Source: a virus
Virus genome (UHGV): UHGV-0293664
Length of the DNA stretch: 64,000 nucleotides
Reading direction: 5' to 3' (one strand)
In this document: positions 1 through 64,000 of the stretch, in pieces
Layout of the letters: every line of letters starts with the position of its first letter
Numbering within the stretch: the first letter of the stretch is position 1
Notes under the pieces: model-generated
What the model was told of the DNA's origin: nothing
What the model saw: the letters and a program-made list of their open reading frames with translations, nothing else
Databases searched by the model: none
Program-made: the position numbers and the translations under genes

Positions 1-158
1 GTGTTGCCGTAATAGTTGATCCATGACATCAGCTCACTTTCTTGCTCTTCCTCTGGGATGGACTCTCGAACGCTGACAAGTTTTAAGAAAACCCAATCAC
101 AATCCACCCCCATCCTACCAGACAGACAATAGTGCTTCATAAAACCCTCCCGCCTGGT

Positions 159-353
159 TTAGAATATTGCTTCTTCCATTGCACCTGAGAGCAACAAAGA
201 GGTAATCTGGCTAACATTCATCTCAGACTCCACTTCCTCTCCTTTGAAAGGTTCGCGGCAGAATAGGACTGTTTCAGGATTTTTACTTCGAACAATATAA
301 TACAAATCATTCAAAGTGTTGTAGTAATAAGTGTTAAAATGTAAGTTTTTCAT
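159..353 (-). CDS. hypothetical protein (64 aa)
   Basis: Met-to-stop ORF in the uniform minus-strand gene block; no recognisable motif. Confidence 0.3.
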   Translation of the reverse strand: MKNLHFNTYYYNTLNDLYYIVRSKNPETVLFCREPFKGEEVESEMNVSQITSLLLSGAMEEAIF

Positions 354-637
354 TTTCTAGTCCCCTTTTTAGATTTTTGTGCAGAAACGCTTTCTGCAAT
401 ACGAGACAGGCGTTCTTCTGAAGCTTTACCTACCCCAGGTTTCTTGAGCGGGTTATCTTTATGACCGCAATCCAATTGGATGCTAGATACATCCCCAACC
501 TTGTAAGTCAATTCTAGCAAAAGGTTGTCGTCCTTGTCAAATGTTTTTACGATAAATTTTTTATCGTCCTCCTTAACTTCATATCTAGTACCTGCAGTAT
601 ACAGCATGGTGCCATCAGCGTAGGATATCCAGATCAT
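350..637 (-). CDS. hypothetical protein (95 aa)
   Basis: ORF; stop/start overlap with downstream ORF suggests translational coupling. Confidence 0.4.
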   Translation of the reverse strand: MIWISYADGTMLYTAGTRYEVKEDDKKFIVKTFDKDDNLLLELTYKVGDVSSIQLDCGHKDNPLKKPGVGKASEERLSRIAESVSAQKSKKGTRK

Positions 638-981
638 TGCACCTCCTTCTGCTGCAACAGCATCAACTCTTTGTTGGAAATCTTTACTGCTGTCTTTATT
701 GTCCCATCTTCACGGAACCACGACCAGAATTCTACAGTATCACCACTATCAAGCAAGGCATGACCATGGTAAAAATCTTTGTCCTTAGACAGTTTCTCAT
801 CTATATCTGCATCGACACATTCGTGATCCATAGCATTCTGCCTGAATGCATCGGTTATGCCAATGCACGCCTTGCTCTCAAGACTGGTATATCCGATATC
901 TTTTAATTCAGTTTCCCAAGTCCAGTACCCTATAAAAGCTAAAACAGCTACCCACAGTAATAACGTTTTAATCTTTGGCAT
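634..981 (-). CDS. hypothetical secreted or membrane-anchored protein
   Basis: N-terminal hydrophobic segment LLLWVAVLAFIGYWTW resembling a signal peptide or TM anchor. Confidence 0.4.
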   Translation of the reverse strand: MPKIKTLLLWVAVLAFIGYWTWETELKDIGYTSLESKACIGITDAFRQNAMDHECVDADIDEKLSKDKDFYHGHALLDSGDTVEFWSWFREDGTIKTAVKISNKELMLLQQKEVQ

Positions 982-1043
982 TCTCTCTACCTCTTTCTTA
1001 GTTTATTTAACTATGGCACATCCTTTGTGCCATATCTCAACCA

Positions 1044-1505
1044 CTACTTAAATAGTAGTTCAAAATAGTGCAAAATTAACAGAAGTTGAACTACACCTAG
1101 TGCAACGGCGAGTATATTAATCTTAGAATCGAAAAACTTCTTAACTTTTACTCTAAAAGGTTCCTTAATGTCCTTTACGATCCTATCTATAGATGACCTC
1201 ATATCTCTGATTACCATCCTGAACATTAAAGACGGCTGCTCCCTCTCCGTAACGGAGTCGAAAACATACTCTCTTCGGTCACAAGGGCCGCCAGCTCTGC
1301 GTATCACCCTCTCCACAGAGACCTCGAACGTCACACCTGTAACGTAATCATCTATAACAAGCATTGACGGGTCTTTACCATCAAAAGGTATCAAAGTTAT
1401 CTTTCCGGATTTTGTTAAAATCTCTCCTTTTTCAAGTAAGGTGTACCAATGCTCTCTGCCAAGGCTGTTGAGGCACGTTTTTACATATTTGACAAACATC
1501 GTCAC
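1044..1505 (-). CDS. hypothetical protein with C-terminal hydrophobic helix
   Basis: ORF of 153 aa; C-terminal ILAVALGVVQLLLILHYF hydrophobic stretch. Confidence 0.4.
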   Translation of the reverse strand: MTMFVKYVKTCLNSLGREHWYTLLEKGEILTKSGKITLIPFDGKDPSMLVIDDYVTGVTFEVSVERVIRRAGGPCDRREYVFDSVTEREQPSLMFRMVIRDMRSSIDRIVKDIKEPFRVKVKKFFDSKINILAVALGVVQLLLILHYFELLFK

Positions 1506-1705
1506 CCCTCATCGCACGTCTGATATAACCATTCTATAAAATCTTGATACCATTCGCCCTCTGAGCGCTCCGTAGGCCAATAATCTTCACCCTCTCGTGC
1601 ATTAAAATCTGAGTATTCAACTTTCCACTCCTTTACCAGCTCGTGGAGAAGGTTTTCAGCCTGCTCTAAAGATTTATTTTTTACCATTGCTGTCTCCTTT
1701 TTCAA
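1502..1705 (-). CDS. hypothetical protein (67 aa)
   Basis: ORF packed tail-to-head with neighbours. Confidence 0.3.
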   Translation of the reverse strand: MKKETAMVKNKSLEQAENLLHELVKEWKVEYSDFNAREGEDYWPTERSEGEWYQDFIEWLYQTCDEG

Positions 1706-1906
1706 GATAGTTATACATCAGAACTGCACCACCTAAGATGGCTACCAGTAACAATACCCCAGATAGCATCTCAATAAACATGGCTTGAAACACTGGAAGG
1801 CCTCCCTAGATTAACGCACCATCTTAAATACATGCTCTTTTCCCATAAAGGTGCCTGGCTAAGATCTGCGTAGAACGCAATCTCTTTAAGAACAGTATAA
1901 ACAGTT

Positions 1907-2143
1907 TTAGGTGCGGTCTCCATTCCTACCCTCCTTTTTCTCCTTACGAATATTCTTGTAGTAATCAACCAGGCACATTATCACGATGAAGATAACAACA
2001 GGCCAAAAAGGTGCAGCAGTGATGATGGTGATAAAATCATCAAACTTCACCCTTCGTCTGGACACGATGCATACACCTGTCAAGAATACCGCTGTTATAA
2101 CGGACATTACCAGGTAACCTATTAGCACAACATTTATACTCAT
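1907..2143 (-). CDS. small two-TM membrane protein (holin-like topology)
   Basis: 78 aa with two hydrophobic helices and a charged C-terminus (KNIRKEKKEGRNGDRT); function is inference only. Confidence 0.35.
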   Translation of the reverse strand: MSINVVLIGYLVMSVITAVFLTGVCIVSRRRVKFDDFITIITAAPFWPVVIFIVIMCLVDYYKNIRKEKKEGRNGDRT

Positions 2144-2173
2144 TGGTCCTCCCTTTGTAGGTTAAATTGTATA

Positions 2174-2707
2174 CTACAAATGGTCGCTGAGGGTGTCAAG
2201 AAAATTATCCCGTTCTTTCTCAGAGTTTTCATGTGTGTAGCTGAAAAACATATCGAGAATAACCTTATTGATATATTCCAGCTCCTCTGTGTTCAGATGC
2301 TTAGCAGGATCTACAATGACATCCCAAATATCATACAGACCACACTCATGATACCCATAACGCCACTCAATTGTCAAGCTGAGCGGCAAATCTTTACCTT
2401 CACAAACAACCTTCCATCTACATATGTTGGTATCTGGTCGTACCTGTGCACGGTACACCTGTACAAAATCCAATTTGAATTTAAGGTACTCGTCATACAA
2501 TTTAAACACAAAGCTCTCGATTTGTGGAGACACTTTTGCAGCAAACTGTGCGTATTTGTACTTGCACTGGATGATCTTTCTGCGTTTTGCAGTTAAATTT
2601 TTTGCCGCCAGTTGTTCTTCGGTGTATCTCCACCTACGATCAACAAACGCAACAGGGTCTTTGTCCCCATAGAGGTCTTCCCAGTTAATCAGAAGCATAC
2701 CTGTCAC
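2174..2707 (-). CDS. hypothetical protein (177 aa)
   Basis: ORF with protein-like composition; no motif recognised. Confidence 0.45.
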   Translation of the reverse strand: MTGMLLINWEDLYGDKDPVAFVDRRWRYTEEQLAAKNLTAKRRKIIQCKYKYAQFAAKVSPQIESFVFKLYDEYLKFKLDFVQVYRAQVRPDTNICRWKVVCEGKDLPLSLTIEWRYGYHECGLYDIWDVIVDPAKHLNTEELEYINKVILDMFFSYTHENSEKERDNFLDTLSDHL

Positions 2708-2937
2708 TCCTCCACAACTTCAAGGCCTTTACCGCCTCGCTCTGGCAGATTACTTAAAGATAGGTAATACATATAATCAGGAGAGATCCTGCCAGACTCT
2801 GCACCTGCAGCTAGTAAATCCTTCCCTTTAACCAGGACAACATTCTCGTTTGCAGATAGCCGTTTTGCTTCCACAATTTTACCAACACAGTCAACCAAGG
2901 AAGGGTACCCTAAATCTGTAAGAAATTTAACTTTCAT
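2704..2937 (-). CDS. hypothetical protein (77 aa)
   Basis: ORF. Confidence 0.35.
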   Translation of the reverse strand: MKVKFLTDLGYPSLVDCVGKIVEAKRLSANENVVLVKGKDLLAAGAESGRISPDYMYYLSLSNLPERGGKGLEVVEE

Positions 2938-2976
2938 GCTACCTCCTACTTCTACCGTCCCTGGTAAGATAAATTA

Positions 2977-3375
2977 TTACTGAACAGAGCGCGGTGCTGG
3001 GAAGGATAACTCTTCTAAAGAGAAGATTTCATTTCCTACCACCCAAGTTGCTGGATCATCTGGGTCAACAGGCCGGATAATCATTACCTCATCCGCCTCG
3101 CACACACGTTTCCCACCTATAGTAGCGTCAGCCACTAACATACGCGGCTCTTCAGAAATGCACAGGTAGCCACCTCGGCCCACTGTTCCTTCCACGGGAT
3201 CCTGACCTTTGACCACAATGAATACCTTCTCTCCTGTGGCGATATTACTTTGCACCCTAACAGTTTGACCAACTTTAGATGTACCGATCTTGGTGGCTTC
3301 AAACATTAAATCCCGAATTACTGTTGCATAGTTGCCGGACACTTTCTTACCTTCTTTAGTAATCTCAATCTTCAT
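2977..3375 (-). CDS. hypothetical protein (132 aa)
   Basis: ORF. Confidence 0.45.
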   Translation of the reverse strand: MKIEITKEGKKVSGNYATVIRDLMFEATKIGTSKVGQTVRVQSNIATGEKVFIVVKGQDPVEGTVGRGGYLCISEEPRMLVADATIGGKRVCEADEVMIIRPVDPDDPATWVVGNEIFSLEELSFPAPRSVQ

Positions 3376-3647
3376 AATCTAGGCTCCTTAAATGAATCTA
3401 TGTAATCAATCAAATCCCAAGCATCGCGATGGGCTGTCAGAGGGTATACTTCTCCGAGAGGGATCATAGCAATAAGTCTATCAAAAACCCAGTCTGGACG
3501 CAACATTTTATGGTGATATTCCCACTCACCTTCCACAGATTTTTTCTGAGTGATCAGGATCTCTGTGTAGTGTTTCGCCTGTCTTGAGTAGATTGAAAAT
3601 GCCTTGTACATAAATGACCCCCTCTCTTGTTGAAAACAACAATACAC
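3372..3647 (-). CDS. hypothetical protein (91 aa)
   Basis: ORF. Confidence 0.4.
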   Translation of the reverse strand: MYCCFQQERGSFMYKAFSIYSRQAKHYTEILITQKKSVEGEWEYHHKMLRPDWVFDRLIAMIPLGEVYPLTAHRDAWDLIDYIDSFKEPRL

Positions 3648-3649
3648 AA

Positions 3650-3964
3650 CTACCAGGTTACTGTCAAGTAGGCAACCGTATTATTTTTCTCTGGGGAGAT
3701 GCCAACAACATCTACCTGCAGACCTCCTGCCCTTAAATCTCCAACAATGTGCGGGAAGTAATCTGAGAGATGCGATGGTAGATTTATCGAAAATCCGCAC
3801 CCCAGAAAGCCTGCTAACGCTTTATTTTGTATCTCCCCTACAATCGCATCATAAATGGAGTTAAGCTCGTCAGGGAGCGTTACAGGACGTTTTAGCGCTA
3901 ACTGGTGTAATTTGTCCTTAGCACTCATTTTCATTTCAGGTCTACCTCTGGTGGTGCCAACCAC
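3650..3964 (-). CDS. hypothetical protein (104 aa)
   Basis: ORF. Confidence 0.4.
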   Translation of the reverse strand: MVGTTRGRPEMKMSAKDKLHQLALKRPVTLPDELNSIYDAIVGEIQNKALAGFLGCGFSINLPSHLSDYFPHIVGDLRAGGLQVDVVGISPEKNNTVAYLTVTW

Positions 3965-4464
3965 ATAAATGGCGGCAAGCCTAAACGGTTTTTCTTATCC
4001 CACACAAAATATGCATATGCTTGCCCGTCAGTTCTGCCATTTGATTGAAACGACGGACGCTTAGATATTGTAATCACAGTGGTAGGTGCATTATCAAGCC
4101 ACCATTCAAATCTGGCTTTGCTTTCCAGAAAATTAAGACGTAAAAGCATAATAACTACGTCAGCATCTTTCAACGCCTTGTCTACAAACTCACGAGCCAG
4201 GCTGTATGGTGGGTTGGTGATAATACAGTCAACATGGTTGTATTCTGTATTCAGATAGTCAACACCTTCTTGTATTTCTCCCCATGCAGATCCTAACGGC
4301 ATACGGGAGTAGAACACACCTGAGGCACTATTCCTGCAAGGCTCTAAGTAGGTCCAGTCTTCTGGGAACGGAATAAGGTCATACAGCCCTTCTGCACACC
4401 ACTCCGGTGTCACATACTCATCGTAGGCGTTACGTTGTTCATCAGGTTTTCTAGCACAAGTCAT
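3931..4464 (-). CDS. putative N6-adenine (or N4-cytosine) DNA methyltransferase, small
   Basis: DCIITNPPYS matches amino-methyltransferase motif IV (NPPY); only 177 aa, so could be a compact or partial MTase. Confidence 0.45.
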   Translation of the reverse strand: MTCARKPDEQRNAYDEYVTPEWCAEGLYDLIPFPEDWTYLEPCRNSASGVFYSRMPLGSAWGEIQEGVDYLNTEYNHVDCIITNPPYSLAREFVDKALKDADVVIMLLRLNFLESKARFEWWLDNAPTTVITISKRPSFQSNGRTDGQAYAYFVWDKKNRLGLPPFMWLAPPEVDLK

Positions 4465-4475
4465 GCAAATCTCCA

Positions 4476-4503
4476 GATCATAAAAGCCCTCCGAAGAGGG
4501 CTT
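4476..4503 (-). terminator. rho-independent terminator (minus strand)
   Basis: Hairpin AGCCCTC-ttcg-GAGGGCT followed by TTTTAT on the minus strand, just downstream of the ClpP-like gene. Confidence 0.45.
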
Positions 4504-4515
4504 TAGAATTAATGT

Positions 4516-5562
4516 TTAAGCTTCTTCGACAATTCCTGCACCCAGGATTTTTTCATTGAGCTCTTTTGCTGTTTTAATAATATTGTCCACCAGACGCTTG
4601 CGAGTCTTATCTTTCACCTTAACCTCTTCACCGCCGTTCAGAGTAGTCTTCAATTGAGACAGAATATCCTGAAGTTCAACGACAGAGAATCTCTGCAGAT
4701 CTTCTGAAGTAATCTCACTCAGGGCAATTCTGACGGTCTCGCCACTTTCCATCTGCAGATTCAGGAACACAGTGTGAACATCACCTTTCGAACCACCCGC
4801 TTTTGCAGATTCAACAGCATGAACTAACTCATCTAAAGATGTGCACTGGTGAATCTCCGGAAGACCTGCTTCACCTAACACGCCTTCATCACCTTTTGCC
4901 AGAAGCTTTTTAGGTTTTTGTCCGTTCTGGATGCGTTGTATGTTGCCTTCATCCAGAATAATAGCTCCAGTACGTGCTGCCAACTCTTCTCCGTCCAACC
5001 ACACTTCGCCACCAGCTGTGATGGATGCGATCTCATCTTCTGTCAGCACTCCACCGTAGTATTTTTCAATCAGGCGTTCAAAACGTTTTTTCCAGTAGCT
5101 GACCTGAGTATTCATGTTCACACCGTTACCATAAGTGCCACCTTGATAGTAGTGGAACATAAATTCTGTGTCCGGAGCCACAGTGCGCTCTTTGCAACCC
5201 AGCCATAAGATTGTTCCCGCAGAGCAGCACATCCCTTCAGCATGTGCAACAACGCTTGCCTGAGACTCGCGGAATGCCTGCAGATAAGCCATTGCAATGT
5301 GCACGCAACCCCCAGGGCTATTGATGATCACCCGAATGCTTTCTTCCGGCTGAGCCATACGGATCGTCTGCAGACGAGACATATGATCCTGCAGGTCTTC
5401 CAAATCGTCGATATAAAGAACGTGGTCAACAACAGGTGTTGGGTAGCTGTATGTTTCCATGATACCGCCCGGCATACCGAACATTTTATTACTCATAGGT
5501 TCGAAACCGTTCTGTTTTTCTTTCATGCCGCGTACCATGGTGCTGCGAGGTGTTAAATTCAT
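4516..5562 (-). CDS. ClpP-family (S14) serine protease with C-terminal charged extension
   Basis: INSPGG...GMCCSAG (active-site Ser context) and FMFHYYQGG (His) match the ClpP fold; about 150 aa of coiled/charged C-terminal tail. Confidence 0.7.
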   Translation of the reverse strand: MNLTPRSTMVRGMKEKQNGFEPMSNKMFGMPGGIMETYSYPTPVVDHVLYIDDLEDLQDHMSRLQTIRMAQPEESIRVIINSPGGCVHIAMAYLQAFRESQASVVAHAEGMCCSAGTILWLGCKERTVAPDTEFMFHYYQGGTYGNGVNMNTQVSYWKKRFERLIEKYYGGVLTEDEIASITAGGEVWLDGEELAARTGAIILDEGNIQRIQNGQKPKKLLAKGDEGVLGEAGLPEIHQCTSLDELVHAVESAKAGGSKGDVHTVFLNLQMESGETVRIALSEITSEDLQRFSVVELQDILSQLKTTLNGGEEVKVKDKTRKRLVDNIIKTAKELNEKILGAGIVEEA

Positions 5563-5622
5563 GAGAAATCCTTAATATTGGAAGTTGAAAGCTATTTATT
5601 TAAACCTGATTCACATTTACCT

Positions 5623-5934
5623 TTATTTAGCAATCACTATGGAATACTTACGATTGTCAGAAGCATCACAACTCAATGATTGCCAGTCTACCACATACCA
5701 CGTATCATTGTCAACAATTACTTTATCGCCTGTTCTGTAGCAAGTGCTGCTTTCAATAATTCGAGACTCGATAAAGAATCTGTGGCGGCGCTCACGTAGC
5801 AACGCTAAGTTGACTATATTACCACCGCTGTCCTTGGTCCACACATTCTTGGATCCTTTATTTGCCAAAATTGTATCACCGTTATAAACAAACAGGCAGT
5901 ATATTTTATTCAGTTTCTCTTGTATTGTAGCCAC
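5623..5934 (-). CDS. hypothetical protein (103 aa)
   Basis: ORF; possible minus-strand promoter TTGACA-N17-TATTAT at 5993..5965. Confidence 0.4.
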   Translation of the reverse strand: MATIQEKLNKIYCLFVYNGDTILANKGSKNVWTKDSGGNIVNLALLRERRHRFFIESRIIESSTCYRTGDKVIVDNDTWYVVDWQSLSCDASDNRKYSIVIAK

Positions 5935-5989
5935 ACTATCTCCTTCTCCTTGTTTTGTCCGATAATAATACCTAAAGTTTATCTGTTTG

Positions 5990-6919
5990 TCAACAATTGT
6001 CTTCTAGAAACTCTACAATATCATGAGAGTACCAGAACCACTCCGTTGCCCCGTCGAAACCTTCGAAGTGGCAGTTGCGATCTGCAAAGACTTTATGCAC
6101 CAATTTTTCAAGCTGCATGGTAGCACACCCCTGTTCGAAAGTAAATACTTTAAGCACGTGAACAGGAAAATTTGTGTTCCTTCTTATGTTGTATAGTCTG
6201 CTTTGTAGATTGATAGTCACCCCAACTTTTATAACCGTGGGAATGGTAAGATCATCAACAAGAAGGTACAGACAGCTCTCTTTAGTACTCTGCCTGAATC
6301 CTGAAGTAGAGCATTCTGGGCAACCGTTACCGCACAGGTGGTTTGCAGGCTGTTGAAGAAACTTACACCCGCAAGACTTGCAGATAATGGTTACAGGAGT
6401 GTGGGTATTCACATACTCCACTTCTGAATAGTCATATATGTCTCCGTGTAGTTGAGTAGCATCCTCTATGAATCTATCTTTAGACTTCCTCATCTTTTTA
6501 GCTGTCGCTCTTTTTCCACACTTGTAGCACCCACCAGCTAAATGATTTGCAACTGTCTGATTGAACTCTCCGTGGATGGGGCAAATAATAGTAACAATGT
6601 CGTTCCTGTTAGAAAAACTTTTTACAAGAGAGTAGTCATACTTTCCCTTGTGCAGTTCTGTTGCCCTTTTTACAAACTCCTCCTTGGACATTCGGAATCT
6701 CTCACTTAACTCCCTGTTCTTACAATCTGGGCATCCTGCGCCTATAAGGTGAGACTTAGGAGTTTTACTAAAAACTGTACCACACTTGTTGCACACTATA
6801 TCCACAGGTGTTGTGTTGTTTTTGTATACAACTTTGGAGTAATCATACTTGCCACCATGCTTATCAGTAGCTTTCTTGATAAACACTTCTTCTCGTGATA
6901 ACTGTTCTCCTAAACGCAT
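5990..6919 (-). CDS. zinc-ribbon-repeat protein with C-terminal T5orf172 (GIY-YIG-like) domain; putative homing endonuclease
   Basis: Three tandem ~65-aa repeats (KYDYS...CxxCG...HLxGxGCPxC) then a C-terminal segment with KVGVT...EKLVHK...GATEWF resembling T5orf172. Confidence 0.5.
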   Translation of the reverse strand: MRLGEQLSREEVFIKKATDKHGGKYDYSKVVYKNNTTPVDIVCNKCGTVFSKTPKSHLIGAGCPDCKNRELSERFRMSKEEFVKRATELHKGKYDYSLVKSFSNRNDIVTIICPIHGEFNQTVANHLAGGCYKCGKRATAKKMRKSKDRFIEDATQLHGDIYDYSEVEYVNTHTPVTIICKSCGCKFLQQPANHLCGNGCPECSTSGFRQSTKESCLYLLVDDLTIPTVIKVGVTINLQSRLYNIRRNTNFPVHVLKVFTFEQGCATMQLEKLVHKVFADRNCHFEGFDGATEWFWYSHDIVEFLEDNC

Positions 6920-6960
6920 CTTAAATAGAGGGTGAATAATATCACCCTCTCTCCTATATA

Positions 6961-7755
6961 TTATAAACCTGCCTCAGGGGTCCATACACCTTTATTACGG
7001 TCAGTCATAAGGCCTAGTGCAAACAGTCTACCAATACCTGAGCGAACCACATCTTCTGGCTCGTCAAAATCTACGATACCAACACCGTTGATTTCGTGCC
7101 TCGTTACGAAGTCGATCAGCCACTGAAGTCCTGAGGTGCCTTTGAGATCGTTCTGTCGTAAGTCTCCCATGCAAATCATTTGTGCATGCTCACCAAGCCG
7201 TGTGGCAATTGCCAAAGCCTCTGCACAGGTTGTCAATTGAAACTCATCAACTAAGATGATGCAACGATCAGAGAAATCTCGACCTCGGATTGTTGCAACC
7301 TCTTGCACCTCGATGCGTCCAGTCTGACCGTCTCCCAATAACGTACTATAAGCACCAGGCCCGAGTCGTTTTTTGAGAGTTTCTAAAATTGATTTTAAGA
7401 AAGGTTCGTTTTTCTGTAGTACACCTCCAGGTTTGAACCCTGTGCCATGGCTCCCACATTCAACATTTGGGCGGCAAACAATAATTCTATCAATCTCGTT
7501 CTTACGAAGCAGGTCTGCAGCATAAGCTGCAGCCATAAACGACTTGCCTGTGCCAAACAGCCCTGTTGCGATCACTAACTGTTTAGTTTTAAGAAGGTGG
7601 AGATAATACTCTTGTTTTTTATTCATCGGTCGGAGAGCTGGAGCGGTGTGCTCTCGTTCGTCAGCAAATTTCTCAGCAGCTTTACGCAGGCGATCAGATT
7701 TGCGAGCCTCTTTAGCTTCATCACGCATGCGTTTTGTTTCTTTAGCTCGACCCAT
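6961..7755 (-). CDS. phoH: PhoH-like ATPase
   Basis: Walker A GLFGTGKSF, Walker-B-like IILVDEFQ, overall PhoH-like layout. Confidence 0.8.
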   Translation of the reverse strand: MGRAKETKRMRDEAKEARKSDRLRKAAEKFADEREHTAPALRPMNKKQEYYLHLLKTKQLVIATGLFGTGKSFMAAAYAADLLRKNEIDRIIVCRPNVECGSHGTGFKPGGVLQKNEPFLKSILETLKKRLGPGAYSTLLGDGQTGRIEVQEVATIRGRDFSDRCIILVDEFQLTTCAEALAIATRLGEHAQMICMGDLRQNDLKGTSGLQWLIDFVTRHEINGVGIVDFDEPEDVVRSGIGRLFALGLMTDRNKGVWTPEAGL

Positions 7756-7793
7756 GTTGGGACTCCTTTCAGATTGAGATGTGTCTGGAACTT

Positions 7794-8144
7794 TTACTGC
7801 AACAGTTTTTCAATAGCCGCTTCCATGCTGCTTGCAACAGCCTGAACTCGGATATTCATCTCTTCTTGGTGGATCAGCTCCTTAAGCTCTTTAATGGTAA
7901 ATTCTTTAGAGAAACCCTCCACCATAATCTTGTGCAAGGCTTCTTGCGTGTCTACTTGCAAGAACTTTTCCAGTTTGTTGGCAGAGGCTTCTAAATCAGC
8001 CCGAATACGAGGGTCATCTGTGCGATTCAGCATTAGGCGTAAACCATCAAGATTAGTGGAAATAGCGTCTGCATGTTGAGTAACTAACCGTGGCAAAATG
8101 AGATCTACAAACTTATTAGCTAAATCGATACGTTCTTGTGTCAC
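7794..8144 (-). CDS. hypothetical protein (116 aa)
   Basis: ORF. Confidence 0.4.
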   Translation of the reverse strand: MTQERIDLANKFVDLILPRLVTQHADAISTNLDGLRLMLNRTDDPRIRADLEASANKLEKFLQVDTQEALHKIMVEGFSKEFTIKELKELIHQEEMNIRVQAVASSMEAAIEKLLQ

Positions 8145-8283
8145 TGTTGCACCCCCTCTTCATCCTCATAATGTTTCTTTTCACGCTTGTGTTTTTTCTT
8201 AAGCTCAAGCGCAATCTCTTTTTTGTACGCCTTCTTCAAGGCTTTTTTAGCCATTTGGCACCTCCTCTGCTTTCATTACGCTA

Positions 8284-8313
8284 ATTATAACCAACTTAAC
8301 AAAGCTTTGTCAA
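8284..8313 (-). promoter_or_regulatory. sigma70-like promoter (minus strand)
   Basis: Minus-strand TTGACA (8313..8308), 18-nt spacer, TATAAT (8289..8284). Confidence 0.45.
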
Positions 8314-8316
8314 CAA

Positions 8317-8790
8317 TTAGTCAACCTGAACCCAACCGCCTGCTGTCTTTTTAAACATTCTTTGGTTATCACTACCTCTGAAGGGTTTTTTGGTTGGGTT
8401 ATCTTTCTCGTACTTACCATCCATAATGTAATCGACACTATCTTTAATGTGATCGGGAACCTCTTCAAACAAATACCCTGTGTACACCCAGATAGTTTTT
8501 GTGTTGCCGAAGCGTTCACGGATAGCGCGAATAATCGAGTACATACCATCAATATTATAAGGCGCTAAAGGTTCGCCACCGCATAATGTAACGCCAGTAA
8601 TATGTTTCGGCTCTACAGAGTGAAGTATACTCTCAATAGTGTCATTTGTTAACGGTTCCCCTTTAGCTGGTGACCAAACACTTTTGTTTTGGCAACCGAC
8701 GCAGTGATGTGGGCAACCAGAACAGAACACCGTTGTCCTAATGCCTGGGCCGTCAACCATACTACACTCTATAATATTAACAACATTCAT
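8317..8790 (-). CDS. nrdG: anaerobic ribonucleotide reductase activating protein (radical SAM)
   Basis: CSGCPHHCVGCQN radical-SAM CxxxCxxC cluster; size and position next to nrdD. Confidence 0.8.
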   Translation of the reverse strand: MNVVNIIECSMVDGPGIRTTVFCSGCPHHCVGCQNKSVWSPAKGEPLTNDTIESILHSVEPKHITGVTLCGGEPLAPYNIDGMYSIIRAIRERFGNTKTIWVYTGYLFEEVPDHIKDSVDYIMDGKYEKDNPTKKPFRGSDNQRMFKKTAGGWVQVD

Positions 8791-9022
8791 TCCTTATCCT
8801 CTTTGAGGTAGGGATATTCAGGCCACAATAAGCTCGATCTAAGAAAACAGCTTCTTCCCCTCTGGAATCGGTAGATCTATAATACCCATCACCATGGTAA
8901 CTAACGAACCAGTAGCACCCATCATCGCTTTCTACTGTTGTGGCTCTGTCCGAATGAAAGATAATTTCGTAATCCTTACCGAGTGTAAACCATCTGTTAG
9001 CTTTTACACAGACACCTATCAT
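8777..9022 (-). CDS. hypothetical protein (81 aa)
   Basis: ORF between nrdD and nrdG. Confidence 0.35.
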   Translation of the reverse strand: MIGVCVKANRWFTLGKDYEIIFHSDRATTVESDDGCYWFVSYHGDGYYRSTDSRGEEAVFLDRAYCGLNIPTSKRIRNECC

Positions 9023-9173
9023 AAGGAACCTCTCTTCTGTGGTGCGCTTCTATTCAAGATAGACCTATAAAAGTCCATTTGATGAAGCCGTATAACTTTT
9101 TATACTTACGCTTCAGTGCTAACAATTTTATCTTGATTTTCTTGATAGATTTCCGCATTTCGACCCCTTATGC

Positions 9174-9290
9174 TTATAAGTACTCCGCGTCGCATTCAGG
9201 ACAATGCCAAATAAAATCGTCCAGTGCCTTGCACCAACGAAGATTGCAACGACAACCACACTTGCAAATTTTATAAATACCTTTAGACAT
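9174..9290 (-). CDS. small Cys-rich (zinc-ribbon-like) protein, 38 aa
   Basis: Not in the ORF track (under 60 aa); AGGAGG six nt upstream of ATG; translation MSKGIYKICKCGCRCNLRWCKALDDFIWHCPECDAEYL. Confidence 0.3.
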   Translation of the reverse strand: MSKGIYKICKCGCRCNLRWCKALDDFIWHCPECDAEYL

Positions 9291-9353
9291 ACTGTACCTC
9301 CTAGCTCGCTGTGTGTCAATAATATGCCACATCCTTGTGGCTTTTGTCAAGTA

Positions 9354-10562
9354 TCAGCAACTACAACTTCCATAGTGCTTAACTCTCTCGATAACTTCCG
9401 CTTGCTTACCTTTATTATAAGGACGGGAGTTAGGACTGGAAAGGTATCCAGACACACGTCGAATTACACTGATCGTTCCCTCTTCATGGTTTCCACACTC
9501 TGGGCATACAAAGCCTTTAGCTGTTGCACTAAACTCACCAGAGAAACCACACTTGAGACATTTATCCACAGGTTGGTTAATACCAAAATACATAATGTGT
9601 TTATACCCGAAGTCAACAAGAGCCTCTAAAGCATCTAAGTTGTTTTTCAGATTTGGTGTCTCTACATATCCGATGTTGCCACCAGAGGAGATCATAGCAA
9701 AACCTTCCTCATACTTCCACTTATCAAAAGGAGAGCTATTGATCCATACTGGCTGATGGAAACTGTTGGTGAGATATTCATGCTCGTGCTTCAACACTTC
9801 AGGATATTCACGATCCAGACAGGTTGCAGCTTTATAGCATAGACTCTCAGAAGGGGTGCCGTACAAGCTAAACGCTAGTCTACTTTCCTTCTTGTATCGC
9901 TCACAAGCATCTCTCATGTGCTGAAGGATTCCAAGAGCTAAAGCCTTGTCACCCTCTCTGCCCAAAATCTGACAGGTTTCATACACACCAATATACCCAA
10001 TGCTGATGGAAGCGTACCCGTCATAGAAGAGTTTATCAATACTTTCTTCAGGATCCAGGCGAGCAAGAGCGCCTTCACACCACATGATGGGGTTCTGCCC
10101 TGCCTTTGTTCCTTTTAGACGGTTAACCCTTACAAGGTGAGCCTCGTATGCAAGATCCAAGTATTCGTCAAGAACTGCAAAGAAATCAACACCTTCCGTC
10201 TTAGCTTTTGCCGCAATCATTGGCAGGTTAAGGCTAACAACACCCAAGTTGAATCTGCCAAGGTATTTCTCCTCACCTGTTTCCAAGTCATTGTATTTGC
10301 TAAGAAAACTCCTGCAACCCATGCTAGTTACTTTGCCATCTGTCGAGCCTGTCACTTTTCTATTTAGTGGTACAGATACGAAGTCAGGGTAGATACGTTC
10401 TGCACAGCATTCCAGAGCTAATCGTTTCAAATCATAGTTAGGATCCCCAGGGTTCATGTTGACACCCTCTTCCAGGAAGAACAGCACTTTAGGGAACACA
10501 GGTGTAATACGTTCTTCACCAAGACCCATTTTGTGGACTTTCAAGTAGTTTTTGGTAATCAT
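9354..10562 (-). CDS. nrdD: anaerobic ribonucleoside-triphosphate reductase, C-terminal part (exon 2 of split gene)
   Basis: C-terminal Zn ribbon CLKCG...CPECG and glycyl-radical motif RVSGYLSS; lacks the N-terminal half found in the upstream ORF. Confidence 0.8.
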   Translation of the reverse strand: MITKNYLKVHKMGLGEERITPVFPKVLFFLEEGVNMNPGDPNYDLKRLALECCAERIYPDFVSVPLNRKVTGSTDGKVTSMGCRSFLSKYNDLETGEEKYLGRFNLGVVSLNLPMIAAKAKTEGVDFFAVLDEYLDLAYEAHLVRVNRLKGTKAGQNPIMWCEGALARLDPEESIDKLFYDGYASISIGYIGVYETCQILGREGDKALALGILQHMRDACERYKKESRLAFSLYGTPSESLCYKAATCLDREYPEVLKHEHEYLTNSFHQPVWINSSPFDKWKYEEGFAMISSGGNIGYVETPNLKNNLDALEALVDFGYKHIMYFGINQPVDKCLKCGFSGEFSATAKGFVCPECGNHEEGTISVIRRVSGYLSSPNSRPYNKGKQAEVIERVKHYGSCSC

Positions 10563-10870
10563 TCTACCAAAGACCGAGGTATCCAGTCCTAAACTTAATG
10601 TGATAAAAGGGGTTTGCGGTCCCCACCCTTATGTTTCCACAAGGCCAGACTATCTCTTGCCTGAAATCACACCGTGTGATTCTTAATCAGACCTCTGCGT
10701 TTCGGAATCTTCCATAATCCCTACACCAAAAGGTTAGTCGTTACAACCGCCTCACTCCTTGTGAAGCTAGTCACGGGATTGGCATAGCTTTCGCCTTAGC
10801 GTTCCCCGTTAGCCAGCGATCAGCTGACCCCTCATACTGAGGTTAGCAGAGTTTTAAAACGGCCAGTTTG
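10563..10870 (-). ncRNA. putative ORF-less group I intron interrupting nrdD
   Basis: About 310 nt GC-rich, stop-dense insert between the two nrdD ORFs; minus-strand GACUA/UAGUC-type elements; T4 nrdD (sunY) has an intron. Confidence 0.55.
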
Positions 10871-11734
10871 TTAACCGTTGACAGAAGTTAACGTATTTAT
10901 TTGATAGAGCAAAGTCTGCATGCTGTCAAATACGTCTTTATCTGTCATTTGCATTGCAACAGTCTCAGCATCTGGCAACCAATGTTCCTGGCAAAATTTA
11001 AGGTTCTTCTCATAGGTCGCTTCAGCATACTGTGCCAGATAATGATCAATATGGCTCATGGTCTGACCTCCATATTGAGCACTAGCTACTGCACTAGAGA
11101 TTTGGCTAAGGATTGTTGTTGCAACCCCTATTGACTTCGGCTTACTGACATGGGCGTTACCAATGTTGAATCCGTTTTCCAACATATCTGGATAGTTTAC
11201 CAAACAACAGTTTGTTAACGGACTGATCAAGTAGTCAAGATCATGCACATGGATGAAGCCTTTATTGTGCTCTTCTGAGACACGGTTTGGCAGGATCTGT
11301 GTTGATGCAAGGTGTTTGCTAAGGATGCCTGCAAGCAGGTCACGATGAGTGTGTACATGATTGGTAGGCTTATTTGCGTTTTCTTTTGTAAATTCATCAC
11401 AAGTGCGATCCAAGAAGCCACTAATATCTGCAAGCAGTTTTCCACCTGCCTCTCTGTTATTATCTCTTGTCTGCCTATACTGGATGTATTCTCTGGCTGC
11501 ACATTTTAAACCCATATCCATAAGAGCGTCTTCAACAAGGATATGGATATTTTTTACAGAGATCGTGCACTGGTCGGTTGGTAGATTGTTAGCAACAACT
11601 TCATTAACCGCGCAGGCGATCCGGTAAGCTTCTTCTTCAGTATGTCCAGACTCAAGTAAGGCGGACTCTGCCGCCTTGATCACCTTAATTCCGTTATAGA
11701 CCTCTTCTCTACCGTCCCGTTTTACAACTTTCAC
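10871..11734 (-). CDS. nrdD: anaerobic ribonucleoside-triphosphate reductase, N-terminal part (exon 1, ATP-cone)
   Basis: N-terminal ATP-cone-like MKVVKRDGREEVYNGIKV; colinear with the downstream C-terminal ORF. Confidence 0.8.
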   Translation of the reverse strand: MKVVKRDGREEVYNGIKVIKAAESALLESGHTEEEAYRIACAVNEVVANNLPTDQCTISVKNIHILVEDALMDMGLKCAAREYIQYRQTRDNNREAGGKLLADISGFLDRTCDEFTKENANKPTNHVHTHRDLLAGILSKHLASTQILPNRVSEEHNKGFIHVHDLDYLISPLTNCCLVNYPDMLENGFNIGNAHVSKPKSIGVATTILSQISSAVASAQYGGQTMSHIDHYLAQYAEATYEKNLKFCQEHWLPDAETVAMQMTDKDVFDSMQTLLYQINTLTSVNG

Positions 11735-12009
11735 TTTTTCTCTCCAAAACCATTCTTAACAAAAGAGATGAAATCATCGGCACCGCCTATATGGGCACTT
11801 TCAAGATTACTTTCTAAGAAGATCTGCGGCAACGTTCTGGGTACGATTGGACTGCACTTCTCAATAAGCTCTTCTTTTGTGTAACCCTCGCCAAGTGTCT
11901 TATATACAAAAGGCAGACCTTTACTGACTGCAAATTCTTTTGCTCTTACACAATGTGGGCAGTTATCTTTACCGTAAATAATAAAGAAAAAAGATTTTTC
12001 ACAGCTCAT
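11731..12009 (-). CDS. glutaredoxin/NrdH-like redoxin
   Basis: CPHC active-site motif in a 92-aa protein between nrdB and nrdD. Confidence 0.7.
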   Translation of the reverse strand: MSCEKSFFFIIYGKDNCPHCVRAKEFAVSKGLPFVYKTLGEGYTKEELIEKCSPIVPRTLPQIFLESNLESAHIGGADDFISFVKNGFGEKK

Positions 12010-12012
12010 GTA

Positions 12013-13161
12013 TTAAAACTCCCAAATTTCTTCTTCAGCGTCGTTAACAGTTGTGTTGACTCGGTAGTCAGTGTTCGACATTTCTTGGTTCGCCGTCTGT
12101 TGCAATGAAGGTTTCATCCACACCTGCATAAACGGTAGCGGGTCCTTTGTTGGCGGCACAAAGTCTTTGTCGATATCGTAGTAATCATAAATCGGTGAGC
12201 AGTTATAGTCAACCCATTCTTTAAGCAACGGTGAGTTAAGGCCTATAATCGCTCTTCCTTCGCTGAAAATATAGTCGCTCCAACCGTACTCCTTGGTTCG
12301 TACTTCATCAAGAATCTCTTTTAACTCCCCTTTTATCTCCAGGAAGCTTTTCTCCCATGCTGGATCGTTAAGCAGGATATCAATGATGGCAAAATCACCT
12401 TTCGAATGTAGCATTTCGTCAAGCATGATTTTTTGAACAAGCTGTGCCACCTGAACAAAAATACCCTGTTCAGCTACTGCGAAAGTGCATGCAAAACTTG
12501 CAATAAACTCAATACTTTCCAGAGCTAAAAGTGCAAAAAGCGCTCTAAGAATGCATTTCCGCACAATATCTTCTTCAACACTAGAAGGATCCAGTCGGTA
12601 TTTTGCACCAATAACCTCAAGCTCTTGCATGTATTTGACAATAACGCCAGATCTGCTCAGAACGTTTTGGTTTTCCTGAATCTCTTCTATAATCTCACGG
12701 GCATTGGGGAGGCATTGTCTAACAATCTCTGAGTAAGTTAGTGCGTGAAGAACTTCAATCTCTGACTGTTTCATCAATAGAGTGAAAAGCTCACTATTAG
12801 TGATGAATGGTGAAAAGAGGCAGATGATCGATCTTGCCGCAACGCTATCAGCCTCCCATTGCCACATCAAGGTCTGCACCATTACATCATAAGTTGACTT
12901 GGAGCATGTTACAAAATCTGAAATAGATTGCGACAAATCCACTTCATCCTCTGCCCAGTCTTGTTCTTTTTGTTTTTTGTACAGTTCGAACAGTTGTGGA
13001 TATTTTTTGTTGATAGAGTCGTACATACCCATTTGCTGTCCCAGAAACAGCGGATAGTCACCAGTTTTATGAGCGGTGTTCTCAGCATTAAATACAGCCA
13101 TTATTCTACCTCTAAAATGGGGCCGAAGCCCCTTTAAAATTATAGTGCACAGCTTTCGCAA
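12013..13161 (-). CDS. nrdB: ribonucleotide reductase class Ia small subunit
   Basis: 382 aa, acidic C-terminus EEEIWEF, conserved Glu/His-rich helices; directly downstream of nrdA. Confidence 0.85.
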   Translation of the reverse strand: MRKLCTIILKGLRPHFRGRIMAVFNAENTAHKTGDYPLFLGQQMGMYDSINKKYPQLFELYKKQKEQDWAEDEVDLSQSISDFVTCSKSTYDVMVQTLMWQWEADSVAARSIICLFSPFITNSELFTLLMKQSEIEVLHALTYSEIVRQCLPNAREIIEEIQENQNVLSRSGVIVKYMQELEVIGAKYRLDPSSVEEDIVRKCILRALFALLALESIEFIASFACTFAVAEQGIFVQVAQLVQKIMLDEMLHSKGDFAIIDILLNDPAWEKSFLEIKGELKEILDEVRTKEYGWSDYIFSEGRAIIGLNSPLLKEWVDYNCSPIYDYYDIDKDFVPPTKDPLPFMQVWMKPSLQQTANQEMSNTDYRVNTTVNDAEEEIWEF

Positions 13162-15455
13162 TACGGATCTTCAACTGAACTATCTGCAATCAAAGGATAG
13201 TTCTTTCTGGTTTCATCTTCAGCCTGTTTCTTGGCATGAAGTTCCTCTGCCAAGGAGTCACCCGCACCAACCCTAGAGTTTAAATAATACCATGTCTTCA
13301 TTCCGAATTTAGTGGCACGGATAAGGTACCCTAGCTGCTCCTTCATTGAAATTTTACCATCTTTCAACTTGGTGTAGTCTATGTATAAATCCGCGCTGAT
13401 TGCCTGACCTGTGAATTTTTGAATCACAACATACATATCGATCATGTCGTTAGTATCAACGTCCCAAGCCGAAGTGTAATACTCTTTCAACTCATCATAG
13501 TCAGGAACGATAAACAGCACCTGCCCTTGTGGCGACTTTTTAAAGATAATGTGCTCACGGACAGGATAAACCCCGTTAGTGGTGTTTGTTGCCAGCGAAG
13601 AGCTTTCATTAGGCATATATGCTTCAAGAACGCTATTACGTAGCCCACCATTTTCAATGATTTCTTTACGTAACCCTTCCCAATCCTGTTTAAGAGAAGG
13701 ATCTTTCACCACGCTATCGACCTCTTTGTTATAGGTGTCGATTGGTAACCAACCTTCTGGATATTTTGTTTTATGCATCCACTCGCAGACACCACGCTCT
13801 TTTGCCAACCGTAAACTTGCCTTATGCAAGCTGTAGCTGTGAAGTTCTGCAAGATCGTGAACGAGCTGTTTACTTTCAGGAGATCCGTAAGTAACCTTGT
13901 GGCTGGCAATAAAATGTGCAACATTGGTAAGGCCAACCCCGATGGATCTACGTTTTTTAACTGTGCTTTCCATATTTTCATACGGATATGTCATGATTTC
14001 CATAACATTGTCAATCATAAGCACCGTATAGTATGCAACATCCTCATACTCCTCTGGAGTAACCCTCCCAGCTACAAGAGATGACAGGAAGCACAATGCA
14101 ACCTCTCCATCATCAGCATCGTACTTGAAGATATTACGCATATCTGAATAGCCTTTTGTCGGGAGGGCTATTTCTGCACACAGGTTACTTGAATAGATCA
14201 CATCTTTAAAAGGTGTATGTCTATTCATCTCATCTGTCCAGTATACATACAGCCTTCCCACCTCAGTACGCTGCGTGATCAGTTCAACAGCAAGATCTCT
14301 GGCCCGGATCCATGTTTTAGGAATACTGTCATCTTTAGCAATACGATCAACCTCTGCATCAAACTCCTCCATAGACATGGTGAAGATACCCTCATGCAGT
14401 TGAGGCGCGTGCTTATAAGAAACAAGCATCCAATCCAAATTCTTAGCCACACGGTTGATAAACGACCTATTAATACCGATGGAGTAGTCCATGGTGTTGA
14501 TTCTTTTTGAAGCAACAGTCATAGGGTTTCTCAAACGGATTAGCTCATCAATCTGCGGGTCCAGTGCAAGGAATGATACTGTTGCAGAACCGCCACGTGA
14601 TTGTTGTCTGTTCTCCTTAACACCAGCATCAATACCTCGATAATATGGAATCTTACCCATATGTTTAATAGTGTTACCACGAACACCATCGCCTGCAGAT
14701 CTTGAGGATAAGTAGTAGCCGATACCTGCCTGGTTAACCGTCATTGTGTACGCAACTTCACGTGCCACACCAATGGATTTTGCTGTATCGTCAGCTTTTA
14801 TTACACAACAAGATGCATACCCTGTCTTACCTGTGCGCAGCCCGTTTAAGTACGGTGTCGGGGCATTGATCTTTAAGTCGGACAGATAAGTGTATAATTT
14901 TACAACATCGTTGATACGACGTTCTTTCGGCATATTCTTCATGACAGCCATTGCTATCCCCATAAACATCATCTGAGGAGATTCAAACAAGGTGTCTTTA
15001 AGAGTATCCTTGATCCCGTATTTGTCGCGAAACTGTTTAAGGACTGCATAGCCATAACCGAGATCTTTACTGTGATCAATAACAGTGCCTAAAGTGTTTA
15101 ACTCGGTAAAGCTATAACCCATATCCTCCCAATACCCTTTCTCAACCATGTCGTTGTAAAATGATGGTAAGGAAGGGATCTTTGTAAACCCTCCAAAAGC
15201 CTCTTTATAAATCTGACCAATAAGAACACGACCAGCCATACGAGAATGTGCTTCGTCCTTACGGCTAACACAGGAGTCTATAATAGCTTGGTTAACTTCT
15301 TTGGTTGTGCATCCATCATACAGCCGTTTGTATGCATCAAGTGCAATATGTGACCAATTGCCGTTACCGTCATCACCGAAAATAGCTGCCTTATTTAAAC
15401 GTTCCGGATCGAATGCCACTTCACATCCGTTGCTTTTAATTACCTTGGTGATCAA
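13140..15455 (-). CDS. nrdA: ribonucleotide reductase class Ia large subunit
   Basis: 771 aa; N-terminal ATP-cone, active-site NLCAEI, C-terminal Cys pair CESCAL. Confidence 0.9.
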   Translation of the reverse strand: MITKVIKSNGCEVAFDPERLNKAAIFGDDGNGNWSHIALDAYKRLYDGCTTKEVNQAIIDSCVSRKDEAHSRMAGRVLIGQIYKEAFGGFTKIPSLPSFYNDMVEKGYWEDMGYSFTELNTLGTVIDHSKDLGYGYAVLKQFRDKYGIKDTLKDTLFESPQMMFMGIAMAVMKNMPKERRINDVVKLYTYLSDLKINAPTPYLNGLRTGKTGYASCCVIKADDTAKSIGVAREVAYTMTVNQAGIGYYLSSRSAGDGVRGNTIKHMGKIPYYRGIDAGVKENRQQSRGGSATVSFLALDPQIDELIRLRNPMTVASKRINTMDYSIGINRSFINRVAKNLDWMLVSYKHAPQLHEGIFTMSMEEFDAEVDRIAKDDSIPKTWIRARDLAVELITQRTEVGRLYVYWTDEMNRHTPFKDVIYSSNLCAEIALPTKGYSDMRNIFKYDADDGEVALCFLSSLVAGRVTPEEYEDVAYYTVLMIDNVMEIMTYPYENMESTVKKRRSIGVGLTNVAHFIASHKVTYGSPESKQLVHDLAELHSYSLHKASLRLAKERGVCEWMHKTKYPEGWLPIDTYNKEVDSVVKDPSLKQDWEGLRKEIIENGGLRNSVLEAYMPNESSSLATNTTNGVYPVREHIIFKKSPQGQVLFIVPDYDELKEYYTSAWDVDTNDMIDMYVVIQKFTGQAISADLYIDYTKLKDGKISMKEQLGYLIRATKFGMKTWYYLNSRVGAGDSLAEELHAKKQAEDETRKNYPLIADSSVEDPYCESCAL

Positions 15456-15760
15456 TTTGCTTCCTCCACTTCATCAACGTATTTATCAAGGCAGGTATCA
15501 GTATCTTGTTGGATAAAGGTATCCTCTTCTACAGAGATATTTATAATTTTACCTGTATACTCGTCATAATAAACATCATCATACATTTTAATATCGTTTG
15601 TCAGGCCGTTGAACCAAAGCCATCCGACATATTCTGCCCGACTTGCAAAACCAAGATCCTTCCACTTGGAGTTATGACTCATCTTCACCACCTTAGCTTT
15701 CAATACCGAATAATTTTTCCAGGCGATGCAGATCTTCAAAATTGAAAGGTTCATCAACAA
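15452..15760 (-). CDS. hypothetical protein (102 aa)
   Basis: ORF. Confidence 0.4.
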   Translation of the reverse strand: MLMNLSILKICIAWKNYSVLKAKVVKMSHNSKWKDLGFASRAEYVGWLWFNGLTNDIKMYDDVYYDEYTGKIINISVEEDTFIQQDTDTCLDKYVDEVEEAN

Positions 15761-16166
15761 TATGAATATCTTCAGCCTTTTCAGATTGTTTTGTATACTT
15801 TCTTACATTAACACGATCCTCTACGGGGATATCATACGGAAGATCTTGAACAAGCATTGCCTCACCAGGTGCTTTATCTACATCTAAAATATCTACACCG
15901 TTATACATTTGTGGGTATCTAAAGTCTGCACGCATGACACCAGCAAATACATCTGCCTTTCGATAATGGGTTGGCTTATTTTTGCATCGAACGTTTTTTC
16001 CACGAAGAACATCAATATTTTTTAAATCAAACCCTACGGCGAAGAGTGCAGCTCGGAGACCGTTTCGTGTGCGAACGTTAAACCCAGGGACGGTAGATAG
16101 GAAATCTAAAGTAACTGAAATAAATGTCTTTTTAGGAATCATAACATTACTCATATCTGTCTCCAT
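15693..16166 (-). CDS. hypothetical protein (157 aa)
   Basis: ORF. Confidence 0.4.
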   Translation of the reverse strand: METDMSNVMIPKKTFISVTLDFLSTVPGFNVRTRNGLRAALFAVGFDLKNIDVLRGKNVRCKNKPTHYRKADVFAGVMRADFRYPQMYNGVDILDVDKAPGEAMLVQDLPYDIPVEDRVNVRKYTKQSEKAEDIHIVDEPFNFEDLHRLEKLFGIES

Positions 16167-16256
16167 TTCTGGCTCACCAACAAAGAAAGTGAGCCATTAT
16201 TATAGATTATCTAATACTATTAGTCAACACAGAAGTTACCTATCGCTGTGATAGGA

Positions 16257-17240
16257 TTAACCTTTCATGAAGTGGTTATTAAGCAACTGTCTGTGCTGAA
16301 CCCACCCACAAAAGTTGGCAGACCAGAATTTACCATCACGGTCTTGATGGGTTACACCTTCCTGCCAAACACAGCTGTCCTGTGTGATTTCACATGAAGA
16401 CAGGTAATAGTTTAAACGTTCCATTGCGTTATCGTGATCCATAGGTGTTGCCTGGTGCTCGTAAGGGCTTGCATGAATACGATCTCCACCAATCAATTTT
16501 TTAGCCACGCTGTCTGCCTTTTCAAACGTGCTGTCAATATTTCGATAAGATACTTGTGCACAGCAACTAGCACTGATAGACAGAGCTTCTTTAGTATCGA
16601 GAATGCAGAGCTTTCCTTCTGTGTCACGCACAGCGTAGTTAAACTCTCCGTCCAAATAAACGTGCTCTACATATGGGGTGTGCCATTGACCCGGTTTAAG
16701 GATTTCAGGAGTGCTATTCCCAAGAGCCTCCCACATACAATTAGCCAACATCTGAATCGTAGGATCCGCATCGTGCCAGCAACGGAGGTGGAAAAAATTA
16801 TTCCACTCGGTGCTCGTTACAACTGTTTTCATGCGTTGAAAAGGCTCCACTAAGCGGTTACACACTTGCTTATGGTAACCAGCAAGGGCGAACTTTTCTG
16901 CATGCCAAGCGGCGTTTTTTGCAGCTTCTTTCCAAAACTCTTCAGGAGTTAGTTCCATGTCAGTGTACTCTACACGGATCTTTTGATCGTGTTCCCCACC
17001 ATCTTCCATTCCTCGCTTATTTACACCGAAGCGAACTGGCATTGCCGGATTCTCCACAATCTGTTGCAGCATCTTGCCGACAGGTACTGCACGGGAAGAC
17101 ATGGCGTTTCGGCTGAACACTCGGTGCGTCATAAGCTCTGAGTGAATAATTCGAGGATACTCTAGTTCAAAAGTGGTGATACGCTTACCTTTCTCGGAAA
17201 TGCTGTCAGCAATAATCTTTGCAGTGCACAGTTTTAGCAT
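16257..17240 (-). CDS. thyX: ThyX-like flavin-dependent thymidylate synthase (putative)
   Basis: THRVFSRNAMSSR resembles the ThyX RHR-x7-S-x-R signature with first Arg replaced; sits among nucleotide-metabolism genes. Confidence 0.5.
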   Translation of the reverse strand: MLKLCTAKIIADSISEKGKRITTFELEYPRIIHSELMTHRVFSRNAMSSRAVPVGKMLQQIVENPAMPVRFGVNKRGMEDGGEHDQKIRVEYTDMELTPEEFWKEAAKNAAWHAEKFALAGYHKQVCNRLVEPFQRMKTVVTSTEWNNFFHLRCWHDADPTIQMLANCMWEALGNSTPEILKPGQWHTPYVEHVYLDGEFNYAVRDTEGKLCILDTKEALSISASCCAQVSYRNIDSTFEKADSVAKKLIGGDRIHASPYEHQATPMDHDNAMERLNYYLSSCEITQDSCVWQEGVTHQDRDGKFWSANFCGWVQHRQLLNNHFMKG

Positions 17241-17440
17241 TATTTAGCTCTCCTTGTTTTAATTTTGGAAATTTCGTCTGGGTTTATGTTGGCCTTAAAT
17301 GCAAGGTATCTGTTGAACATGTCAGAGCACATATCTTGGGTGATCCTGGAGGCATACACTAGCTTACCTCCCAGATCATACACCTCTAGCCAGTCACCGT
17401 ATCTGACTACAGGATCGCCACCTTTAGAACATCTGCCCAT
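17240..17440 (-). CDS. hypothetical protein (66 aa)
   Basis: ORF. Confidence 0.3.
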   Translation of the reverse strand: MGRCSKGGDPVVRYGDWLEVYDLGGKLVYASRITQDMCSDMFNRYLAFKANINPDEISKIKTRRAK

Positions 17441-17441
17441 T

Positions 17442-18035
17442 TCAAATACCTTCTAAAAACTTTCCTATTTTATACCAGCTATCAGCGGTATAGTCAACAC
17501 TGACCTTTAACTCCTCAAATTGCTCATAAGGCGTATCTTTTAGGATTTTAATAACTTCAGGTCGTGAAGCGAATTGGTTCAGGTATTCATGCCTGTCGTC
17601 AATTATAACATCTACAGCCACATTTCCTTTGAAATGTGTGGCGTAGAATCCGTGGCCCTGGGTGTGATCGTCCAGATCCATAAAATCACTGGTCCAACGC
17701 TTTAAGAATCTTGATTTAGATGCAAGGTGACCTTTCTTGCATACCGAGATAAATGCAAGCTTGTGACCACGAGCCACCAAATCTTTCATAACCTCAATAG
17801 CCCCCTCTTCAGGCTTAAGGAAGTCGTAGAGGAACGGGTCACTCCAGAAATCAAAAGGTCCTATGATGTTTTCTTTGGGACGATCAGGCCAATACTTTGA
17901 CAGATCGTAATACATTAGCCCATTAGAAGGTTTAGCTACTGTCTTACTGGCTGGACCATACAAACGCTCCAACCACTCCCACCATGCTGTTCCTGAATCT
18001 ACCAGTGTCAGATCTACATCAATTCCGATTAACAT
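17442..18035 (-). CDS. HAD-superfamily 5'(3')-deoxyribonucleotidase-like phosphatase
   Basis: N-terminal DVDLT (DxDxT) motif, later IIDD. Confidence 0.5.
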   Translation of the reverse strand: MLIGIDVDLTLVDSGTAWWEWLERLYGPASKTVAKPSNGLMYYDLSKYWPDRPKENIIGPFDFWSDPFLYDFLKPEEGAIEVMKDLVARGHKLAFISVCKKGHLASKSRFLKRWTSDFMDLDDHTQGHGFYATHFKGNVAVDVIIDDRHEYLNQFASRPEVIKILKDTPYEQFEELKVSVDYTADSWYKIGKFLEGI

Positions 18036-18646
18036 TCTTCTTGGGCCTCTTTAGCATCAATATACTTGCACACAATCTCCGATGCACACTCCCAAGGTGC
18101 ACCTTCAGGGTTTACAACATCAAACTCAACCCCTTTTATTCCGTTCTTTTCCAGACTTAGATAGGTTCTGGAATCATTTCCCCAGTCATATCCTACACGG
18201 TGAATACGGAACAACAACAGATCTCCACCTGTGCTGTATGCGTACTCGCTAAGGCATGCCAGCTCCTCCTTGAATCCCCCATCGGAGTAAACAATAACCC
18301 CTTTACCTTCAGGAAAATCTTTCTTCAAAGATGCGACTGCGGCTTTACCGAAAGCATCTTCACCAAAGATAGGTTTAATAAGATTTTCACTACAATGGAT
18401 CATCCACTCTCGCGGAGAAACATGCTTGCCGTCTATCATTAAGAAAGGGCAAGGCGCTTCTTTGTAGTAGCGGTCATAAAGTGCATTCCAGAGTTGAGGA
18501 GTTACACCAGCCGCCTTAATTGCCACACTGAAGAGCATCTCCTTAACCTCACGGTGATGTGAGTTAGGAATAGCTTCCAACAAGAGATCTGCAATGTGAT
18601 CCTTACCACTGCTAGGTGGGGCGTTAAGAACAATAATATCCATCAA
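18029..18646 (-). CDS. deoxynucleoside monophosphate kinase-like P-loop protein
   Basis: N-terminal APPSSGKDHIADLL resembles the T4 gene 1 dNMP kinase P-loop. Confidence 0.45.
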   Translation of the reverse strand: MMDIIVLNAPPSSGKDHIADLLLEAIPNSHHREVKEMLFSVAIKAAGVTPQLWNALYDRYYKEAPCPFLMIDGKHVSPREWMIHCSENLIKPIFGEDAFGKAAVASLKKDFPEGKGVIVYSDGGFKEELACLSEYAYSTGGDLLLFRIHRVGYDWGNDSRTYLSLEKNGIKGVEFDVVNPEGAPWECASEIVCKYIDAKEAQEEC

Positions 18647-18846
18647 AAACCTCCGTGGTATTCTTCAACTGCATCAATGATACTTTTACACTTATTTACC
18701 AGCTCGTTAGCCACTACAGCATCGTCTTCCCAAACAGCTTCCTCGATCTGATCAAGCAATGATCGCATCTTATCCATCATTTCTGGGATAAAGTTTTCTG
18801 AAAAGCTGTCTGGAATTGTTAACTTTAGTGTCATTGTGGACTCCAA
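18643..18846 (-). CDS. hypothetical protein (67 aa)
   Basis: ORF. Confidence 0.3.
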   Translation of the reverse strand: MESTMTLKLTIPDSFSENFIPEMMDKMRSLLDQIEEAVWEDDAVVANELVNKCKSIIDAVEEYHGGF

Positions 18847-18861
18847 TCATACTATGCGTTA

Positions 18862-19320
18862 TTAGAAGTTTGTTTTTACACGTCCCTTTTCATCAACCTC
18901 GTTGTTAGCTAAAAGCGTTACAAAGTCTGTGAAACGGACATGAAGAACTTTTTTCTTATCAAGGTATCCTAAAGCCACCCCTGAGAAATTTAGCATCAAA
19001 GGGGCTAAAGAAGCTCTGGCACTGAAATGCTGTTGTTCTACCCTTCCAACACCCTTAGTGTAGGATGGGTTAAGATTGTAAGTTCTGAATCCTAGTTTTG
19101 TTGGAGCTTTAGAATTAAAAACAACTTTATAGCGTTTCTTACTCAACTTATGCTCAAGGATAAGCATTCCCTTATCACCCTTGATAAGCTGAAAATCTGT
19201 AAAGTGCTCTTTTAAGACGAAAGGTAGTGCCAGTCCCATCGCCTGCCCCCTTTGTACCGCTGTCTCACCAAAAGCTTTTGCATCAGTAAGTTCTTTAGTC
19301 AAGTCTATGCTTTTGATCAT
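18862..19320 (-). CDS. hypothetical protein (152 aa)
   Basis: ORF. Confidence 0.4.
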   Translation of the reverse strand: MIKSIDLTKELTDAKAFGETAVQRGQAMGLALPFVLKEHFTDFQLIKGDKGMLILEHKLSKKRYKVVFNSKAPTKLGFRTYNLNPSYTKGVGRVEQQHFSARASLAPLMLNFSGVALGYLDKKKVLHVRFTDFVTLLANNEVDEKGRVKTNF

Positions 19321-20131
19321 ATCTGGTCTCCAAAATGTATTGTAGTTCTTTCTTGCCTATACTCTTCATTCCAGCAGTCTTACCTGCTTCTTCTTGAAAA
19401 GAAGAATAGCATTCAGCAAACACTCTGTCAACACCGTCAACTAAAGATTTTATGAAATATGTTGATTCTTCAGATTTTGGGTCATCATCCCCCAATACTT
19501 TTCCAGCATTATACCCAACACGTCTTACACAGAAGTCGTAGTCATCTGGTGTGCTAAAAGAAAATAACTTATTCTCTCCAATCTCTACAGGATCCCTATT
19601 GCACACCTTTTTCTCCCAAATTTGGAAAACACATGGCACGTCATAAGGTTTACCATTAAGTAAAAACGAATTCTTAGGGCACCTTTCGCTGTAGACAAGG
19701 TGCATCGACATGTCCAGTTTGTTTGCAAAAAATATTTTTTCAAATGTCCGTGGCAAGATGAAGGCTATAGCCCCTCCAAGCTCTAGCAATGATGCACAAT
19801 GGTTAAAGAATTTGCAAGCTAATGATGAATTCTTGCCAAATGGTGGGTTACCTATGAAGACATCTGCCTTGGGATGCACCTCCAAGAAGTTTGCCTGAAT
19901 GCACGGTGTTGGTCCTTCAAATTCAGGATCTGGTACTAAATCGTACGACAATATCTCTGAAAATAGTTTTGAAAAAGAACCCCTTCCAGCAGAGGGCTCA
20001 ACGTATGCACAATTCCCATACTTATCTTTTACCCTACCAACAAGATATTCTGCATACTCAGGGTTTGTGTAGTATTTGTCGTTAGACTCTTTCTTGCTCA
20101 AAGTGCCTCCAAAATGAAAAGGGAGGCGCAA
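19295..20131 (-). CDS. putative DNA N6-adenine methyltransferase
   Basis: VFIGNPPFGKN matches amino-MTase motif IV (NPPF). Confidence 0.5.
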   Translation of the reverse strand: MRLPFHFGGTLSKKESNDKYYTNPEYAEYLVGRVKDKYGNCAYVEPSAGRGSFSKLFSEILSYDLVPDPEFEGPTPCIQANFLEVHPKADVFIGNPPFGKNSSLACKFFNHCASLLELGGAIAFILPRTFEKIFFANKLDMSMHLVYSERCPKNSFLLNGKPYDVPCVFQIWEKKVCNRDPVEIGENKLFSFSTPDDYDFCVRRVGYNAGKVLGDDDPKSEESTYFIKSLVDGVDRVFAECYSSFQEEAGKTAGMKSIGKKELQYILETRYDQKHRLD

Positions 20132-20146
20132 GCCTCCCTCTACTTG

Positions 20147-21136
20147 TTAGATTATCTGAATCAGGGTGTTTTTCATTTCTTCTCTGGTACGGATGTTGTT
20201 ACGGTCACGAACAACAGATCCACAACCTTCGCAGCGGTATGTTTTAAATGCACTCAGCTGAGTATACGCCAAAGCTTCTTCCTCGTGAAGGTGTTCTCCA
20301 CCACAGCGTGGGCAACGAACTTTTGGCTCCTCGTCTTGATAGTACAATGACATGTTTGGGTGCTGCTTAGCAAACGGGCGAGCCAGCAAATACAGGCCTT
20401 CCAGAGACAGGATATCACCAACATTGTACTCCCGCATCTGCTTAAACGCTTCAAGATCACCGTGAACACACTTGATCCACATTTCAAATGTGTGGTCAAT
20501 CAGTTTCTGTCTGGCAAGTTGGAAGTATTTGCATGCATACTCCAAAGTGTTTGCATTCAAACGGAATGCCTTCTTGATCATTTTAAGGGTGTCAACCTCT
20601 TTGTAGGGGCTTGTTGGAGGCAACCCGTGAAATGCAAATCGTTGGTTGGCCCACCCACAGTCAAAACCTGAATTGTGGGCTACTGCGACATCACATTTAT
20701 CCAGATAATACCACAAATCCTGAATCAATTCGAGATCATTGTGAATATCCTCATCCCACATTTTGTAATCGGGAAGAGCGCAGTCAACCACACTGGGGCT
20801 GTCTAACCACTTACCTGCGAAAGTTAGCATATAGGGCATAACTTCAATACCACAGGTTTGAATGTTGGTCTTATAGTGCCCAAAGAACCAGCCGTTTGTT
20901 GGGGATGTTTCTGTATCATACACCCAAACTTTAGCACCTTTGTGCTCTTCAAGGAAGCGCTCCGTTGCTTCTCCTACAATCTCTGACATATTCTCTTGTG
21001 CACGTTTAAGCTGTAGTCGGATCCAGCTCTCACGTGACTCACGGCCTAAAAATTCACGAGCAATTTGTCTATTAGTGTATCCCTGTTGCTTTAGTGTTAA
21101 AATTTGCTCAAGAGTTAACTTTGTCATCATCGTCAA
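20147..21136 (-). CDS. putative DEDD-type 3'-5' exonuclease with N-terminal HTH and C-terminal zinc ribbon
   Basis: VYDTETS (Exo I-like), AHNSGFDCGW (Exo II-like), N-terminal YTNRQIAREF, C-terminal CPRCGG...CEGCG. Confidence 0.45.
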   Translation of the reverse strand: MTMMTKLTLEQILTLKQQGYTNRQIAREFLGRESRESWIRLQLKRAQENMSEIVGEATERFLEEHKGAKVWVYDTETSPTNGWFFGHYKTNIQTCGIEVMPYMLTFAGKWLDSPSVVDCALPDYKMWDEDIHNDLELIQDLWYYLDKCDVAVAHNSGFDCGWANQRFAFHGLPPTSPYKEVDTLKMIKKAFRLNANTLEYACKYFQLARQKLIDHTFEMWIKCVHGDLEAFKQMREYNVGDILSLEGLYLLARPFAKQHPNMSLYYQDEEPKVRCPRCGGEHLHEEEALAYTQLSAFKTYRCEGCGSVVRDRNNIRTREEMKNTLIQII

Positions 21137-21142
21137 GATTCC

Positions 21143-21364
21143 TTAGTAAAACTGAAGAATGTCTTTTAAAGCGAAGTCACGATATTCGCCCTTGTCTACA
21201 TCAAAGGCGTGCATCAACCACTGCTCTTCTTTATGATACTCTGTAGAGCCAAACCATAAATTAGGCTCAGTAACGCAGCGATCTGCAACAACACCTTTCC
21301 AGTTACGGTATTTCATCCTGATCAGAACTGAATCGCAAGGATTGAATACCTTTTTCATCCCCAT
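21143..21364 (-). CDS. hypothetical protein (73 aa)
   Basis: ORF. Confidence 0.3.
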   Translation of the reverse strand: MGMKKVFNPCDSVLIRMKYRNWKGVVADRCVTEPNLWFGSTEYHKEEQWLMHAFDVDKGEYRDFALKDILQFY

Positions 21365-21908
21365 AGAAATCTCTCTCCTCAGTTTTCTTTATAAACTCCT
21401 GCATGTAGAACTCAATAGCCTCATGCTTGGTGCATTCCGGATTAATGACAAGATTGAGATCTGATTCTGCTCGTGCAATGATCGTAGCTTTAGAGCATCT
21501 CCTCAAGAACTTTGTCATATCATCTCTGTAGTTTTTGTGGAGCGGGAAGTCGCTGTAGTCTTTCTCCAAATAGTCAGCCATCCGGCGCAACGCCTCTGAT
21601 AAACTGCAATCTGTATACTCGTTACAGTATTTCATCCAGTATTTAAGTACATACCCCTCAAAGGTATTAGTGCATTGGGACAAAACACCCCTGCAACGAC
21701 CAGTCAGATGGTCATGATCCAAACAAGGCTTACGAAGTGGCTCGCACAAGATCGGATCAAGACCATCCTGCTCCTCTGACAATTCTTTTCGAAAGTTGGC
21801 TATGTCCTTAGAATCTTTTAACCACCCGTTATGAACGGGGGCTTTGACAGCTTTCTTTCTTATTTTACGCTTTGCGATAATCCCTCCAGATGCGCCCTGC
21901 CTATCCAA
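21303..21908 (-). CDS. endonuclease VII-like (HNH-family) nuclease
   Basis: LDHDHLTGRCRGVLSQCTNTFEG closely parallels the EndoVII-type core of the intron ORF at 38085. Confidence 0.55.
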   Translation of the reverse strand: MDRQGASGGIIAKRKIRKKAVKAPVHNGWLKDSKDIANFRKELSEEQDGLDPILCEPLRKPCLDHDHLTGRCRGVLSQCTNTFEGYVLKYWMKYCNEYTDCSLSEALRRMADYLEKDYSDFPLHKNYRDDMTKFLRRCSKATIIARAESDLNLVINPECTKHEAIEFYMQEFIKKTEERDFYGDEKGIQSLRFSSDQDEIP

Positions 21909-22489
21909 TAAGCATCTGCAAGATCGGCCTTACCTTGTACCAAATTGATCCCATCTAGGAACCCAGGTTCAGATACTTCGCAGGCCTTAACCATCAACTT
22001 TTTATCCATCGTAACAGGTTTCTTCACAGTATGCTCTTTACCTGTCTTTTTGTCAAGCTTTTTCTTCTCCTCGAAAGCAAGTTCCTCAGGAAGATGACTA
22101 CGAGCAAACTTTTTGGCAGTTGTTGGTGTCACTGTATGGACCTTAAACAGGCCGTCATTTTCACAATCAGCTAAAGCATCCCAAAGCATAACTTCAAGAC
22201 CGTAAAACAATCCAGCCAGTTCACGTGTGGCATCCCCGCGTGATCCAAAGGAAAGCCCTTCCATAACTACGGTGTCAACGTGGTGCGTGTGGATATAATA
22301 TCTGACCTGTTTGCAGATCCAGTCAATACGCTCAGCAGCTGTTGCAAAAGAAACCGTCCCTGGTTTCTTCTCTTTTGCAGATGAGCTTTGAGTTCGTAAC
22401 ACAACCTTATGGACAGGCTTTCCATCGTCCCATACAACGCAAGCTGTGTGTGTCAACGATTGGTCTATGGATAATAGACGCTCTCTCAT
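21860..22489 (-). CDS. putative RuvC-like Holliday junction resolvase
   Basis: N-terminal LSIDQSLTHTA and VVMEGLSF acidic positions resemble the RuvC fold; weak. Confidence 0.4.
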   Translation of the reverse strand: MRERLLSIDQSLTHTACVVWDDGKPVHKVVLRTQSSSAKEKKPGTVSFATAAERIDWICKQVRYYIHTHHVDTVVMEGLSFGSRGDATRELAGLFYGLEVMLWDALADCENDGLFKVHTVTPTTAKKFARSHLPEELAFEEKKKLDKKTGKEHTVKKPVTMDKKLMVKACEVSEPGFLDGINLVQGKADLADAYWIGRAHLEGLSQSVK

Positions 22490-22821
22490 GCTTCCTCATC
22501 CTCCTCTCCTTCATCAGGAGCATAAGCCTTATCTTTGAACAAGACGAGAGAGCAAAGCTTAACATCTGTTTCCACACTGGTAAACATGCATAACCGCTCG
22601 CCCTCAATCAGCTCACAATCCTCTTTTAAAACAGCAGACCATACACGGTCATCTGCGTAATCATCCGTGTACAGGATGTATGAAATGGTGTCATCTTCGT
22701 ACAACCGCCACATACCTGTGGCAACAACGAATGTATTTTTTGTTTTAAGTGTCCCTGTTGTGTGATCATCCTCAAAAACAGCTTCCATAATTGCGTTATC
22801 TACAGAATTTTTAGTCATCAA
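22486..22821 (-). CDS. hypothetical acidic protein (111 aa)
   Basis: ORF; acidic C-terminus. Confidence 0.35.
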   Translation of the reverse strand: MMTKNSVDNAIMEAVFEDDHTTGTLKTKNTFVVATGMWRLYEDDTISYILYTDDYADDRVWSAVLKEDCELIEGERLCMFTSVETDVKLCSLVLFKDKAYAPDEGEEDEEA

Positions 22822-23957
22822 ATTGCTCCAACATTTCTAAGAACGTTAACAAGTTTTGTTTGATCATTGAATGTTCGCTTCATATACAAACAGTCAAAAA
22901 TTATACTCATCCATTGACCTACGGAAATTCTACGATCAATACCATTGAAGTCAGTATACTTAACAACACCTTTCGGGAACCACTTCTTGTACTGATCAAT
23001 AATAGCCACCCACATCTCCTTTGGAGTGCTGCACTGAGACAGTAGGTAGAATGCTGAGGCATCTCCGAACTTACCCTTACCGATAAGTCCTTGATACGGC
23101 TTGATGTTGTCAGCAGAGTCACCACACAGCATTTGGTATCCGAAGAACAGCATTCCGTAACCACCAACCTCTCCATTAGGCTTCATGAAGATGTTCCCCA
23201 TACCGTTATCGATCAGCATAGGGGTTTCCCTTACAAAATCTCCCTTATCGTTTCGCATGGGATCGAACACAAGCCCAGGTAGTGTTCTTTGGTCCTTATC
23301 AATAGAGATAATAAACTTGTTGAACTTACCTGTTTTTTGGTAGTGATTCCAACCTTCAAATTGCTGGATAGCTAACCAGTCGTCAGCCTCGATACCGTTG
23401 ATCACTTGAGCATTATACTGCTTTTGGAGATACTGTCTTGCATCTCCAAGCAGCAGTGGTCGAAGAGTATTGTTACGGTTGGCTTTATATCTTTCCGGCA
23501 TGGGAAGATCTAGTCTGAAATTACCTGTGCCTCCAAGTACCCCCACGCACCGATCTTCCGGAATACCGAGATAATTAAGGACTGCATTAGCTTTACACTT
23601 AATTGTGTGCAAGCAGTTCTCTACAGGATCAGGGGTTTGGATATCCAAGACATCGAAATCTTCTCGTGTCCACGGAATAAACTCCTTGCCAGCCTTTTTA
23701 CATGCAGCTTCACGGTTGGTATTCTCAGCTTTTAACCAACCACCAACGGTGTTCTTCTGCCGCCCCCAGAACTCTGTTCGTGTTTTAAACATCTTCTTAC
23801 GTCCGGAGGCTTTGTGTGTTACCTCAATTGTCCTTTTTTCACAACTTGCCGCAGCTTGATATGCAACCTGGTCGAAGTCATAATAAACTATAGCGTCAGG
23901 TTCGAGAAGATCAGCAAGACAATCTACAGATTCAATAAGTGGATATTCTCTACTCAA
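22818..23957 (-). CDS. 5'-3' exonuclease / flap endonuclease (T4 RNase H-like)
   Basis: YKANR and GIEADDWLA motifs characteristic of FEN/5'-nuclease family. Confidence 0.65.
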   Translation of the reverse strand: MSREYPLIESVDCLADLLEPDAIVYYDFDQVAYQAAASCEKRTIEVTHKASGRKKMFKTRTEFWGRQKNTVGGWLKAENTNREAACKKAGKEFIPWTREDFDVLDIQTPDPVENCLHTIKCKANAVLNYLGIPEDRCVGVLGGTGNFRLDLPMPERYKANRNNTLRPLLLGDARQYLQKQYNAQVINGIEADDWLAIQQFEGWNHYQKTGKFNKFIISIDKDQRTLPGLVFDPMRNDKGDFVRETPMLIDNGMGNIFMKPNGEVGGYGMLFFGYQMLCGDSADNIKPYQGLIGKGKFGDASAFYLLSQCSTPKEMWVAIIDQYKKWFPKGVVKYTDFNGIDRRISVGQWMSIIFDCLYMKRTFNDQTKLVNVLRNVGAI

Positions 23958-24258
23958 AGTCCCTCCTGTTAGTTACTCTGCAAGATGGTTGGATGCTGTA
24001 ATGAAATGCATCATCACTTTCTGCAATAAGTGACTCAACATCCCAATACTTTTCAAAAAGGAACGGATTAGACCCCCAGTGGTGGGTTATTTTCATCAAG
24101 GAGTCTGGTATCAGATAGCCACAGATCTTAATTACATCGCCAGGTTGAATTGTGTTTTCATGAAGGTTGCTTGCCTTCTTCAGAATCATACCTTTGTGAT
24201 TCTCATTTGCATACAACTGGACGATATCTTTATCTTCAACAATAAAAATTTTAAGCAT
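23950..24258 (-). CDS. hypothetical protein (102 aa)
   Basis: ORF. Confidence 0.35.
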   Translation of the reverse strand: MLKIFIVEDKDIVQLYANENHKGMILKKASNLHENTIQPGDVIKICGYLIPDSLMKITHHWGSNPFLFEKYWDVESLIAESDDAFHYSIQPSCRVTNRRDFE

Positions 24259-24317
24259 ACCTAGTTCTCCTAGTTAATAAATAGTTAACTGATAATATCA
24301 GATCAGAGACTCATTTG

Positions 24318-24611
24318 TCAAGACTTTTTAGTCTTTCTTGGAGAGCTTTTTGTTGATCTTTTTCTTTTGTGGTAAATTCCAAGTGCAGCATTTTCTTGGG
24401 CACACGTTTTAACGGTTTTTAGATCAGAGCTTTCAGCTTTAGGTAGATTAAGCTCCCACCAACCCAACCAGTAAAGCTCTGATTCCGACAACTGCTCAGA
24501 TTCAGACTTCCGATACAAGGCTTGCATACCTCTGATGATATCGTCCAGAGGTGTATCGAATACAAAAGCTGTCTTATCAAATTTCTCTTTTGCAGGTTTC
24601 TTAGCCATCAA
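24318..24611 (-). CDS. hypothetical basic protein (97 aa)
   Basis: ORF; Lys/Arg-rich ends. Confidence 0.35.
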   Translation of the reverse strand: MMAKKPAKEKFDKTAFVFDTPLDDIIRGMQALYRKSESEQLSESELYWLGWWELNLPKAESSDLKTVKTCAQENAALGIYHKRKRSTKSSPRKTKKS

Positions 24612-25116
24612 GGTAACCCTCTATCCACGAAAAGTCAGTCTTCCATTCTGGAACTTTACTAAGCTCACGCCACTCTGCAAAGCAGTCTCGGTAATAGGCC
24701 TCTGCCATACCCTTGGTGATCTTATTCACCTTAGCCAACTGATTAACTGCCTGAGCATACTTTCCACGGATATTTGCTAACCCAGGATGCACAGATGTGT
24801 GACAATCTGGGCACAACGCTATCAGTCCGACAAGCCGGATCACTCCCTCTTCGAAAGTGTAAAGTTCATGACACTCCACTGGATGTTTGCTGCCTTTACC
24901 TCCGCACACCTCACAAGTGTAGTTAGCCTCTCTGTAGCACTTCTTACGGATCTTATCCCACTCACTCTTCTTCACAGCGTTTCGGAGGTTATTATACCAA
25001 GCTGTTTCTGGGATCAGTTGCACAATAAGCCTGCGTTCAGACTTCATTAAACGTCCGTCTTCCACGTGTTCTCCCTCATTCAAAGAAATGGGTGCGAGGG
25101 CAGGAACCTGCCTCAC
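24601..25116 (-). CDS. putative HNH endonuclease
   Basis: CEVCGG...ECHE...CPDCH Cys/His arrangement typical of HNH zinc-finger nucleases. Confidence 0.45.
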   Translation of the reverse strand: MRQVPALAPISLNEGEHVEDGRLMKSERRLIVQLIPETAWYNNLRNAVKKSEWDKIRKKCYREANYTCEVCGGKGSKHPVECHELYTFEEGVIRLVGLIALCPDCHTSVHPGLANIRGKYAQAVNQLAKVNKITKGMAEAYYRDCFAEWRELSKVPEWKTDFSWIEGYLDG

Positions 25117-25282
25117 CTTGTTTCACAAGCTCGTAGAGCTCACCTTGGCTTGTCTCATAAAGGCAAATACGTTTACCATTGTCACGATATACATCGACAA
25201 GGTATGCTGTTTCACCTGCAAATACGACACCACAGGCCAAACATGCCACCATGAACAAAATTGCCAACAGAAAATCTTTCAT
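25076..25282 (-). CDS. small secreted protein or lipoprotein (68 aa)
   Basis: N-terminal signal-like MKDFLLAILFMVACLACGVVFAG. Confidence 0.35.
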   Translation of the reverse strand: MKDFLLAILFMVACLACGVVFAGETAYLVDVYRDNGKRICLYETSQGELYELVKQGEAGSCPRTHFFE

Positions 25283-25346
25283 GGTTAAACCCTCCCAAAC
25301 ATTTTATGAGGTGACAATACCACGTCCGTGTGGATTATGTCAACCA

Positions 25347-25826
25347 TTAATCCAGTACTGTGCCTCCGGCTTTTCGGAAGACGTCCAGCATCTTCTCTAT
25401 GTTTTCTACACGCTGATCATACAGTTTACCAGCCCCCGGTGGTGGTGGGAAACTTGCCCAACGGCTACGGCATTTATAGATAGCTGAACGGATCCTTCCT
25501 TCATAAATGTCATCAAGGGCTTTACATTCGCGGATCAACTGTTTTGCTATGGCATCCTGACTTGCCGGACCAAAATCTCTTAAGCCAAGCTGCTTCATGT
25601 AATGCTTAGCGTATTTCTCCAGAATTTGGTATCTGCCAAATGCTGAAGAGGTAAGGCCTGGTCTTAATTTGACATAAATACCGGGATGCCTGCTGAGATC
25701 CTCTATGTATTTTCCACCAACAAGGATGTGGTACGAAGCATCTTCGCCACCATACCTGTCAGTACCTTCTGAGTGTGAAATCATCGAAAAAAATGCTCTC
25801 AATTGTACATTTTTATCTAGCTTCAT
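25347..25826 (-). CDS. endolysin, lambda R-type lytic transglycosylase
   Basis: HSEGT (catalytic Glu context) and SSAFGRYQ match the lambda-lysozyme family. Confidence 0.7.
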   Translation of the reverse strand: MKLDKNVQLRAFFSMISHSEGTDRYGGEDASYHILVGGKYIEDLSRHPGIYVKLRPGLTSSAFGRYQILEKYAKHYMKQLGLRDFGPASQDAIAKQLIRECKALDDIYEGRIRSAIYKCRSRWASFPPPPGAGKLYDQRVENIEKMLDVFRKAGGTVLD

Positions 25827-26587
25827 TTAAACCTCCGATTAAACCACTCTTCCAACGAATCATCATGTTTTGCATATTCTGCGGATTTTCTGACGCATAC
25901 AGCATCCCACCACTCCGTGTATTGCCCCAAATGATACCTTTTGCTGTTTTCAGCAATCTGAACTTGCCACTTGTCAGTATCGTGTCTCCATTTAACACCT
26001 GTACACCCAGATGTGTTATTAAGTTTTAGTATTTTGCCTTTATAAGTACCTGAAACTAGCTGTTTTCTTGCCTCTACAGCCTCATCTTTGGTCTTAAAGT
26101 ACCCAGCAAACCTATCTCCTTCGAGGGTGTTATATACTGCATACCATAAACCACATTTCTTATAAACGCCTAAGTTACCGTGCGGGTTATTTTTCGGGAG
26201 TAAATTATTTCTTATGCGGTCCTTGTTGTTATCACTGTAGGTGCCCATAGAAAGATTTTCTATATTATCCTGGCCTTTTATATCATTTAAATGCCTGACA
26301 AGAAAGTTTTTTGTTAAAGAGTTATAAAACATGTCGTAAATAATTCTATGACGCTTCTTATCACCACCTTTATGAGAGTTGATTATAACATACCCTTGTG
26401 CATCATTACAACCAGCTTTTGTGCCAGCTTTTATGAAGAGTTGATTTTTACCTCGGCCTCTATAATGACTCTTTGTCCAAACTAGCTCCCCATCTTTGTA
26501 CCAAAATGCAAAATTATCATTGAAGAAGAAATTAATCATTTTTTTTTTACTCTCCAATCTACTTATAGCATATCCGATCAACAACAC
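25823..26587 (-). CDS. HNH homing endonuclease with C-terminal AP2-like DNA-binding domain
   Basis: His/Asn-rich HNH-like core (HKGGDKKRHRIIYD...NIENL) plus C-terminal GVKWRHDTDKWQVQI...YHLGQY AP2-like module. Confidence 0.55.
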   Translation of the reverse strand: MLLIGYAISRLESKKKMINFFFNDNFAFWYKDGELVWTKSHYRGRGKNQLFIKAGTKAGCNDAQGYVIINSHKGGDKKRHRIIYDMFYNSLTKNFLVRHLNDIKGQDNIENLSMGTYSDNNKDRIRNNLLPKNNPHGNLGVYKKCGLWYAVYNTLEGDRFAGYFKTKDEAVEARKQLVSGTYKGKILKLNNTSGCTGVKWRHDTDKWQVQIAENSKRYHLGQYTEWWDAVCVRKSAEYAKHDDSLEEWFNRRFK

Positions 26588-26694
26588 TGTACAGCATGGT
26601 TATATTGCACAGTGCGAATATCAGGGCATATGCAGGTGCCAATTGAAAAAACCCTCATTCAATTGGCTACCGTTACCTACTAAACCTTCCTACA

Positions 26695-27978
26695 TCATTC
26701 CAGCACCTCCCAAGTGTCTGGGTTAACATTTCGAACGCGGATACCGACAGGGAATTGGTAGTTGTTGTCTTCTGTCCTTGCTTGGTATTTGAAGGTGATA
26801 AACTTGCCGATCATTTCCTGCATCCTGTCATAGCTACGCTCCTCGTGCGTGCCTTTCATCTTCATTTTAACAACAACACCTTCCTTGTCAACACAGATAA
26901 GAACACCTTCATCATTCTTATCTTTCTCAACGTCAATAACCTTCACCTCTGCGTCGTTGAACTTTTTCCATTTCAATGCTTCAGATGTTCGCTGACCATA
27001 CTCATATTTACCACAGAAGTTACGCATAATGGTACCTTCATATCCCTCAGACATAAATATACCAACAGACTCTTCGCACCGATCAACTGTGTATGCAAGC
27101 TCTGCATCAACAACCTTAATATGATCAAGCATCAAAGAAGCAATAGCACCATTTGCCTCCATAAGATCCTTACAGCGCCCAGACTCTGTTTCAGGATCCC
27201 ACCACACCTTATCGCTAGGGATATCGAAAATATGATACTCTAAATCGTAGCTGCAGTACCCTCCGTAACGCAAATCATCACGAACAGGCTCAACATCAAC
27301 AGGAATGTCTACCTTGTTGAAGTTTTTGTATGTTGCTAAACCTGCCTTAATCGCAGCCTGACGGCGTTTTTTATCTGCCTTGTAGTCTTTATCGATCTCG
27401 GCCTGAATTTCTTCCTGTGTGCGCCACCGTTTAGCAAGAGACACTATTTTCTGCAGAGGTAGACCATGAATATAGAGCTCTCCGTCGAGCTGTTTAATCC
27501 CGGTGGTTAGGTGGAAAGAGCGAAGTTGCTCCAGAAGCTTCCCTTGAATAGGGTAGGACTTATTACCACGGGAAATAAATTTAGGCTCACCATTCTGGAA
27601 AACAACAAGTAGACGAAGGCCATCTAACTTACGCAAGATCCAGCAAGGTAATTTAAGTGCCTTGCCACGCTTCAGGTAGTCATGCACCAACATGGGTAGA
27701 AGATCAACACCTTGCTCACAATCTTCCATACTCTCCACGTACCCAAGTCGGACCTGTTTTTCCCACTTACTGATCGCTTCCAGCTCGGCCTGTTGTTCAG
27801 CTGTAGTCTCGTTGGCACGACCTACGTTCTTAGGTGTGCATACCGTCTCTTTGTACTGCAGTTTACCGTCAAGCTTTCCAAACTCTACGATAACCTTACT
27901 ACCATCTGTGAATACTTTCCATTGCTGGTAACTTCCATCTTTATTTAGTGCATAAAGTGTTGTTTTGATTTGATGCAT
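26695..27978 (-). CDS. ATP-dependent DNA ligase
   Basis: Motif I RKLDGLRL (KxDG), 427 aa. Confidence 0.8.
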   Translation of the reverse strand: MHQIKTTLYALNKDGSYQQWKVFTDGSKVIVEFGKLDGKLQYKETVCTPKNVGRANETTAEQQAELEAISKWEKQVRLGYVESMEDCEQGVDLLPMLVHDYLKRGKALKLPCWILRKLDGLRLLVVFQNGEPKFISRGNKSYPIQGKLLEQLRSFHLTTGIKQLDGELYIHGLPLQKIVSLAKRWRTQEEIQAEIDKDYKADKKRRQAAIKAGLATYKNFNKVDIPVDVEPVRDDLRYGGYCSYDLEYHIFDIPSDKVWWDPETESGRCKDLMEANGAIASLMLDHIKVVDAELAYTVDRCEESVGIFMSEGYEGTIMRNFCGKYEYGQRTSEALKWKKFNDAEVKVIDVEKDKNDEGVLICVDKEGVVVKMKMKGTHEERSYDRMQEMIGKFITFKYQARTEDNNYQFPVGIRVRNVNPDTWEVLE

Positions 27979-28247
27979 TACTCGGCCTCTTCCTTAAAAA
28001 TTTTAAACATCTCTTCTTTACTCATTACCAACCAGTCTCCCATAAAGTCAACTAACCAATCTCCCTGGTACAAGACTAGGTTACCAAACGGCTCTACAAG
28101 CTCACACATGCGACGAAGATCTCTGGTCCGAACAGGTGACGATGTAAACACACCTGTATCAATCCACCGTTGCAGATCAGATACTGATGAAGAGCTTCCG
28201 TCAAACTGGTGTGCTTCTACAGGTTTAGCAAGATTAAATAACGGCAT
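27978..28247 (-). CDS. hypothetical protein (89 aa)
   Basis: ORF. Confidence 0.35.
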   Translation of the reverse strand: MPLFNLAKPVEAHQFDGSSSSVSDLQRWIDTGVFTSSPVRTRDLRRMCELVEPFGNLVLYQGDWLVDFMGDWLVMSKEEMFKIFKEEAE

Positions 28248-28572
28248 TGCAGTCCTCCTTATCTAATAGGTCTTTTATCGGGTAAACAAGCAGGTGTGGA
28301 TCGTAATAATTTATAGTTTTATTCTGCCACACTATGAACTTAATTACAACTAAATTTACCACATCTTTATCTCCATGTAGTCCAACACACAGATTTGTCC
28401 ATATTTTGTGGTTGAATACTTTGCTGTCGATGTAGATCTTAGTGTCAAACTTATCCTCTATCCTTCCTATGAGTTTAACCAACTCTTTCATCTGATCCCC
28501 AAACACAGCATCGTTTTCAAGATCTCTAGAGTGCTTGTACATAACTATCTGCCTCACTTGCATACTTTCCAC
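28234..28572 (-). CDS. hypothetical protein (112 aa)
   Basis: ORF. Confidence 0.35.
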   Translation of the reverse strand: MESMQVRQIVMYKHSRDLENDAVFGDQMKELVKLIGRIEDKFDTKIYIDSKVFNHKIWTNLCVGLHGDKDVVNLVVIKFIVWQNKTINYYDPHLLVYPIKDLLDKEDCNAVI

Positions 28573-28605
28573 AACAAGTAAAGCCGGGTGATCCCGGCTA
28601 TGTTG

Positions 28606-29319
28606 TTAAATATACTCTGTTACATCCTTGAAGCTTGAAGGCTTCATGATCTTACCTTTACTGTCAAGGAATATGATAACTTTATTACCGTTGTAGAACT
28701 CTTCCTTAGCAACAAAACCTTCATATCGACCATCAAAGCGTCGCTCAAGATCTTTAATCTCCAACTCTACGAGTTGTTCAGCAGGCATATCTGCACTGGC
28801 ACCGTGTGAATACCGTAGATGGTTAATCTTTGCAAACTTGCTGTCATTCGATTTGAGAACCTTACGCATCATCCCGCACACATCGCCGCGAAGCTGGAAC
28901 AGCAAAGCTGTTGACAACTCCGCTAAGCGGTAAGCTGACGCTCTTTGCTTAGGTGTGTTTTTCGCAGCGATCAGGGTATCATAGAACTCACCGATCTTGA
29001 ACTTAAGGCCTCGTGGATTATCAAACAGGCTTGACCACTTTTCGTGATTGTCATTAACAAGATAAGCGGCATAACTTGTGACAACGTGAAGATCGCAGGC
29101 CTCTTTTAGCAGGTGATCTCCACCATCGCCTTTCTCCAGCTCTTCCAAAACTTCATTGAACTCTTCCTCAATGAAGCTAAGCTGTAATTCGAACGGTGTG
29201 TATGATTTTTTCACTTTAGCTGCCACACGGTTCCAGTTTTCCACCCAGTTGGCAGACCAAAGGTAGTTTTCAGGTTGGGACAGTTTTTCCAGGTTGTCAA
29301 TCAATTTGGTATTCAGCAT
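28606..29319 (-). CDS. putative MazG-like nucleotide pyrophosphohydrolase
   Basis: EEEFNEVLEELEKGD...HLLKEACDL resembles the MazG EExxE...D metal-binding helix pair; weak. Confidence 0.35.
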   Translation of the reverse strand: MLNTKLIDNLEKLSQPENYLWSANWVENWNRVAAKVKKSYTPFELQLSFIEEEFNEVLEELEKGDGGDHLLKEACDLHVVTSYAAYLVNDNHEKWSSLFDNPRGLKFKIGEFYDTLIAAKNTPKQRASAYRLAELSTALLFQLRGDVCGMMRKVLKSNDSKFAKINHLRYSHGASADMPAEQLVELEIKDLERRFDGRYEGFVAKEEFYNGNKVIIFLDSKGKIMKPSSFKDVTEYI

Positions 29320-29332
29320 TAAAGGTCTCCTT

Positions 29333-30094
29333 TTAAAGTTCCATAAAGTTTTCTACGATCTCAATGAATGTTTTATCAGAGAAAGCATCGACCGCCCCGT
29401 TAAACCAAACTGGGATGCCGCGATCCTCATATTGGTAAATATCACTACGTGAAATGCCATTCTCCCCCAGCTGCTGTGAGTCGTATTTGTTAACGATCAG
29501 CAGTTTGGTTCCCTTATTGCAGGCAGGGAATAGCTCCCAGTTAAAATTGATAACTGTGTTGGAACACCCTACAAGGATAACCATATCATTACTCGTAAGA
29601 GAAGTCAACAGGTCATACATGTCTGTATACTTCGGAGCTACTTCTCCGAAGAACACCACATTAGGCTTAACCCAGGTATACTTTCCTGCATCTACCTCAG
29701 AGTATCCAATGTCCTTAATGACGTTACTTCCTTCATCGTCCTCATAGACTATTTCTGGCAAATACCCGTGGACATGTAAAATATCTTCATGTTTTACACC
29801 AGCACGCTCCAGCAAATCATCTACATTGGTGGTAAGGTTGATCACACGACCAGACCAGCGGGAATACCACTCAGCGATCCGAAGATGTGCAAGGTTAGGA
29901 TCAACACTGCCCAGAGCTACACGACGTGCATTGTAAAAGTCATGCACCTTATAGTAGTTCTTGGCAAAGGTGTGGATGTTGCACACCTCATCGATGCTGA
30001 AATTCTCCCACATTGCAGTGCTACCAGATCGGAAAGTGGGAATACCAGATTCAGCGCTCAAACCCGCACCGGAGATAATAATAAGTCGTCGCAT
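29333..30094 (-). CDS. Sir2-family (sirtuin-like) protein lacking the zinc ribbon
   Basis: GAGLSAESGIPTFR, TTNVDDLLERAG, LHVHGY (catalytic His), VVFFGE, ILVGCS all match sirtuin motifs; no CxxC pairs. Confidence 0.65.
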   Translation of the reverse strand: MRRLIIISGAGLSAESGIPTFRSGSTAMWENFSIDEVCNIHTFAKNYYKVHDFYNARRVALGSVDPNLAHLRIAEWYSRWSGRVINLTTNVDDLLERAGVKHEDILHVHGYLPEIVYEDDEGSNVIKDIGYSEVDAGKYTWVKPNVVFFGEVAPKYTDMYDLLTSLTSNDMVILVGCSNTVINFNWELFPACNKGTKLLIVNKYDSQQLGENGISRSDIYQYEDRGIPVWFNGAVDAFSDKTFIEIVENFMEL

Positions 30095-30102
30095 AAGTGT
30101 CC

Positions 30103-30453
30103 TCAGTAGATGTTTTGTTTAATATCTATTCCAAACTTTTTAAACGAGTCAGCTGCAAGCATGAATTTACGAGCCGCTGATGGGTTAGAAGTATGCACGA
30201 AAATCTTCACGTTGTCAACTACAGGAGGCTTACCAAATACAAATTTTTCCTCCAACATAGATAGGCAATCGTACCCTTCGAACACCTCTCCAAGGTCGTT
30301 GTCCATGTGCCACTCAGAAACGCGTCTGTAGAGCTTTCTATTATCGTTAATAAAATCCATAAACTCGGAGGAATTCTTTAGCCAAATAGCGTCTGGTAGC
30401 CCATAATTTGACGGATCTCTCAAGTCATCCAGCCACACAATCAACTTCTTCAT
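30103..30453 (-). CDS. hypothetical protein (116 aa)
   Basis: ORF between Sir2 and the ligase-like gene. Confidence 0.4.
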   Translation of the reverse strand: MKKLIVWLDDLRDPSNYGLPDAIWLKNSSEFMDFINDNRKLYRRVSEWHMDNDLGEVFEGYDCLSMLEEKFVFGKPPVVDNVKIFVHTSNPSAARKFMLAADSFKKFGIDIKQNIY

Positions 30454-31406
30454 TGCATATAGTTCTCGTTGTGGAAATAGTAATCAAGTATCTCACGGCG
30501 TTCCTGCTCTAGGAGGCAGTTCCATACATCCTCTGTGTAGTTGTTACGAATGAAGTTTACCATGCCGTAAAACTCTTCGTCAACACGTTTAAAGATATCA
30601 TCATCCCAAATCTTCCAAGCTTTACCTCTCATTACGGCCTTCCGTGCCAGATAGTATGGAGACTTAATCTTCAGCTGCAGATCATAAGGGTAGTAAGGCT
30701 TACGAATCATATACCCTTCACCTCTTGTTTCTGCAGCTAATTCTTTTGCATAACTGAACGGAATTTCACGCACAGTGTGAGGACGTTTTGCACCAAGGTA
30801 TTTGGCAATCCCGTCTAGAGCTGCTTCTGGTAGCATTATTCCAGAATCATTATATCTGCAACCTATCAAATATGCGCCATGATCTTCCTGAACAATATGC
30901 GGATCTGAAGGGTGACAAATTTCAAACATGAATGTCATGTTTTCATTACCCATAACTTTCTTGATAAGATCTAAATTACCACATTGCTCATGGATGGTTT
31001 CCTTTGCGAGGTCACAATATGGAGAATCAAGAGATCCGGTTGTTGAGAACAATAGTTCACCTTTATGAGATGATACCACACCAAGGAATCCGTTCTTTTT
31101 CTCTACCGCCGTCACAAGCTTATTGTCAGGCAGGTTGGTGGAGTTTTCTCCTAAGTTAAACACTTTTGTGAAGGGCCATGCCACAACATTTCCTTCATTA
31201 CCGACAACAATGCCTCGACACTCCAGTAAACGAGGGGACAAATGCCATAGATTGTTGTAAAATACTTTTCTGGCATATTTATAGATCTTTAACCCAAGAT
31301 CTGGGTAATATCTACTGGTTACAAGACCTTTGTCAACTAGGTCGTCTGCATTAAAATACTTCATCATACGTTCCTCATTTGTCATTTTGTTCCACAATCT
31401 TCCCAC
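30450..31406 (-). CDS. putative RNA ligase (covalent nucleotidyltransferase)
   Basis: Motif I EKKNGF (KxNG), motif IV EGYMIRK, motif V LKIKS; distinct from the DNA ligase at 26695. Confidence 0.5.
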   Translation of the reverse strand: MGRLWNKMTNEERMMKYFNADDLVDKGLVTSRYYPDLGLKIYKYARKVFYNNLWHLSPRLLECRGIVVGNEGNVVAWPFTKVFNLGENSTNLPDNKLVTAVEKKNGFLGVVSSHKGELLFSTTGSLDSPYCDLAKETIHEQCGNLDLIKKVMGNENMTFMFEICHPSDPHIVQEDHGAYLIGCRYNDSGIMLPEAALDGIAKYLGAKRPHTVREIPFSYAKELAAETRGEGYMIRKPYYPYDLQLKIKSPYYLARKAVMRGKAWKIWDDDIFKRVDEEFYGMVNFIRNNYTEDVWNCLLEQERREILDYYFHNENYMQ

Positions 31407-31428
31407 ATAAACAGCATCATGTCAACAC

Positions 31429-31457
31429 TTGAAATGTTCAAAAGAACACGATATACT
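31429..31457 (+). promoter_or_regulatory. sigma70-like promoter
   Basis: TTGAAA (31429-31434), 17-nt spacer, TATACT (31452-31457) upstream of the kinase gene. Confidence 0.4.
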
Positions 31458-31485
31458 ATCGTTGAAATTAAAACGGAGGATTACT

Positions 31486-31896
31486 ATGTCTAAAATGCTA
31501 TATATCGTGCGTGGTCTACCAGGGTCTGGCAAATCAACACTGGCAAATGCGCTATCTTTAGAAGGTCTGTATCCACATTTTGAGAACGACATGTTCTGGT
31601 ACGACGATGATGGAAATTACAACTGGGATGCAAGTAAAGTAACACTTGCAGCAAAATGGTGCAAAGATAACGTAGAAGATATGATGCGTATGGGATACGA
31701 CCGTATCGTGGTAAGTAATACGTTTACAAAAGAAAAATATGTGCAAGAATATATTGACATGGCGATCAGTCATGGGTATAGTTATACCGTGATCGTGGTT
31801 GAAAACCGCCATGGTAATAAAAGCATTCATGATGTTCCAGACAGGGTTGTGGATCGTATGGAACGCCAGCTTAAAAACTGCATTAAACTTAAATGA
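31486..31896 (+). CDS. polynucleotide 5'-kinase-like P-loop protein
   Basis: GLPGSGKSTLANAL P-loop and VVSNTFT resemble the T4 Pnk kinase domain; start placed at the SD-preceded ATG (31486), not the longer track ORF. Confidence 0.55.
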   Translation: MSKMLYIVRGLPGSGKSTLANALSLEGLYPHFENDMFWYDDDGNYNWDASKVTLAAKWCKDNVEDMMRMGYDRIVVSNTFTKEKYVQEYIDMAISHGYSYTVIVVENRHGNKSIHDVPDRVVDRMERQLKNCIKLK

Positions 31897-31903
31897 GGAA
31901 TGT

Positions 31904-32458
31904 ATGAAATACTTTGTAACAAGCGACACACACTTTCTCCACCAGCGGGTCATGGAGTTCGACTCATGTCAAAAACACAGATCTCAGTATGATCACAATC
32001 TTGACAGTATGAATGCGGGAATCATCACCAAGTGGAACTCTGTTGTGTCACCTGCAGACACTGTGTTCCACTTGGGAGATATTGCGTGCACTAATGATAA
32101 GAATATCAACAACTTACTTCCAGATATTCTAAATATGTTGAACGGACATATTATTCTTGTTCGTGGCAACCATGACACAAGGACGACTGTCAGAATTATG
32201 AAAGAGTTCGGTCATGAGGTTGTAGATTATTACGAGCTTCGCCACAACAAGAATTTGATCTGTATGAGCCATTACCAGTTTGCAAAGTGGAACAGAAAGC
32301 CTCACGGATCAGTCCAACTGTTCGGTCATGCTCACGGAACCACACAGCAGTTGTTTGGCAGGCAGTTTGATGTCGGTTGGGATGTGTGGGGGAGACTCTT
32401 ACCATTAGAAGAGGCATACCGTATTGCAATGAGTCTTGCTATTGACAGCGGGGAGTAA
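31904..32458 (+). CDS. calcineurin-like metallophosphoesterase
   Basis: SDTHF, HLGDIACTND, VRGNHD binuclear-metal motifs; start placed at ATG 31904. Confidence 0.6.
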   Translation: MKYFVTSDTHFLHQRVMEFDSCQKHRSQYDHNLDSMNAGIITKWNSVVSPADTVFHLGDIACTNDKNINNLLPDILNMLNGHIILVRGNHDTRTTVRIMKEFGHEVVDYYELRHNKNLICMSHYQFAKWNRKPHGSVQLFGHAHGTTQQLFGRQFDVGWDVWGRLLPLEEAYRIAMSLAIDSGE

Positions 32459-32505
32459 TCCCTGCTATTTTAAAGAAAATTGCCACACAAGGAGAATCAG
32501 GAGAT

Positions 32506-32856
32506 ATGAAAGATGGGGATAAGCTGCTATATCTTAAAGTCCCCCTTGAAATACTATCTATGTCAAAAGTTTTGAATGACACAACTGGGGAGGTTGTTGT
32601 TCTTGACTTATATGACAAGATCGTATACTGCTACCTGCACAACTGGTATAAGCTTGGAGGAAATTCACGCTTCACACCCAGCACAAGGAAAATTGCAGCA
32701 GATGTAGGGATAAAGAAAACAAAAGCAGCAGCGTGCGTTAAAACTTTAGAATGTGCAGGAGTGGTTGAAATATCCACACAAGGGAGAGGTAAAAGATGCA
32801 CATTTTCCAAAGTTTTGCCACCAGAAGAGGTTATTCGAATGTCAACAACTGATTAG
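32506..32856 (+). CDS. putative HTH DNA-binding protein
   Basis: STRKIAADVGIKKTKAAACVKTLECAGVV helix-turn-helix-like segment; immediately upstream of the iteron array. Confidence 0.4.
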   Translation: MKDGDKLLYLKVPLEILSMSKVLNDTTGEVVVLDLYDKIVYCYLHNWYKLGGNSRFTPSTRKIAADVGIKKTKAAACVKTLECAGVVEISTQGRGKRCTFSKVLPPEEVIRMSTTD

Positions 32857-32910
32857 ACCAGTAAAAACTTAAATATCTGTACTATAAGGATTCGTATGTT
32901 TTATGTTCGC

Positions 32911-33015
32911 CATGGAACAGACACTGTTAACTGTCCGTGATACGGACACTACTGTCCGTCACGCGGACACATCTGCCCGTAATACGGACACTAACTGTCC
33001 GTGATACGGACACAT
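32911..33015. repeat. tandem array of about 4 inverted-repeat units (GTCCGT-N4-ACGGAC), iteron-like
   Basis: Units at 32931-32950, 32951-32972, 32973-32993, 32994-33015 preceded by an ACAGACACTGT palindrome. Confidence 0.6.
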
Positions 33016-33140
33016 AAAGAATATAACTAAAATAACTAAATAATAAAAATAAAAAGATCTAGTACTTATGGTACTAAAGTACATATACTTAACTTATGTA
33101 GAATATACTAGATCCTAAGTACCATGTTTTAAAATTATTA
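33016..33140. other. AT-rich tract
   Basis: About 125 nt of very high A+T between the iterons and a GC-rich island. Confidence 0.5.
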
Positions 33141-33144
33141 CTTA

Positions 33145-33430
33145 CTATAGGTAGTGTCGGCCCTTCATTGGCACTCGCCTACGAGGGGCGAGATGCCGGG
33201 CCTCCATGGTGCACACAATAACAGAAGTGCATACATGCAGGTCTGTTAACATGTGTGGGAGCGAAGCGATAGCGCAGGCCAAAGGCCGAGCACTGATGTG
33301 GACCACCGACGAAAGCTTGCCAGCGCCGTAAGGAGTCGGTTGAGAGTCTCCCGCGCGAGCTTGGATGAAGTTTATGTGTGGAAACGGACAAGAAGGCACC
33401 TAAATCGCTCCACAGCTATATAAACTGCAC
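33145..33430. ncRNA. GC-rich non-coding island; candidate structured RNA
   Basis: Local G+C far above the flanks; the only ORFs are two overlapping minus-strand frames with non-protein-like composition; hairpins such as CTCGCC-tacgagg-GGCGAG. Confidence 0.3.
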
Positions 33431-33517
33431 CAAGTAGGGCAATCACATCAGTTTGATAGAAAAGCTCGTTACAAAGCGATACAGTGAGTTTTTCTATAAC
33501 TTGAAGAGGAGGCTGCT

Positions 33518-34096
33518 ATGAGTTCACGCAAAGATTCCCGTGAAAAGATTGCAAAACGTTATCAGAATGAAGAACAGATGGAGAAAACTTTCAAGTGGAA
33601 GCCAGGTTTCCAGCGTAATCATTCTAACGCTCGTGATCGTAAGCATCCGGATAAGTGGTTAACACCGCCAAATGATGGCATGCAGGCTGGTGATGAGAAG
33701 GAGCTGTCACCTGGAAAAGATGGCAACTACATTCGCACTAAGGAAGCAGGTCCAAAGGATGACAGTTATCTTGTAGATAAGGTTCTTGACGGTATTGATG
33801 TAGATGTTGACACTGCACGAAACCTTTTTCTTGGTTGGTATCGCACAGGGTTTTTCGACATCAAGGCTATTCGTCGTGTTTGTGATATTAAAAAGTCTGC
33901 CTATGATGATGACTCCCTACATCGCACTCTGAGACAATACTCGGAGAGATACGGTCATCCAGTTATCACTCTTGACGATATTAACGAAGTGATGTATCAT
34001 GCAGAGGTTGTTGCAGGTAGATTCGGTGATGCATACCTGGACATCCTTTCTGCAAAGGATGAGGTAATGTTGAATAAGATTTACTATGAACGCTGA
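33518..34096 (+). CDS. hypothetical protein (192 aa)
   Basis: ORF with SD GAGGAGG upstream. Confidence 0.45.
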   Translation: MSSRKDSREKIAKRYQNEEQMEKTFKWKPGFQRNHSNARDRKHPDKWLTPPNDGMQAGDEKELSPGKDGNYIRTKEAGPKDDSYLVDKVLDGIDVDVDTARNLFLGWYRTGFFDIKAIRRVCDIKKSAYDDDSLHRTLRQYSERYGHPVITLDDINEVMYHAEVVAGRFGDAYLDILSAKDEVMLNKIYYER

Positions 34097-34295
34097 GGAG
34101 CGCTTAATGAACAATCTGGTAGCAAAGAACTGTAATAGGTTTAACAAGTCTGCGATTCACACTGACAGGAAAAAGAGCTGGTCTCCTGACATCGACGATG
34201 AGCTTGAGAGTTACTTTGAAGACCTGGTCACTAATGCAGATGAGATTGCGATTAAAGAATACGCAGACAGGCGAGATAAGGCCGGAATCTGTTGA
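34086..34295 (+). CDS. hypothetical protein (69 aa)
   Basis: ORF overlapping the previous stop. Confidence 0.3.
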   Translation: MNAEERLMNNLVAKNCNRFNKSAIHTDRKKSWSPDIDDELESYFEDLVTNADEIAIKEYADRRDKAGIC

Positions 34296-34320
34296 CAAAA
34301 ATAATCTTACCTGATAAGAT
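34292..34320 (+). promoter_or_regulatory. sigma70-like promoter
   Basis: TTGACA (34292-34297), 17-nt spacer, TAAGAT (34315-34320). Confidence 0.5.
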
Positions 34321-34371
34321 CTGCAATATGATGTGATACAATTTTAACTTACGAGGTCTACAGGTAATGTT

Positions 34372-34614
34372 ATGTTTAAGGTTAAGCTCGTTTTTCGTTC
34401 CATGAATGAGGATTATTTAGAAGATGAAGGTGAATTTCGTGCACTAGATGATGCAATAGATTTTGCCAACGACTTAGCTTGTATGAATACTGGTTATGGG
34501 TTATGCTGTTGGGATGGTGGTGTTCAGATTGGCGATAGCAAGATCTTCTACTTCTACCCAGAGCCGGATAACAAACAAATTAAGTATGTTTTATTTATTT
34601 GTGCTTTACAATGA
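34372..34614 (+). CDS. hypothetical acidic protein (80 aa)
   Basis: ORF downstream of the promoter. Confidence 0.4.
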   Translation: MFKVKLVFRSMNEDYLEDEGEFRALDDAIDFANDLACMNTGYGLCCWDGGVQIGDSKIFYFYPEPDNKQIKYVLFICALQ

Positions 34615-34639
34615 GGTTGTTTTCGTGTATCATGATGAA

Positions 34640-34904
34640 TATCCAATTTAAAGATGAATTTGATGGCTTTATCTCCGGATGCTTTGAAACAGGGTTCGGA
34701 GAAGACTGAGTTCCCCTTAGAGGGCTTGATAGTGCACCACACTCAAAATGGTAGGGGCAGCCAGCACATGACGATGTGACCCCAGCCAACCTGTAATAAG
34801 GTCGAGCCCAAGTGCGGTAATGGGTATAGCTGGTAACCCACTTGTTGGGTCTTGTTGGTCCAGGACGCTGGGCAAGTCGCAGGGAACACCACCCTGCGGC
34901 GAAC
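34640..34904. ncRNA. non-coding GC-rich stretch; possible structured RNA or leader
   Basis: Only short overlapping minus-strand ORFs; hairpins GGGTATAGCTGGTAACCC and CAGGGaacaccacCCTG. Confidence 0.25.
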
Positions 34905-34933
34905 TTGACAATCAGTATTTGCTATGATAAAAT
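34905..34933 (+). promoter_or_regulatory. sigma70-like promoter
   Basis: TTGACA (34905-34910), 17-nt spacer, TAAAAT (34928-34933). Confidence 0.5.
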
Positions 34934-34961
34934 CCACCTATCACGTGATAATGGAGGAAAC

Positions 34962-35300
34962 ATGGCGGATACAACTAAAAAGCGTCGCCGTAGAGGCAGA
35001 CCTCTGAAAGAGGAGTCCAACGCCATTCAGCTAGAGAAGAACATCCTTGATATGAAGGAATCTTTTATAGCGATGGTTCCAGAAGCTCACAAAGTTTTAA
35101 GAGAGCTGATGTTGGACCCGAAAACCAAACAAAATATTCGTCAAAGCATTGCAGAGTATGTTCTTGATAAGGCAGAACGAATGCAGGAAGAATATGATGA
35201 GATGTTTGGTGAAGAGGAAGAGGTGGTAGTGGAAGAGGCTGAAAAACCAGCACCCTTTATGCCATTTACCACAGAAATACAGCCTGTTGGCAATAGTTAA
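34962..35300 (+). CDS. hypothetical protein with basic N-terminus and acidic C-terminus
   Basis: ATG after GGAGGA; KKRRRRGRP then EEEEVVVEEAE. Confidence 0.45.
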   Translation: MADTTKKRRRRGRPLKEESNAIQLEKNILDMKESFIAMVPEAHKVLRELMLDPKTKQNIRQSIAEYVLDKAERMQEEYDEMFGEEEEVVVEEAEKPAPFMPFTTEIQPVGNS

Positions 35301-35309
35301 AATATTTTC

Positions 35310-35338
35310 TTGACAAACTTTGCTTAACAGTGTAATAT
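35310..35338 (+). promoter_or_regulatory. sigma70-like promoter upstream of tRNA cluster
   Basis: TTGACA (35310-35315), 17-nt spacer, TAATAT (35333-35338). Confidence 0.5.
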
Positions 35339-35396
35339 TGTAAACATGGTCTCCCACCTTTTCTGGCGGCTCAGGTGTAAAAGAAAGCCACCCAGT

Positions 35397-35471
35397 GCCC
35401 TGTTAGCTTAGTGGATAAAGCAGCGGCCTTCTAAGCCGTTGACACTGGTTCGAGTCCAGTACGGGGTGCCA
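35397..35471 (+). tRNA. tRNA-Arg (anticodon UCU)
   Basis: Hand-folded cloverleaf: acceptor GCCCTGT/ACGGGGT (two G-U), D-stem GCTT/AAGC, anticodon loop CTTCTAA, T-arm ACTGG-TTCGAGT-CCAGT, CCA encoded. Confidence 0.65.
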
Positions 35472-35601
35472 AGTTCTTTTTAATGTAGCTTACTTTAGCA
35501 GAGTAAATCTTCGGCAAGTGGCGGTAACCACTTTACCGATACCTCATAGTTAGTGGTGAGAACACTAGCTATTTTAAAAAGAATTTAAATATTAGTATTT
35601 A

Positions 35602-35689
35602 GGTGAGTTAATTCCGTAGGGGTAGCGGGGCAGACTGTAAATCTGTTATCATTGCGATTCGGGTGGTTCGACTCCATCACTCACCACCA
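35602..35689 (+). tRNA. tRNA-Tyr (anticodon GUA), long variable arm
   Basis: Acceptor GGTGAGT/ACTCACC, anticodon arm GCAGA-CTGTAAA-TCTGT, long variable arm, T-loop TTCGACT, CCA encoded. Confidence 0.65.
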
Positions 35690-35803
35690 AATTTATATTT
35701 TTAAATGCATAAATCATACAGATAATGGCATTGATATTTATCGTCGTTTATACTAGTCACTAACTGCTCGAAAATCAGTGTCATTATCAGTATTGTTTAT
35801 AAA

Positions 35804-35894
35804 AGAGGGTAGGGAGCAATGGTGCTCAAGCGGTCTTGAAAACCGTCCCGTTGAGGATGACTCGATGATGGTTCGATTCCATTATCCTCTGCCA
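35804..35894 (+). tRNA. tRNA-Ser (anticodon UGA), class II
   Basis: Acceptor AGAGGGT/ATCCTCT, anticodon loop CTTGAAA, long variable arm, T-loop TTCGATT, CCA encoded. Confidence 0.6.
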
Positions 35895-35992
35895 TATTGT
35901 TGACCTTGTAATTAAGCGAAAGCCGGAAGCAGAACCGGATTATCAAATGTTACAGTCGTCATCGCCGACTAGCAACATGGTCAACATACTGA

Positions 35993-36089
35993 GCTAGGTA
36001 AGCCCTTTGGCAAGGGCGAGGATTTTTAATCCTGAAAATAGACGAGGTAGTCGTTGAATACATAGGTGGTTCGATTCCATCACCTAGCA
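35993..36089 (+). tRNA. atypical tRNA-like gene (97 nt; anticodon uncertain, possibly UUU)
   Basis: Perfect 7-bp acceptor GCTAGGT/ACCTAGC, D-stem GCCC/GGGC, T-arm GGTGG-TTCGATT-CCATC, but only a 4-bp anticodon stem AGGA/TCCT (loop TTTTTAA), a 30-nt extra region and no full CCA. Confidence 0.45.
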
Positions 36090-36096
36090 CCTTTTT

Positions 36097-36172
36097 GCTG
36101 ATGTAGCACAATTGGTAGTGCAATTGATTTGTAATCAATAGGTTGCAGGTTCGAGTCCTGCTATCAGCACCA
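36097..36172 (+). tRNA. tRNA-Thr (anticodon UGU)
   Basis: Acceptor GCTGATG/TATCAGC, D-stem GCAC/GTGC, anticodon arm ATTGA-TTTGTAA-TCAAT, T-arm GCAGG-TTCGAGT-CCTGC, CCA. Confidence 0.7.
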
Positions 36173-36173
36173 T

Positions 36174-36248
36174 GGCCCTGTAGCTGGAAGGTTCAAGCAA
36201 GCGACTCATAATCGCCAGACGGTGGTTCAATTCCACCCAGGGCCACCA
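36174..36248 (+). tRNA. tRNA-Met (anticodon CAU; initiator, elongator or Ile2 not distinguishable)
   Basis: Acceptor GGCCCTG/CAGGGCC, anticodon loop CTCATAA, T-arm GGTGG-TTCAATT-CCACC, CCA. Confidence 0.65.
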
Positions 36249-36259
36249 AATAATAAATA

Positions 36260-36336
36260 CTCCGCGTAGCTCAGCTTGGTAGAGCGCCTGATTTGGGATC
36301 AGGAGGTCGAGTGTTCGAATCACTCCGTGGAGACCA
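36260..36336 (+). tRNA. tRNA-Pro (anticodon UGG)
   Basis: Acceptor CTCCGCG/CGTGGAG, D-arm GCTC-AGCTTGGTA-GAGC, anticodon arm CCTGA-TTTGGGA-TCAGG, T-arm GAGTG-TTCGAAT-CACTC, CCA. Confidence 0.7.
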
Positions 36337-36383
36337 CTTTCAGTTATACTTTAAACATATACAAACAAAAGGAACCTTTAAAA

Positions 36384-36653
36384 ATGTATACACTTAAAAT
36401 TGTAGAGCGTGTAAATCCAACCCATACCGTAGATTTTCGTGACGATTTCAATCCTCTGGCTGTAAATCTTCGAGAGTCATATCATGAACTCAGCTGCGAT
36501 GCAGTGGTGGTCTTTTTTGAAGACAACTCTGAAGGGGCGGTAGCTTGTGTTGTTGATAGTGAGCAGAAGTTTTATATTTACAGAGATGTAGATGCATACT
36601 TGATGAATGAAAATGCAGTTACTGTTAGAATCATCCACCGAGTGCCTCGATAA
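36384..36653 (+). CDS. hypothetical protein (about 90 aa)
   Basis: Start placed at ATG 36384 after AAGGAA, because the longer track ORF (36276) would overlap tRNA-Pro. Confidence 0.4.
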   Translation: MYTLKIVERVNPTHTVDFRDDFNPLAVNLRESYHELSCDAVVVFFEDNSEGAVACVVDSEQKFYIYRDVDAYLMNENAVTVRIIHRVPR

Positions 36654-36709
36654 GTATTAGTCTCCTTTTAGTTAGTTTCGATCTATTTAGGTTACTCAAT
36701 TTTAACCCG

Positions 36710-36740
36710 CCCCGTTAGCTGTATAGCTGCGGGGTTTTTT
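36710..36740 (+). terminator. rho-independent terminator
   Basis: CCCCG...CGGGG hairpin followed by TTTTTT. Confidence 0.55.
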
Positions 36741-36758
36741 CGTTTCTGGAGCCTTAAA

Positions 36759-37157
36759 ATGATTTCAGTTTTAACATGGCTGAGCAGGTATAGAGGGGTC
36801 ATAAAAGGTTTAGTTTTTGCAGCTGCGATAGGTACAGCTTATCTTGGGGCCGTATATTGGTTTAACTCTAAGATTAATGAAGCCTACCAAGAGGGTGTAT
36901 CAGCAACAGAGTTAAAGTGGGAACGGATCCTTGATCAGCAACAAAAGCAGGCCGACAAAATTAAAATGGGCCACGCAGAGGAGGTTAAAAACCTTGAAAA
37001 ATCCCTTTCTGATCTGCAGGATAAATTAAATATGGCTGAGAAGGCAGGTAAAGAAAAGCAGATTATCTACCTCCAGTCACCTGAGGGCAAGAAGTCAACA
37101 CTTCCTGATCAGCTTATAGATATTTATAATGAGAGTATCAATCAGGAGGATCAATGA
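36759..37157 (+). CDS. putative i-spanin (Rz-like inner-membrane lysis protein)
   Basis: N-terminal TM helix (VIKGLVFAAAIGTAYLGAVYWF) then charged helical coiled-coil-like region; followed by a lipoprotein gene. Confidence 0.45.
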   Translation: MISVLTWLSRYRGVIKGLVFAAAIGTAYLGAVYWFNSKINEAYQEGVSATELKWERILDQQQKQADKIKMGHAEEVKNLEKSLSDLQDKLNMAEKAGKEKQIIYLQSPEGKKSTLPDQLIDIYNESINQEDQ

Positions 37158-37441
37158 GAGTTGCTACACTGTTTATTGTGTGCTTGTTATTATGTGGGTG
37201 TGCAACCAGCGTTGAGAGAGAATACAAGATTGACCCTCCTGATGTAGGAAGGTTGATTGTTAAACCCCCGGAAGGTGCCATGAAACCACCTGCTAAAGCT
37301 ATGCCTTTGAAGAAAGGTGCGCCAGATGCAGTGAATTCTGGCATTATGAGGGATAATAATCTGTCTTGTAGCAATGATAGAGTTAAATTGATCATTTTGC
37401 AAGACTATATTAGAACACTGTTTCCAAAGGAGAGAGGTTAA
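37154..37441 (+). CDS. putative o-spanin (Rz1-like outer-membrane lipoprotein)
   Basis: Signal peptide with lipobox-like LLLCGC and a Pro-rich mature region (DPPDVG...KPPEGAMKPPAKAMP). Confidence 0.5.
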   Translation: MRVATLFIVCLLLCGCATSVEREYKIDPPDVGRLIVKPPEGAMKPPAKAMPLKKGAPDAVNSGIMRDNNLSCSNDRVKLIILQDYIRTLFPKERG

Positions 37442-37869
37442 TGTCTAAGATTTACGGACCGTGTTCTGAAAAGCAGAAGATGATCCTAGAAAACGATGCA
37501 GATATTTTGGTAATCGGCGGTGCCGCAGGGTCTGGCAAGTCGTTCCTCCTGCAGTTGATGCCGCTTAAAATTATTGATGACCCACACAGCTCTGTGGTTA
37601 TGTTCCGAAGAACAACTCCACAGTTGGAAGGTGAGGGTGGGCTATGGCCTAAAGCAGTAGCTATTTACAGTGATCTGCCTGAAAACATTAAACCAAAGTT
37701 CAGAGAAAAGGATCATAAGTTTATTTTTCCACGGTTTGATCCGAGCACTGGCAAGTGGGATAGGAGCAAAAAGGGGGCCGTTGTAAAATACTGCCACATG
37801 GAGTATGTCCAAGATAAGCTTAACCATCAAGGCCTTGAGTACACAATGGTTTGCTTCGATGAGGGTTAA
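37441..37869 (+). CDS. terminase large subunit, N-terminal ATPase part (exon 1 or split-gene part 1)
   Basis: Walker A VIGGAAGSGKS and Walker B MVCFDE; ORF stops right after Walker B. Confidence 0.75.
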   Translation: MSKIYGPCSEKQKMILENDADILVIGGAAGSGKSFLLQLMPLKIIDDPHSSVVMFRRTTPQLEGEGGLWPKAVAIYSDLPENIKPKFREKDHKFIFPRFDPSTGKWDRSKKGAVVKYCHMEYVQDKLNHQGLEYTMVCFDEG

Positions 37870-37916
37870 TTTGTAGCTCTCGTAAAACCTCCCTAATTGC
37901 GGGGAAATCTTTATTA

Positions 37917-37945
37917 TTGACACCACCAACCTGTCATGGTAACAT
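37917..37945 (+). promoter_or_regulatory. sigma70-like promoter inside the intron-like element
   Basis: TTGACA (37917-37922), 17-nt spacer, TAACAT (37940-37945). Confidence 0.4.
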
Positions 37946-38084
37946 GATAGAGGCTTCGAAGAGAGATCGAAGGTATGGTAACAGTGTGTTAATTTAGATA
38001 ATCCGCAGCGAAGCATCCGAAAGGATGAACGTTCAACGACTAGTCGAAAGACGTAGAATCAAGCGATTCGAAACGGGAGGGTGA

Positions 38085-38675
38085 ATGTGTAATACTAAAA
38101 AATGTATGGATTGCCAAAGAGTTCTACCTCTTGATGATTTCTTTTTATCATCTAAGAGCAAGGATGGATACTCCGGTACATGCAAGGAATGCTATATGTA
38201 CTACAGGAAGAATGGATCTCGTAGAAACAAAAATATGGTTAAGAGAGATGATGCAGCATCTTTTATTCAAGACTTACTGAAGAAAGGTGAGCTTTTTGAA
38301 TGTAAATCTTGTCATGAAAGTATGCTTGCTGATAGTTTTTACACAAAACGTGACTATGGTAAAGTGTATCTGGTTACGAACAGGTGTAAGATGTGTGAAA
38401 AGTTTTATCAGATTGAGAAGAAATTTCACATAACAAAAGATGAATACTATCGTTTACTCTCAGATCAAGATCATAAGTGTGCCATTTGTAGAATATCTCT
38501 TGATGAGTATAGGACGCAAGGGTACAGAGATTTCTTTTGTGTTGATCATGACCATAAAACTGGTGCTGTAAGAGGGTTGCTTTGTGATAAATGCAACAGA
38601 GCTTTAGGTTTCTTCCAAGAGGATGAGGAAACCATTCTTAGAGCAGCAGAGTATTTGCACATTCATAAGATATAG
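38085..38675 (+). CDS. HNH / endonuclease VII-like homing endonuclease
   Basis: CVDHDHKTGAVRGLLCDKCNRALGFF EndoVII/HNH catalytic core plus N-terminal Cys clusters; lies within the terminase interruption. Confidence 0.7.
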   Translation: MCNTKKCMDCQRVLPLDDFFLSSKSKDGYSGTCKECYMYYRKNGSRRNKNMVKRDDAASFIQDLLKKGELFECKSCHESMLADSFYTKRDYGKVYLVTNRCKMCEKFYQIEKKFHITKDEYYRLLSDQDHKCAICRISLDEYRTQGYRDFFCVDHDHKTGAVRGLLCDKCNRALGFFQEDEETILRAAEYLHIHKI

Positions 38676-38782
38676 TCTGGTCTGCATGGAGACATGCAGC
38701 TGCCTGAAAATGGCGGGGCAAGACTAGCGACCTTGCCCGAACATAAACGACGCAGTTCGAATGGGAGCAGATAGACTATCTG

Positions 38783-39871
38783 ATGTCTCGTCTGCGATCT
38801 CAGTCAAAGTATCCATCAAGAATGGTTATCAGCTGTAACCCCGATTCAGAACACATGCTTGCCAAACTGGTTAGGTGGTGGTTGGACGATGAAGGGTATC
38901 CAGATCCGGAGAAATGCGGTAAGAAAAGATATTTTATCCGACGCGACGGTGAATTTATCTGGGGAGACTCTAAAGAAGAGTTGATAGAGAAATACACCAC
39001 GGTTAACGGACTGGGTGTAGAGATCAAGCCGAGACCGTTGTCATTCTCGTTTATAGGCGCAACAATCTTCGATAATCCTGTCTGTTTGAGAGACAACCCA
39101 GAATACCTTGCTTTCCTTGAAGGTCTACCCGAGCTTGAAAAAGCTCAGCTTCTTCATGGCAACTGGTTTGCCAAACCTGAGGGTGCGAACTATTTCCAAA
39201 GATCTTTCCTTCGTGATGCCGATAGAGTACCACTTGGATCAGTATCTTGCAGGGCATGGGATAAAGCTGGAACTGAAAGAACTTCAGGTAATAAATTCCC
39301 TGACTTTACCGCCAGTGTTAAGGTAAGTAAAGATAGCGACGGCTTTTATTACCTGTCCGGTTATTATTGTCCTGAGAACGTGGATGACGGGAGGTATTCC
39401 ACAGGTCTGGAAGGTAAGTTCTGTAAAAAGGCTGGTGAACGAGATGTGATCATCAGGAAACAGGCACAGTTTGATGGTGATGATTGTATAATCGTATTCT
39501 CTGTGGACCCCGGTCAGGCAGGTAAGAGTGAGTTCTTAACTTCCTCCAGATCCTTACTCGCCGAAGGGTTTAGGGTTGAAGAAGACCCAATGCCTTCCAA
39601 CAAATCTAAACTAACAAGGTTCTCACCTTTTGCCAATCTTGCCCAACAAGGAATGGTGAGGATTGTAAAATCCAGTTTTCATCCTGATACTCTGGAAGCA
39701 TTTCTGACTGAACTTGAAAAATTCAACGGGGAAAGATCAACATTTAACAGAAAAGACGACTGGGCCGACTGTGTAGCTTCTGCGATTAATTTCCTGGAGA
39801 AAGAGGAGGTAGCACTTCCTTGTGTTATTCCATCAATCTCATCACCTTCTATGTTCAAGCGTTTTATCTAA
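38783..39871 (+). CDS. terminase large subunit, C-terminal nuclease part (exon 2 or part 2)
   Basis: Continues colinearly after the Walker B region; acidic catalytic-type residues (VDPGQAGKSE, DDWADCVASA); true 5' boundary undetermined. Confidence 0.7.
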   Translation: MSRLRSQSKYPSRMVISCNPDSEHMLAKLVRWWLDDEGYPDPEKCGKKRYFIRRDGEFIWGDSKEELIEKYTTVNGLGVEIKPRPLSFSFIGATIFDNPVCLRDNPEYLAFLEGLPELEKAQLLHGNWFAKPEGANYFQRSFLRDADRVPLGSVSCRAWDKAGTERTSGNKFPDFTASVKVSKDSDGFYYLSGYYCPENVDDGRYSTGLEGKFCKKAGERDVIIRKQAQFDGDDCIIVFSVDPGQAGKSEFLTSSRSLLAEGFRVEEDPMPSNKSKLTRFSPFANLAQQGMVRIVKSSFHPDTLEAFLTELEKFNGERSTFNRKDDWADCVASAINFLEKEEVALPCVIPSISSPSMFKRFI

Positions 39872-39874
39872 GTG

Positions 39875-39903
39875 TTGCCAATCTTGATCAGATGTGGTAC
39901 AAT
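39875..39903 (+). promoter_or_regulatory. sigma70-like promoter upstream of portal gene
   Basis: TTGCCA (39875-39880), 17-nt spacer, TACAAT (39898-39903). Confidence 0.45.
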
Positions 39904-39971
39904 AGAGTAATTGGAGATAATAGCCCTCTGATGAGGGCTATTTTGTTATACTGTTTTGAGGGGTAAAGCTT

Positions 39972-41528
39972 GTGTCCAAAAAGAACCGCAGGAAACACAA
40001 CGCCACAGCCAAAACTGTGAATAAATCTGGGAACGCAGGCGCACCAACTCATAATGTTCGTATGAGTGAGATCGGTTCTGGCGCACTTTCCCAAATTATG
40101 GCAGAATCGCAATCTATGATGGTTGAGGAATTGCGTTGGCCTCAGCTGATTGCCACCGTGGAGACTATGAAATGTGATTCCACAGTTGCTACTGCCTTAG
40201 ATACAAAATATGTTTTCATCACGAAAGCATTCAATGATTTTAAGATCCTTTATAATGTTAAAAGTGAAGACTCTAAGAAAGCTGCAGAGCTTATAGAGTA
40301 TTCTTTGCGTAATTTGGCAAACCAACAAACTCTTCGAGATATCGCAAGAAGCGCAGCTACCTTTAACGAGTATGGTTTTTCACTGTTTGAGAAAGTATAC
40401 CGCAGAGAGAAAGAAGGTAAATATGCCGGGATGCTTCTTATTGATAAAATTGCATTCCGACCTCAGGCCAGCTTGTCCAGATCAGAGCCGTTTGTTTTTG
40501 ACAAGAATAGTAGAACACTGACAGGTATTTATCAGTCACCTAATGCATTTCTAAACACTCAGAATGCACGCTGGGCTGGACCTCTTGCTGCAATGCCTTC
40601 AAAAGGCTTTAATGAGCCTGAAATTTTCATCCCTGCTAAAAAGCTTATGCTCATGACCCTGTCAGGAACAGAATCTAACCCTGCAGGTGTATCACCAATG
40701 ATAGGTTGCTACAGATCTTTCCGTGAGAAAGTTCTGATTGAAAACCTTGAGGTTGTTGGCTGTTCCAAAGACCTTGGTGGTGTGCTTGAGCTGAAAATTC
40801 CTTCCAATATTTTGAACAAGGCCAGCATTGACCCGAATTCAATGGAAGGGAGAATGGTTGCAGACCTTATGCTTGACGCAGCAAACGCCCATAGTGGTGA
40901 GCAAAGTTTCTTTATACTTCCGTCTGATAGAGATAAGTCTGGTAAAGAGCTTTACTCCATGACCCTGAAGGGGGTTGACGGTATGGGTAAGCAGTATTCC
41001 ACTAAAGATTTGATTGATGCCCGTAAGAAGGCGATTCTTGACCGTTTCGGTGCTGGCTTTATTAACCTTGGTAACGATAACGTCGGATCTTTCTCTCTGT
41101 CTGAGTCAAAACAGTCTATCCATGGTCATTTTGTTCAGCGTGATATAGATATTATCACTGAGGCCTTCAATAAAGATCTTATCCCACAGCTTCTGGCATT
41201 GAATGGTATCATCCTTGAAGATGATGATATGCCTAAACTGAAACCTGGTCTGATTGAAGAGGTGGACATGGAGAGCTTCTCCAAGTTTGTCCAGAGGATC
41301 GGTGCTGTAGGTTACTTGCCAAAAACTCCTGCAGTAATTAATAAGATTCTTGAAGTAGGCGGGTTTGATGAAAGATTTGACGAGGACATGGATCAGGAAG
41401 AGCTGATGAAGCTCTTGGGCCAGGACATTAGTAGGGCTGGTGATGGAATGGCTGCAGGATCCACTGGCAACGGCACTTCTAAGATGTCATCAACCAGAGA
41501 TAATTCCATATCCAACATGGAAAATTAA
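39972..41528 (+). CDS. putative portal protein
   Basis: 518-aa protein directly downstream of terminase (GTG start); assignment by position and size only. Confidence 0.55.
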   Translation: MSKKNRRKHNATAKTVNKSGNAGAPTHNVRMSEIGSGALSQIMAESQSMMVEELRWPQLIATVETMKCDSTVATALDTKYVFITKAFNDFKILYNVKSEDSKKAAELIEYSLRNLANQQTLRDIARSAATFNEYGFSLFEKVYRREKEGKYAGMLLIDKIAFRPQASLSRSEPFVFDKNSRTLTGIYQSPNAFLNTQNARWAGPLAAMPSKGFNEPEIFIPAKKLMLMTLSGTESNPAGVSPMIGCYRSFREKVLIENLEVVGCSKDLGGVLELKIPSNILNKASIDPNSMEGRMVADLMLDAANAHSGEQSFFILPSDRDKSGKELYSMTLKGVDGMGKQYSTKDLIDARKKAILDRFGAGFINLGNDNVGSFSLSESKQSIHGHFVQRDIDIITEAFNKDLIPQLLALNGIILEDDDMPKLKPGLIEEVDMESFSKFVQRIGAVGYLPKTPAVINKILEVGGFDERFDEDMDQEELMKLLGQDISRAGDGMAAGSTGNGTSKMSSTRDNSISNMEN

Positions 41529-41547
41529 AAATTATCAACACAGGGGG

Positions 41548-41576
41548 TTGCAAAACCTCCTTTGGCGTGATAAAAT
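41548..41576 (+). promoter_or_regulatory. sigma70-like promoter
   Basis: TTGCAA (41548-41553), 17-nt spacer, TAAAAT (41571-41576). Confidence 0.4.
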
Positions 41577-41595
41577 AATCCACATGGGGAATAAG

Positions 41596-42015
41596 ATGCC
41601 ACAGGAAGAAATGATTTCCTACGAAATCATCTACGAGCCTGACACTAAAGATGCTCACGGTGAGTGGATGAGTAAAGACACCATCAAAAAGGCTAAAGAT
41701 AACTGGGACGCAGCATACGCCGCAGGCCTAGTTTCTGAAAACCTTTTTCACTTGACCTCTACAGATGCTTTCACCATTGAAAAGACGTGGATTCAAGAAG
41801 AGTTTGATGTTGTAGTGATTGGCACTGAGCAGGTCATCAAGGCTGGCTCTTGGGTTGCTAAAGTTAAATACAATAATCCTGAATTATGGGAAGCTAAGAA
41901 GGCTGGCATTGTTGGTGGCCTAAGCATTCAGGCAACAGGTAATGTTGATGAAGAAACTGGTGAAATTACCAACGTAAACTTCGGGATCAGTGTTGTAGAA
42001 GAGGGCAATGAATAA
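41596..42015 (+). CDS. hypothetical head-module protein
   Basis: ORF between portal and scaffold; start placed at ATG 41596 rather than the longer track ORF that overlaps portal. Confidence 0.35.
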   Translation: MPQEEMISYEIIYEPDTKDAHGEWMSKDTIKKAKDNWDAAYAAGLVSENLFHLTSTDAFTIEKTWIQEEFDVVVIGTEQVIKAGSWVAKVKYNNPELWEAKKAGIVGGLSIQATGNVDEETGEITNVNFGISVVEEGNE

Positions 42016-42992
42016 TGTCTGAAAAAACGATTACTATTAAAGAGAAGGGGATTGCCCTGTGCCATAAGGCGCAAGGCTATAGCGCTAACAACAGACCTGT
42101 ATCTCTTTTGATGAAGAGTGATCTTCAGCCTGAGCAGTTGACAGACGATATTGTTAAGGCACTTCGCCAAGTTACTGTGGAGCTTAGTTTTGAAGAATAC
42201 CTGCGTCGTTTCTTCGATATGTGGTATGACGATGCCAAGGCACTTGCACACATGCTTGGTTTTGAGATTGAAGAGGAAGCTTGGGCTAAAGAGCATCCTG
42301 ATTGGGAATGGGCGCAAGCTGACGCAGAGTCTTGCATTGCATGGCTGGAAGAGCGTTGTGATAACGTGACCATTCATAAAGCTGCAAAAGAAGGCAAGCA
42401 GCTTAGTGTGGTAGATCAGTACAGCCTGTTAAAAACACAACAGATTTTTGAACAAGTAACCGCTGATCTCTTCGATAAAGAAGGGAACCTGATCAAGGCG
42501 GTACAGGAACCTACTGAGGTGGATAAAACTACCGAGGTGGATGATGTTGCAAAATCCGCAAATACCGAGGAGAATCCGGTGGACGTAACCAAAACTAAAG
42601 AGTATCTGGATCTGCTGAAGCAAGTAGAAGAGCTGAAAGCAACCCAGAGTAAAGCTGAAGAAATCATCAAGGCCCAGGTTGAAGTTGAAAAAGCTAAAAT
42701 GCTGGCTAAAGCTCAAGCTTTAAGCTTTGTTGGTGAAGAAGATCATGCAACCCTTGTTGACTTCATGCTGGAAAAAGCTAACGAACCTATCGTAGCTATG
42801 CTGGAGAAAGCTCAAGCCAAAATTAAAGAGCTGGAAGCAGAGGTGCATAAAACCAAAGAAGAGTTTGCCACCACTGAACATGGTAATGATGGCGAACCTG
42901 TTGTGGATGATATTGCAAAATCCGCAGAAGAAATTCTTGCTGAAAACGTTGCAAAAGCGCTTGCTCGTGCACGTGCAGAATCTAACAAATAA
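42015..42992 (+). CDS. putative scaffolding protein
   Basis: Acidic, helix-rich, coiled-coil-like (KAQVEVEKAKMLAKAQ); located just before decoration and capsid genes. Confidence 0.5.
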   Translation: MSEKTITIKEKGIALCHKAQGYSANNRPVSLLMKSDLQPEQLTDDIVKALRQVTVELSFEEYLRRFFDMWYDDAKALAHMLGFEIEEEAWAKEHPDWEWAQADAESCIAWLEERCDNVTIHKAAKEGKQLSVVDQYSLLKTQQIFEQVTADLFDKEGNLIKAVQEPTEVDKTTEVDDVAKSANTEENPVDVTKTKEYLDLLKQVEELKATQSKAEEIIKAQVEVEKAKMLAKAQALSFVGEEDHATLVDFMLEKANEPIVAMLEKAQAKIKELEAEVHKTKEEFATTEHGNDGEPVVDDIAKSAEEILAENVAKALARARAESNK

Positions 42993-43012
42993 GACATTAA
43001 CGGGGGAAATAA

Positions 43013-43402
43013 ATGATTACCGCTCAATATTCTGATATCGTGCTCGGCAAAGTTGATTCTAGCGATGCTGGCTACAATTTTAAAGAGATGGAAATTACAC
43101 TGACAGAGCACCATCATGCTGGCACTGTTGTAACAAAAATTGGCACTATCGCTAACGATGATGGCTCAGATGTTTATGGTGTTCTTGTAGACCGAGCTCT
43201 GGTAAAAGATGCAGGAAAAGTTCATCTGGCTGAGCCTCTGCAAACAGGTCAGAAATATAAACTGGTTGTTGCAGTTCACGGTGTTACCTTTGCAAAAGAT
43301 AAGCTGCTAGGGTCTAACGGTGAAGCAGCTAAGCAGGCTGTTCTTGAAAAGCTGGAAGCTCTGGGTAACAAAGTTCACGTCCAGACTCTTGGTGAAGAGT
43401 AA
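43013..43402 (+). CDS. putative head decoration protein (lambda gpD-like position)
   Basis: 129-aa protein between scaffold and major capsid; codon usage of a highly expressed gene. Confidence 0.4.
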   Translation: MITAQYSDIVLGKVDSSDAGYNFKEMEITLTEHHHAGTVVTKIGTIANDDGSDVYGVLVDRALVKDAGKVHLAEPLQTGQKYKLVVAVHGVTFAKDKLLGSNGEAAKQAVLEKLEALGNKVHVQTLGEE

Positions 43403-43449
43403 GCCCTAAATAGTTCGGGAAATATTTAAGTTTTACTTTGGAGAAATAA

Positions 43450-44460
43450 ATGATTACTCGTAAAGATGAATTTGGCATTGTTGATTTAGGTGCTACTCTG
43501 GACCTTGTTCCGCGCCAATTCCGACTGATTACCGGTATGGATCTGTTCGAAACCCGTCTCGGCACCTCAACAATTGCTCAGATCGAGCGTGTTGATGAAG
43601 TCGTAACCGACATTCCGGCACGCCGTCGTGGTGGTGAGCGTAACTACGTTGGTAGTGAACGTGCTCAGGTTAAAAACCTGAACATCCCGTTCTTCCCTCT
43701 GGACAAAGGCATCACCGCAGCAGATGTTCAGAACTTCCGTCGTTACTTCACTCCTGATGCTCCGAAAACTGTTCAGGACGTAGTAACCCGCGTTGTTCGC
43801 CGTATCCGTGTTTCTCATGAAGCACTGCGTGAGAAAGCGCTGTTCCAGGCTATTCTGGGTAAATCCTATGCACCTGGTGACACAACCTGTCAGTATGACT
43901 ACTACACTCTGTGGGGTGTGACTCAGAAGTCTGTTGAGATTGACCCTGCAAAAGCAGATCAGGATCCGATGGAGGTTCTGGAAGAAGCTCGTCTGCACAT
44001 CGCGCTGCAAGCTGGCGATAACGCAGCTGGTTATCGTATTGTAGCCCTGTGCTCACCAGAGTTCTTCAGTGCTATTACCCATCACCCACTGGTAGAACTG
44101 GCATACACCTATTACGGCTCTGCTCAGGAACCTCTGCGTCGCCGTCTGGGTGCAGGTGGTCAAGACAGCGTATACCGTGTGTTTGAGCATAAAGGTATCA
44201 CCTTTATCGAAGATATCTCTGGCAATATTCCTAAGAAAGAAGCTCGCATTCTGCCGATGGGTATTGATCAGATGTTCCAGCTGCACTTTGCTCCGGCAGA
44301 TGATGTTAACGAAGCAAACACTCCAGCACAGGAACTGTACATGTGGTATAAACACTCTGCATACCTGCGTGAAGAGAAGATTGAATCTGAAACTTCCATG
44401 CTGGCAGTTAACACCCGTCCAGAGCTGGTTGTTAAAGCAACTCTGAAAGCTGGTGGCTAA
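43450..44460 (+). CDS. major capsid protein (lambda gpE-like size and position)
   Basis: 336 aa, biased high-expression codons, strong terminator immediately downstream, lambda-like gene order. Confidence 0.65.
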   Translation: MITRKDEFGIVDLGATLDLVPRQFRLITGMDLFETRLGTSTIAQIERVDEVVTDIPARRRGGERNYVGSERAQVKNLNIPFFPLDKGITAADVQNFRRYFTPDAPKTVQDVVTRVVRRIRVSHEALREKALFQAILGKSYAPGDTTCQYDYYTLWGVTQKSVEIDPAKADQDPMEVLEEARLHIALQAGDNAAGYRIVALCSPEFFSAITHHPLVELAYTYYGSAQEPLRRRLGAGGQDSVYRVFEHKGITFIEDISGNIPKKEARILPMGIDQMFQLHFAPADDVNEANTPAQELYMWYKHSAYLREEKIESETSMLAVNTRPELVVKATLKAGG

Positions 44461-44484
44461 TCACTGATGTGATTCATCCCATAT

Positions 44485-44515
44485 GGGGAGGGGGTTCTCC
44501 CCTCCCCTTTTTATT
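44485..44515 (+). terminator. rho-independent terminator
   Basis: GGGGAGGGGG-ttct-CCCCTCCCC hairpin then T-run. Confidence 0.7.
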
Positions 44516-44540
44516 TATTAGGGTTTACCAGGAGTGTCCC

Positions 44541-45389
44541 GTGAAGAGAGCTGTATATCCAGTCGAGTATGATCCTCTATTAAGAGTTTTCAACAATCAG
44601 TTAAGTTTTTATCAATTTTTAGCACAATATAACCCAGAAATCAATGTTGGTTTATCAGCCCTGCTGCCACCAACAGAATTCGTTATCGGCAGTGTTCACT
44701 ATCCGTGCAGAACGATTGTAGACTTCTTCGAGAAGATTGCAAAACATACAGGACTGCCAATTGATCCTGGTATTTCAACTATCCGTATGGGTGTTATTCT
44801 TCTGTTCTTCACAGAGAACCTTGATGAAAGCACTTTAACACTGCAAAGCGGGGATGTCAATATCACACTCACCCCGTCAGTGTTTAAAGAGGTAGATGCT
44901 GCTTTCCAAGTTTCCGTGGCAGAGGGCCATCTATGGGACCCTGTAGGGATGCCTAAAAAAGTGACCATAAACGATGAGCAATGCAATATTGTTTATGAAG
45001 AAGATACCCAAACCTTCACCATTGAGTGGCCTAAGAAACGTTCTCAGGTTGTAAATCTTGGACTGGTCTCTACGATAGCTCCACCGCCTGAACCAGAGCC
45101 GGAGCCGCCTGTAGGTCCTACTGAACCTGGTGGTGGTGGTGAAGAATCTCAAGGTCCGACTGTACCTGAGGAAGGCACTGAGCAGGATCCTGAACAGGCA
45201 CAAGAATCAAGATCTTCTCGCAGTGATGTTGATGCCATACTACAGCAGGCCGCAGCTCTTAACAACGAAGATGACAAAAGTGGTTCAAAAGATGCACTTC
45301 AAGCCTTCGCTAAAGAGTACGGTGTTACCTTAAGTAAGGCAAAAACTTTCCAAAATATGATGAAAGATTTTGAGGCTGCACTGGCATAA
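44541..45389 (+). CDS. hypothetical structural protein with Pro/Glu-rich linker
   Basis: GTG start after AGGAG; low-complexity PPPEPEPEPPVGPTEPGGGGEE segment. Confidence 0.4.
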   Translation: MKRAVYPVEYDPLLRVFNNQLSFYQFLAQYNPEINVGLSALLPPTEFVIGSVHYPCRTIVDFFEKIAKHTGLPIDPGISTIRMGVILLFFTENLDESTLTLQSGDVNITLTPSVFKEVDAAFQVSVAEGHLWDPVGMPKKVTINDEQCNIVYEEDTQTFTIEWPKKRSQVVNLGLVSTIAPPPEPEPEPPVGPTEPGGGGEESQGPTVPEEGTEQDPEQAQESRSSRSDVDAILQQAAALNNEDDKSGSKDALQAFAKEYGVTLSKAKTFQNMMKDFEAALA

Positions 45390-45399
45390 TTTTGTTAAG

Positions 45400-45433
45400 G
45401 CCCCTTCCAAATCAGGAATGGGGCTTTATTTTT
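45400..45433 (+). terminator. rho-independent terminator
   Basis: GCCCC...GGGGC hairpin followed by TTTATTTTT. Confidence 0.45.
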
Positions 45434-45448
45434 ACGAGGTATTTTCAA

Positions 45449-46069
45449 ATGGCATGGTATGAAGATGAAGAGATTATCCCGTCCCCGCCTAACCATGATG
45501 GTGTAGTTGATACCCCAGAAGAACCACCAAAAGAAGATCCTGTACCTCCGGAACCTGATCCAGACCAACCTCTTATTAATATTATGAGGTTGTTGCTTGG
45601 CAATGTTGATGAGGAAACCCTCCCTGACGAGGTAATTAAAACATTCCTTGACATGGAGAAGCTGAAACTAAATTATCCGGCAGACCCTGATAAGCTACCT
45701 CTGCTTAAGTACAATGTGCTTGTGCAGCTTGTGCGGTGGCTGATGATGCAGGAAGTGTCCAGCGGTAATGCAAGTATAACTTCTCGTCTGGAAAAAATAG
45801 GTGATGAGACCATAGAGATTCGTGGTGGATCTGCCTACGCCCAGTGGAAAGATTTCCTTGATTGGCTGCTGGCACACCCAGACTATGTAGACTCTGAGCT
45901 GGATGCTTACAGCAGAATGATTATCATTGGTGGTGTTCGTGTAGACGAAGGAATTCGGGTTAAATTTAATGAAAACAGCAACGGCCCGTTCGATGTCCAA
46001 GGGATTACACCTATCAGTGGTCTAAATAATCAACCTCCTCGCCACCCAAGACGCAAACGCAGTTTTTAA
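45449..46069 (+). CDS. hypothetical structural protein with Pro/Glu-rich N-terminus
   Basis: Start at ATG 45449 (MAWYEDEE); EEPPKEDPVPPEPDPDQP segment. Confidence 0.4.
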   Translation: MAWYEDEEIIPSPPNHDGVVDTPEEPPKEDPVPPEPDPDQPLINIMRLLLGNVDEETLPDEVIKTFLDMEKLKLNYPADPDKLPLLKYNVLVQLVRWLMMQEVSSGNASITSRLEKIGDETIEIRGGSAYAQWKDFLDWLLAHPDYVDSELDAYSRMIIIGGVRVDEGIRVKFNENSNGPFDVQGITPISGLNNQPPRHPRRKRSF

Positions 46070-46075
46070 AAATTG

Positions 46076-46104
46076 TTGCTTTTGATGTATCTTTGTGGTA
46101 AAAT
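46076..46104 (+). promoter_or_regulatory. sigma70-like promoter
   Basis: TTGCTT, 17-nt spacer, TGG-TAAAAT (46099-46104). Confidence 0.35.
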
Positions 46105-46122
46105 ACATTAGTGAGGAATATA

Positions 46123-46587
46123 ATGCTAAAGGTTAAATGTCAAACAAGGTTCAACTTAAAGCGTTTAGATCGCTTTTATAAAGACCTTGTGAAACTTGAA
46201 AGCAAAACAATAACCTACGGCTTTTATGACGAACCTCACCCGTCAGGCTTAAATATGGCAACATTGGCAGCTATTCACAACTTCGGTTGGAACGGGCTGC
46301 CTGTTCGCAATTTCATGGAGACGGCCTTTGCATTTCACAGCACGCAACTGCAAACCTTGACAGAAAAATTGTTGAGGGCTATGGCTAGAGGATCAAGTGC
46401 AGAGGCCGTTCTTAGGCAGATGGGGGACACAGGGGCTAAAGCTATCCAGTTTGTTATTGAGGCTGGTCAGTTTAGTAACCCTACTGTTAGTGAGCAGTGG
46501 GCACAAGAGAAGGGCTTCAACGAGGCTATGCGGCATTACGATGTGCTGCTGGAATCTGCAACCTTTAAAATTGGACAGCAAAAATAA
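46123..46587 (+). CDS. hypothetical head-tail connector-region protein
   Basis: ORF (start at ATG 46123 after GAGGA). Confidence 0.4.
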   Translation: MLKVKCQTRFNLKRLDRFYKDLVKLESKTITYGFYDEPHPSGLNMATLAAIHNFGWNGLPVRNFMETAFAFHSTQLQTLTEKLLRAMARGSSAEAVLRQMGDTGAKAIQFVIEAGQFSNPTVSEQWAQEKGFNEAMRHYDVLLESATFKIGQQK

Positions 46588-46596
46588 GGGGGTTGA

Positions 46597-47022
46597 GTGG
46601 CAGCAGGTTATAAGCTGATAGGAAAGAACAGGCTAATACCCCGTAAAACATTTAAAGGTCGCCACAGAGTGTATAACAAAACAGTTGGTGGTCCTTTTGC
46701 TAACGAGGGGTTAGAACTTGAGTATGAAGAGTTTGATGTCTTAGAGTGTGTTGTGCAGCCGTTGACAGGAAGGGCAGCTAAAGATTACTCCTCTCAAATA
46801 AATCCCGAAGGTGACAGACAGTACGAGGCTTTTACAGTTTACTCCTCAACCAAGTTGTATAGTCCAGATGAAGGAACATATGCAATGGCTGATCAAATTC
46901 AGCTGCCTGACATCCGTGGTGACTTGAAATGGTTTACCGTTTTAAAATGCGATGCATATGTCACGTCTGGTGGTGGAAGATATAGATTTTTTGTGGTAGA
47001 AGAGCCTGAAGGAGAAGACTGA
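46597..47022 (+). CDS. hypothetical head-tail joining protein
   Basis: GTG-start ORF after AAGGGGG; position between head and tail genes. Confidence 0.4.
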   Translation: MAAGYKLIGKNRLIPRKTFKGRHRVYNKTVGGPFANEGLELEYEEFDVLECVVQPLTGRAAKDYSSQINPEGDRQYEAFTVYSSTKLYSPDEGTYAMADQIQLPDIRGDLKWFTVLKCDAYVTSGGGRYRFFVVEEPEGED

Positions 47023-47573
47023 TGGAAGCTTTCGAAAAAGTTTTTTCTGATCTTGAAACAACCATTGCTAAGCTTGTCAAGGTTGCCACAGGAAGAACTG
47101 TAGTTCTGGCAGAAAGCTTCACCATACCGAAGCCGGAAGGTGAGTTTGTACTTTTACAAACCTTGGCGATCAATCCCACCACTTGGGAAGATAACGAGTT
47201 CCAAGATGCGGAAGGTAATGCTTACGTAACACACAGTTACACTGTTACCTATCTGTTAACAGCTTATCGTGGCAGGGCATATGCTGCACTTAGCAGAGTA
47301 TTGCAAGCAATAAACCTTCCAATGTTTTATGACAAGTATTTCCCTCTGGGATCGTGCTTTGCCTACTCTAACAATTCAACAATCTCACCTCAAAGAGTGC
47401 CGTTGAATAAGCAGACGTATGAAAATAGGGCCACGGTAATGCTGACATTTAACGTAAGGTTTGTTGAGACAGACATTGGGGCTTTTGAGGATCTTCAGGG
47501 AATTAAGGCTGAAATAACCATACACTTCCCTTCACCCAATTCTGATAAATCGGTTACAGACAGTGGTCAGTAA
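47022..47573 (+). CDS. hypothetical neck / tail-terminator-region protein
   Basis: ORF coupled to the upstream stop. Confidence 0.4.
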   Translation: MEAFEKVFSDLETTIAKLVKVATGRTVVLAESFTIPKPEGEFVLLQTLAINPTTWEDNEFQDAEGNAYVTHSYTVTYLLTAYRGRAYAALSRVLQAINLPMFYDKYFPLGSCFAYSNNSTISPQRVPLNKQTYENRATVMLTFNVRFVETDIGAFEDLQGIKAEITIHFPSPNSDKSVTDSGQ

Positions 47574-47645
47574 TCGTTATAATTGTGTAGTGTAATGATT
47601 ACACTGCGTGTTTGATATCCGTGCACAGATATTAAGAGGAAACAA

Positions 47646-49022
47646 ATGCCATATTTAGATAAAGTGGTAGATGTTACAGTTAACCTCGGAACCCAGCCTA
47701 TTGACACTGTAGGTTTCGAAACCCCGCTGTTCATCGCTATCCACAACAACTTTACTGAGCGAGCTCGCGTGTATGCTGAGCTGGACCAGATGGTGGAAGA
47801 CGGTTTCGCACAAGGCTCTGCAGCGTATGAGTTTGCAGCAAAAGCTTTCGGCGGTGTATTCCCTCCACAATACGTTATAATCGGCAGACAGGCTAAAGAA
47901 AAAACCACTGTAGATTTTAAAGGTATTGCTGCCGCAGCCGATACCGATGTCGTAATGACCATTGCAAAAGGCAGCTACAATACTTCTTTGATAGTGCCTA
48001 TCTCTGGTGGAACAGCTGCAACTCAGATTGCAGAATCAATGAAGACTAAAATCGAAGCAGATGATAACTTGGACGATATCACTGTAGCGGCTGAAGACGG
48101 TGTTATCACCATCACTGGTGACTGTACTGTAGGTTATCATACTGGTAACTATACAATCAAAAATATCGCCAATGCTGAAAAACCTTCTACAGTAGTTGAT
48201 AAGATCAATGCTGAGCGTGACAATTGGTACTTCCTGTGCCATGAAGACCACACCGACATTGAAGCATGTGCTAAGTGGGCTCAGGCCAACTACAAGCTGC
48301 ATGTTTACTCTACTGCAGAAGATGTGACTGGTAAAGATAATAACATCGCCACCAAACTGATGGCTGCACAATATGACAGTGTTGGCATGTACGATCCTCG
48401 TGCTGATAAAGATTTTCCAGAGGGTGGTATCGTAGGCGCTATGGCATCCAACGATCCGTCTTACGGTGACAGCTTGCACTTAAAACAGATGCCGGGTGTG
48501 ATTGCACCATCTCTGACTTTAACTCAGCGTATGGCGATTTGGGAAAACCACGTTAACTTCTACAGAATGATTAACGGTGTTGGCGCTTTCTGGGAAGGTA
48601 AGTGTGCTTCAGGTCAGTATGCAGACGCTATTCGTTTTGCACACTGGATCAAGTTCAGATCTGAAGAATCCATGTTTGGGTACATGCATCGTCGCTCTAA
48701 TATGGGTTTAAGCATGAAGATGTCCGATGATGATCTCCCGGTTATCAAGTCTGTCCTGATGAACAACCCAATCAACACTGGCATTAAGAATGGTGCGATC
48801 CTGACAGGTTTCGACGAAGACAATAATGTATTCTACGACCCGATCATTACAGTTCCTAAACGTGCAGAAATCCCAACCAATCAGTTGGCTGCTCGTGTTC
48901 TGGAAGGTGTGAAAGTAGAGCTGGTGTATAACAACGCCCTGCACTTCGTTCGTATCCGGATCAACGTCCTTCTGGACAAAGTTGGTTCTAAATCCACCAA
49001 TGCTGTTGCAATGACTGAATAA
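47646..49022 (+). CDS. putative tail sheath protein
   Basis: 458-aa protein immediately before a 157-aa tube-like gene, chaperone pair and tape measure (myovirus order); high-expression codon usage. Confidence 0.45.
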   Translation: MPYLDKVVDVTVNLGTQPIDTVGFETPLFIAIHNNFTERARVYAELDQMVEDGFAQGSAAYEFAAKAFGGVFPPQYVIIGRQAKEKTTVDFKGIAAAADTDVVMTIAKGSYNTSLIVPISGGTAATQIAESMKTKIEADDNLDDITVAAEDGVITITGDCTVGYHTGNYTIKNIANAEKPSTVVDKINAERDNWYFLCHEDHTDIEACAKWAQANYKLHVYSTAEDVTGKDNNIATKLMAAQYDSVGMYDPRADKDFPEGGIVGAMASNDPSYGDSLHLKQMPGVIAPSLTLTQRMAIWENHVNFYRMINGVGAFWEGKCASGQYADAIRFAHWIKFRSEESMFGYMHRRSNMGLSMKMSDDDLPVIKSVLMNNPINTGIKNGAILTGFDEDNNVFYDPIITVPKRAEIPTNQLAARVLEGVKVELVYNNALHFVRIRINVLLDKVGSKSTNAVAMTE

Positions 49023-49032
49023 GGAAGCCTAG

Positions 49033-49506
49033 ATGGAAACTCAAATTTTAACTCCTTATGCGTATGACCCTAAAAAGGTCAAACTGTATCTGATGCAGCA
49101 GCGTGTCACTGGCTTCGCTGCTGACACCAAGATTGTTGTTTCAAGAAACGAAGACAACATTTATCCCCACGTCGGTGTGGATGGCGAAATGTCTGCAGCT
49201 CTGTCCCGTAACCAATCTGGTGTTATGACTGTATCTTTGCAGAACACTTCTGTATGGAACGCTTACCTTTCTGACTGGCAGAAACAGGCATCGATTACTG
49301 GCCTGGTATTCTTCCCGGTTCTGCTGGAAGGTAGCCAGGGCCCTGGTATTTCCACAATCGGTTGGATCCAGAAACAGCCTGACCTGACTTACGGAACCGA
49401 AGTAGGTCAACTGGACTGGGATATCGGTATTCTGGATGCATGGCTCAACCGTGATAACATCACTGGTGCTCTTACTGGCCTCGCAGGTCTTGCAGGTATT
49501 ATCTAA
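49033..49506 (+). CDS. putative tail tube protein
   Basis: 157-aa protein between sheath-like gene and chaperone genes; followed by strong terminator. Confidence 0.45.
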   Translation: METQILTPYAYDPKKVKLYLMQQRVTGFAADTKIVVSRNEDNIYPHVGVDGEMSAALSRNQSGVMTVSLQNTSVWNAYLSDWQKQASITGLVFFPVLLEGSQGPGISTIGWIQKQPDLTYGTEVGQLDWDIGILDAWLNRDNITGALTGLAGLAGII

Positions 49507-49524
49507 GGGCACACTTTAGCATAA

Positions 49525-49551
49525 GCCTCACCTTCGGGTGGGGCTTTTTGC
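49525..49551 (+). terminator. rho-independent terminator
   Basis: GCCTCACC-ttcg-GGTGGGGC hairpin then TTTTTGCTTTT. Confidence 0.65.
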
Positions 49552-49596
49552 TTTTATGGTTTTGACACACGTTCTTGAATTGCTTGAAAGGTTAAA

Positions 49597-49625
49597 TTGA
49601 CAATGCACAATAATCATGGTAAAAT
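49597..49625 (+). promoter_or_regulatory. sigma70-like promoter
   Basis: TTGACA (49597-49602), 17-nt spacer, TAAAAT (49620-49625). Confidence 0.5.
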
Positions 49626-49668
49626 ACACAAATATGGTGCACAACATGACTAATAAGGATGCTATAAA

Positions 49669-50142
49669 ATGGCTATAAACTTTAGACCTACAACAGAGAT
49701 TGATTTAGCAGGGCACAACTTTGTGATCACCCACTGGGGACCGATGAAAGCAATGAAAAACATGCCTAAAATCGGTAAGATTGTGGCTGTCCCGCTAGGT
49801 GCTATCGGCGGATCTATTATCTCAGGCGGTCAGAACATGGCAGAAGTCCTTCCTACTGCTCTGGCTTACCTGTTCCAAGAACTTGATGATAACTCTATTG
49901 AAGAGTTATTTAAAATTTTGTTCGAAGATATTACCGTAGATGGTGTGGATAAGCTTAACCCGGATGTTGTGTTTGCAGGGCATCTGCTGGAGATGATTAA
50001 GCTGGCAGGTAAGGTTCTGGAGGTTAACTACGGCTGTTTTTTCACACAAGACGGTTTAGGAAGCCTTCTGGAGATGTTACAGCAGATGGGTATGATTCAG
50101 CAGGTGAACAACCTGGATCAGACTCCGGAAGAGCAGGAATAA
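49669..50142 (+). CDS. putative tail assembly chaperone (G-like)
   Basis: 157-aa acidic protein immediately upstream of the tape measure gene. Confidence 0.5.
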   Translation: MAINFRPTTEIDLAGHNFVITHWGPMKAMKNMPKIGKIVAVPLGAIGGSIISGGQNMAEVLPTALAYLFQELDDNSIEELFKILFEDITVDGVDKLNPDVVFAGHLLEMIKLAGKVLEVNYGCFFTQDGLGSLLEMLQQMGMIQQVNNLDQTPEEQE

Positions 50143-50402
50143 GCAAGGTTGTTGTGAGGGCCAGTGAGTGGGCAGCCAAGAACAGTTCACTCAACTGGTT
50201 CGACTTTCTTTGGTGCAGGGTGCTCAAGAATTTCAAAGGGGAAAATTTTGAATCGCTAAATCTTGCAGATATGGCGTATTTCCTGAAGCTCTGTGAGTAT
50301 CTTGATATCGAAGAATTCCTAGATACCGTCCAAAACAGGGAAATGGAGCGGGAGCAGAAGGCTGCCGCAGCTGCTGCGAAAGCTAAGCGCAGGAGAGGAT
50401 AA
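50028..50402 (+). CDS. -1 frame extension of tail assembly chaperone (GT-like frameshift product, C-terminal part)
   Basis: Frame -1 relative to the chaperone ORF is open from 50028 to 50402 and overlaps its last 115 nt; T_TTT_TTC slippery heptamer at 50037-50043. Confidence 0.4.
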   Translation, partial: LRLFFHTRRFRKPSGDVTADGYDSAGEQPGSDSGRAGISKVVVRASEWAAKNSSLNWFDFLWCRVLKNFKGENFESLNLADMAYFLKLCEYLDIEEFLDTVQNREMEREQKAAAAAAKAKRRRG

Positions 50403-50407
50403 TCTAA

Positions 50408-50442
50408 GGGCCGGATTCCTTTTCTGGGATCTGGCCCTTTTT
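50408..50442 (+). terminator. possible rho-independent terminator
   Basis: GGGCCGGA...TCTGGCCC hairpin then TTTTTATT. Confidence 0.4.
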
Positions 50443-50456
50443 ATTATGAGGAAACC

Positions 50457-52793
50457 ATGGCTACAAACAAAATAGTTGCCACAACAGTCAACAAGATTGG
50501 CTTTGAGATAGAGAACTCCTCCTACAAAAAAGCTGTAGAGAAAATTCGCAGTATTGGGAGGGAGTTCAGGAAACTGGGCGAAGATTTTAACTCAGCCAAC
50601 CCCATGAGCAGATGGCAGGCGGTAGCTGTTAAAACCCAGCAGACAATGCAGCGGGTTGCCAGACAGCAATCTCAGGCAAATGCTAAACTGCACAGAGAGA
50701 GCGTAGCACAGGCCAAGAAAGAGGCTGCAGTAAGGGCTGCAATAGAACGTAGGGAGAATGCGAGACGTAAACAAGCTGTAGGTAATCTTACCGCTAAAAA
50801 TCCAGAAATGGCTAGGATGCGTAAGTTCTACCAGCAGCAAGCTAAAGAGGCCAAAAAGGCTGCCAAATCTGCACCAGTGTCTTACGGTGGTTATAAGGCA
50901 CCTAAGGCAAGAGTTTTGGCTAATGCCAAATCTTTCAAATATATCCCCGGTAACCCTAATATGGGTGGTGTGGCTTCCGACCCTAACCTTGTGAAAGCTC
51001 AGACAGCCGCTATGAATCGTTATCATAGACAGCTAAGAAGAGACAGTAAAGCTGGTATGGATAATAAGCTTATGTCGGATCGTGAGGCAAGGAGAACCCA
51101 CCTCTACAACTCCGCGATAAGACTTTCTGCCAAGTATGGGGCCGGATTCCGTGGAAGCTTGCCAGGATACTCAGAGTTAGAGTCCAGGTTTGCTCGCGGG
51201 GAGATGAAGAAGTCAACCTTTAACGCCCACCTGTCAGCGCTGCAGTCTGGGTTTAAAAGCGCCACCAGCCAAACGCTTACACTAGGTGATGCCATGAGAG
51301 ACCTACGTAGATCTGTTATTAATGCAACAGCTGCGTATACGGCTTTTTCTGGATTTGCTGCGGTTAACAGATCCGGTCACATGATGGAGGGGGCAAGTGC
51401 TGCTCTTACTGCTGTTACTGGAGATCCAAACAAAGCCAACAGTGAGGTTGCGTTTGTCCAGCAAGAGGCTATGCGTCTTGGTTTTGATCTCAAATCTGGT
51501 CTTCAAGGTTACGCCCAGATGTCGGTAAACGCCAAAAACCAGATGACAAATCAGGAAGTGCATGAGCTGTTTTCTGCATACTCACAGTATGCTGCTGCTT
51601 ATGGTGCCGATGAGGTAAAATACCAGCGCGGTATTATGGCTATCCAACAGATGCTAGGCAAGGGACAAGTAATGTCCGAAGAACTGAAGCAACAACTTGC
51701 TGAAGCATTGCCCGGTGCATACGAACCTTTTATCAAGGCCACCAAAGAGGCTTTTGGTCTTTCTGAACTCTCCATGGATCAGTTCATGGACATGATGAAG
51801 AAAGGTGAGGTTAAAACAGCCAAGATCATGAAGTATGTGGCTAAGTACATGAACGAGGCATCTGCAGCTGGTTATGAAAGAATGCAGAAGTCTAACGTGC
51901 TGGCAGAAAACAGACTGAAAACCTTCATCGAACTGACTCGTCAGAAACTGTTCACCCGTTGGTCCGACGAACTAACAGAGTTCTATTATACACTAATCCG
52001 CACTGGTGAGACTCTGCAATTTGTGTGGGATGCCTCTGGTGATTTTGTTAGCGGGTTTGTGAGAGGCCTTAACTGGGTAGTTGGTGAACTAAACAACACC
52101 ATAGTCAAGATCCGCATGTTTTTCCTTGAATGGGGGATTAAATGGGGATTCATAACAGCTAAGACGAAGGAATATTCTGAAGAGCTTCATGACACCTTTA
52201 GTTATGCTAAATGGGCAGGGTTTGCTGCTGCCATTATGCTGGTAGTGAACGCCCTAACAAAAGGTTTTGTCATGGCATCCATGCTTGTAAAAACCTTTAA
52301 ATTCCTTAACTCTCTAAGGGGTGCAGCCGGAGCAGCGGGTGCCGCTACTACAGAAGGATCTGGTGGTGGTGCTCCGGCAGGAAAAGGGGGAGGTGGCCTC
52401 AAGACACCTGGTGGCAAAGTTGGTCTGCTCGGTAAGTTGGGCATTATCGGTACAATACTAAGCGCCGGGGAATTGTTTAATGACCGTTACAACCCACTAA
52501 GTGAAAGAAATCAGCAGCTGGATACCATCAGTGATATGATTCGTAAAGATATCATATCTGGAGGTAACGGGTTTGTTAATCCTTTGGACACCTTACCGGG
52601 AGGGACTCTTCCGTTACCAGGTGGTCCTGGTTTTGCTTCTCAATTAAGAACTATGGAAATGCTGCCTTTAGAGATCAGTGATGGGAAAATCACGATTTCA
52701 ATAGATGAGGGTGAGTTTAACAAAATATTTGATGCAAAACTGGAGTGGGAGAACAATAAAGATATCAACTTCATGTCTACCGACCTTTGGTAA
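50457..52793 (+). CDS. tail tape measure protein
   Basis: 778 aa, long helical Ala/Lys/Gln-rich regions, Gly-rich stretch, located right after the chaperone pair. Confidence 0.7.
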   Translation: MATNKIVATTVNKIGFEIENSSYKKAVEKIRSIGREFRKLGEDFNSANPMSRWQAVAVKTQQTMQRVARQQSQANAKLHRESVAQAKKEAAVRAAIERRENARRKQAVGNLTAKNPEMARMRKFYQQQAKEAKKAAKSAPVSYGGYKAPKARVLANAKSFKYIPGNPNMGGVASDPNLVKAQTAAMNRYHRQLRRDSKAGMDNKLMSDREARRTHLYNSAIRLSAKYGAGFRGSLPGYSELESRFARGEMKKSTFNAHLSALQSGFKSATSQTLTLGDAMRDLRRSVINATAAYTAFSGFAAVNRSGHMMEGASAALTAVTGDPNKANSEVAFVQQEAMRLGFDLKSGLQGYAQMSVNAKNQMTNQEVHELFSAYSQYAAAYGADEVKYQRGIMAIQQMLGKGQVMSEELKQQLAEALPGAYEPFIKATKEAFGLSELSMDQFMDMMKKGEVKTAKIMKYVAKYMNEASAAGYERMQKSNVLAENRLKTFIELTRQKLFTRWSDELTEFYYTLIRTGETLQFVWDASGDFVSGFVRGLNWVVGELNNTIVKIRMFFLEWGIKWGFITAKTKEYSEELHDTFSYAKWAGFAAAIMLVVNALTKGFVMASMLVKTFKFLNSLRGAAGAAGAATTEGSGGGAPAGKGGGGLKTPGGKVGLLGKLGIIGTILSAGELFNDRYNPLSERNQQLDTISDMIRKDIISGGNGFVNPLDTLPGGTLPLPGGPGFASQLRTMEMLPLEISDGKITISIDEGEFNKIFDAKLEWENNKDINFMSTDLW

Positions 52794-52804
52794 TAAACTG
52801 TGCA

Positions 52805-52826
52805 GGGGGCTCTGGCCCCCTTTATT
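52805..52826 (+). terminator. rho-independent terminator
   Basis: GGGGGC-tctg-GCCCCC hairpin then TTTATT. Confidence 0.6.
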
Positions 52827-52835
52827 CTATCAGTG

Positions 52836-52864
52836 TTGTAAAAACGGCTATTTTATGATACAAT
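52836..52864 (+). promoter_or_regulatory. sigma70-like promoter
   Basis: TTGTAA, 17-nt spacer, TACAAT (52859-52864). Confidence 0.4.
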
Positions 52865-52897
52865 ATTTAGATGGTATCGGAGTGTCCTGGAGAGGTT

Positions 52898-53782
52898 ATG
52901 CAAAGTAATATAGTTGATGAAAAAGACCTGTACAAGCCTCGAGAGGTTAAATCTCCAAAGGCTGAAAAGGCAGAGCAGCAAACCGAAAGCGATGTAAAGT
53001 ACACTATGTTTGTCAGCGGTCTTAACTATGGCGGTCGCAACATAGAGATGAAGGGTAAAAACTTTACTAACGATCTTGCCATTATCTTCGATCAGGTTGA
53101 GAACTACTCTTTCAAACATTCTGTTGATAAGACGGGGTTTGCGGTGGAAGATAAATCTACCCTGTCAGACCACGCTGTAATTAAAGATGGTGTATTTTCT
53201 TTTACTGGTAGGGTAAATACATCTCCACATATAATCTATGAGCAAAACTACATCGATAGGAATACTGACTCTAAAAACCCTGCAGCATCTATGCGACCAA
53301 GTGCTGCACTGGAGGCTTTGACTGAGATCATTAATAAGCGACAGTTGGTTTCTTTGGTTACCGAGGAGAGACTTCTTGAGAACTACATCATAACCAGTCT
53401 TTCTGCCAGCAAGTCTGTTGGTGAAGGTGCTGCAATGGTTTTTGATGTAGAACTTACGGAGTTCCGCACATTCTACTTGAACAAGGTTGTTAATGCAACT
53501 GTATACAGCAATCCCAAGAAAGTAGGCAAGACTCAACAAAAAGGTGCTGTCAACGATTGTAAGAATGGCAGTAACGTAGGTAACAAGAGAGACACAGGGG
53601 CATTTGCAGACACTGCATCCACAAATGCTGCAGAGGAGTGGCAGCCATATAAATCTATGATGTGGACAGATGAAAACGGTGTTACCCAATCGGCTGCGGA
53701 TTGGTATTATCAGGAATATGGAAGACCTTCTACCATAGTCCCATCTGAGCAGGGAAACTACGACAAAGTTAACGGGAAATAA
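52898..53782 (+). CDS. hypothetical tail/baseplate protein
   Basis: ORF after tape measure; start at ATG 52898 after GGAGAGG. Confidence 0.4.
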   Translation: MQSNIVDEKDLYKPREVKSPKAEKAEQQTESDVKYTMFVSGLNYGGRNIEMKGKNFTNDLAIIFDQVENYSFKHSVDKTGFAVEDKSTLSDHAVIKDGVFSFTGRVNTSPHIIYEQNYIDRNTDSKNPAASMRPSAALEALTEIINKRQLVSLVTEERLLENYIITSLSASKSVGEGAAMVFDVELTEFRTFYLNKVVNATVYSNPKKVGKTQQKGAVNDCKNGSNVGNKRDTGAFADTASTNAAEEWQPYKSMMWTDENGVTQSAADWYYQEYGRPSTIVPSEQGNYDKVNGK

Positions 53783-53793
53783 GGGGGCGCATA

Positions 53794-54174
53794 ATGGAGC
53801 TTAAAGATTGGTGCATAATCACCTTTGTGTGGGACATTGACGGCTTTCCTGATCAAACCATGCGTGTTGTTTTAGACAATGAAACGTATGAAATGCGTAT
53901 GCAATGGAATGAGAGGGATGAGTCCTGGTGGTTATCTCTTGGTCCAGTAGGTGACAGCCCTTTAGTAACCAGAAAAGTAACAGCTTGTCAAGATATTTTA
54001 GACGGACTGCATTACAGGGATGATTTACCGAAAGGTAGACTAATGGCGCTGTCGTTTAAAGACGATCAATATTGGGGCAGGGTTGGAAGATATAACCTTG
54101 GGGCAAGATCTGAGCTACAACTTGTATACGGCACCCCGGTTGATCTTTACAAGGAACAGCAAGGGTTAGAATAA
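53794..54174 (+). CDS. hypothetical baseplate protein (126 aa)
   Basis: ORF in tail module. Confidence 0.4.
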   Translation: MELKDWCIITFVWDIDGFPDQTMRVVLDNETYEMRMQWNERDESWWLSLGPVGDSPLVTRKVTACQDILDGLHYRDDLPKGRLMALSFKDDQYWGRVGRYNLGARSELQLVYGTPVDLYKEQQGLE

Positions 54175-55178
54175 TGGCAGAGTACAGACGTAGAACATGG
54201 CGATTATTGTTTGGTCGTCCGGTAGAGCATGGTGGTAAATCAAAAACCAATATCCCAAAATCTGTTGAAAAGAAAGGGGAGAGTGATTCCGGAGTTTATG
54301 AAGTTAGCTCAGACACTGGTGCTGCCAATATAGAGTTTGACATACAAAAGGACAATACCAAAGAGCCAAACAAAGGTTATGTGACAGTTTACAACCTGTC
54401 TGACGATACAGTTAACTATCTGGATATGCATCAGGCTGATGCCCTTGCAGTTATGTTTGAAGCTGGCTATGATGATGAGAACCAGTTGATATTCTCCGGA
54501 ACTGTGGAGTTTGTTGAAGACAGATGGGAAGGTCCGACCAGAAAAACTAAGTTCATCTTTGGGGATGGTACTGAGAACATCATTAAGTGCCAAAGCACAA
54601 GATCTTATCAGAAAGGCACACCTCTGAACTCTGTGCTTAATGACCTACTGAAGGATATGAACTTGCCAAAAGGTAGGGTTGTTGGTTTTGGAAACCAGAC
54701 TTTGCAATACTCTATGGCTTTCTCTGGAAACACTGCAGAGAACCTCCGCAGGTTTGCAAGGCTGACCAACTCCACATTTAGCGTTCAGGATGGAGCTTTG
54801 TATTGGACCAAGGTTGGAAAAAGGTTCAAAGACTCTGTGTTTGAAATAAGTGCAGAGTCTGGGATGCACGGATCGCCTACCCCTAAAAACCCAGAACCTG
54901 CTAAAAAACGAAAAGCTAAAGCTGCTGCCAAAGGTGGTTCGACATCTAAAAAGAAAAAGAAAAACCCGAGAGAGGATGTTGGCCTTACTGTAACCACATG
55001 CCTTAACGGAGCTATCCTCCCAGAGTCAACTATTTATCTTAAAAGCAAGCAATATACAGGATTCTATAAGGTAATCACGGTGCATCATAAGGGCACCATA
55101 GAAGGAGGTGATTACACTACAGAGCTTGGCCTTGGGGAAACAGTGGGTGGAGTTGTTGACAAAACTGAGGAGGTATAA
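54174..55178 (+). CDS. hypothetical baseplate (hub-region) protein
   Basis: 334-aa ORF with a Lys-rich segment; position only. Confidence 0.4.
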   Translation: MAEYRRRTWRLLFGRPVEHGGKSKTNIPKSVEKKGESDSGVYEVSSDTGAANIEFDIQKDNTKEPNKGYVTVYNLSDDTVNYLDMHQADALAVMFEAGYDDENQLIFSGTVEFVEDRWEGPTRKTKFIFGDGTENIIKCQSTRSYQKGTPLNSVLNDLLKDMNLPKGRVVGFGNQTLQYSMAFSGNTAENLRRFARLTNSTFSVQDGALYWTKVGKRFKDSVFEISAESGMHGSPTPKNPEPAKKRKAKAAAKGGSTSKKKKKNPREDVGLTVTTCLNGAILPESTIYLKSKQYTGFYKVITVHHKGTIEGGDYTTELGLGETVGGVVDKTEEV

Positions 55179-55855
55179 TGGCAATAAATAGGAAAGATGC
55201 TGCTGTAAGATCCTTCATAGAAAAAATAATGAGGGACTACCACACAAGTATCAGGGCCAGAGTTGTCAGTGTAGACTACAGTATCCCTTCTGCAGCCGTG
55301 CAGCCAATAGCTGAAACCACGTTTGATGACGGAGATGTGGAGAGATACCCTCTTATCTATGACGTTCCAATTCAGGTGATGTCTGCAAACAGCGGAAAGG
55401 CAAGGCTAACACTTCCTATTAAGGCTGGGGATGTTGTAGGATTGCAGTTTTCAGAGAGAAATGAAAACAATAACGACGATCAACAAACTCACGGCCTGTT
55501 TCCAGGGTGGGCAATCACCTCTGTCCATTCAGACTCAAACGCTTTACAGATTGATCCTGACAACGTAGAGTTATGGAATGATAGGGTTTATTTTAAACTG
55601 ACACCTTCTGGCGATTTTGAGCTTCAAACACCCGGTGGGACATTACGGTGCGACAGCAGTGGGGAGTTTTCTTTCACTAACGGGGCTGCCAATTTGCGAG
55701 CTGCTGTGGATGGAAATATCAGAATGAATGGTGCCACAATAGACCCATCGGGTAGAATTATAACTGCTGCTGGTGTGGATTTGGATTCATTCTATGCAGA
55801 ATATAAAGGTCATACCCACTCTTGCCCTGATGGCGAGACAAGTGGACCGCACTAA
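55178..55855 (+). CDS. putative baseplate central spike protein (gpV-like)
   Basis: 225 aa; C-terminal GHTHSCPDGETSGPH has an HxH motif like metal-binding spike apexes; baseplate position. Confidence 0.45.
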   Translation: MAINRKDAAVRSFIEKIMRDYHTSIRARVVSVDYSIPSAAVQPIAETTFDDGDVERYPLIYDVPIQVMSANSGKARLTLPIKAGDVVGLQFSERNENNNDDQQTHGLFPGWAITSVHSDSNALQIDPDNVELWNDRVYFKLTPSGDFELQTPGGTLRCDSSGEFSFTNGAANLRAAVDGNIRMNGATIDPSGRIITAAGVDLDSFYAEYKGHTHSCPDGETSGPH

Positions 55856-55867
55856 TAGAGGGCTTTC

Positions 55868-56584
55868 ATGGCTACGCTTTATAGTGATATATTGATGGAC
55901 CCACAGACAGGCGATTTGGCGATAGACAAAGGTCTTGAGTTGATAGATTCAAACCAGGTAAGTCTGCGCCAGCGCTTGTGGATGAGGTTTAATACGTGGA
56001 AGGGGAGCTGGTACTTTGACGAGTTGTTTGGCTTCCCTTATATGGACTTTCTCAGTAAGAAGGTCATGAAGACTGTTCTTGATAACAAGATTATGGAAGT
56101 GGCAAGACAAGAGCCGGATGTGCTAAACATCATAAACTTCCAGTCTACCATGGATCGAAGATCGAGAACATACCAAGCGTTCTTTGAGGTTGTTACCAAA
56201 GAGAACGAGATTGTAAGACTGGCTTTCGTAGGTCTTGATCAGTTCACCTACCCACAGCCTGATTCTGGGACAACCTCTCTCTGTGATGATGAGGGTTGGA
56301 TTAAGTGGGCCAATAAACTGTACTATCTGATCAACTTCAGATTGCCTAGAACCGGAGATGCCACATGGTGGAACCAGTATGCTGGTCCCGAGATGGAAAA
56401 CCCGATCCCTGTAGGCTCTCTGTTGACTCAGGATAAAGATCTGCTGATGACTGAGGCAGAACAAACTATTAACCGCAATACCTGGACGCTTGCTCCAGAT
56501 GAGCGCGAATACTCTGGTGTTATTGCTACCTCCAACGATGAGGCTATTGCCAACCAGTCTGGTCGTGCTATTGATGTTAACTAA
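55868..56584 (+). CDS. hypothetical baseplate protein (238 aa)
   Basis: ORF in baseplate module. Confidence 0.4.
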   Translation: MATLYSDILMDPQTGDLAIDKGLELIDSNQVSLRQRLWMRFNTWKGSWYFDELFGFPYMDFLSKKVMKTVLDNKIMEVARQEPDVLNIINFQSTMDRRSRTYQAFFEVVTKENEIVRLAFVGLDQFTYPQPDSGTTSLCDDEGWIKWANKLYYLINFRLPRTGDATWWNQYAGPEMENPIPVGSLLTQDKDLLMTEAEQTINRNTWTLAPDEREYSGVIATSNDEAIANQSGRAIDVN

Positions 56585-56593
56585 GGAGAAATC

Positions 56594-57262
56594 ATGGCTG
56601 TAGCTTATCCTACAATACCAATTCCAGATCTTGAAGATGCAGAAACAGTCCTGAGTGATGACTTCTTGGTTGTCAACCAGACTGATGGGACAAGAAAGGC
56701 TAAGATTGACGATGTTGTCAACGATCTTAGTATTACTAAGATAGTCTATTTCACAGAGGGTGGTTATCTTAAGAGCAAGAAGGACTTTGCTTATGACCCA
56801 GAAACTAAACGCTACTATACGTGGAACGGGGATTATCCTAAAATAATCCTCCCAGACTCCACTGTAGATGGTGCTGGGGGTGTGTCTGCAAATGCCTGGT
56901 CTGTTTTTGGTGAGCTTGCTGCAACTTCTTCTGGCAGAATAGTTGATTACGGATCTATCGGTGGTCAGCTTGATATGGATCTTGAAGTTGCGGATACCTT
57001 TAAGGTTCGACTAACTTCAAATACCACAATCTCTTTTGAAAATCAAACAGAAGGTCTTGAAGGGGTGGCGAGAACTATAACCGTATGCATTACTCAGACC
57101 TCTGGCGGCAACAAAGTCTATTGGCCTGGTAATGTTAAATGGTCCTACGGAAGAGATCCTATCCTAACATTTACAGCTGGTGCAACAGATATTTTTAAGT
57201 TGGAAACCTACGACAACGGGTTAACTTGGTACGGGGCACTGATCATCGCAGGAGCTATCTAA
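56594..57262 (+). CDS. tail-fibre N-terminal-domain protein (222 aa)
   Basis: N-terminal ~90 aa homologous to the N-terminus of the 1269-aa fibre (DDFLVVNQTDGTRKAKIDDVV / DDYLVVQQPDLTRRVKIGDVV; EGGYL...DFAY / EGGKL...DFAY). Confidence 0.45.
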   Translation: MAVAYPTIPIPDLEDAETVLSDDFLVVNQTDGTRKAKIDDVVNDLSITKIVYFTEGGYLKSKKDFAYDPETKRYYTWNGDYPKIILPDSTVDGAGGVSANAWSVFGELAATSSGRIVDYGSIGGQLDMDLEVADTFKVRLTSNTTISFENQTEGLEGVARTITVCITQTSGGNKVYWPGNVKWSYGRDPILTFTAGATDIFKLETYDNGLTWYGALIIAGAI

Positions 57263-57263
57263 G

Positions 57264-59861
57264 ATGCGTATTCAACACAACATTGATAACGTATTTCAGA
57301 TGATTGAGGGGCACAGGAAGTGCCTCGATAACAACACAGGTATTACCAACACACCTACACAAAATAAGCTAGTAAACCCTGATGGTCTTATAGCTGCAGG
57401 GTGGGCAGGTAATAAGATAAATAATGATTGGGCAATGCATGAGTCCCAAGCTGTGTTGATTCTGGGATACATTGAAGCATACAGGGCATCGAAAAGCGAT
57501 TTCTATCTGGATAGGGCAAAAGATGCTTGGGAAGCTTACAATAGTCATCTTCTGGGTGCATATGCTGTAGAAAGTAAAATGCAAAGATTGTCCCACCACC
57601 CTCTGTCCACAGACGGGGTTCCATCACATGGTGGGTTTAAAGATGTGGTGGTGTCTTTTACTAATGGTAGAGGAAAAATCCCAGCTGGATCTCCGACATG
57701 GGGAGAATACCTGGACAAGGCATTCCAAGCATATAACGGTGTGTTAGGAAGAAACACTGTAGACTCTGATGTTTACGGCGGCACAGATGCTAACCCAGAT
57801 TGGACAACATCCGGATTAAGTTGGTGGGTTGAGTGGTATATAGCATGGGATGGTAACCGCTATTGGGCTAACGGTAGCATAGCCGACAGTGGTCATACGT
57901 CTGTAGAGTTCGGCACAATCCAATTACAAGATAAGGGTGTTACAGGCAGCCACAAGGTGACCTATTGTGTAAGATTACCTCAAGAGCAGGGTGGATCGGT
58001 GATACCTGCAGGATCCCCTGTAATTGTAAATCCTATAAACGTGGTTGCAGATAACCAGGCCCCAGAGTTGGACGGGGAAGAGATGTGGTGTGACGCTTGT
58101 TATCAACTCTACACCTTGACAGGTGAGGAAAAGTATTACACCGCGTTTAAACAGTCTTACAACAAGTTGCTTAATTTCAGTGATATAAACGCCTACGATA
58201 AGCTGTTTAGAAAGACCACGTTGATTAAGGCACCGTTCACAGATGGTACTTGCCTAGTTGCAGGGACAGTTCCTGTCATGAGCAGGGACAGTGACGGGTA
58301 TATCAATTTTAGAATGAACGCACGCCAGCCTTGTGAAATAATTCAAAAAGGGACTACATACAAAATAGGCAGAGATGCTGAAATTGTTATGAATTTCGGA
58401 GGAGAAGGGGTTCTGTTCCAGCCACATTTCATCCTTAATGATGGCAACAATAACAAAAAACAGTACAGGATAGGGGTTCCTTTTGGAGGGGCAGAGGTAA
58501 CAGAAATAGTTGCCAAGGTTACTGATTTCGTAGAGGTGGTTGGTAAAGACGGTAATCCGTATCTCTTACCTAAAGAGGAAAACATTGCCGTAAGCGGTGG
58601 TGCTAGTGTTAGTATGCAGTATGATACCGACATTTACAACCACTCTGACAACTTCACCCGCTGTAATATAGCAAGAGGCAAAGTAACTTTCAATTTTGGA
58701 AGAGAGATTTCTTTAAACTCAGTAACTTATCGATCAGATGATGAGATGGTAAGGGTCAAATTTCTTGACAAAGACAGGTGGTTATGGTATGCTGATCTAT
58801 ATGCCACTAATGGACAATGGATAACAGAAACTCTTACTCTAGGAGATTTCAAACTAGATCCGACACAACCTCATCACACCGAAGAAGAGATTAAACCTTT
58901 CTTTGCTAATCCTAAGGGGCTCACCTCTGTAGATTTCAGCCTAAGCGACAGGCAGATAGGTAATGGCTTGTTTGATCTATATTGCGTCAACACACTACCG
59001 CAATTTTATATTGCAGATAGGGATGCCTATCTAATCTGGTTTAGCGTATGGATGGCAAGCAAGACAGAATCAACCGCTAAGGTTGGCGATTGCTATGTCA
59101 GAAACTACAAGCAAGGTGCATACAGGCACACACCGGGTGTGTTCCCTGCCGGAAAGGTGATAGATAAGGAAAACTATCTCTTAGAGGAAAAGCCAAATTG
59201 GCCCTACCCTGGCATGCAATACCCAGCAGTCTACTGCATGGGTGCAGAAAACATAGATCGCCATAGATTGTCAAATACAACAGGCTTTCTGTATGACGCT
59301 CAAGTCTGGTATAATAATACATTTAAGACAGAGGGTCCAGTTGCCTCACGTTATGTATGGCAAAGAGGTAATGAAGGGTTGACTGGTTGGTGGGAGATGG
59401 TAGATAACTCTAAACTCCAGTCAAGATCTTTTGTTGCTGCGTGCCGCACAATATATGAGCTCAAGAAACATAAAGAACCTGTTGATGAAAGACTGTTCCT
59501 GTTCTGCCAGAAATGGGCATGGTTCCTCAACAGATTCCAGTCATCTCATTCAGGAAATCTGCCTACAGACTTTAACACCTCTGGGGGATATTCTTATCAA
59601 GACAGGGGAGACAGGATGTGGGTGGTAGGTGAATGGCTTGCAGGTTGCTGCTGGCTAGGTCTGTGCGGGTATTCAGAGACAATACCTCAAATAGATATTG
59701 TTGTAGAAGCCTGTGTGAAGCTACTGCAAAAGCACCACTTCATTAATGGGGATAATGTTTTAAACGGCTGCTGGGCAGTTTCTGATCCGGTAGGCTATCA
59801 CTCTGGCGAAATCCTTCGCGGTCTGGGCCTCTATGCTCAATACCGTGGATTGTACCTTTAA
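57264..59861 (+). CDS. large tail-associated protein (865 aa), putative tailspike/fibre or baseplate component
   Basis: Long Trp/Tyr/Gly/Asn-rich ORF in the fibre region, followed by a terminator. Confidence 0.45.
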   Translation: MRIQHNIDNVFQMIEGHRKCLDNNTGITNTPTQNKLVNPDGLIAAGWAGNKINNDWAMHESQAVLILGYIEAYRASKSDFYLDRAKDAWEAYNSHLLGAYAVESKMQRLSHHPLSTDGVPSHGGFKDVVVSFTNGRGKIPAGSPTWGEYLDKAFQAYNGVLGRNTVDSDVYGGTDANPDWTTSGLSWWVEWYIAWDGNRYWANGSIADSGHTSVEFGTIQLQDKGVTGSHKVTYCVRLPQEQGGSVIPAGSPVIVNPINVVADNQAPELDGEEMWCDACYQLYTLTGEEKYYTAFKQSYNKLLNFSDINAYDKLFRKTTLIKAPFTDGTCLVAGTVPVMSRDSDGYINFRMNARQPCEIIQKGTTYKIGRDAEIVMNFGGEGVLFQPHFILNDGNNNKKQYRIGVPFGGAEVTEIVAKVTDFVEVVGKDGNPYLLPKEENIAVSGGASVSMQYDTDIYNHSDNFTRCNIARGKVTFNFGREISLNSVTYRSDDEMVRVKFLDKDRWLWYADLYATNGQWITETLTLGDFKLDPTQPHHTEEEIKPFFANPKGLTSVDFSLSDRQIGNGLFDLYCVNTLPQFYIADRDAYLIWFSVWMASKTESTAKVGDCYVRNYKQGAYRHTPGVFPAGKVIDKENYLLEEKPNWPYPGMQYPAVYCMGAENIDRHRLSNTTGFLYDAQVWYNNTFKTEGPVASRYVWQRGNEGLTGWWEMVDNSKLQSRSFVAACRTIYELKKHKEPVDERLFLFCQKWAWFLNRFQSSHSGNLPTDFNTSGGYSYQDRGDRMWVVGEWLAGCCWLGLCGYSETIPQIDIVVEACVKLLQKHHFINGDNVLNGCWAVSDPVGYHSGEILRGLGLYAQYRGLYL

Positions 59862-59865
59862 CATA

Positions 59866-59885
59866 GGGGGCTGTTTGCCCCCTTT
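59866..59885 (+). terminator. rho-independent terminator
   Basis: GGGGGC-tgtttg-GCCCCC hairpin then TTT. Confidence 0.5.
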
Positions 59886-59896
59886 CAGGAGAAAGA

Positions 59897-62800
59897 ATGG
59901 CTGATATTAAAGTTGTCAGAATTGAATCTCTTCCTGCCACTACCGCAGTGACAGAGGATGATTACCTGGTTGTTCAGCAACCAGACCTGACCCGTCGTGT
60001 AAAAATTGGCGATGTTGTCCATGTGGATGGGACTGTTTCTCATGTAATCTCCTTTAAGGAAGGTGGTAAGTTAAACGGCCCAATGGATTTTGCCTACTTC
60101 GAAGAGGAAGACCTCTACCTGCGTTGGAAAGGCGAATTTCCGCACACTGTTCCTGCACTGTCTTCACCGTACGCTGATGGTGGGATTACTGACGCTGCAT
60201 GGATGGTATATACTGACCCGTCCTTAAGGGAGGAGCTGGAATCTACCATTGGCGCATCTATGATCATGACAGCCGAAGGGCAGTCTGTCCAGGATGTAAT
60301 GGATGTTACTGTTCAGACAGCTAACGATGCTAAAGCACTTGCACAGCGTGTAGATTTTGGTACAGTGCACACTGTAGGCGATGTTATTCACCTTGATAAC
60401 TTTGTTGGCCCTGCAGTTATTGAAGAGGGAAGAACTACCAACTACCCTTCTGTAGCAGCTGGTGAAAAATTTCTGAACGGTGTGGTATCTCGTCGTGATA
60501 CTACAACTGTTGATGGTATTTTCCGTGGTGCTACCTCAGGAGCCATGTATACCATTGCAGTAACCAACGGTGTAGCAACAACAAAAAGAATAGCACTTCG
60601 TGATGAATTTAAACGCCTAGAGGCAAACAACCCAACAAGAACAGTTATCCGTGCTGGAGATGATTTAAACACAGCAGGGTACTTGCAGCTTGATGCAACA
60701 GGCCGTTGGGGTATGTGGAACCAACAAACAGCTTCGTGGCAACCTCTTGCTATAGAGCAAGGCGGTACAGGGGCCAGAGATGTAGCAGGTGCACGCATTA
60801 ACTTAGGGGCTTTCTATAAGCAACGTGCAGCCCTTGAGCCAAATTTCAATATCAATAACTTGACTGGTAATCAGGATGGTGTATACTACCAGCCGATGAC
60901 TGCTTATGCAACTGAGGCAAATGGTTACCCTGCAGGTTCTGGTGCTGGTCACTTGATTGTTTGGCAGAACAATGCTAACGGCGGTACAGGTTGTCGTCAG
61001 GAATACTATCCATTCTCTAACGTAGATGTTTGGTATTTGAGAACCTATCAGGCCAACACAAATCAGTGGACTGCATGGCAGCCGATGGTCAGACCTCGTA
61101 ATGATGATACCTTTAGAACGCACATCGGTCTTGGGTCCAGAAATTCCCCTACCTTCGGGCACCTTTACCTGTCTCAAAGCTCTGCTGATGTTAAGTCGGC
61201 ATCAGGTATTGTTAACGGGGACAAATATAGTGCTGACGGTGTCCTTGAGCATGGGTATAGGATCTACTCTGAGGTAAGAAACGACAATAAAGCTTGGTTG
61301 ACAATCCACCTGCACAAAGGTGCAAAAGGATCTGAAACTCATAGATATTTAGGTTTCCGCGAAGACGGTGTATTAGTCTGCCCTAAATATATGCAAGTTG
61401 GGGATCTTACTGGTCAGCTGACAAACTGGGGGCTTGGAGAGTGGATTCGTAGTTCAGGGGCAGAAAGAGGTTTCTGGGGGTCCAAGAAAGCCGCCAAGAT
61501 GGTCATCTGGGATGGCGGGATGGACGAATCCGGTAACGGCAGTTTGGAATGGGGTGTTTATAACAACCGGAAGGCCAAGTGGGAACCTTTACCTCACGCC
61601 GCAGGTGGTACCGGGGCTACAACTTTAGCAGATGCTCAGAATCTGTTCAAAGTTCCTATAGCAGCAGGTGTAAAAGACTTATTAACACTGCCAAGAACCG
61701 CAGGGATGGAAGATGGGAAATACTACCCAATTATCGTTAGAACAGATCCGTACTATGCTCCAGCAACTGGCACTGATATTACTATAGTCACCAGGTCTTC
61801 ATCTGGAAATGACCCTATGAACTGTGCGACCTTACAGTGTCACTATAGAACTGGTGGTTGGACAGACAGAGGAGACTCTTTCTACGGGGTAGTAAATTTC
61901 TACCAGAATGAAAAAGCAATTCTTGGGATGGTTGCTCCAACAAGGGGTAAACAAGAATATGTTGCTTTCTATGCAGAGGCGCGTGCTTTCCCTGTCAGCA
62001 TATACGCAAGTAGAAATGTTGTCGAGGTGTTTACCAGAGAGCAAGATTACCAGGTTGGCTCTGTAACAAACAATCAGGACGGTGTTAAATTCGTTGCACC
62101 TCTCCAGTCAGCAGATTTGAATCTTGCTGTTCTTGGAGATAACAACACCAATACCAGACCTATTGTTGACTTCAAAGGTACCTCTGGGTTCTACACTGGC
62201 GGCGGCACACAGTGGCACTATATAGGCACTGCTGAACGCTATGCTGTGATGAGCAAAATGAATATGCCAAAAGTTGAGCTGTGGGCAGATGGTCTTGACT
62301 ATTTGTGCTACGGCAGCTCTAGAAAGGCGTTATTCTCTAATGCAGGATTCCAGTGTGCCTCCGATGGGACAGAGGATCTGACTAACGGTACGTTTACCTC
62401 TAAATGCGGTAATGGTGCTGGTCTCAAAGGTCGGGCAGAGTTCAGATCTACTCCGGAAGCGGGTCAAGTTATTGTTCGCGATGTTGTAGGCACAGCTCAT
62501 AGATTCTACAACTTCAACAAAGATGGTACTTTCTCAGCACCTGGTGGTTTTGTATGCCACACTGGTGGAGACTGGAACAACCAGTTTGGGAATAATAATC
62601 CGTCCAAAATAATGGCTGGCAACGTCAACGGACCTGAAGGTTCAATGGTTGTTGGCGGGGTGTCTGTAGCATTTTCTGGAAATTATGCTTTCCAGATAGC
62701 TGGTCGCCTTGATAGGTTGTATACCAGATCTATCGAGGGTGGTGCTCACAGACCGTGGAACAAGATCTTCTCACACAGAGGTGTAGGTCTTGGTTCTACA

Positions 62801-63706
62801 GACCTAAACACTTACGATGGTACTTGTGAGGGCATCTACGACCAACCGCTTGATGCCAACTCGACATCTGAAAGACATTACCCAGCACCGTACGCTGGTA
62901 CTCTGATTGTTTACCAGAACAATGCAAACAATCCGAAAGGATGCGTACAGGAGTACATCACACGTTTTGGTGACAGATACACGCGTGTTGGTAACATGGA
63001 TAGAACTGGTTCCACTTACATGTGGGAAGTTTGGCGGCATGATTCTGGTAAAGCTATCCAGTTACGCCCGAATCGCAATGTTGATGAAACAGATAAAGAG
63101 CTGTGCATTCATGTTGGTGGTTCTGAAAATCCCAGCAACAACGGTAACTTACCTAAGGATGATGCTGTACTCCATTATTGGGGTAACGGCAGCACAGGGG
63201 ATCGTCCAAACGTGTTAGAGTTTAAGGTTCTTGACGAGTCTCAAGCAAATTGGGTATGGCATTGCGGTACCTTGCCGGATAAATCAAGATATCTTTCTGT
63301 AAACGGTGCTGTGAATTGCGCATCTGTCAATCAGAGTTCTGACAGGGACCTGAAAGATAACATAGCTGTTATTCCTGATGCATTAGAAGCTATTCGGAAG
63401 ATGAAGGGCTATACTTACACTCTTAAAGAGAACGGTATGCCTTATGCAGGTGTTATAGCACAAGAGGTGCTTGAAGCGCTGCCGGAAGCAGTTAGCTCTT
63501 TCGTGCAAAGAAAGGAAATCCCAAACCCTGATCAAGATGGAACCCCTTTGATAACAGAGGAAAGATTCTACAGCGTGGATTACGCAGCCGTAACAGGCTT
63601 GCTTGTCCAGGTTTGCAGGGAACAGGACGATAAAATAACCGCCCTTGAGGAGCAGGTTAAAAAATTGACAGAGGTTGTTACTGGGTTGCAAGAGAAACTG
63701 AAGTAA
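59897..63706 (+). CDS. tail fibre protein with C-terminal intramolecular chaperone (peptidase S74-like) domain
   Basis: 1269 aa; C-terminus SDRDLKDNIAV...GVIAQEV...LPEAV...YSVDYAAVTGLLVQV then coiled coil (ITALEEQVKKLTEVV); internal repeated GGTGA and LIV-QNNAN-GC-QEY modules. Confidence 0.7.
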   Translation: MADIKVVRIESLPATTAVTEDDYLVVQQPDLTRRVKIGDVVHVDGTVSHVISFKEGGKLNGPMDFAYFEEEDLYLRWKGEFPHTVPALSSPYADGGITDAAWMVYTDPSLREELESTIGASMIMTAEGQSVQDVMDVTVQTANDAKALAQRVDFGTVHTVGDVIHLDNFVGPAVIEEGRTTNYPSVAAGEKFLNGVVSRRDTTTVDGIFRGATSGAMYTIAVTNGVATTKRIALRDEFKRLEANNPTRTVIRAGDDLNTAGYLQLDATGRWGMWNQQTASWQPLAIEQGGTGARDVAGARINLGAFYKQRAALEPNFNINNLTGNQDGVYYQPMTAYATEANGYPAGSGAGHLIVWQNNANGGTGCRQEYYPFSNVDVWYLRTYQANTNQWTAWQPMVRPRNDDTFRTHIGLGSRNSPTFGHLYLSQSSADVKSASGIVNGDKYSADGVLEHGYRIYSEVRNDNKAWLTIHLHKGAKGSETHRYLGFREDGVLVCPKYMQVGDLTGQLTNWGLGEWIRSSGAERGFWGSKKAAKMVIWDGGMDESGNGSLEWGVYNNRKAKWEPLPHAAGGTGATTLADAQNLFKVPIAAGVKDLLTLPRTAGMEDGKYYPIIVRTDPYYAPATGTDITIVTRSSSGNDPMNCATLQCHYRTGGWTDRGDSFYGVVNFYQNEKAILGMVAPTRGKQEYVAFYAEARAFPVSIYASRNVVEVFTREQDYQVGSVTNNQDGVKFVAPLQSADLNLAVLGDNNTNTRPIVDFKGTSGFYTGGGTQWHYIGTAERYAVMSKMNMPKVELWADGLDYLCYGSSRKALFSNAGFQCASDGTEDLTNGTFTSKCGNGAGLKGRAEFRSTPEAGQVIVRDVVGTAHRFYNFNKDGTFSAPGGFVCHTGGDWNNQFGNNNPSKIMAGNVNGPEGSMVVGGVSVAFSGNYAFQIAGRLDRLYTRSIEGGAHRPWNKIFSHRGVGLGSTDLNTYDGTCEGIYDQPLDANSTSERHYPAPYAGTLIVYQNNANNPKGCVQEYITRFGDRYTRVGNMDRTGSTYMWEVWRHDSGKAIQLRPNRNVDETDKELCIHVGGSENPSNNGNLPKDDAVLHYWGNGSTGDRPNVLEFKVLDESQANWVWHCGTLPDKSRYLSVNGAVNCASVNQSSDRDLKDNIAVIPDALEAIRKMKGYTYTLKENGMPYAGVIAQEVLEALPEAVSSFVQRKEIPNPDQDGTPLITEERFYSVDYAAVTGLLVQVCREQDDKITALEEQVKKLTEVVTGLQEKLK

Positions 63707-63713
63707 CTGTTTT

Positions 63714-63740
63714 GCCCTCGCTTCGGCGGGGGCTTTTTGT
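63714..63740 (+). terminator. rho-independent terminator
   Basis: GCCCTCGC-ttcg-GCGGGGGC hairpin then TTTTT. Confidence 0.6.
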
Positions 63741-63745
63741 TTGTA

Positions 63746-63774
63746 TTGCGTATTAACTCAAAATCTGGTAAAAT
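63746..63774 (+). promoter_or_regulatory. sigma70-like promoter
   Basis: TTGCGT, 17-nt spacer, TGG-TAAAAT (63769-63774). Confidence 0.4.
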
Positions 63775-63806
63775 AGCTATCATGATTGTTTAACCGGGAG
63801 GCACAA

Positions 63807-64000
63807 TGTTTTTATGGGAAAGGCCTAGATACCTTCCAGATATTAGATTGGAGCTGCTGGCAGATATTGTTACGTTTAAAAGTCCGTTTACAGGTAAAAC
63901 GCAAAAAGTAACCTATGCCACACCTAACTGGAAAGGCACTTTGACGGTTTCCAATATCAGTGAGTCACAGTTGCTAGAGCTTAAGAGCTTTGTCGATCAG
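63807..64000 (+). CDS. hypothetical protein, 5' fragment (runs off window end)
   Basis: ATG after GGAGG; open to the end of the window. Confidence 0.35.

What the first reader, a model, noticed from the sequence alone, without database searches (positions are those of the whole stretch)
49669..50402. Candidate programmed -1 frameshift in the tail assembly chaperone
The -1 frame relative to the chaperone ORF is open from 50028 and continues past its stop for another 85 codons, ending just before the tape measure gene. Inside the overlap is a T_TTT_TTC heptamer in the correct zero-frame register. This matches the conserved G/GT chaperone frameshift of tailed phages.
Basis: partly seen in the sequence, partly recalled or inferred. 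Interest (0 to 1): 0.5.

Follow-up and report, generated by a model that had tools for sequence, protein, structure and literature searches.

The report
Tail chaperone −1 frameshift, rV5-like phage
[quoted passage not shown] This is the ordinary "G/GT" trick of tailed phages, real and strongly conserved here but left out of public annotations of this phage group.

Summary
The chaperone ORF is 49669-50142, and the −1 frame is open from 50028 to 50402, 85 sense codons past the 0-frame stop. T_TTT_TTC at 50037-50043 is the only in-register X_XXY_YYZ heptamer in the gene.

The window is a Vequintavirus (98.9% identical to rV5-like coliphages). The gene lies between the tail tube and tape measure genes and matches Pfam Phage_TAC_15.

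In 18 lineages, down to about 28% protein identity, an in-register slippery heptamer lies inside the overlap and the −1 frame stays open almost to the next gene. One lineage (Barbavirus) has lost the T-run and carries G_GGA_AAG four codons downstream. The −1-frame C-terminal domain is conserved as protein, yet in Mydovirus and Henunavirus it has no start codon for 144 nt. Synonymous-site identity peaks at 0.79-0.87 around the heptamer, against a gene mean of 0.49.

I found no downstream stimulatory RNA structure. A GGAGG lies 13 nt upstream, which is a plausible stimulator but is not universal.

Predicted products are G (157 aa, 17.3 kDa) and GT (244 aa, 27.1 kDa). None of the 25 GenBank records I inspected joins the two ORFs. 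It is a new member of a well-known kind, of low to moderate interest.

The parts
49597..49625 (+). Sigma-70-like promoter (TTGACA, 17 nt, TG-TAAAAT) upstream of the chaperone gene. Context only.
   Evidence: 11 of 12 matches with an extended -10 TG. The same site is annotated as promoter P51 in rV5.
49669..50142 (+). Zero-frame chaperone ORF, product G (TAC-N): 157 aa, 17.3 kDa, pI 4.5.
   Evidence: Pfam PF21822 Phage_TAC_15 at E=2.3e-23. phrog_3840 'tail assembly chaperone' at E=5e-69. The AF2 core spans residues about 8-122 and ends at the slip site.
50019..50023 (+). Internal Shine-Dalgarno-like GGAGG, 13 nt 5' of the heptamer. Candidate upstream frameshift stimulator (inferred).
   Evidence: duplex with the 16S 3' end is -10.5 kcal/mol, in the top 0.6% of 9-mers in the gene. 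An equivalent GGAGG or GAGGTGA lies 11-12 nt upstream in 8 of 18 lineages. PMC5009743 gives 9-14 nt as the stimulatory spacing for -1 shifts.
50037..50043 (+). Slippery heptamer T_TTT_TTC (0-frame codons Phe124-Phe125). Both tRNA-Phe can re-pair on UUU UUU after a -1 slip.
   Evidence: It is invariant at the homologous NYG(C/P)FF codons in 16 of 18 lineages. Synonymous-site identity peaks here.
50043..50141 (+). Dual-coding overlap. The 0 frame encodes the acidic C-terminal tail of G (residues 126-157). The -1 frame encodes the Gly/Ser/Asp-rich linker of GT (HTRRFRKPSG...).
   Evidence: The AF2 models give low confidence for both stretches.
50043..50402 (+). -1-frame part of GT: 119 codons plus stop. 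The full GT is 125 + 119 = 244 aa, 27.1 kDa.
50139..50399 (+). Conserved T domain (ISKVV..KNSSLxWFDxLWCRxLKxFKGE..ADMxYLLxLxEYLDxEEF..RRG), predicted helical and basic.
   Evidence: Alignment across genera. phrog_10409 at E=2e-51. tblastn finds it in 357 phage records; in each locus opened it lies just downstream of the TAC ORF. AF2 predicts four helices at low confidence.
50154..50402 (+). The 82-aa ORF that gene callers annotate as a separate 'hypothetical protein'. It starts at a GTG with a weak AAGG 5 nt upstream. This is the rival reading.
   Evidence: The start is not conserved in other genera.
50406..50439 (+). Intrinsic-terminator-like hairpin plus T-tract between the GT stop and the tape measure start. 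Context only.
   Evidence: 14-bp stem with 8 G-C pairs. Annotated as a terminator in rV5. Conserved with compensatory changes in the other Vequintavirinae genera.
49033..49506 (+). Tail tube gene (upstream neighbour).
   Evidence: Pfam PF11681 and phrog_280. Identified as the tail tube protein gp52 in the rV5 proteome.
50457..52793 (+). Tape measure gene (downstream neighbour).
   Evidence: Pfam TMP_3 at E=1.8e-18 and phrog_5255 at E=0.

Best explanation
This is a programmed -1 ribosomal frameshift in the tail assembly chaperone gene.

Most ribosomes translate 49669-50142 and release G (157 aa). A minority slip back one base while the two tRNA-Phe occupy UUU-UUC at 50038-50043, re-pairing on UUU-UUU. 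They then read CAC at 50043 in the -1 frame and continue to the TAA at 50400. The product is GT (244 aa): residues 1-125 of G, a linker of about 33 residues, and a helical, basic T domain of about 86 residues.

By analogy with lambda gpG/gpGT and P2 E/E+E', many copies of G plus a few of GT coat the tape measure protein. The T domain recruits the tail tube protein, so that tube and sheath polymerise to the measured length. Neither protein stays in the virion.

The slip probably relies on the intrinsic shiftiness of U_UUU_UUC. In this lineage a GGAGG 13 nt upstream may help by pairing with 16S rRNA. There is no downstream RNA structure.

What is shown: the sequence anatomy, the conservation, the dual coding and the missing start codon. 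What is inferred: that the slip occurs, its efficiency, the role of the GGAGG, and the binding partners.
For: Identity and position:
- TAC by Pfam PF21822 (2.3e-23) and phrog_3840 (5e-69).
- The gene lies between the tube and tape measure genes.

Heptamer:
- It is the only in-register heptamer in the gene and lies inside the overlap.
- 18 of 18 lineages keep an in-register heptamer in the overlap, and their -1 frame stays open for 74-98 codons past the 0-frame stop. These are Vequintavirus, Mydovirus, Seunavirus, Henunavirus, Avunavirus, Certrevirus, Stephanstirmvirinae, Plateaulakevirus, KLEP7, Barbavirus and four metagenome contigs.
- 16 of them have T_TTT_TTC at the same codons. KLEP7 has C_CCT_TTT. 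Barba16S has no T-run and instead carries G_GGA_AAG four codons downstream.

T domain:
- It is conserved as protein in the -1 frame.
- The first ATG/GTG/TTG in that frame lies 12 to 144 nt past the 0-frame stop, depending on lineage. In Mydovirus and Henunavirus it would remove half the conserved domain.
- Annotators had to use a CTG start in rV5 and an ATT start in GAP31.

Other support:
- Synonymous-site identity is 0.79-0.87 at codons 118-130 against 0.49 for the gene.
- The -1 frame has 14 stops before the heptamer and none after.
- In IMG/VR the T6 form occurs in 11 contigs and the T5 and T7 forms in none.
- In E. coli U_UU.C is the second most shift-prone tetramer, and UUN/AAN heptamers are the most shift-prone (PMC4066793).
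- P2 uses TTTTTTG without a hairpin (PMC3091744).
- A conserved GTTTTT -1 PRF site has been proposed for the TAC of the related Vandenendeviridae and Andersonviridae (PMC12846349).
Against: - There is no protein-level evidence. The rV5 virion MS tables contain no G or T peptides. That is expected for a chaperone, but it tests nothing.
- No significant downstream stimulatory structure was found (z-scores -1.3 to +1.1). Bare heptamers gave only 2-10 times background in E. coli reporters (PMC4066793).
- In this particular lineage a GTG with a weak AAGG lies 12 nt after the 0-frame stop. Some free T protein could therefore also be made.
- The upstream SD-like element is weak or absent in Certrevirus-like phages, phiA009 and Barba16S.
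Confidence: 0.9

Rival explanations
1. Two separate genes. The downstream ORF is translated on its own from GTG 50154, as most GenBank records annotate it, and there is no functional frameshift.
For: GTG 50154 has an AAGG 5 nt upstream. Gene callers call an 80-82 aa ORF here. A TTG or GTG lies at a similar place in L023 and A7_1.
Against: - The start is not conserved. Mydovirus and Henunavirus have no ATG/GTG/TTG until 144 nt past the stop, which lies inside the conserved domain.
- The conserved ISKVV motif begins upstream of GTG 50154.
- This reading does not explain the invariant in-register heptamer, the stop-free 100-nt overlap, the synonymous-site peak, or the G_GGA_AAG replacement in Barba16S.
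Confidence: 0.05
2. Transcriptional slippage. RNA polymerase inserts one extra U in the T6 run, producing a minority mRNA in which G and T are in one frame. The protein would be identical to GT.
For: The site is a run of six T. An inserted U would give the same Cys-Phe-Phe-His junction (read directly from the sequence).
Against: - Six T is short for efficient slippage. Runs of about 8-9 or more are typical (established knowledge; see the review PMC5009743).
- Barba16S keeps the arrangement with G_GGA_AAG and no homopolymer run, and KLEP7 has only T5.
- The register of the run relative to the 0 frame is strictly conserved. That matters for tRNA re-pairing but not for polymerase slippage.
Confidence: 0.04
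3. Coincidence. The heptamer and the open -1 frame have no function, and the downstream ORF is not expressed.
For: None beyond the fact that in-register heptamers occur about once per 281 codons.
Against: The heptamer, the frame and the -1-frame protein sequence are conserved across subfamilies, and synonymous sites are suppressed around the site.
Confidence: 0.01

Closest known systems
Phage lambda gpG/gpGT tail assembly chaperone frameshift (Levin 1993; Xu, Hendrix and Duda 2004, 2013, 2014; summarised in PMC5009743)
   Same: - Two overlapping ORFs sit between the major tail/tube gene and the tape measure gene.
[quoted passage not shown]
- Neither product is expected in virions.
   Different: - The heptamer is T_TTT_TTC, not G_GGA_AAG.
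- The host phage is a 137-kb myovirus, not a siphovirus.
- There is no detectable sequence similarity to gpG or gpT (the Pfam family here is Phage_TAC_15).
- The slip site is 33 codons before the stop, so G carries a sizeable private C-terminal tail.
- Binding partners and the G:GT ratio are untested here.
Phage P2 E/E+E' frameshift (Christie et al. 2002, as cited in PMC3091744)
   Same: - A myovirus TAC with a -1 slip on a T6 run (TTTTTTG in P2).
- No downstream RNA structure.
- Located in the tail tube / tape measure region.
   Different: - The last base is C, so the A-site codon is UUC (Phe) rather than UUG (Leu).
- The proteins are larger (157/244 aa against 91/142 aa) and not detectably homologous.
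- An upstream GGAGG is present here.
Predicted TAC-N/TAC-NC -1 PRF with an invariant GTTTTT motif in Vandenendeviridae (Pakpunavirus Adele) and Andersonviridae (PMC12846349, 2025)
   Same: - Those clades are described there as related to Vequintavirinae.
- The downstream 'hypothetical protein' is routinely mis-annotated in the same way.
- The evidence is the same in kind: an open -1 frame in all genomes and a conserved poly-T motif. The window's site, ctGTTTTTTc, contains that motif.
   Different: - That paper's TAC analysis covers Vandenendeviridae and Andersonviridae, not Vequintavirinae or Stephanstirmvirinae.
- Here the full heptamer register, a replaced heptamer (Barbavirus), the missing start codon and a synonymous-site profile are shown.
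E. coli dnaX and IS-element -1 frameshift cassettes (upstream SD + heptamer + downstream hairpin or pseudoknot; PMC5009743, PMC4066793)
   Same: An in-register heptamer with a Shine-Dalgarno-like sequence inside the 9-14 nt stimulatory range (13 nt here).
   Different: - There is no downstream hairpin or pseudoknot.
- The SD-like element is not universal in the family.
- It also encodes the conserved Leu-Glu-Val, so its conservation is ambiguous.

Membership tests
G/GT-type tail assembly chaperone with programmed -1 frameshift (Xu, Hendrix and Duda 2004) | Gene pair located between the major tail (tube) gene and the tape measure gene, on the same strand | tested here: met
   Tube 49033-49506, G 49669-50142, -1 ORF to 50402, TMP 50457-52793, all on the + strand.
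G/GT-type tail assembly chaperone with programmed -1 frameshift (Xu, Hendrix and Duda 2004) | Second ORF overlaps the 3' end of the first in the -1 frame and extends well beyond its stop | tested here: met
   115-nt overlap and 85 sense codons beyond the stop. The same holds in 18 of 18 lineages.
G/GT-type tail assembly chaperone with programmed -1 frameshift (Xu, Hendrix and Duda 2004) | Canonical slippery heptamer X_XXY_YYZ in the 0-frame register inside the overlap | tested here: met
   T_TTT_TTC at 50037-50043. Conserved, or replaced by another canonical heptamer, in all 18 lineages.
G/GT-type tail assembly chaperone with programmed -1 frameshift (Xu, Hendrix and Duda 2004) | Downstream ORF lacks its own conserved translation start | tested here: met
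   The first start codon lies 12-144 nt past the stop, depending on lineage. There is none before the middle of the T domain in Mydovirus and Henunavirus. In this window itself a weak GTG/AAGG exists, so the feature is met at family level only.
G/GT-type tail assembly chaperone with programmed -1 frameshift (Xu, Hendrix and Duda 2004) | Two proteins with a common N-terminus made in a fixed ratio (about 30:1 in lambda), both needed for tail assembly | not testable with these tools
   This needs immunoblot or MS of infected cells plus genetics. The rV5 virion MS holds no G or T peptides.
G/GT-type tail assembly chaperone with programmed -1 frameshift (Xu, Hendrix and Duda 2004) | G part binds the tape measure protein; T part binds the tail tube protein | not testable with these tools
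   Inferred by analogy (PMC5009743). The T-domain model is too poor for docking (pLDDT 51).
Pfam PF21822 Phage_TAC_15 / PHROG 3840 (sequence family of the chaperone) | Score above the curated Pfam gathering threshold | tested here: met
   83.6 bits against a cut-off of 22, covering profile positions 2-125 of 127. phrog_3840 at 231.6 bits.
dnaX/IS-type stimulated -1 PRF cassette | Shine-Dalgarno-like sequence 9-14 nt 5' of the shift site | tested here: met
   GGAGG at 50019-50023 with a 13-nt spacer and -10.5 kcal/mol. The spacing rule comes from PMC5009743. Whether it functions was not tested.
dnaX/IS-type stimulated -1 PRF cassette | Stable hairpin or pseudoknot 5-9 nt 3' of the shift site | tested here: not met
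   Folding z-scores run from -1.28 to +1.13 in five lineages. The consensus fold pairs the heptamer itself and shows almost no covariation.
Transcriptional-slippage recoding | Long homopolymer run (typically 8-9 or more) conserved irrespective of reading-frame register | tested here: not met
   The run is T6 and its register is strictly conserved. Barba16S has no run at all.

The most novel reading that the evidence does not exclude
The frameshift in this large clade is set by an unusual combination of elements rather than by a downstream RNA structure.

- The first is a bare U_UUU_UUC.
- The second is an internal Shine-Dalgarno-like element 11-14 nt upstream. It has been displaced to 21 nt in Mydovirus and KLEP7 and lost in Certrevirus-like phages, Plateaulakevirus and Barbavirus.
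- The third is a conserved terminator hairpin directly after the GT stop. It would attenuate tape measure transcription and so fix the G : GT : TMP stoichiometry at both the translational and the transcriptional level.

The clade would then be a natural series for studying how SD-stimulated -1 frameshifting is tuned in phage tail assembly.
Probability: 0.3. Interest if true: 0.4.

Novelty: new member of a known kind. Interest (0 to 1): 0.25.

Why it matters
The practical value is annotation. None of the 25 GenBank/RefSeq records I opened for this and related clades joins the two ORFs, and the blastn search alone returned 130 matching phage records. The second half is labelled 'hypothetical protein', sometimes with an invented CTG or ATT start, or is left out. 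These clades include phages used for phage therapy and biocontrol (rV5, PVP-SE1 and phi92-like phages).

Recognising GT gives a function to an orphan PHROG (10409/8811/16039) and adds one of the larger myovirus clades to the conserved G/GT rule.

Biologically it is expected rather than surprising. Two points have mild mechanistic interest. Barbavirus has replaced T_TTT_TTC with G_GGA_AAG. The upstream SD-like element is variable while no 3' structure is present.

Tried and rejected
- **Downstream hairpin or pseudoknot.** I folded 50037-50145 and 47-nt windows after the heptamer in five lineages, and ran RNAalifold on six lineages. Nothing beat shuffled sequence and there was no useful covariation. 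A 5-bp CGAAA/TTTCG hairpin 1-2 nt after the heptamer exists in some genera but cannot form in this window and is too close to act as a stimulator.
- **Natural in-frame G-T fusions or annotated fusion proteins.** A search of 5.8 billion proteins with the 244-aa GT returned only 149-159-aa G-type proteins. IMG/VR has no T5 or T7 variants of the site.
- **Structure of GT.** The model of G alone is moderate (pLDDT 66). The model of T alone is poor (pLDDT 51), so it was not used for fold search.
- **Fold search.** Foldseek of G against the PDB gave nothing significant. The best hit was 5ir0 at E=0.5.
- **Other family libraries.** NCBIfam gave nothing for G or T, and Pfam gave nothing for T.
- **Proteomic evidence.** The rV5 virion MS supplement has no G or T peptides.
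- **Literature.** No paper in the searchable library describes this frameshift in Vequintavirinae.
- **A second candidate in the window.** A_AAG_GGA in the minus-strand gene 18862-19320 gives a 30-codon -1 extension. I judged it chance and did not pursue it.

Full report
**What the window is.** The region 49000-52800 is 98.9% identical to many rV5-like coliphages (genus Vequintavirus, about 137 kb myoviruses). Around the finding, all on the + strand, lie:
- the tail sheath gene (47646-49022);
- the tail tube gene (49033-49506);
- the ORF in question (49669-50142);
- an 82-aa ORF (50154-50402);
- the tape measure gene (50457-52793), followed by baseplate genes.

The ORF in question matches Pfam PF21822 Phage_TAC_15 (E=2.3e-23, profile positions 2-125 of 127) and phrog_3840 'tail assembly chaperone' (E=5e-69). 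The 82-aa ORF matches only PHROGs of unknown function (10409, 8811, 16039).

**Checking the observation.**
- The 0 frame stops at TAA 50140-50142.
- In the −1 frame the last stop before the overlap is TAA 50025-50027. That frame is therefore open from 50028, and it closes at TAA 50400-50402.
- 85 sense codons start after the 0-frame stop.
- The 0-frame codons TGT TTT TTC (Cys123-Phe124-Phe125) place T_TTT_TTC (50037-50043) exactly in the X_XXY_YYZ register. It is the only such heptamer in the gene.

After a −1 slip the ribosome would read CAC at 50043. The result is a 244-aa fusion (27.1 kDa) alongside the 157-aa G (17.3 kDa).

**Is it more than chance?** Within the window alone it already looks deliberate.
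- In-register heptamers occur about once per 281 codons: 65 in a crude set of 70 ORFs.
- Only two of those lead into a −1 frame that passes the 0-frame stop. This one has an 86-codon extension, stop included; the other has 30.
- The −1 frame of the gene has 14 stops in the 123 codons before the heptamer and none in the 121 after it.

**Comparative evidence.** I collected the homologous locus from 17 further lineages:
- Mydovirus (KNP2, Mydo), Seunavirus (GAP31, SSE121, R7), Henunavirus (Hena1), Avunavirus (Av-05) and Certrevirus (PBES02);
- an unclassified vequintavirine (A7_1);
- Stephanstirmvirinae (phAPEC8, Eryne, phi1_175008);
- Plateaulakevirus (phiA009), Pseudaeromonas phage KLEP7 and Barbavirus (Barba16S);
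- four metagenome contigs.

Nucleotide identity to the window falls to about 64% and protein identity to about 28%.

In all 18 lineages an in-register canonical heptamer lies inside the overlap, and the −1 frame stays open for 74-98 codons past the 0-frame stop. In each locus where the tape measure gene follows, it ends 14-151 nt before that gene. Sixteen lineages have T_TTT_TTC at the same NYG(C/P)FF codons, and KLEP7 has C_CCT_TTT.

Barba16S has lost the Phe-Phe codons and has no T-run. It carries G_GGA_AAG, the lambda heptamer, four codons downstream, in register and inside the overlap. Replacing one slippery heptamer with a different one is what selection for frameshifting predicts. It is hard to explain otherwise.

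**The −1-frame sequence is a real protein with no start of its own.** Translated in the −1 frame, the downstream part aligns well across genera (ISKVVxRAxxYAxKNSSLxWFDxLWCRxLKxFKGE...ADMxYLLxLxEYLDxEEF...RRG). tblastn finds it in 357 phage records, and in every locus I opened it lies immediately downstream of the TAC ORF.

The first ATG/GTG/TTG in that frame lies anywhere from 12 to 144 nt after the 0-frame stop. In Mydovirus and Henunavirus there is none until the middle of the conserved domain. Annotators of rV5 and GAP31 resorted to CTG and ATT 'starts'. Others call truncated ORFs of 43-82 aa or leave the region empty. None of the 25 records I inspected carries a joined CDS.

**Synonymous-site profile.** I built a codon alignment of 15 lineages and measured the fraction of identical codons among identical, degenerate amino acids. 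It is 0.49 overall and mostly 0.33-0.55 along the gene. It rises to 0.79-0.87 in the 9-codon windows that start at codons 118-124 and so cover codons 118-132. This peak is centred on the heptamer (codons 124-125). [quoted passage not shown] This is the standard signature of an overlapping functional element plus dual coding.

**How the slip is likely driven.**
- Both slip codons are read by tRNA-Phe, which can re-pair perfectly on UUU-UUU.
- In E. coli reporters U_UU.C is the second most shift-prone tetramer after A_AA.G. Heptamers with UUN or AAN in the A site and homogeneous X/Z bases are the most shift-prone (PMC4066793).
- I found no downstream stimulator. The 109 nt from the heptamer fold no better than shuffles (z = −1.28). 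The 47-nt windows in five lineages give z from −0.10 to +1.13. RNAalifold pairs the heptamer itself and shows essentially no covariation.
- P2 E/E+E' slips on TTTTTTG and also has no such structure (PMC3091744).

Upstream, a GGAGG (50019-50023) lies 13 nt before the heptamer. Its predicted pairing with the 16S 3' end is −10.5 kcal/mol, in the top 0.6% of 9-mers in the gene. The published stimulatory spacing for −1 shifts is 9-14 nt (PMC5009743).
- Comparable elements (GGAGG or GAGGTGA) lie 11-12 nt upstream in 8 of 18 lineages.
- Weaker GGAG or AGGTGA matches lie 11-14 nt upstream in four more (three with GGAG, one with AGGTGA).
- A strong one lies 21 nt upstream in KNP2 and KLEP7, where the nearer Glu codon has changed.
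- There is nothing convincing in PBES02, L025, phiA009 or Barba16S.

The element also encodes the conserved Leu-Glu-Val. The only free choice is GAG over GAA, and 11 of the 12 lineages with Glu at this position use GAG, while the window's structural genes use the two about equally. I therefore rate it a plausible stimulator that is neither proven nor universal.

**Protein architecture.** The AlphaFold2 model of G (25-sequence alignment, pLDDT 66, pTM 0.62) has a reasonably confident core from about residue 8 to 122. It ends in a helix (106-121) that stops at the slip site, and residues 126-157 are low-confidence. The frameshift therefore swaps a 32-residue acidic tail for a Gly/Ser/Asp-rich linker plus the T domain. 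The T model is poor (pLDDT 51). It suggests a disordered first 32 residues followed by four helices. Foldseek of G against the PDB found nothing significant.

**Function, by analogy.** In lambda, G and the G part of GT bind the tape measure protein. The T part binds the major tail protein. The two are needed at about 30:1, and neither is in the virion (PMC5009743). The rV5 virion proteome lists the tube, sheath and tape measure proteins but contains no G or T peptides. That fits a chaperone role but does not test the fusion.

**Rivals.**
- *Independent initiation at GTG 50154* is possible in this lineage as a side route, since a weak AAGG lies 5 nt upstream. It cannot be the conserved mechanism.
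- *Transcriptional slippage on T6* would give the same protein. It is disfavoured by the short run, by the strict conservation of register, and by Barba16S, which has no run.
- *Coincidence* is excluded by the comparative data.

**Novelty.** The mechanism is textbook (lambda G/GT, P2 E/E+E'). A December 2025 paper proposed the same −1 frameshift, with an invariant GTTTTT motif, for the TAC of Vandenendeviridae and Andersonviridae. It describes those clades as related to Vequintavirinae, but its TAC analysis does not cover Vequintavirinae (PMC12846349). I found no paper in the searchable library describing the frameshift for Vequintavirinae or Stephanstirmvirinae and no database record annotating it. 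It is a new, unannotated member of a known kind. The finding is real and well supported, and its value lies mainly in annotation.

Noticed in passing
window 50406-50439 (+), with the T-tract to about 50449: A strong intrinsic-terminator-like hairpin (14-bp stem) sits in the 54-nt gap between the GT stop and the tape measure start codon. A similar hairpin plus T-tract is present, with compensatory stem changes, in all other Vequintavirinae genera examined and in phiA009. It is absent in phAPEC8 and phi1_175008, where the gap is only 14-20 nt. It may attenuate tape measure transcription relative to the chaperone, or stabilise the chaperone mRNA 3' end.
   Followed up: partly
window 49523-49546 (+) and 49597-49625 (+): A terminator-like hairpin follows the tail tube gene. 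A near-consensus sigma-70 promoter (TTGACA, 17 nt, TG-TAAAAT, 11 of 12 matches) then precedes the chaperone gene. The chaperone ORFs therefore look like their own small transcription unit, bracketed by terminators. rV5 annotates this promoter (P51), together with the terminator downstream of the chaperone ORFs (50408-50445).
   Followed up: partly
L001 (rV5 RefSeq NC_011041) 1535-1903 and L009 (GAP31) 1077-1343: The public annotation of the downstream ORF starts at a CTG three bases before the heptamer in rV5 and at an ATT in GAP31. The annotators evidently saw a long ORF with no proper start. Other records-82-aa fragments or nothing.
   Followed up: yes
phage collection hits MG0656xx (e.g. 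H26, H27, H36, H37, H48, H50, H81, H88, H94): About 18-23 unannotated GenBank records named 'Campylobacter phage' (host C. jejuni) are 98-100% identical to rV5-like E. coli phages across this locus. Mislabelling or contamination of those records seems likely.
   Followed up: no
window 18862-19320 (- strand): This 152-aa ORF has an in-register A_AAG_GGA nine codons before its stop, and its -1 frame runs 30 codons past the stop. It is the only other heptamer in the window with a -1 extension. GGN A-site codons are poor shifters and the extension is short, so it is probably chance.
   Followed up: partly
L020 (Rheinheimera phage Barba16S) 811-2158: Besides its replaced heptamer (G_GGA_AAG), this phage has no tape measure gene directly after the chaperone pair. 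The next gene is on the opposite strand and is annotated as a putative DNA-binding protein.
   Followed up: no
L023 and L024 (human gut and other metagenome contigs, G 74% identical to the window's): In this uncultured lineage a large DUF723 (PF05265) protein gene of 512-621 aa lies directly upstream of the chaperone gene, where the window has the tail tube gene. It is possibly an inserted homing-endonuclease-like gene.
   Followed up: no
AF2 model of G (window 49669-50139) against PDB 5ir0: The best, non-significant Foldseek hit of the chaperone model is ORF19 of a Vibrio cholerae PICI-like element (PLE): probability 0.95, E=0.5, TM 0.58 over the target. That protein has no known function. 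This hints that the satellite may encode a chaperone-like protein, but the match is too weak to claim.
   Followed up: no
window 50043-50141 and homologues: In the dual-coding overlap both frames look constrained. The -1 frame keeps an RFR(K/R)PSG-like motif right after the shift in most lineages, including Barba16S, where the shift site has moved. The 0 frame keeps a G(F/L)xxLxxLL pattern. Which frame drives the conservation is unresolved.
   Followed up: partly

Follow-up and report, generated by a model that had tools for sequence, protein, structure and literature searches.

A two-part N-terminal module shared by two tail proteins of an rV5-like phage, most likely a common plug for the baseplate

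Why do two tail proteins as different in length as 222 and 1269 amino acids start with similar N-termini, and what could a shared beginning serve for? The question was addressed in a stretch of viral DNA of 64,000 nucleotides (UHGV virus genome UHGV-0293664, hereafter the window), which comes from an rV5-like Vequintavirus (E. coli phage) and has a relative, RudolfGeigy, that is 98.5% identical. All features described below are on the plus strand, and the proteins are designated by their length: p222 (56594..57262) is the orthologue of rV5 gp43, p865 (57264..59861) that of rV5 gp42, and p1269 (59897..63706) that of rV5 gp41. p222 and p1269 belong to PHROG 7760 and PHROG 6578 respectively, both annotated 'tail fiber protein', and p865 to PHROG 2871 ('tail protein'). 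rV5 gp41, gp42 and gp43 were all detected in virions by mass spectrometry (PMC3606486), and the consulted part of that paper makes no mention of the shared N-terminus.

Residues 8-105 of p222 were aligned with residues 7-105 of p1269 by BLASTP, with 38 identities in 99 positions (38%), 55% positives and one gap (E=4e-18). The Smith-Waterman score of the pair was 174, for a mean of 27.4 (sd 4.8) among shuffled sequences (z=30.6), and none of 2000 shuffles reached this score. In the same shuffle test, residues 1-45 (20/44 identical, z=10.9) and residues 46-110 (z=17.9) were each significant alone, and the two proteins were unrelated beyond the module (z=1.5). The homology is highly significant and limited to residues 1-105, and the BLASTP and shuffle results rule out a chance similarity of the two N-termini. 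The original prediction had estimated by eye about 40% identity over the first ~90 residues, which was accurate, and had left the significance of the similarity to formal alignment statistics, which confirm it; it had also treated the shared region as a single module, and here the homology holds but the region is bipartite, its second half being the curated Pfam family PF18668. Exactly two copies of the module, those of p222 and p1269, were found in the 64 kb using tblastn and a six-frame HMM scan, and an HMM scan of the 22 tail-locus proteins of RudolfGeigy gave no third copy. The longest exact word common to the two coding regions does not exceed 10 nt, which excludes a recent DNA duplication or gene conversion of the module and indicates that its duplication is old.

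The module comprises ~105 residues in two parts. The first, called here the anchor (aa 1-45; 56594..56728 in p222 and 59897-60031 in p1269), has the motif M..(I/V)x(I/V)xxLPxAxxVxxxD(Y/F)LVVxQxDxT(R/K)K... It matched no Pfam family, its profile matched no PDB sequence, and in the window phage its HMM matched p222 and p1269 only. The second part (aa ~46-105; 56729..56908 in p222 and 60032-60211 in p1269, whose whole module thus covers 59897..60211) passed the PF18668 gathering threshold of 25 bits in both proteins, with 42.4 bits for p222 (aa 51-105) and 38.6 bits for p1269 (aa 46-103). PF18668 (Tail_spike_N, TSP1/Gp66 N-terminal domain) is an already curated and widespread domain, and the PDB sequences matched by this region of p222 were those of Sf11 gp13, CBA120 TSP1/3/4 and G7C gp63.1. 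No confident AlphaFold2 monomer model of the module was obtained (pLDDT <50 for aa 1-62); the anchor is predicted, with low confidence, to be beta-beta-alpha. For rV5 gp43, a resemblance of the N-terminus to the P22 tailspike head-binding domain was reported (PDB 2VNL; HHpred probability 96.3; Kropinski et al. 2013; PMC3606486); P22 was not listed among the PDB matches of the module in phmmer searches. The T7 gp17-type fibre attachment domain (PF03906) was absent from p222 and p1269 in Pfam searches.

Word-indexed homology searches returned few matches, and an alignment was needed as query. In a profile search of 1.84 billion proteins, the full module was found only at residues 1-110, in proteins of 214-1599 aa with different distal domains, and the remaining ~500 matches concerned the PF18668 half only, at internal positions. 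The parts that follow the module include fibres with an S74 chaperone, Collar-domain fibres, beta-helix tailspikes, a colanidase-type protein and an endosialidase, and the module of one tailspike (P0048) is 70% identical to that of a p222-type protein (P0014). In rV5-, 4MG-, phi92- and AV124-type phages, between two and five different tail proteins start with the anchor. In the third gene slot, that of p1269, the same anchor precedes a 712-aa colanidase-type protein in 4MG and an endosialidase in phi92 (gp143, EndoN92). The two halves can also occur separately: in phi92, what gp140 lacks when aligned with p222 is precisely the PF18668 segment, the anchor stands alone in gp143, and gp151 carries PF18668 but no anchor. 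In AV124, five ORFs begin with the anchor (the annotated proteins 743, 745, 746 and 747, and one corresponding to WPK37750), only one of which contains PF18668; among their distal parts are a GDSL esterase, a SASA esterase and a fibre with an S74 chaperone. At shorter evolutionary range, the p222 module is 99% identical in about 95 Vequintavirus records, and within the genus the module is 99-100% conserved while the tip of the p1269 fibre is replaced.

The shared N-terminus is most likely a plug that fixes both proteins to the baseplate. The ~105 residues would form a virion-docking module specific to the phage lineage, in which the ~45-residue anchor would plug a trimeric tail protein into a socket at the baseplate periphery. 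By analogy with the phi92 cryo-EM structure, this socket is probably the Baseplate_J-type wedge protein, whose gene lies just past the window. The PF18668 part, a type of domain that makes up the 'head' in many tailspikes, would be dispensable. A single plug design could thereby mount two different host-recognition devices, and new distal parts could evolve behind the same plug. The complete reading is considered reasonably probable: p222 and p1269 would both be held on the baseplate by the module, p222 would bear p865, and p1269 would serve as a fibre whose tip can be exchanged. The proposal of a common attachment module with different distal parts, acting as an exchange cassette, agrees with every comparative result; the attachment itself, and its taking place at the same baseplate site, are inferred. 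The example given with it, of two receptor-binding proteins, is not retained: judging by the co-distribution and adjacency described below, p222 is probably not a second receptor binder and would rather be an adaptor for the 865-aa protein.

The distal part of p222 is a predicted C-terminal beta-sandwich (aa ~112-222; 56927..57259), a candidate XD1-like fold as in T4 gp9, T4 gp10 and CBA120 TSP4, and the proposed p865-binding domain. This C-domain was found in 526 phage records and p865 in 525, with matching genus counts; it is 97-100% conserved in the genus among the records listed, and at least 95% in 118 of the 526 records. The p865 ORF begins 2 nt after the p222 stop (57262/57264). Orthologues of p865, 33-35% identical, are located directly downstream of the p222 orthologues in 4MG, phi92 (gp141) and L006. 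More generally, the C-domain gene is immediately 5' of p865, its stop codon overlapping or adjoining the p865 start codon, in the window phage, 4MG, phi92, L006, BP63, ISAO8 and A24, and the adjacency was also obtained from pairs of coordinates within the same accession (OP177727, PP496723, PP854833, MG969411, ON286975 and OR062530). The linkage of the p222 C-domain and p865 is strict. A two-gene cassette can thus be defined as a small gene ending in the C-domain, directly upstream of and translationally coupled to a p865 homologue; the window contains one, and phages with this cassette are of very different types (myophages, podophages and jumbo phages).

The N-terminus of the C-domain proteins differs by lineage. 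The proteins encoded upstream of p865 in BP63, ISAO8 and A24 have retained the C-domain (E=4e-27, 1e-23 and 2e-30, respectively) and lack the anchor. The p222 homologue of the podophage ISAO8 starts with Pfam Phage_T7_tail (PF03906, 35.4 bits), the virion-attachment domain of the T7 fibre, which shows that attachment domains can be exchanged at the N-terminus of this family; its partner is a 930-aa p865 homologue that has no attachment domain of its own. In the window, p222 would be a stubby adaptor whose XD1-like C-domain holds p865, a large conserved tail protein that has no N-terminal anchor and may act on glycans. p865 had no Pfam match and no PDB sequence match; its AlphaFold2 model, of intermediate quality (pLDDT 64), combines paired helices and beta domains, with Foldseek TM-scores of at most 0.14. 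The GenBank labels 'glycosidase' and 'sialidase domain' carried by members of this family were unconfirmed by these searches, and a glycan activity of p865 is possible and is considered putative.

It is unlikely that p222 and p1269 are instead independent receptor-binding proteins, p222 being a miniature fibre whose beta-sandwich binds a host glycan, with p865 mounted otherwise or assisting p222 in assembly or as an accessory factor. Such a role would agree with the presence of the C-domain at the C-terminal tips of small fibres that have nothing else in common (P0037-P0040) and at the end of several PHROGs annotated 'tail fiber protein', and with the XD1-type fold, which is a glycan-binding domain in CpaA and StcE. 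However, a near-perfect co-distribution with p865 and an invariant, coupled upstream position are not expected of an autonomous binder; the C-domain is highly conserved in the genus whereas the p1269 tip is variable, and the ISAO8 partner possesses no attachment domain.

On the preferred reading, p1269 would be a long lateral fibre composed of the N-module, a shaft, a distal tip swapped between strains and a C-terminal S74 chaperone with which it would fold. Its first 200 residues are 100% identical to those of RudolfGeigy. Two 100-aa bins at aa ~900-1100 (62594..63196) are only 68% and 49% identical to RudolfGeigy, as against 95-100% elsewhere; this hypervariable region is the presumed receptor-binding tip. 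Many Vequintavirus genomes match the p1269 gene only over nt 1-2868. The Peptidase_S74 intramolecular chaperone domain (aa 1148-1199; 63338..63493) was detected with 52 bits for a Pfam cutoff of 22, and no internal repeats were found in p1269 by self-BLAST. Between p865 and p1269, a GC-rich hairpin (59866..59882; GGGGGC-TGTTT-GCCCCC, then TTT) can be read from the sequence just before the p1269 Shine-Dalgarno sequence; it was not called by the terminator scan because its T-run is short. After p1269, a hairpin resembling an intrinsic terminator (63714..63733) has an 8-bp stem with 7 GC pairs, followed by TTTTTGTTTG.

The partner of the anchor was considered using AV124, in which neither the p222 C-domain nor p865 was found in the 18-kb tail region examined. 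Five anchor-headed ORFs in such a region indicate that the anchor partner is neither the C-domain nor p865, and p865 was rejected as a common docking hub for both anchors on the same grounds. This bears on a further alternative, which we judge somewhat less likely still than independent receptor binding: the N-modules would bind each other or form one branched complex in the manner of CBA120 TSP1-4, with one protein (e.g. p222 with p865) on the baseplate and p1269 on it. The phi92 cryo-EM structure places fibre II at the base of fibre I and not on the wedge, PF18668 'head' domains touch partner tailspikes in the CBA120 model, and the candidate fold of the p222 C-domain is also found in the branching protein TSP4, all of which agree with such a complex; however, the anchors of p222 and p1269 are homologous, which speaks for sockets that are homologous too, no docking domains of the XD2/XD3 type were detected in p222, p865 or p1269 by Pfam and PDB sequence searches (the other baseplate proteins of the window phage were scanned with Pfam), and the AV124 tail region has its anchors without the C-domain or p865. 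It is very improbable that the module serves solely as a nucleus for trimerisation or folding, or is a relic of shared descent, with no docking specificity. In favour of this reading, TSP4 requires its first 12 residues to trimerise, and the monomer model fails on the module as expected for an obligate oligomer. Against it, p1269 already ends in an S74 chaperone dedicated to trimerisation, no other part of p222 or p1269 is as well conserved as the module, which always stands at the extreme N-terminus, and the p222 family of other lineages swaps it for known attachment domains such as Phage_T7_tail.

The common plug can be extended to a wider proposal, which is held only tentatively and is less likely than not. 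The anchor would be an undescribed, structurally unsolved universal plug of rV5-, phi92- and phAPEC8-like myophages that mounts every carrier on the wedge (two in rV5, 4MG and phi92, five in AV124); gp140-gp141 would be the phi92 lateral fibre that still has no assigned gene (fibre II or the arm of fibre I); and the XD1-like adaptor with p865 would be a mobile cassette that crosses between myophages, podophages and jumbo phages by exchange of its N-terminal plug.

Phages of the rV5 and phi92 types infect an unusually wide range of hosts and have applications in phage therapy and biocontrol, and their lateral fibres (the 'Swiss army knife') have so far been left without gene assignment. A common plug would provide a simple rule for picking the gene products mounted on the baseplate, and gp140-gp141, the counterparts of p222-p865, are a candidate for the missing phi92 fibre density. 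The junction after aa ~45 or ~105 would be a natural splice point for engineering new receptor-binding parts. The design of a shared docking module is already familiar, and so is the general principle that N-terminal attachment is conserved and distal parts vary, so the advance is specific and not conceptual: the module points to candidate genes for a tail fibre of this phage group that is still unassigned.

The closest known systems are phi92 (Justusliebigvirus) and rV5, in which gp140/gp141/gp143 and gp43/gp42/gp41 respectively are direct orthologues of the window genes in the same order after the sheath-initiator gene. phi92 gp140 has the anchor and the p222 C-domain (42% identity) and gp141 is 35% identical to p865; unlike p222 and p1269, gp140 and gp143 have no PF18668 half, and the phi92 fibre slot is occupied by the endosialidase, which an additional gene for a deacetylase (gp142) separates from gp141. 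The phi92 cryo-EM paper (2026) could not establish the identity of one lateral fibre, does not mention the shared N-terminus and does not mention gp141 at all.

In CBA120 (Ackermannviridae; TSP1-4) and G7C (gp63.1/gp66), several host-recognition proteins are mounted via N-terminal modules, as proposed here, and PF18668 corresponds by sequence match to the D2 'head' of CBA120 TSP1, TSP3 and TSP4 and of G7C gp63.1. Docking in these phages uses T4 gp10-like XD2 and XD3 domains and D1 heads, whereas here the extreme N-terminus is an unrelated anchor; the candidate XD1-like domain forms the C-terminus of p222, which is paired with a large non-tailspike protein. An adaptor carrying an endosialidase devoid of attachment domain is known from the podophages K1E and K1-5, to whose fibres the phi92 authors liken fibre I; the proposed p222-p865 pair would have a comparable layout, as has ISAO8, in which a T7-type fibre N-domain is fused to the p222 C-domain and followed by the p865 homologue. 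The p865 family, unlike the K1E/K1-5 cargo, comprises neither beta-helix tailspikes nor endosialidases.

Among PDB sequences, the tailspike gp13 of the Shigella siphophage Sf11 (PDB 9OCC) matched both p222 and p1269 best, over the PF18668 region. In situ, the extreme N-terminal residues 4-59 of Sf11 gp13 contact the tail, and its PF18668-like segment (aa 68-124) takes no part in this contact; the Sf11 anchor is a bundle of alpha-helices that binds the distal tail protein, and the anchor of p222 and p1269 has no sequence similarity to it. In the lateral tail fibre genes of Drexlerviridae and T5-like phages (BASEL papers), the far N-terminus alone is conserved among alleles and was read as the virion attachment site. 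Those cases are alleles of one gene in different genomes, whereas the window has paralogous modules on different proteins of one genome.

The interval 56594-60250 is part of the tail/baseplate operon of an rV5-like myophage. Escherichia phages bov10K2 and RudolfGeigy (BASEL Bas52) match it at 98.6% identity, and about 120 Vequintavirus records at 90-99%. Gene order, established from the ORFs of the window and the RudolfGeigy annotation, runs from the tape measure protein (50457-52793) through the tube initiator, plug, hub and spike, in that order, to a sheath-initiator-like protein (55868-56584), which directly precedes a 222-aa tail protein (p222, 56594-57262), an 865-aa protein (p865, 57264-59861) and a 1269-aa fibre (p1269, 59897-63706). 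These last three are orthologous to rV5 gp43, gp42 and gp41, respectively, all of which were found in rV5 virions by mass spectrometry (PMC3606486). Over 56594-63706, identity to E. coli rV5-like phages is 98-99% in about 18-23 GenBank «Campylobacter phage» records (MG0656xx; host: C. jejuni); their host label looks doubtful, and the source may be E. coli phages that were isolated along with the Campylobacter preparations or contaminated them. Elsewhere in the window, both GC and AT skew reverse their sign around 31-32 kb (~30000-33000), which would fit a changeover between gene blocks transcribed divergently.

The original prediction was that p222 and p1269 share a homologous N-terminal module, and it was confirmed as written by formal alignment statistics. 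BLASTP aligned aa 8-105 of p222 with aa 7-105 of p1269 (38/99 identities, E=4e-18), and a Smith-Waterman shuffle test gave a score of 174, whereas shuffled sequences averaged 27 (sd 4.8; z=30.6) and none of 2000 reached the observed value. Outside this module the two proteins are unrelated by the same test (z=1.5). No third copy was detected by tblastn and six-frame HMM scan of the entire window, or among all 22 RudolfGeigy tail-locus proteins, including those encoded past the window's end. The longest nucleotide word common to the two coding regions does not exceed 10 nt, which indicates that the duplication is old and has been maintained at the protein level.

Comparative data cleanly separate the module into two parts. 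At aa ~46-105 of both proteins lies PF18668 (Tail_spike_N, «TSP1/Gp66 N-terminal domain»), above the Pfam gathering threshold, with PDB sequence matches to Sf11 gp13, CBA120 TSP1, TSP3 and TSP4, and G7C gp63.1; in the CBA120 tailspikes it occupies the position of the D2 «head» domain. The first 45 residues, here termed the anchor, matched no Pfam family and no PDB sequence, even using a 13-sequence profile, and are the better-conserved half between p222 and p1269 (20/44 identical, versus 20/60 in the second half). In phage phi92, gp140 (157 aa) matches p222 with precisely the PF18668 segment removed (alignment A1), the endosialidase gp143 starts with the anchor alone, and gp151 carries PF18668 without the anchor. 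The anchor also heads five consecutive tail ORFs of the Mydovirus Escherichia phage AV124 (L003, 2764-13231; annotated proteins 743, 745, 746 and 747, and a fifth that corresponds to WPK37750), only one of which has PF18668. Among what follows the anchor in these ORFs are a GDSL esterase, a SASA esterase and an S74-chaperone fibre. One of these AV124 genes lies upstream, not downstream, of the sheath-initiator gene. Seunavirus 4MG keeps a module-bearing pair, with a 712-aa «colanic acid degrading» protein as its long member.

Searching 1.84 billion representative proteins with a profile of both window modules produced 531 matches at E≤1e-3. Wherever the module was matched in full (positions 1-110), it occupied target residues 1-110, in proteins of 214 to 1599 aa that bear S74 chaperones, Collar domains or right-handed beta-helices; nearly all other matches involved the PF18668 half only, located internally behind other N-termini. 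Within the genus the module is 99-100% conserved, and database alleles of p1269 with the same N-terminus measure 617, 827, 988, 1481 and 1599 aa, which implies large deletions or insertions in the shaft. In many genomes the fibre gene is matched only at nt 1-2868, and divergence from RudolfGeigy is confined to aa ~900-1100 (62594-63196; 68% and 49% identity, versus 95-100% elsewhere), directly before the conserved S74 chaperone. Modular exchange, one of the explanations first offered for the shared N-terminus, is thus supported at two levels, by tip swaps inside the genus and by exchange of entire distal parts behind the module between genera. In metagenomic relatives, the N-modules of a 690-aa beta-helix tailspike (P0048) and of a p222-type protein (P0014) are 70% identical, versus only 38% for p222 and p1269, suggesting that the module either passed recently from one protein type to the other or co-evolved within a single genome.

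The C-terminal domain of p222 (C-domain, aa ~112-222) is probably XD1-like; among its matches, TSP4-N, CpaA, StcE and a gp9-type protein are also the neighbours that Chao et al. (PMC8825819) gave for the XD1 domain of TSP4 and T4 gp9/gp10, and the match to Pa223 agrees with the remark of the phi92 authors on gp140. Homologues fall into two length classes (~222 aa with PF18668, ~157 aa without), and the C-domain is found as well at the end of small fibres that have nothing else in common (P0037-P0040). The start codon of p865 lies 2 nt past the p222 stop, and p865 orthologues of 33-35% identity directly follow p222 orthologues in 4MG, phi92 (gp141) and a metagenomic relative (L006), the last of which has the pair alone, a third gene with an anchor being wholly absent there. 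In tblastn searches, 525 phage records contained p865 homologues and 526 the C-domain, with essentially identical distributions by the genus in the record name (p865 and C-domain: Escherichia 243 and 240, Salmonella 101 and 101, Vibrio 62 and 60, Erwinia 33 and 33, Campylobacter 23 and 23, Cronobacter 12 and 12, Aeromonas 7 and 7, Klebsiella 6 and 6). In accessions retrieved by both searches the C-domain is immediately upstream of p865 (e.g. OP177727, PP496723, PP854833, MG969411, ON286975, OR062530). A small upstream gene overlaps the p865 homologue in three unrelated phages, Rosemountvirus BP63, T7-like podophage ISAO8 and Grimontviridae A24; its product has the C-domain at its end (E=4e-27, 1e-23 and 2e-30, respectively) and lacks the anchor, the N-terminus in ISAO8 being instead Pfam Phage_T7_tail, the T7 fibre attachment domain. 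The 18-kb AV124 tail region examined contains neither C-domain nor p865, although it has five anchor ORFs. The simplest reading of these gene arrangements is that p222 and p865 constitute a two-gene cassette, in which the C-domain would work with p865 and the N-terminus would be a plug fitting the local virion; in this phage, the plug would be the module that p1269 also carries.

The protein p865 has no anchor and gave no Pfam or PDB sequence match. Its AF2 model (pLDDT 64) shows paired helices broken by beta-domains, with Foldseek TM-scores of at most 0.14, and the ISAO8 homologue has only a sub-threshold GH76 match. ORF17 of phage S144, a «tail protein» with HHpred hints of hydrolase activity according to the S144 paper, appears to belong to the same family. 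The 35 nt separating p865 from p1269 hold a GC-rich hairpin (59866-59882, GGGGGC-TGTTT-GCCCCC then TTT) just before the p1269 ribosome-binding site. It was not called by the terminator scan, and it might act as a partial terminator or as a processing site, splitting the p222-p865 unit from the fibre gene. Directly 3' of p1269 begins a siphophage-style tail-tip gene set (window ~63806-64000, running off the end; L001:21216-26623), comprising a Dit-like «distal tail protein» (PHROG 1302), a tail protein, a DUF6950 protein and a 1279-aa gpJ-like protein with Phage_Tail_Tip and Ig_J domains, which looks as if a lambda-type tip module had been redeployed to form one of the lateral fibres.

Going beyond the observed homology, bipartite layout, extreme N-terminal location on many different tail proteins, conservation pattern, gene linkage and presence in virions, we propose that the anchor would dock trimers on the baseplate periphery, its socket by analogy likely being a Baseplate_J-type wedge protein, and that p222 would carry p865. 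In Sf11, residues upstream of the PF18668-like segment contact the tail, which fits an anchor-plus-head arrangement. Alternatively, p222 could truly be a miniature fibre that binds a receptor, as favoured by glycan binding of the XD1 fold in CpaA and StcE, or p222 and p1269 could form a branched complex instead of using separate sockets; the evidence weighs against both. It likewise weighs against a module that could be mainly a trimerisation nucleus. In the phi92 study, gp15, gp140, gp150 and gp151 were tried singly as fibre II candidates and gp141 is nowhere mentioned, which leaves a gp140-gp141 complex as a further candidate.

The main value of these results is a concrete, testable gene assignment for the lateral fibres of the rV5/phi92-type phage group. 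In the literature searched, nothing identified the ~45-aa anchor as an element that two to five tail proteins share in rV5-, 4MG-, phi92- and AV124-type phages, noted that it lacks any solved structure, or described the adaptor-plus-p865 cassette. The principle of a constant N-terminal module for attachment, followed by varied distal parts, is well established, with precedents in CBA120 TSP1-4, G7C gp63.1/gp66, the K1E and K1-5 adaptors and the BASEL lateral tail fibre loci; a curated Pfam domain already covers half of the module described here, and close relatives of the genome have been sequenced.

Follow-up and report, generated by a model that had tools for sequence, protein, structure and literature searches.

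Modular architecture, cassette exchange and predicted self-cleavage in a lateral tail fibre of an rV5-like Vequintavirus

Related fibres and identity of the gene

That phage fibres carry S74 intramolecular chaperones is textbook knowledge, and related C-terminal chaperone domains (Peptidase_S74) are found in the K1F endosialidase (endoNF; PDB 3gw6) and in the eukaryotic MyRF ICA (7dc3). The T5 fibre protein pb1 is cleaved at Thr1263|Ser1264 with a Ser1264/Lys1269 dyad, the uncleaved chaperone masks receptor binding, and Arg1250 of a neighbouring chain together with Asp1239 makes up a 'folding sensor' (PMC4690869). In the RBPseg class TC12, domains follow the order D42 - D7 'pyocin knob' - unclassified - D42, and the fibre ends in either an S74 domain or a lectin head (PMC12143355). 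Models and cryo-EM images of fibres of this class exist; in the map of phage MaxBurger (Bas54), density for S74 is absent (PMC12143355), although at 7-9.5 Å flexibility could equally explain the missing density. From the text of PMC12143355, we infer that D42 is the GGTGA unit described below and that RBP_11 is the MaxBurger protein bas54_0027. The bas54_0027 gene tolerates transposon insertions when the host is E. coli K-12; with clinical isolates as hosts, some of the lateral fibre genes are conditionally essential (bioRxiv 10.1101/2025.11.20.689424).

The window, the whole 64,000-nt stretch of UHGV virus genome UHGV-0293664 that was analysed, is Vequintavirus DNA and shows synteny with the BASEL phages Bas59, Bas54 and Bas49. 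Its fibre gene encodes a 1269-aa precursor of 139.1 kDa that matches PHROG 6578 'tail fiber protein' (E=0); a search of NCBIfam with the fibre gave no match, nor did a Pfam search with the 865-aa protein encoded upstream.

59897..63706 (+): lateral tail fibre gene, assigned from the ORF, PHROG 6578, synteny and 88% identity with bas54_0027

The product and bas54_0027 share 88% identity over the full length and the same genomic position, and they are near-identical from approximately residue 1096 onward; bas59_0026 is a further ortholog. The Bas49 protein bas49_0026 is 92% identical over residues 1-1050, after which a lectin-like head, with a weak ConA-like match at the C-terminal end, replaces S74. 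The first-pass annotation had called this ORF a tail fibre, which is upheld by PHROG 6578, Pfam and the orthology with bas54_0027; the phage is a Vequintavirus, an rV5-like phage of E. coli, and the product is one among its accessory lateral (side) tail fibres. The order GGTGA unit - knob - unclassified segment - GGTGA unit, together with the orthology, places it in TC12. Like bas54_0027, it has the domain order D42 - pyocin knob - unclassified - D42 ... S74, but the second knob and the segment that follows (approximately residues 961-1095) are strongly divergent from that ortholog; in this region the window allele is nearest to phage JEP1 (94.5% at the DNA level) and to distant Collar-type fibres. 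Modelling and imaging of the 88%-identical ortholog have already made this type of fibre known, with its repeated modules and its S74 end. Because of this, and because S74 chaperones are textbook material, we attach little weight to the fibre as a discovery.

Repeated modules and the optional cassette

Within the conserved N-terminal region (approximately residues 1-150), Pfam PF18668 matches residues 46-103 with E=1.1e-9 and 38.6 bits against a cut-off of 25, and PDB sequence matches are to the N-termini of phage tailspikes and fibres, 9occ, 9lna, 9d84, 4qnl and 5w6h among them. A domain of this Tail_spike_N type would tie the trimer to the network of baseplate fibres. Along the shaft, reusable modules follow one another: first a GGTGA unit, then pyocin knob 1 and a segment that is unclassified, next another GGTGA unit and the middle shaft, and finally pyocin knob 2 with the gp34-like beta module. 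The middle shaft is 76-97% conserved among alleles, and PHROG 745 matches its residues 602-704; Pfam searches of the middle shaft (residues 599-961) and of the knob copies gave no match.

60032..60205 (+): N-terminal anchor domain, Tail_spike_N (Pfam PF18668), residues 46-103
60665..60844 (+): GGTGA inter-domain unit, copy 1, residues 257-316, W.PL...GGTGA...AR.NLG (HMM 2.6e-27)
60830..61096 (+): pyocin-knob domain, copy 1, residues 312-400 (HMM 1.5e-31; hhalign 99% to copy 2)
61514..61690 (+): GGTGA inter-domain unit, copy 2, residues 540-598 (HMM 4.8e-16; hhalign)
61691..62779 (+): middle shaft, residues 599-961, conserved among alleles (PHROG 745)
62780..63052 (+): pyocin-knob domain, copy 2, residues 962-1052, hypervariable and mosaic

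Two recurring segments had been reported in this fibre, one with GGTGA near 60761 and 61597 and the other of the form LIV-QNNAN-GC-QEY. The first GGTGA motif is indeed at nt 60761 (residue 289), whereas the second is actually at nt 61604 (residue 570). The other recurrence is seen as LIV.QNNAN..GC.QEY, with QNNAN at residues 357 (nt 60965) and 1007 (nt 62915). Both recurrences are beyond chance in Smith-Waterman and in hhalign comparison. When the fibre was compared with itself, BLASTP returned the identity match only and no repeats; the repeats are detectable only by Smith-Waterman alignment against shuffled sequences and by profile methods. Segments 241-330 and 521-610 align with z=10.6, and segments 301-420 and 951-1070 with z=18.1, the observed score being reached by 0/1000 shuffles in either case, and cross-pairs are close to background. 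Profile-profile comparison with hhalign gave 97.4% for the GGTGA pair (E=1.3e-11, 41 columns, 39% identity) and 99.0% for the QNNAN pair (E=9e-18, 75 columns, 41% identity); all six control pairings were at or below 1.3%.

The two repeat pairs represent module types that are unrelated to each other: one is the GGTGA inter-domain unit, the other a pyocin-knob domain. The GGTGA profile matches the SU10 fibre 7z47 (E=1.4e-15), as well as 8vbx, 6cl5 and 8hqz. The knob profile, made from nine copies, shows homology over approximately 65-70 residues to the knobs of the R2/R1 pyocin fibres (6ct8, E=5e-9; 6cl6, E=1.2e-8; 6cl5, E=9.5e-6), with which the beta-sandwich fold agrees. These R-type pyocin fibres of Pseudomonas aeruginosa thus have homologous knob domains, but their end is a lectin-like foot, a separate chaperone serves in their assembly and S74 is absent from them.

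Some alleles lack the region between the two GGTGA motifs. Alleles of approximately 988 and 1198 aa match the window fibre over residues 1-331 and again from 551/552 to 1269 (or 1050), lacking approximately 290-570, and their single GGTGA unit is a chimera, with the N-terminal half of copy 1 and the C-terminal half of copy 2 (P0059). A homologue search with this cassette found 11 proteins only. Its AlphaFold model (residues 250-610) has a mean pLDDT of 48.5 and was therefore kept out of the fold search.

60764..61606 (+): optional cassette, approximately residues 290-570 (knob 1 and an unclassified beta-rich segment), with GGTGA motifs at both bounds; absent from short alleles

The internal duplication proposed in the first-pass annotation holds as a description of domain content but is not demonstrated as an event within the window gene, and a recent one is not supported because the copies are only approximately 40% identical in protein and approximately 50% in DNA. 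A recent tandem duplication inside this gene, with the short alleles as the ancestral unduplicated state, would fit the two copies of each module in long alleles against one of each in short alleles, and the two GGTGA units that flank the 281-aa length difference between them. We nevertheless consider it improbable. The copies share 39-41% of amino acids and 50-51% of nucleotides (54/105 and 52/105 identical positions), and a search for direct repeats in the DNA returned nothing meaningful, the longest being 23 nt at 78%. The modules are arranged as A-B-X-A-M-B, as opposed to the AB-AB expected of tandem copies, and knob 1 is as far from knob 2 (35% identity) as from the knobs of an unrelated 359-aa protein (33-36%). 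Both modules are widespread, each occurring 1-10 times, in varying copy number, in many unrelated fibres, and deletion through recombination between the copies accounts at least equally well for the GGTGA chimera seen in the short alleles. Since the modules are widespread, knob 1 is no nearer to knob 2 than to foreign knobs and the DNA identity is approximately 50%, duplication as an intragenic event is unsupported, and we prefer to describe the repeats as two common fibre modules, each present twice.

The S74 domain and the tip of the mature fibre

The last ~120 residues had been assigned to an S74-type domain of ~14 kDa. An HMM search bears this out: Pfam Peptidase_S74 (PF13884) matches residues 1148-1199 with E=8.9e-14 and 52 bits, well above the cut-off of 22, over positions 1-57 of the 58-position model, and the C-terminal fragment 1148-1269 comprises 122 aa and 13.64 kDa. 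Model position 1 aligns on Ser1148, where the SDRDLKDNI motif starts (nt 63338), and a Ser-x4-Lys dyad with the spacing of Ser1264/Lys1269 in T5 pb1 stands at the N-terminal edge of the domain. Ser1148, Asp1149, Leu1152 and Lys1153 are invariant among the aligned homologues (59/59 for each), and 117 of 120 C-terminal homologues have the motif S[DE]xx(hydrophobic)K. The C-terminal position, a size within ~110-150 aa, and a beta-hairpin with a long C-terminal helix of the trimeric coiled-coil type likewise agree with S74. Structural matches of the predicted model, a monomer with a mean pLDDT of 74.6, are to ICA/IMC domains, with weak Foldseek E values (best 1.6e-3).

63053..63337 (+): distal mature end, residues 1053-1147, in which a variable stretch after knob 2 leads into a beta module like that of T4 gp34, ending ...VNGAVNCASVNQS
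63338..63703 (+): S74 intramolecular chaperone/autoprotease domain, residues 1148-1269 (Pfam), with Ser1148 as predicted nucleophile and Lys1153 as predicted base
63714..63743 (+): intrinsic-terminator-like hairpin and T-run, 8 nt past the fibre stop codon

Like the window fibre, T5 pb1 (PDB 4uw8) carries S74 at its C-terminus, with a Ser-x4-Lys dyad, a long central helix and a beta-hairpin, and there is a GGTGA unit within its shaft (8hqz residues 451-476). In contrast, no significant sequence similarity extends beyond the S74 and GGTGA modules, and pb1 has a unique 'bullet' domain at its tip, whereas the mature window fibre would end in a pyocin knob and a gp34-like module. The endosialidase has a sialidase beta-propeller and a triple beta-helix stalk, while the S74 domain of the window sits on a non-enzymatic fibre shaft. 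As regards a counterpart of the pb1 'folding sensor', the conserved residues upstream of Ser1148, W1095, G1096, R1103 and E1108, lie in a module shared with T4 gp34, a protein without S74; R1131 is not conserved.

The cut in T5 pb1 falls directly N-terminal to its serine, and by this analogy the cleavage site placed earlier at SDRDLKDNI can be refined to the bond directly before Ser1148. The predicted scissile bond is S1147|S1148 (nt 63337|63338), and the putative catalytic serine would depart with the chaperone. By homology with the K1F endosialidase and T5 pb1, three C-terminal domains would trimerise via their long helices and template the folding of the preceding fibre. Once the fold is correct, Ser1148, activated by Lys1153, would cut the chain, freeing a 13.6-kDa fragment and leaving a 125.5-kDa mature chain that ends ...VNQS. 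Self-cleavage of the C-terminal 122 residues after folding is the most likely outcome.

Downstream of the stop codon, the stem of the terminator-like hairpin has 8 pairs, 7 of them GC; its loop is 4 nt long and its tail reads TTTTTGTTTG. The next gene (ATG 63807), a homologue of PHROG 1302 'distal tail protein', is separated from the fibre by 100 nt without an ORF. An adjoining gp38-like adhesin gene was considered and rejected for the flanking DNA, in which these elements are found instead.

Residues 961-1110 are 0.42-0.72 identical among 24 close alleles, as compared to 0.87-0.98 in S74. Knob 2 of the window is 84-90% identical to knob 2 of fibres whose backbones are only ~53% identical, which suggests that this region is swapped horizontally between fibre backbones. 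The most likely seat of host specificity is knob 2 with the segment that follows (residues 961-1110), the basis of this assignment being that the region is hypervariable and mosaic.

Two other views of the fibre end have to be weighed. The S74-like domain might be kept in the virion, where it would form a structural cap at the C-terminus (a coiled-coil knob) without self-cleaving; self-cleavage of the window fibre is after all a prediction, and part of the S74-family matches in databases are degenerate. This seems very improbable, given that the Ser/Lys dyad and its flanking motif are present in every one of the 59 aligned homologues, that no density for the domain was seen in an ortholog whose S74 region is near-identical (PMC12143355), and that a chaperone left uncleaved on T5 pb1 masks receptor binding (PMC4690869). 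The tip left after cleavage might also dock a separate adhesin, in the manner of gp38 on gp37 in T2 and S16, rather than bind the receptor, as the RBPseg authors proposed for MaxBurger (PMC12143355). Salmonella phage S16 gp37, of the T2 type, provides the best PDB sequence match to the S74 region and its nearest relative among solved structures (6f45, E=9.5e-9), with a shared ...N.SSDR..K..I motif. Furthermore, the last mature module of the window fibre resembles a T4 gp34 shaft module rather than a dedicated head, and in Collar-type alleles the gp34-like module runs on into a further distal domain. However, S16 has the gp38 adhesin gene alongside gp37, and next to the window fibre there is none, the examined DNA on its 3' side holding the terminator and then the PHROG 1302 homologue. 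The MaxBurger map shows no adhesin density (PMC12143355), and conservation would be expected of a docking surface, yet no part of the protein varies more, or is more mosaic, than residues 961-1110. On this evidence from the map, the flanking DNA and the alleles, we consider adhesin docking unlikely.

Cassette exchange and possible chaperoning modes among alleles

Homology among alleles breaks at residue 1050 of the window fibre and at residues 1144-1147, and in some alleles another end module takes the place of S74 from precisely its boundary onward, with a small separate gene downstream of the fibre. The fibre evolves via cassette exchange at fixed junctions, namely the GGTGA units, the end of knob 2 (approximately residue 1050) and the S74 boundary (residues 1144-1147). 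In the S74 alleles (window, Bas54, Bas59 and L006), the next conserved gene comes after the fibre with no other gene in between. Collar-type alleles, on the L006 backbone, are followed by a gene of 148-151 aa with a weak Caudo_TAP_N match, and lectin-type alleles by a 110-aa ORF of PHROG 1361, to which no function is assigned; the 110-aa ORF of EmilHeitz gave no match in Pfam. The small downstream gene of non-S74 alleles is plausibly a trans-acting assembly chaperone.

With high confidence, we read the whole as an accessory Vequintavirus lateral fibre with a modular shaft and an S74 C-terminal chaperone that evolves by exchange of cassettes. More tentatively, at somewhat less than even odds, the fibre family may work like a natural building set that is spliced at three fixed points, in which the distal module travels together with its chaperoning mode: S74 in cis without an extra gene, a Collar head with a TAP-like gene, or a lectin-like head with the 110-aa ORF.

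For annotation, the mature fibre can be given as residues 1-1147, on the basis of the predicted cleavage. For engineering, residues 961-1110 are the likely specificity determinant, and the mapped natural exchange junctions mark possible splice sites for building chimeric fibres in rV5-like therapeutic phages. Should the 110-aa ORF prove to be a new fibre chaperone that acts in trans, and should recombination truly take place at the GGTGA units, the family would offer ready-made sites for engineering the host range of such phages.

The fibre gene, its locus and its known relatives

The fibre gene occupies 59897..63706 on the + strand and encodes 1269 aa, and an ORF check returned exactly the coordinates of the first-pass annotation. 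It is Vequintavirus (rV5-like coliphage) DNA, with matches in 123 phage records (top match 92%), and lies in a conserved baseplate and fibre region, 3' of two genes:

56594-57262, gene for a 222-aa protein, upstream of the fibre gene; 'sialidase domain protein' in BASEL (curated coliphage) genomes
57264-59861, gene for an 865-aa protein, upstream of the fibre gene; match to PHROG 2871 'tail protein'

The 865-aa product, labelled 'lateral tail fiber protein with glycosidase domains', had no match in Pfam. Homologues of the 222-aa protein possess the Tail_spike_N domain, as does the fibre; because this N-terminal anchor domain is common to both, sequence comparison suggests that the two proteins attach to one baseplate site or to each other. 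The stop of the 865-aa gene (59861) and the Shine-Dalgarno sequence of the fibre gene (AGGAGA) are 35 nt apart, and a perfect GC hairpin lies between them: GGGGGC-TGTTT-GCCCCC, with TTTC after it (window 59866-59882). It is absent from the terminator scan because its T-run is short, and it may serve in weak termination, in attenuation or in mRNA stability. Elsewhere in the window (~30000-32000), GC skew flips from negative to positive around 31 kb, which indicates that transcription units diverge there, leftward on one side and rightward on the other.

Identification of the protein as a tail fibre is borne out by PHROG 6578 'tail fiber protein' (E=0) and by the label of this gene in the curated BASEL genomes, 'lateral tail fiber protein'. 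The fibre is of a known type, with an 88%-identical ortholog already in the literature: MaxBurger (Bas54) bas54_0027 is 88% identical over the whole length and almost identical from ~residue 1096 to the end. EmilHeitz (Bas49) bas49_0026 is 92% identical across residues 1-1050, beyond which its end, of 428 aa, differs and has a weak concanavalin-A-like match. We infer, from our own mapping of the published numbering to genes, that these two fibres are RBP_11 (MaxBurger) and RBP_10 (EmilHeitz) of RBPseg class TC12, which have a common domain order but end in S74 and in a lectin-like head, respectively (PMC12143355). Eighteen GenBank records of 'Campylobacter phage' without annotation (MG065646, MG065647, MG0656xx; host Campylobacter jejuni) cover 90-100% of the fibre gene at 92-94% DNA identity; their host label looks doubtful, the phages being either mislabelled or coliphages co-isolated with Campylobacter.

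Recurrent modules

GGTGA segments and LIV.QNNAN..GC.QEY segments recur in the fibre, as the first-pass annotation had noted. GGTGA lies at aa 289 (nt 60761) and aa 570 (nt 61604), the other segment near aa 357 (nt 60965) and near aa 1007 (nt 62915). In self-comparison by local alignment, the two pairs scored 10.6 (GGTGA) and 18.1 (QNNAN) SD above shuffles, with 0/1000 shuffles reaching the score and cross-pairs close to background. Aligned by hhalign, profiles of 37 full-length alleles (the query and 36 homologues) gave 97.4% (E=1.3e-11) for GGTGA; the QNNAN pair reached 99.0% (E=9e-18), and all six control pairings stayed at or below 1.3%. These recurrences are not due to chance and represent two different module types:

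aa 312-400 and 962-1052, QNNAN module, a pyocin-knob domain (knobs 1 and 2)
aa 257-316 and 540-598, GGTGA module, an inter-domain unit (WG.[WY]N....W.PL...GGTGA...AR.NLG)

A profile of nine non-redundant knob copies matched two pyocin fibres, R2 (E=5e-9 and 1.2e-8) and R1 (9.5e-6), and some relatives are listed at NCBI as 'pyocin knob domain-containing S74 family peptidase'. The GGTGA module is a widespread inter-domain unit: its profile has two matches in the SU10 fibre 7z47 (E=1.4e-15) and also matches fibre gp47 (8vbx), T5 pb1 (8hqz, residues 451-476) and the R1 pyocin fibre (6cl5, residues 256-282), in the last case directly behind the knob. In the published description of TC12 a mobile pseudo-domain, D42, occurs twice, on either side of the 'pyocin knob' D7 and an unclassified pseudo-domain (PMC12143355). 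The collected relatives carry 1 to 10 GGTGA units per protein. Homologues P0071, P0087 and their relatives (~1620 aa) have five, three of them in tandem at ~aa 598-768, and the 490-aa homologue P0251 has about ten short ones; such widely varying copy number may tune fibre length or flexibility.

The internal duplication proposed earlier holds as a description of domain content but is not established as an event within this gene. Copies share only 39-41% amino-acid and 51% (54/105) or 50% (52/105) nucleotide identity, and a DNA repeat search found nothing beyond 23 nt, so the copies are old. Knob 1 is as distant from knob 2 (35%) as from those of an unrelated protein of 359 aa (33-36%), and the module order is A-B-X-A-M-B, with no tandem array. 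A recent tandem duplication is therefore disfavoured by both the divergence of the copies and their non-tandem arrangement.

The S74 domain and its predicted cleavage

The proposed C-terminal S74-type chaperone was recovered by HMM search: Pfam Peptidase_S74 matches residues 1148-1199 (E=8.9e-14), with model position 1 on Ser1148, where the motif SDRDLKDNI begins (nt 63338). Ser1148, Asp1149, Leu1152 and Lys1153 are each present in 59/59 aligned homologues, which include many E. coli prophage fibres of just 30-45% identity, and 117 of 120 C-terminal relatives have the motif. In T5 pb1, Ser1264 is the nucleophile and Lys1269 its activator; the Thr1263/Ser1264 bond is cut and the serine departs with the chaperone (PMC4690869). 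The fibre has the same Ser-x4-Lys spacing, and by homology the predicted cut would fall at S1147/S1148 (nt 63337/63338), with computed masses of 125.45 kDa for the mature chain and 13.64 kDa for the fragment. Residues 940-1269 were modelled with AlphaFold (mean pLDDT 74.6); like known chaperone domains, the model has a long beta-hairpin (1199-1227) and ends in a helix (1229-1268, pLDDT 86-94). Foldseek placed T5 pb1 plus chaperone (4uw8) and the chaperone of endosialidase (3gw6) highest (probability 0.92-0.97, with weak E-values).

Two other views of the mature tip are disfavoured. Against an S74 cap that stays on uncleaved stand the invariance of the Ser/Lys dyad and the published cryo-EM map of the MaxBurger fibre, in which the peptidase domain has no density (PMC12143355). 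Docking of a separately encoded adhesin on the cleaved tip, as in S16/T2, would call for an adhesin gene, which was not found beside the fibre gene; in addition, extra density is absent from the published map, and the region where docking would take place is hypervariable. Overall, the earlier observation is confirmed and its reading as a fibre with repeated modules and an S74 end is supported.

Exchange of end modules and probable host-range role

Homologues sort into discrete architectures. Short alleles of ~988 aa (with S74) and ~1198 aa (without) lack ~281 residues between the two GGTGA motifs and have one knob versus two; their lone GGTGA unit is chimeric, with copy 1 as far as GGTGA and copy 2 thereafter (homologue P0059). 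In S74-less alleles of ~1480 aa homology stops where knob 2 ends (residue 1050); in those that carry a Pfam Collar domain (~1445 and ~1620 aa) it continues to precisely the S74 boundary, residues 1144-1147.

In two independent genomic backbones the end module co-varies with downstream gene content:

63714-63733, window, terminator-like hairpin 3' of the fibre gene
L004:7438-7893 and L005:7955-8401, loci of relatives, 148-151-aa genes after Collar-type alleles
L003:9684-10013 (EmilHeitz bas49_0027) and L007:6097-6429, loci of relatives, 110-aa ORF after lectin-type alleles

After S74 alleles the next conserved gene follows directly (the window, Bas59, Bas54 and locus L006), and the window has no ORF between the fibre gene and the ATG at 63807. 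Collar alleles in the L006 backbone are followed by the extra 148-151-aa gene, with a weak Caudo_TAP_N match, which the S74 allele L006 lacks. The 110-aa ORF (PHROG 1361, a function-unknown family; no Pfam match) lies immediately downstream of lectin-type alleles, is absent after S74 alleles and is a candidate for a tip partner or for a fibre chaperone that acts in trans. This co-variation is expected if S74 provides in cis the folding help that other ends would receive in trans. Preceded by the RBS GGGAGG, the next gene begins at 63807 and extends past the window end (63807-64000). Its 196-aa Bas59 ortholog is labelled 'tail fiber protein', probably wrongly, since it matches PHROG 1302 'distal tail protein' (E=2e-50).

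Among 24 close S74 alleles, identity to the window fibre is at least ~0.9 across most of the length and 0.87-0.98 in S74 but falls to 0.42-0.72 in residues 961-1110, where, judging from this variability, host specificity probably resides. Knob 2 and the post-knob segment of the window fibre are 84-90% and 72-88% identical, respectively, to their counterparts in Collar-type fibres whose backbones are just ~53% identical; against most close Vequintavirus alleles the two segments reach just 46-63%. Only JEP1 among isolated phages has a similar tip (94.5% DNA identity; others ~80%). By these comparisons the tip allele is mosaic in origin. Because an 88%-identical ortholog has already been described, only this origin, the precise exchange junctions and the cis/trans chaperone co-variation are mildly new.

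Transposon insertions in the MaxBurger ortholog are tolerated on E. coli K-12; on clinical isolates, some lateral fibre genes are conditionally essential (bioRxiv 10.1101/2025.11.20.689424). Published work assigns both the primary (ECA/NGR) and the terminal (LPS core) receptors of these phages to other fibres. Given this tolerance and these assignments, the protein is most likely an accessory host-range fibre.
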